Below, piece after piece: positions 1-5,017 of a stretch of DNA of 5,017 nt. The stretch is taken from the NCBI RefSeq assembly GCF_006345805.1, contig NW_021830308.1:1-5017 (forward strand), written 5' to 3'. Source of the DNA: Octopus sinensis. Taxonomy: Eukaryota. The stretch's first letter is position 1. Each line of letters starts with the position of its first letter. A program made the translations under genes and the position numbers. The notes beneath the pieces are model-generated. The model was not told where the DNA came from, ran no database searches, and was given only the letters and a program-made list of their open reading frames with translations.

Positions 1-156
1 ACGCACACACACACACACACACACCACACATATATATATTTACCAATACACATACATACATGCATACACGCATATATATATATATATATGCGCACACACA
101 CACACACACACACACACACTATATATATATATATATATAAACATATACATACACAT
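1..156. repeat. Compound (CA)n/(TA)n microsatellite
   Basis: Alternating CA and TA dinucleotide tracts with TACA interruptions, read directly; runs off the left edge of the window. Confidence 0.95.
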
Positions 157-910
157 GCGTATCCAGTCATTGAACCACGTATACAGCCAAATTATTTTGA
201 TAGAGCCGTTCGCAGCTCATCATCTTCACATTTGTTGATTTTGGCAACATCTTTCGAATCCAATAATGCTACATATCTATATCGATATATCTTTCATACC
301 AGTTTGATCTAGGCTCGCATAGCTTAAAGTTTCGTGGGTAACTAGGTCACATCCATCTCATCAGATGCCTCCTAAACTCTGTGTCATGTGAAGCTGAAAC
401 AAACAAATAAAAGTACATGTATTGTATCATATCGTATTGTTTGCTTTATCTCGCACCCGAGATTTTTATTTCCTGTATTCTAATCGCTTCCTTTATGGTG
501 ATGGTGTTGATGACTATGCCGACCAGTTGTTGCACGGAAGAAACCATGGCATTTACTGCTTGGGGGAATGAGGTTTGATTTTATCGAGCCTTGTTTGATT
601 TCCCCTTTTTCTCTTCTCTGGTAGCTTCGAAGATTTTAGCTCTGATGGTGATGAACATAGCCCGTGGACCCGGTCTTGGGTTTGTGTTTCAAGCGATTAA
701 GGCTCAAGTCTACTCTGCTCTTTACTCTTTTACTTGTTTCAGTCATGCAACTGTGGCCATGCTGGAGCACCGCCTTTAGTCGAGCAAATCGACCCCAGGA
801 CTTATTCTTTGTAAGCCTAGTACTTATTCGATCGGTCTATTTTGCCGAACCGCTAAGTTATGGGGACATAAACACACCAGCATCGGTTGTCAGGCGATGT
901 TGAGGGACAA

Positions 911-1025
911 ACACAGACACACATACAAACACAGACATACAGATACACACACGCACACATACACACACACATACACACACACACATACACACACACATGT
1001 ATATATATATATATATATATATATA
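911..1025. repeat. Internal (CA/TACA)n + (TA)n microsatellite inside SINE copy A
   Basis: Read directly; lies between the SINE body (1026-1186) and its 3' module (718-910). Confidence 0.95.
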
Positions 1026-1121
1026 CGAACTTCTTTCAGTTTCTGTCTACCAAATGTACTCACAAGGCTTTGGTCGGCCCGAGACTATTGTAGAAGACAC
1101 GTGCCCAGGGTGCTACATAGC

Positions 1122-1176
1122 GGGACTGAACCCAGAAACCATGTGGTTGGTAAGCAAGCTACTTACCACACAGCTA
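1122..1176 (-). promoter_or_regulatory. Internal RNA Pol III type-2 promoter (A box and B box) of SINE copy A
   Basis: A-box-like TAGCTGTGTGG at 1176-1166 and B-box-like GGTTCAGTCCC at 1132-1122, 33 nt apart, which is tRNA-like spacing. Activity cannot be judged from sequence. Confidence 0.7.
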
Positions 1177-1568
1177 CTTCTGCGCCTGTTTGTTGAAGTC
1201 CTTCAAAGATGTACGTCGGTCCATTAACCCAATGGTAGCATAGATCAACAGTATATAAAGGTATAATGAGCTAGGTTAGTAATATCGTGGTTGGCCTAAT
1301 TAGCTTAGTTGTGTTATTTACGGTTAGTCCTTAATTAGACAATATTGATTAATGGTAAACTATCAAAAAACAAAAAGAATAGATGTGCAAATCAGACTAT
1401 CTACTACAGTACATTTGATTATTCAAGAAAGTCGAATTCAGTTTCTCTGATGGTTGGTAAAACACACATAAAAGTGTCCTCCAGGAAATACTATTTTACC
1501 CGCGATGATAAACTATTTATATTGCTATTTAACCAAAAGTGAAAATTTATAATGCATGCATACTTTCA

Positions 1569-1658
1569 TACACACATGCGAACGCACGTAGATACATACA
1601 TACATACATACATACAGATAGATAGATAAATACAATAAATATATATGCATATATATAT
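1569..1658. repeat. Compound microsatellite including (ATAC)6, (AGAT)3 and TA-rich sequence
   Basis: (ATAC)6 at 1592-1615 and (AGAT)3 at 1616-1627, followed by TA-rich sequence abutting the next SINE. Confidence 0.9.
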
Positions 1659-1667
1659 TATTTTATT

Positions 1668-1973
1668 CTCAGTGGCTAGAGCGTCGTGCTTACGATCGTG
1701 AGGTTGTGAGTCCAATTCCCAGGCCAGGCTGTGTGTTGTGTTCTTGAGCAAGACACTTTCACGTTGCTCAAGTTCACTCAGCTGTAGAAATGAGTTGAGA
1801 CGTCACTGGTGCCAAGCTGTATCGGCCTTTGCCTTTCTCTTGGATAACATCAGTGATGTGGAGAGGGTAGGCCGACATGCATGGGCGACTGCTGGCCTTC
1901 CAAAAACAACCTTGCCCGGACTTGTGCCTCGGACTTCCTAGGTGCAATCTCATTCATGACCGAAGGGGGTCTC
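1668..1973 (+). mobile_element. tRNA-derived CORE-type SINE, 5' end clipped by about 10 nt
   Basis: Head CTCAGTGGCTAGAGCG...GTGAGTCCAATTCCC gives a partial A box and a degenerate B box (AGTCCAATTCC, 1709-1719). 1731-1794 (GTGTTCTTGAGCAAGACACTT...GCTCAAGTTCACTCAGCTGTAGAAATGAG) aligns by eye to the MIR/CORE domain (GTGACCTTGGGCAAGTCACTT...CCTCAGTTTCCTCATCTGTAAAATGGG, quoted from memory). The 3' boundary is approximate. Confidence 0.8.
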
Positions 1974-2139
1974 CTTATTCTTTTACTTGTTTCAGTGTCT
2001 GCGGCCATGCTGGAGTACTACCTTAGATGGTTTTAGTCGAAGAAATCGACCCCCGGGTTTATGTTTGTAAGCCTAGCGCTTATTTTAATGTTTTCCTTTG
2101 CAGAACCGCTAAGTTACAGGGACGTAAGGATATCAGCAT
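1974..2139 (-). mobile_element. Headless 3' module of the copy-A SINE family (copy B), variant with ~9 extra nt
   Basis: TTTTACTTGTTTCAGT...GGCCATGCTGGAG...TTAGTCGA...GTAAGCCTAG...GAACCGCTAAGTTA matches 727-883 in the same orientation. It has TTAGATGGTTTT where copy A has TTT. Confidence 0.88.
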
Positions 2140-2283
<144 letters not shown>

Positions 2284-2478
2284 TGTGTGTCTGTGTTTGT
2301 TCCCCCAAATATCGCTTGACAACCGATGCTGGTGTGTAACTTAGCTGTTCGGCAAAAGAGACCGATAGAATAAGTACTAGGCTTACAAAAATAAGTCCTG
2401 GAGCCGATTTGTTCGACTAAAAGGTGGTGCTCCAGCATGGTCGCAGTCAAATAACTCAAACAAATAAAACAGTAAAAG

Positions 2479-2479
<1 letters not shown>
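2284..2479 (+). mobile_element. Headless 3' module of the copy-A SINE family (copy C), opposite orientation, with a 12-nt internal deletion
   Basis: Matches the reverse complement of 718-920; by hand count, about 18 differences in the last ~135 nt (about 87% identity), with a 22-nt exact block GAATAAGTACTAGGCTTACAAA. It lacks the 12 nt TTTATGTCCCCA at about 2336. Confidence 0.9.
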
Positions 2480-2517
<38 letters not shown>

Positions 2518-2542
2518 TATGTATGTATATATATATATATAT
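2479..2542. repeat. (TA)n microsatellite with a few G interruptions
   Basis: Read directly. Confidence 0.95.
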
Positions 2543-2548
2543 CTATCC

Positions 2549-2764
2549 ATAATAATAATATGACAACAAAAGAACGAAAGAGACCTCGATATTATGTAAA
2601 TAGAGGAATTTATCTATAAATATAATATGTGACAATTAGTTGGTTGTCATAATAAATCTCTAAGTTTCGGATGCCGGTGCCGAAGACTGCTCTGACATCT
2701 CATCAGGAATAACTGATGAGATGCCGGAGCAGAGTTTTATTATGACAGCCAACTGAGTGTCACA
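2549..2764. mobile_element. Inverted-repeat element with a hammerhead-like motif; probable Penelope-like-element terminal (pLTR) remnant
   Basis: Arms 2628-2661 and 2731-2764 match at 30/34; arms 2687-2706 and 2713-2732 match at 18/20 around a 6-nt spacer. The minus strand reads CTGATGA-stem-CGAAAC. Assignment to Penelope-like elements is inferred from their known hammerhead-bearing, often inverted terminal repeats; no Penelope ORF is present. The left boundary is approximate. Confidence 0.5.
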
Positions 2765-2780
2765 CACACACACACGCACG

Positions 2781-2820
<40 letters not shown>

Positions 2821-2881
2821 ACACACACACACACACACCACACACACACAATATATATATATATCTAACACTCACTGGCTC

Positions 2882-2919
<38 letters not shown>

Positions 2920-2983
2920 ACATATACATATATATACATATATACATACATATATATATATACATATATACATATATATGCAT
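2761..2983. repeat. Compound (CA)n/(CACG)n/(TA)n/(TACA)n microsatellite
   Basis: Read directly; interrupted by a short non-repeat spacer at about 2865-2881. Confidence 0.95.
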
Positions 2984-3010
2984 ATACTTTGATACTTTGA
3001 TACTTTGATA
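2984..3010 (-). repeat. 8-bp tandem 3' tail of the LINE: TAT(CAAAGTAT)3
   Basis: Plus strand (TACTTTGA)3 at 2985-3008. Short tandem-repeat tails rather than poly(A) are an established feature of CR1/L2-clade elements. Confidence 0.9.
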
Positions 3011-3074
3011 GGTTCGGCCATTATTGGCCAGGCCATGTCTAACTTAATAGCACCACCTGGTGAAGTCTTTCAAG

Positions 3075-5017
3075 TCAGAATTTGGGCACTATGGCCCACT
3101 CAAGTAGAGAGTTATTGTTTACAGAGACATATCCGGGTGTAGGGGTTTATCCGGGATTTCTTGAAGGAATCTGTCCAAAGACTTCTTGAACCCTATAGGG
3201 TCAGTTTCTGTTTTAATGTTTTTGGTGTATGTTAAAGAGAGCGGGGCCAATTGAGGTGAAATAATTGTGCCGTATTGTTGTTATGAGATGAGAGTGCGAT
3301 TTTTGTTTTGGGCGGATGGCACGGGCCCAAGCCTTGGATGTACCTTAAGGTGATGCCAACATCATTTGGGCAATGCTGATGGAATATTTTCCACATCATG
3401 CAGATGATGTAGCGCTCACGACGACGTTGGAGGGAATAGAGTTTTAGCTTTTCTAGTCGACCCCAATAGTCGAGGCCTGTCATGCCATCTATCTTTTTTG
3501 TGATTGCCCTTTGAGGTGCTTCAACTTTTATGATACCTTGTATTGTGTGGGGAGACCACAGTGGACAACAGTATTCAAGGTGGGGTCGGGCAAAAGTGGA
3601 GAAGAGAAGGATAATGGTGTGGATATCTCTCGACCTGGAAAGTTCTGAAATCCAGGAACACATTCTGCGGGCCATGTCAACTTTGGTGTTTATATGAGTG
3701 GCCCAGCTTACGTTGTTGTCCACAATTACTCCCAAGTCTCTGATGTTGTTGGACGCCGCGAGAGTTTCACCTGAAGGAAGGGAGTATGGGAGTTTCAGGG
3801 CATCCTCTTTTCCAAGTGGATTAGCTCAAATTTATCCTCGTTCAGCAGCATATTGTTTTTTTCTGCCCATTGGATAACAGCCAGTAGATCTGACTGAAGG
3901 CATGTCCCGTCACTCGCCTCATTTATGACCTTCTGTAGCTTGGAGTCATCTGCAAAGATTTTATGTTGCTGTGCTTGATGATGTCATTATGTCATTAATG
4001 TAAATGATGAAAAGAAGTGGGCCCAGCACAGTGCCTTGCGGAACGCCACTACTGACTTTGGCTGGGCTTGATTTTACCCCTTCAACTACAACATGTTGAG
4101 ATCTGTCTGTCAGGAAACACTTAATCCATTTCAGTAACTTTCCAGAGACACCAATGTTGGATAGTTTTTTCAATAGGATCTTGTGATCGACCCTGTTGAA
4201 GGCCCTACTGAAATCAAGGTAGATGACATCGGTGTTGGAGCCCTCTCCCAAAGCTCTCAAATGTCCTCAAAGTGATGCAGGAGCTGCGTTAGGCAGTCCC
4301 TTCCATTACGGAACCCATGTTGGTTGGAGATCAGCCGTGTCTGTCTGCTTCCAGAAATGGGTTATTCGAGATCTCACCACCCTCTCAAATACCTTGATGA
4401 TATGAGAGGTGAGTGAGATCGGACGGTAATTCACTGCAAGGGACTTGTTTCCCTTTTTGAAAACTGGGACAACAGACTGGGACAGAAGGTTTTTTGGAAT
4501 ATAGCCAGCATCCAGTGAGTTTCTCCACAGATTAGCAAGGGGAGATGCAAGTTGGTGTCGACACACCTTCAGGACACAAGCAGGGAACCTATCGGGGCCT
4601 ACTGCTGATTGTGTTTTATTTCGTTTATCGCCGCTAAGACATCAGGGGCACTAAACGTTATGTCCGATATGTGTGTTGGGGGTTGACATCACTGATACAG
4701 CCCAGATCGGCCATATCAGGATTGCTGAAAATAGAGCAGTATTGTTTCTGCAGTATCTCGGCCATGGATTTGGCATTATCTTGGAGAGTGCCAGTTTCGT
4801 CAATTAGAGGGCCTACAGTGGAGACAGTGACCCTGCGTTTCTCGCAAATGAAAAGAACACTTTGGGGTTGAGTTTGATTTTTTCAATGGCCCACTTCTCC
4901 TCAGCTGATCTTTGTTATTGATGAGGGTCTTCATACATTGTTGGAGGTTATATTTTTTGGATTCAAGCAGTGCGATAGCCGTCGAATGTATGTGTTGCTG
5001 TTGGCAGTACTTTAGTT
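3075..5017 (-). pseudogene. LINE ORF2 (linker, reverse transcriptase and C-terminal domain), frameshifted as given; the endonuclease domain would lie outside the window
   Basis: Translation across frames gives EEKWAIEKIKLNPKVFFSFA; VGPLID..AEILQKQYCSIFS; SAVGPDRFP; VVPVFKKGNK..NYRPISLTSHIIKVFER; NQHGFRNGRDCLTQLL; [16 protein letters not shown]; [20 protein letters not shown]; FADDSKL; RDLGVIVD; RPHLEYCCPLWSP; LYSLQRRRER; FTSIGPALFN; FKKSLDRFLQEIPDKP.TPGY..NNSLLEW. About 16 indels must be repaired to join these. Confidence 0.9.

What the first reader, a model, noticed from the sequence alone, without database searches (positions are those of the whole stretch)
2984..3057. LINE and both SINE families share a 3'-terminal architecture with different but pairing stems
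LINE (minus, 3057-2984): GGTGGTGCT, 11 nt, CATGGCC, T, GGCCA-ATAA-TGGCC, GAACC, then the (CAAAGTAT)n tail. SINE copy A (minus): GGCGGTGCT, CCAG, CATGGCC, A, CAGTT-GCAT-GACTG, AAAC, then an AAAAGAGT-type tail. Copy C (2423 onward): GGTGGTGCT, CCAG, CATGGTC, G, CAGTC-AAAT-AACTC, AAAC; A and C together reconstruct CAGTC-N4-GACTG. The motif order, 1-nt offset, 5-bp stem, 4-nt loop and 8-nt tail period (5/8 identical) are all the same, although the stem sequences differ. The CORE-SINE (1941-1964) ends GGTGCAATC, TCA-TTCA-TGA, CCGAA, versus the LINE's CCA-ATAA-TGG, CCGAA: a T-A for C-G swap with the 4-nt loop kept. It is established that CR1/L2-type RTs recognise a 3' stem-loop and that SINEs borrow LINE 3' ends (for example eel UnaL2/UnaSINE). 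The inference is that this LINE lineage mobilises two distinct SINE families through a structure-level signal, with all three partners in one 5-kb window.
Basis: partly seen in the sequence, partly recalled or inferred. Interest (0 to 1): 0.75.

Follow-up and report, generated by a model that had tools for sequence, protein, structure and literature searches.

The report
Octopod LINE and SINE shared tails
A decayed CR1-like LINE and three copies of an abundant octopod tRNA-derived SINE end in the same two-hairpin-plus-8-base-repeat module that many marine CR1-like LINEs carry, but the SINE's tail was borrowed from a different, related LINE family, so this is an ordinary, already known kind of LINE/SINE partnership.

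Summary
The window is octopod DNA.

**Shared module.** GGTGGTGCT and CATGGCC are the two arms of a first hairpin.
- A covariance model built only from marine-metagenome LINE 3' ends finds the window LINE (32.4 bits, E=4.6e-6) and its Argonauta relative (32.0 bits).
- Both stems covary across 24 LINEs: 91% paired against 73% in shuffles.
- SINE copy A folds into the same topology.

**Partner LINE.** The window LINE is probably not the SINE's partner.
- SINE versus window LINE similarity is at chance for copies A and B (179 and 330 of 1000 shuffles) and marginal for copy C (6 of 1000).
- A second CR1-like family, "LINE2", found in Argonauta and two ENA contigs, matches the SINE tail. Hairpin 1 is 20/20 identical, the spacer AAAC is identical, and the tail unit is TAAAAGAA against TAAAAGAR (z=10-17).

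**CORE-SINE.** This link is unsupported: no model hit, no stable fold, chance-level similarity, and its true 3' end is not visible.

**Verdict.** This is a new member of a known kind. Bivalve CR1 LINEs with V- and CORE-SINEs, and amniote CR1 hairpin plus octamer, are already described.

The parts
2984..5017 (-). 5'-truncated (by the window edge), decayed CR1-like LINE ('LINE1'): RT domain and ORF2 C-terminal region with several frameshifts and stops
   Evidence: RVT_1 E=2.5e-30 on the stitched translation. Best relative is an Argonauta hians protein at 61% identity. Three-frame translation.
3075..3077 (-). Reconstructed ORF2 stop codon (TGA) after ...PDKPLTPGYVSVNNNSLLEWAIVPKF, 17 nt upstream of hairpin 1
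   Evidence: Frame-2 translation compared with the C-termini of relatives ...PDTPPTPGY..N.NSLLEW....
3031..3057 (-). LINE hairpin 1: GGUGGUG / CAUGGCC arms (G-C, G-C, U.G, G/G mismatch, G.U, U-A, G-C) with a 13-nt loop
   Evidence: MFE and centroid fold. Aligned to hairpin 1 of models R1 and R2.
3016..3029 (-). LINE hairpin 2: GGCCA-AUAA-UGGCC
3011..3015 (-). Spacer GAACC (GAAAC in the Argonauta LINE1, LINE2 and the SINE)
2984..3010 (-). LINE tail, (ATCAAAGT)x3.4
   Evidence: TRF period 8, 100% matches. The Argonauta orthologue has (ATCTAAGT)3.
711..1193 (-). SINE copy A, full length: tRNA-like head about 1025-1193, internal TG/TA microsatellite about 905-1025, body and tail 711-905. Possible 7-nt target-site duplication GACTTGA (704-710) and GACTTCA (1194-1200), read on the minus strand.
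   Evidence: Sequence reading. The target-site duplication is inference.
736..774 (-). SINE A 3' module: hairpin 1 GGCGGUGC-UCCA-GCAUGGCC (774-755), A (754), hairpin 2 CAGUU-GCAU-GACUG (753-740), spacer AAAC (739-736). The tail AAGTAAAAGAGTAAAGAG follows at 735-718, outside these coordinates.
   Evidence: Fold ..(((.((((....)))).))).(((((....)))))...., -15.4 kcal/mol, ensemble frequency 0.83. R2 hit 726-776, 9.8 bits. Hairpin 1 is 20/20 identical to L084.
1971..2139 (-). SINE copy B, 5'-truncated in its internal microsatellite. The 3' module at 1989-2022 is decayed (GGTAGTAC..., hairpin 2 reduced to CAG-ACA-CTG). Tail AAGTAAAAGAATAAGGAG.
2300..2480 (+). SINE copy C. 3' module at 2423-2461 (GGTGGTGCTCCAGCATGGTC G CAGTC-AAAT-AACTC AAAC); hairpin 2 is broken by mutations.
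1665..1970 (+). Its 3' side runs directly into the tail of SINE B, so its true end is not visible. It is not shown to belong to the shared-tail system.
   Evidence: No R2 hit at E<=10. Tail MFE z=+1.2. Local alignments at chance level.

Best explanation
The window is octopod DNA. It holds a dead copy of a CR1-like LINE ('LINE1') and three copies of an abundant tRNA-derived SINE.

Both end in the 3' module typical of a large clade of CR1-like LINEs of marine animals:
- hairpin 1, with base 5'-GGYGGU...AUGRCC-3', a conserved G/G mismatch flanked by G.U pairs, and a variable distal stem and loop;
- immediately after it, hairpin 2, free in sequence but kept as a stem;
- a short A-rich spacer (GAAAC-like);
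- a family-specific 8-10 nt tandem repeat.

By analogy with stringent-type LINEs (inference from established work on eel UnaL2 and amniote CR1), the LINE's reverse transcriptase binds this structured 3' end of its RNA and primes on the repeat tail. A pol III transcript that carries a copy of the module is mobilised in trans.

The SINE carries a minimal 39-nt version with a 4-nt hairpin-1 loop. It was copied from a second octopod family, 'LINE2', not from the LINE in this window. The window LINE is a clade relative with the same architecture, and at most an occasional cross-mobiliser.

Shown: the architecture, its covariation, and the close SINE-LINE2 match. Inferred: RT recognition and trans-mobilisation.
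For: 1. The terminal ~80 nt of LINE1 are 81-82% identical between the window and Argonauta hians, while the ORF is 65% identical.
2. 80 related LINE loci from marine metagenomes show the same two-hairpin plus repeat layout in raw sequence and in MFE folds.
3. Models R1 and R2 were built only from those loci. They hit window 2996-3059(-) at 29.1 and 32.4 bits (E=2.9e-6 and 4.6e-6) and L001:12236-12301 at 31.5 and 32.0 bits.
4. Covariation on 24 LINE ends: 91.3% of cells paired against 72.7% in shuffles (0/500). 10 of 14 pairs have double changes, including all 5 pairs of hairpin 2. Slid controls give 21-54%.
5. After the two LINE ends, the three next R2 hits in 54 kb are LINE2 copy 1 (12.5 bits), SINE A (9.8 bits) and LINE2 copy 2 (9.0 bits).
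6. LINE2 ends: L001 minus 13400-14330 has two truncated copies with an ORF2 C-terminus ...LYSLERPRERY...FKSKLNRLLQSVPDEP.... L084, L085 and L087 belong to the same lineage. L084 reads GGCGGTGCTCCAGCATGGCC-T-CAGCC-ACT-GGCTG-AAAC-(TAAAAGAA)2. SINE A reads GGCGGTGCTCCAGCATGGCC-A-CAGTT-GCAT-GACTG-AAAC-AAG(TAAAAGAG).
7. Shuffle tests: SINE A versus L084 z=17.2, versus L085 z=13.6, versus Argonauta LINE2 z=10.3, all 0/1000.
8. SINE A, L084, L085 and Argonauta LINE2 have identical fold topology.
9. In hairpin 2, CAGCC/GGCTG (LINE2) versus CAGTC/GACTG (SINE A plus C combined) is a compensatory C-G to T-A change.
10. Literature: CR1 3' hairpin plus octamer as the presumed RT recognition site (PMC4316615, PMC8665684). 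Bivalve CR1 LINEs share stem-loop tails with two SINE families (PMC4824008).
Against: - No octopus LINE2 copy with exactly the SINE's hairpin-2 stem and TAAAAGAG unit was recovered. L084 and L085 come from metagenome contigs of unknown organism.
- The SINE consensus rests on three copies, two of them decayed.
- R2 scores for the SINE tails are individually not significant (E=0.74).
- Within octopods, hairpin 1 is conserved in sequence with only single-side, structure-preserving changes, so that set says little about structure.
- The covariation alignment was fitted to the model.
- In many relatives hairpin 1 lies inside the last ORF2 codons (...GRSxxLMTQ*, ...GGPQMA*), so part of its conservation could be protein-level.
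- No experiment links any of these RTs to these RNAs.
Confidence: 0.72

Rival explanations
1. One reading: the LINE lineage present in the window (LINE1) is itself the mobiliser of the tRNA-derived SINE and of the CORE-SINE. It recognises only the overall shape, so different stems and tail units are tolerated.
For: - Same module order and same hairpin-1 base (GGYGGUG/CAUGGCC) in LINE1 and the SINE.
- Hairpin 2 varies freely across the clade, so its sequence may not matter.
- In bivalves, single CR1-Zenon LINEs match the tails of several SINE superfamilies (PMC11481361).
Against: - LINE2 ends match the SINE far better: z=10-17, against z=0.9 and 0.6 for copies A and B and 3.6 for copy C with LINE1.
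- The tail unit ATCAAAGT differs from TAAAAGAG at 3 of 8 positions.
- The hairpin-1 loop is 13 nt against 4 nt.
- The CORE-SINE tail shows no module.
- The window copy is dead.
Confidence: 0.12
2. The resemblance between the SINE tails and the LINE 3' ends is chance similarity of short GC-rich motifs plus ubiquitous small hairpins.
For: - SINE A and B versus the window LINE local alignments are at chance level.
- 3-5 bp hairpins are common.
- The CORE-SINE part is indeed chance level.
Against: - 20/20 identity of hairpin 1, and 53-column local alignments with LINE2 ends at z up to 17.
- SINE A ranks directly among the top hits of a model built from unrelated organisms.
- Fold topology is identical.
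Confidence: 0.03
3. The conserved GGYGGU...AUGRCC element is kept for the protein it encodes (ORF2 C-terminal ...GG..MA or ...G.S..LMTQ), not as an RNA signal. The SINE merely carries a piece of coding sequence.
For: In many relatives the element lies within the last codons and the peptides recur.
Against: - In the window LINE, the Argonauta LINE1 and LINE2, the element lies downstream of the stop codon, and in the SINE it is non-coding, yet it is kept.
- The distal stem covaries (TCAG/CTGA, TCGA/TCGA, TGC/GCA) and peptide sequences between the two arms are not conserved.
Confidence: 0.08

Closest known systems
Bivalve CR1-14_CGi (and CR1-Zenon) LINEs with BivaV-SINE2 and BivaCORE-SINE1 (Nishihara et al. 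2016, PMC4824008; Mob DNA 2024, PMC11481361)
   Same: - A mollusc CR1-type LINE shares its 3' end with tRNA-derived SINE families.
- The similarity is backed by conserved stem-loops and compensatory changes.
- The shared stretch is 35-61 bp.
- One LINE lineage can match several SINE superfamilies.
   Different: - The host is a cephalopod, not a bivalve.
- Here the matching LINE (LINE2) is not the one in the window.
- A CORE-SINE partnership is not shown here.
- Sequences of the bivalve tails were not available to compare directly.
Amniote CR1 3' UTR: hairpin plus octamer microsatellite (ATTCTRTG)n (Suh et al., PMC4316615; Galbraith et al., PMC8665684), and CR1-tailed SINEs such as the passerine SINEs (PMC5729268)
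   Same: - A structured 3' end directly followed by an 8-nt tandem repeat.
- Conserved far better than the ORF.
- Thought to be the RT recognition site.
- Tail unit length can shift (8 to 10 nt), as seen here (7-11 nt).
   Different: - Here two adjacent hairpins are resolved, with a conserved G/G mismatch.
- The repeat units differ (xCAAAGTA-like).
- In many relatives hairpin 1 overlaps the ORF2 end.
- Clade-level relationship to amniote CR1 was not tested.
Eel UnaL2 / UnaSINE1 (Kajikawa and Okada 2002; own knowledge)
   Same: Works like it in principle: a stringent-type LINE whose RT needs a 3' stem-loop plus a short repeat tail, and a SINE that borrowed that end.
   Different: - L2 clade, a single stem-loop, a 5-nt (TGTAA) repeat.
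- Experimentally proven there; only inferred here.

Membership tests
CR1-group (CR1/L2-like) non-LTR retrotransposon | Reverse transcriptase domain of the LINE type | tested here: met
   RVT_1 E=2.5e-30. 3577 homologues with E<=1e-20, several also with Exo_endo_phos_2.
CR1-group (CR1/L2-like) non-LTR retrotransposon | APE-type endonuclease upstream of RT in the same ORF | not testable with these tools
   The window ends inside the element. Homologues P0055 and P0119 carry PF14529.
CR1-group (CR1/L2-like) non-LTR retrotransposon | Phylogenetic placement of the RT with reference CR1, CR1-Zenon, L2 or Rex1 sequences | not tested
   No reference TE library (Repbase or Dfam) is available in the tools. 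'CR1-like' rests on the C-terminal ...LYSLQRRRERY...FK..LD.FL... region, the 3' structure and the octamer tail (own knowledge plus PMC8665684).
CR1-group (CR1/L2-like) non-LTR retrotransposon | 3' hairpin followed by a short tandem repeat (no poly-A) | tested here: met
SINE with a LINE-derived 3' tail (stringent-type partnership) | pol III (tRNA-related) head | tested here: inconclusive
   ARAGORN finds no tRNA. By eye, the head of copy A has an A-box-like TAGCTGTGTGG and a B-box-like GGTTCAGTCCC.
SINE with a LINE-derived 3' tail (stringent-type partnership) | 3' end homologous to the 3' end of a LINE of the same host lineage | tested here: met
   - Met for the tRNA-SINE against LINE2: (z=10-17). 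Argonauta is the only LINE2 source of known taxon.
- Not met for the SINE against the window LINE at sequence level.
SINE with a LINE-derived 3' tail (stringent-type partnership) | Same tail repeat unit as the partner LINE | tested here: met
   - SINE TAAAAGAG/TAAAAGAA against L084 TAAAAGAA.
- Not met against the window LINE (ATCAAAGT) or the Argonauta LINE2 (AAAACATT).
SINE with a LINE-derived 3' tail (stringent-type partnership) | Trans-mobilisation by the LINE's RT | not testable with these tools
   Needs a retrotransposition assay.
   - No R2 hit at E<=10 with filters off.
- The MFE fold lacks the proposed hairpin, z=+1.2.
- Alignments are at chance.
- No tail repeat is visible before SINE B begins.
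   No reference CORE consensus is available. Resemblance is by eye only. The literature says tRNA-Core SINEs are abundant in octopus (PMC8967140).

The most novel reading that the evidence does not exclude
A bipartite 3' RNA module is the common RT-recognition signal of a metazoan-wide marine CR1-like clade. It consists of hairpin 1 with a near-invariant GGYGGU/AUGRCC base (G/G mismatch flanked by G.U pairs, often overlapping the last ORF2 codons), a freely covarying hairpin 2, and a family-specific octamer. The SINE expansion in octopus genomes (SINEs are about 11-12% of the O. vulgaris genome) would then have used a minimal 39-nt version. That version might be read by more than one resident LINE family (LINE1 and LINE2), because the two share the hairpin-1 base.
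Probability: 0.3. Interest if true: 0.5.

Novelty: new member of a known kind. Interest (0 to 1): 0.3.

Why it matters
- SINEs make up about 11-12% of the O. vulgaris genome (PMC13282606). The cephalopod repeat surveys I could read name no partner LINE for them.
- Pointing to a specific CR1-like lineage (LINE2, tail TAAAAGAR) gives a testable candidate for the engine of that expansion.
- The two-hairpin model with its covariation gives a compact descriptor. It can be used to annotate 3'-anchored CR1-like copies and their SINEs in marine invertebrate genomes.
- Conceptually it adds nothing new to the established picture of SINEs borrowing structured LINE tails.

Tried and rejected
- Looked for more octopus copies; all of the following failed:
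  - the window ORF is not on record;
  - a protein search with the antisense translation of the SINE found nothing;
  - exact-pattern scans for the SINE tail in metagenome, genome and viral contigs found nothing;
  - P0124 is not on record.
- Long ENA contigs L082 and L083 hold no octopod SINE.
- L086, L088 and L089 are chimeric or belong to more distant families.
- Rfam gives only microsatellite artefacts below the gathering scores. ARAGORN finds no tRNA.
- MAFFT alone misaligns the 5' arm of hairpin 1 when loop lengths differ. I therefore seeded a model from 8 well-aligned ends and re-aligned the rest to it.
- An alternative CORE-SINE alignment (GACTTC-CTAGGTG...CATGACC against LINE1 GACTTCACCAGGTG...CATGGCC) was rejected. 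It is at chance (90/1000) and the upstream stretch is not conserved in the Argonauta LINE1.
- Coding constraint as the sole cause of hairpin-1 conservation was rejected, because the element is non-coding in LINE1, LINE2 and the SINE.

Full report
**What is in the window**

The 5,017-base window is repeat-rich animal DNA.

- **LINE.** The minus strand from 5017 down to 2984 is a decayed LINE.
  - A stitched translation has an RVT_1 domain, E=2.5e-30.
  - Its best relative among 5.8 billion proteins is a hypothetical protein of the octopod Argonauta hians at 61% identity. The next hits, at about 50%, come from marine metagenomes.
  - Comparison with the C-termini of those relatives (...PDTPPTPGY..N.NSLLEW...) shows that the real ORF2 ran on, through a frameshift, to ...NSLLEWAIVPKF.
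- **tRNA-derived SINE.** Three copies are present.
  - A: 711-1193, minus strand, full length, with an internal TG/TA microsatellite.
  - B: 1971-2139, minus strand.
  - C: 2300-2480, plus strand.
- **Second SINE.** A different tRNA-related SINE lies at about 1665-1970 on the plus strand.

**Check of the observation**

They pair as G-C, G-C, U.G, a G/G mismatch, G.U, U-A, G-C.

The 49 nt before the tail fold as `.((((.((((((......))).))).))))(((((....))))).....` at -19.5 kcal/mol, z=-2.8.

**Is it a real, conserved feature?**

- *Conservation in Argonauta.* The Argonauta locus L001 carries the orthologous LINE. Its ORF is 65% identical in DNA, but the last ~80 nt are 81-82% identical, and its tail is (ATCTAAGT)3.
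- *Marine relatives.* A scan of metagenome contigs with an alignment of ORF2 C-termini returned 80 related LINE loci. Their 3' ends show the same layout in raw sequence and in MFE folds:
  - a hairpin with base GGYGGU...AUGRCC, the same G/G mismatch, and a distal stem that changes by compensation (TCAG/CTGA, TCGA/TCGA, TCA/TGA, TGC/GCA);
  - directly after it, a second hairpin of free sequence (GTAGA-GGAA-TCTAC, GTCC...GGAC, TCCG...CGGA);
  - an A-rich spacer;
  - a 7-11 nt repeat, usually ending in AAGTA.
- *Covariance models.* I built model R1 from eight of these ends and R2 from the 24 that R1 re-aligned. Neither contains any octopod sequence.
  - R2 finds window 2996-3059(-) at 32.4 bits (E=4.6e-6) and the Argonauta LINE end at 32.0 bits.
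- *Covariation on the 24-sequence alignment.*
  - 91.3% of cells are paired, against 72.7% in shuffles (0/500).
  - 10 of 14 pairs show double changes, including all five pairs of hairpin 2.
  - Sliding the partners drops pairing to 21-54%.
  - The alignment was fitted to the model, which favours the structure, but the slid controls and the variety of pair types are clear.

**The SINE tail**

SINE A folds as `..(((.((((....)))).))).(((((....)))))....` at -15.4 kcal/mol, 83% of the ensemble. This is the LINE topology with a 4-nt hairpin-1 loop. Copies B and C are too mutated to fold.

After the two LINE ends, the three next R2 hits in 54 kb are two sites in the Argonauta locus and SINE A, at 12.5, 9.8 and 9.0 bits. 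Each is individually non-significant.

The two Argonauta sites turned out to be 5'-truncated copies of a second LINE family, which I call LINE2.
- Its ORF2 C-terminus reads ...YWDRLKMLKLYSLERPRERY...FKSKLNRLLQSVPDEP...NSLL.
- Its 3' end reads GGTGGTGC-ACCA-GCATGGCC-G-CAGCC-GACTG-GGCTG-AAAC-(AAAACATT)n.

The last protein search, with that C-terminus, brought in further LINE2 members on ENA contigs.

| Element | Hairpin 1 | Link | Hairpin 2 | Spacer | Tail |
|---|---|---|---|---|---|
| L084 (LINE2) | GGCGGTGCTCCAGCATGGCC | T | CAGCC-ACT-GGCTG | AAAC | GGT(TAAAAGAA)2 |
| L085 (LINE2) | GGTGGTGCTCCAGCATGACC | A | CAGCC-ATAT-GGCTG | AAAC | CAATTAAAGAATTAAAA |
| SINE A | GGCGGTGCTCCAGCATGGCC | A | CAGTT-GCAT-GACTG | AAAC | AAG(TAAAAGAG)TAAAGAG |
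| SINE B | – | – | – | – | tail TAAAAGAATAAGGAG |

- Hairpin 1 of SINE A is 20/20 identical to L084. The spacer is identical and the tail unit differs by at most one base (one search shows the alignment).
- In hairpin 2, CAGCC/GGCTG in LINE2 against CAGTC/GACTG in the SINE (copies A and C combined) is a compensatory change.

Local-alignment scores against 1000 dinucleotide shuffles:

| Comparison | z | Shuffles at least as good |
|---|---|---|
| SINE A vs L084 | 17.2 | 0/1000 |
| SINE A vs L085 | 13.6 | 0/1000 |
| SINE A vs Argonauta LINE2 | 10.3 | 0/1000 |
| SINE A vs window LINE | 0.9 | 179/1000 |
| SINE B vs window LINE | 0.6 | 330/1000 |
| SINE C vs window LINE | 3.6 | 6/1000 |

LINE1 and LINE2 share only 35% identity over the ORF2 C-terminus.

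**The CORE-SINE**

- Its supposed terminal hairpin is a 3-bp stem that is not part of the MFE fold (z=+1.2).
- R2 gives no hit there, even at E<=10 with filters off.
- Its best local alignments to LINE1, LINE2 or the other SINE are at chance (90-627 of 1000).
- No tail repeat is visible. The element runs straight into the tail of SINE B, so its genuine 3' end is probably missing or displaced.
- With one copy and no way to fetch more, this part cannot be tested further. As it stands it is unsupported.

**How it most likely works**

- *Shown:* a structured, covarying two-hairpin module with a family-specific repeat at the end of a broad CR1-like clade. The module is present, in minimal form, at the end of the octopod SINE. 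The SINE tail closely matches the LINE2 family.
- *Inferred from established work:* the LINE RT binds the structured 3' end of the transcript and starts target-primed reverse transcription on the repeat. A pol III transcript bearing the module is copied in trans. This rests on amniote CR1 hairpin plus octamer as the presumed recognition site (PMC4316615, PMC8665684), on eel UnaL2/UnaSINE1 (own knowledge), and on bivalve CR1 tails (PMC4824008).

Because each LINE family has its own repeat unit and the SINE's unit matches L084, the LINE2 lineage is the likely partner. LINE1 shares the hairpin-1 base, so occasional cross-mobilisation is not excluded.

**Comparison with what is known, and novelty**

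- Nishihara et al. 2016 described the same situation in bivalves: CR1-14_CGi shares conserved stem-loop tails, with compensatory changes, with a V-SINE and a CORE-SINE.
- A 2024 study extends this to CR1-Zenon LINEs that match the tails of four SINE superfamilies.
- The cephalopod repeat papers I could read describe abundant tRNA-Core and tRNA-Deu SINEs and CR1 LINEs in octopus, but name no partner.

The finding is therefore a new member of a known kind. The small additions are a candidate partner lineage for the octopod SINE and an explicit two-hairpin descriptor with a conserved G/G mismatch.

**Limits**

- No TE reference library was available, so 'CR1-like' is not a phylogenetic placement.
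- The organisms behind L084 and L085 are unknown.
- The SINE consensus rests on three copies.
- E-values from the shortened model calibration are rough.

Noticed in passing
window 2630-2760 (+): A near-perfect long inverted repeat, TTGGTTGTCATAATAAA...CATCTCATCAG-GAATAA-CTGATGAGATG...TTTATTATGACAGCCAA. It folds into one hairpin of -70.1 kcal/mol, z=-10.6 against shuffles. It could be a foldback or MITE-like element, or a hairpin-RNA locus. It gives no Rfam match.
   Followed up: partly
L002-L081, e.g. L006:2025-2086; proteins P0038, P0042, P0052, P0063, P0071, P0120: In many marine relatives, hairpin 1 of the 3' module lies inside the last ORF2 codons. In L006, CTG CTA GGG CGG TCA GAA TCT CTG ATG ACC CAG TAG encodes LLGRSESLMTQ*, and the stop codon sits in the 5' arm of hairpin 2. 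Recurrent C-termini such as ...G[RW]S..LMTQ, ...GGPQMA and ...GG..MA look like by-products of an RNA signal that overlaps coding sequence.
   Followed up: partly
L001:13400-14330 (-): Two adjacent 5'-truncated copies of a second CR1-like LINE family (LINE2) in Argonauta hians, with tail (AAAACATT)n, about 1.1 kb downstream of the LINE1 copy's 3' end. This family, not LINE1, matches the octopod SINE tail.
   Followed up: yes
protein P0124: A 94-aa protein labelled 'hypothetical protein, partial [Escherichia coli]' in NCBI and UniRef is 69% identical to the C-terminus of the Argonauta LINE2 ORF2. It is probably a cephalopod LINE fragment mislabelled through contamination. It could not be looked up.
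   Followed up: partly
window 1971-2480: SINE copies B (minus) and C (plus) lie head to head. Each is truncated inside its internal TG microsatellite, and they flank a perfect (ATCT)25.5 array at 2169-2270. Inverted-repeat arms 2031-2118 and 2335-2422 are 81% complementary. This suggests a rearrangement or recombination between two SINE copies rather than two simple insertions.
   Followed up: no
window 315-374 (-): A weak R2 match (4.9 bits, E=9.9): AGGAGG...UGACC...ACGAAACUUUAAG. The stretch also contains CATCTCATCAGATG, which recurs in the palindrome at 2697-2733. It may be a relic of another LINE or SINE tail, or chance.
   Followed up: no
window 2568-2585 (+): ACAAAAGA ACGAAAGA G is a two-unit 8-nt repeat resembling the SINE tail unit. 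It lies beyond the (AT)n array that follows SINE C. It might be a displaced part of a SINE tail.
   Followed up: no
window 704-710 and 1194-1200: GACTTGA and GACTTCA (read on the minus strand) flank SINE copy A. This is a possible 7-nt target-site duplication with one mismatch.
   Followed up: no
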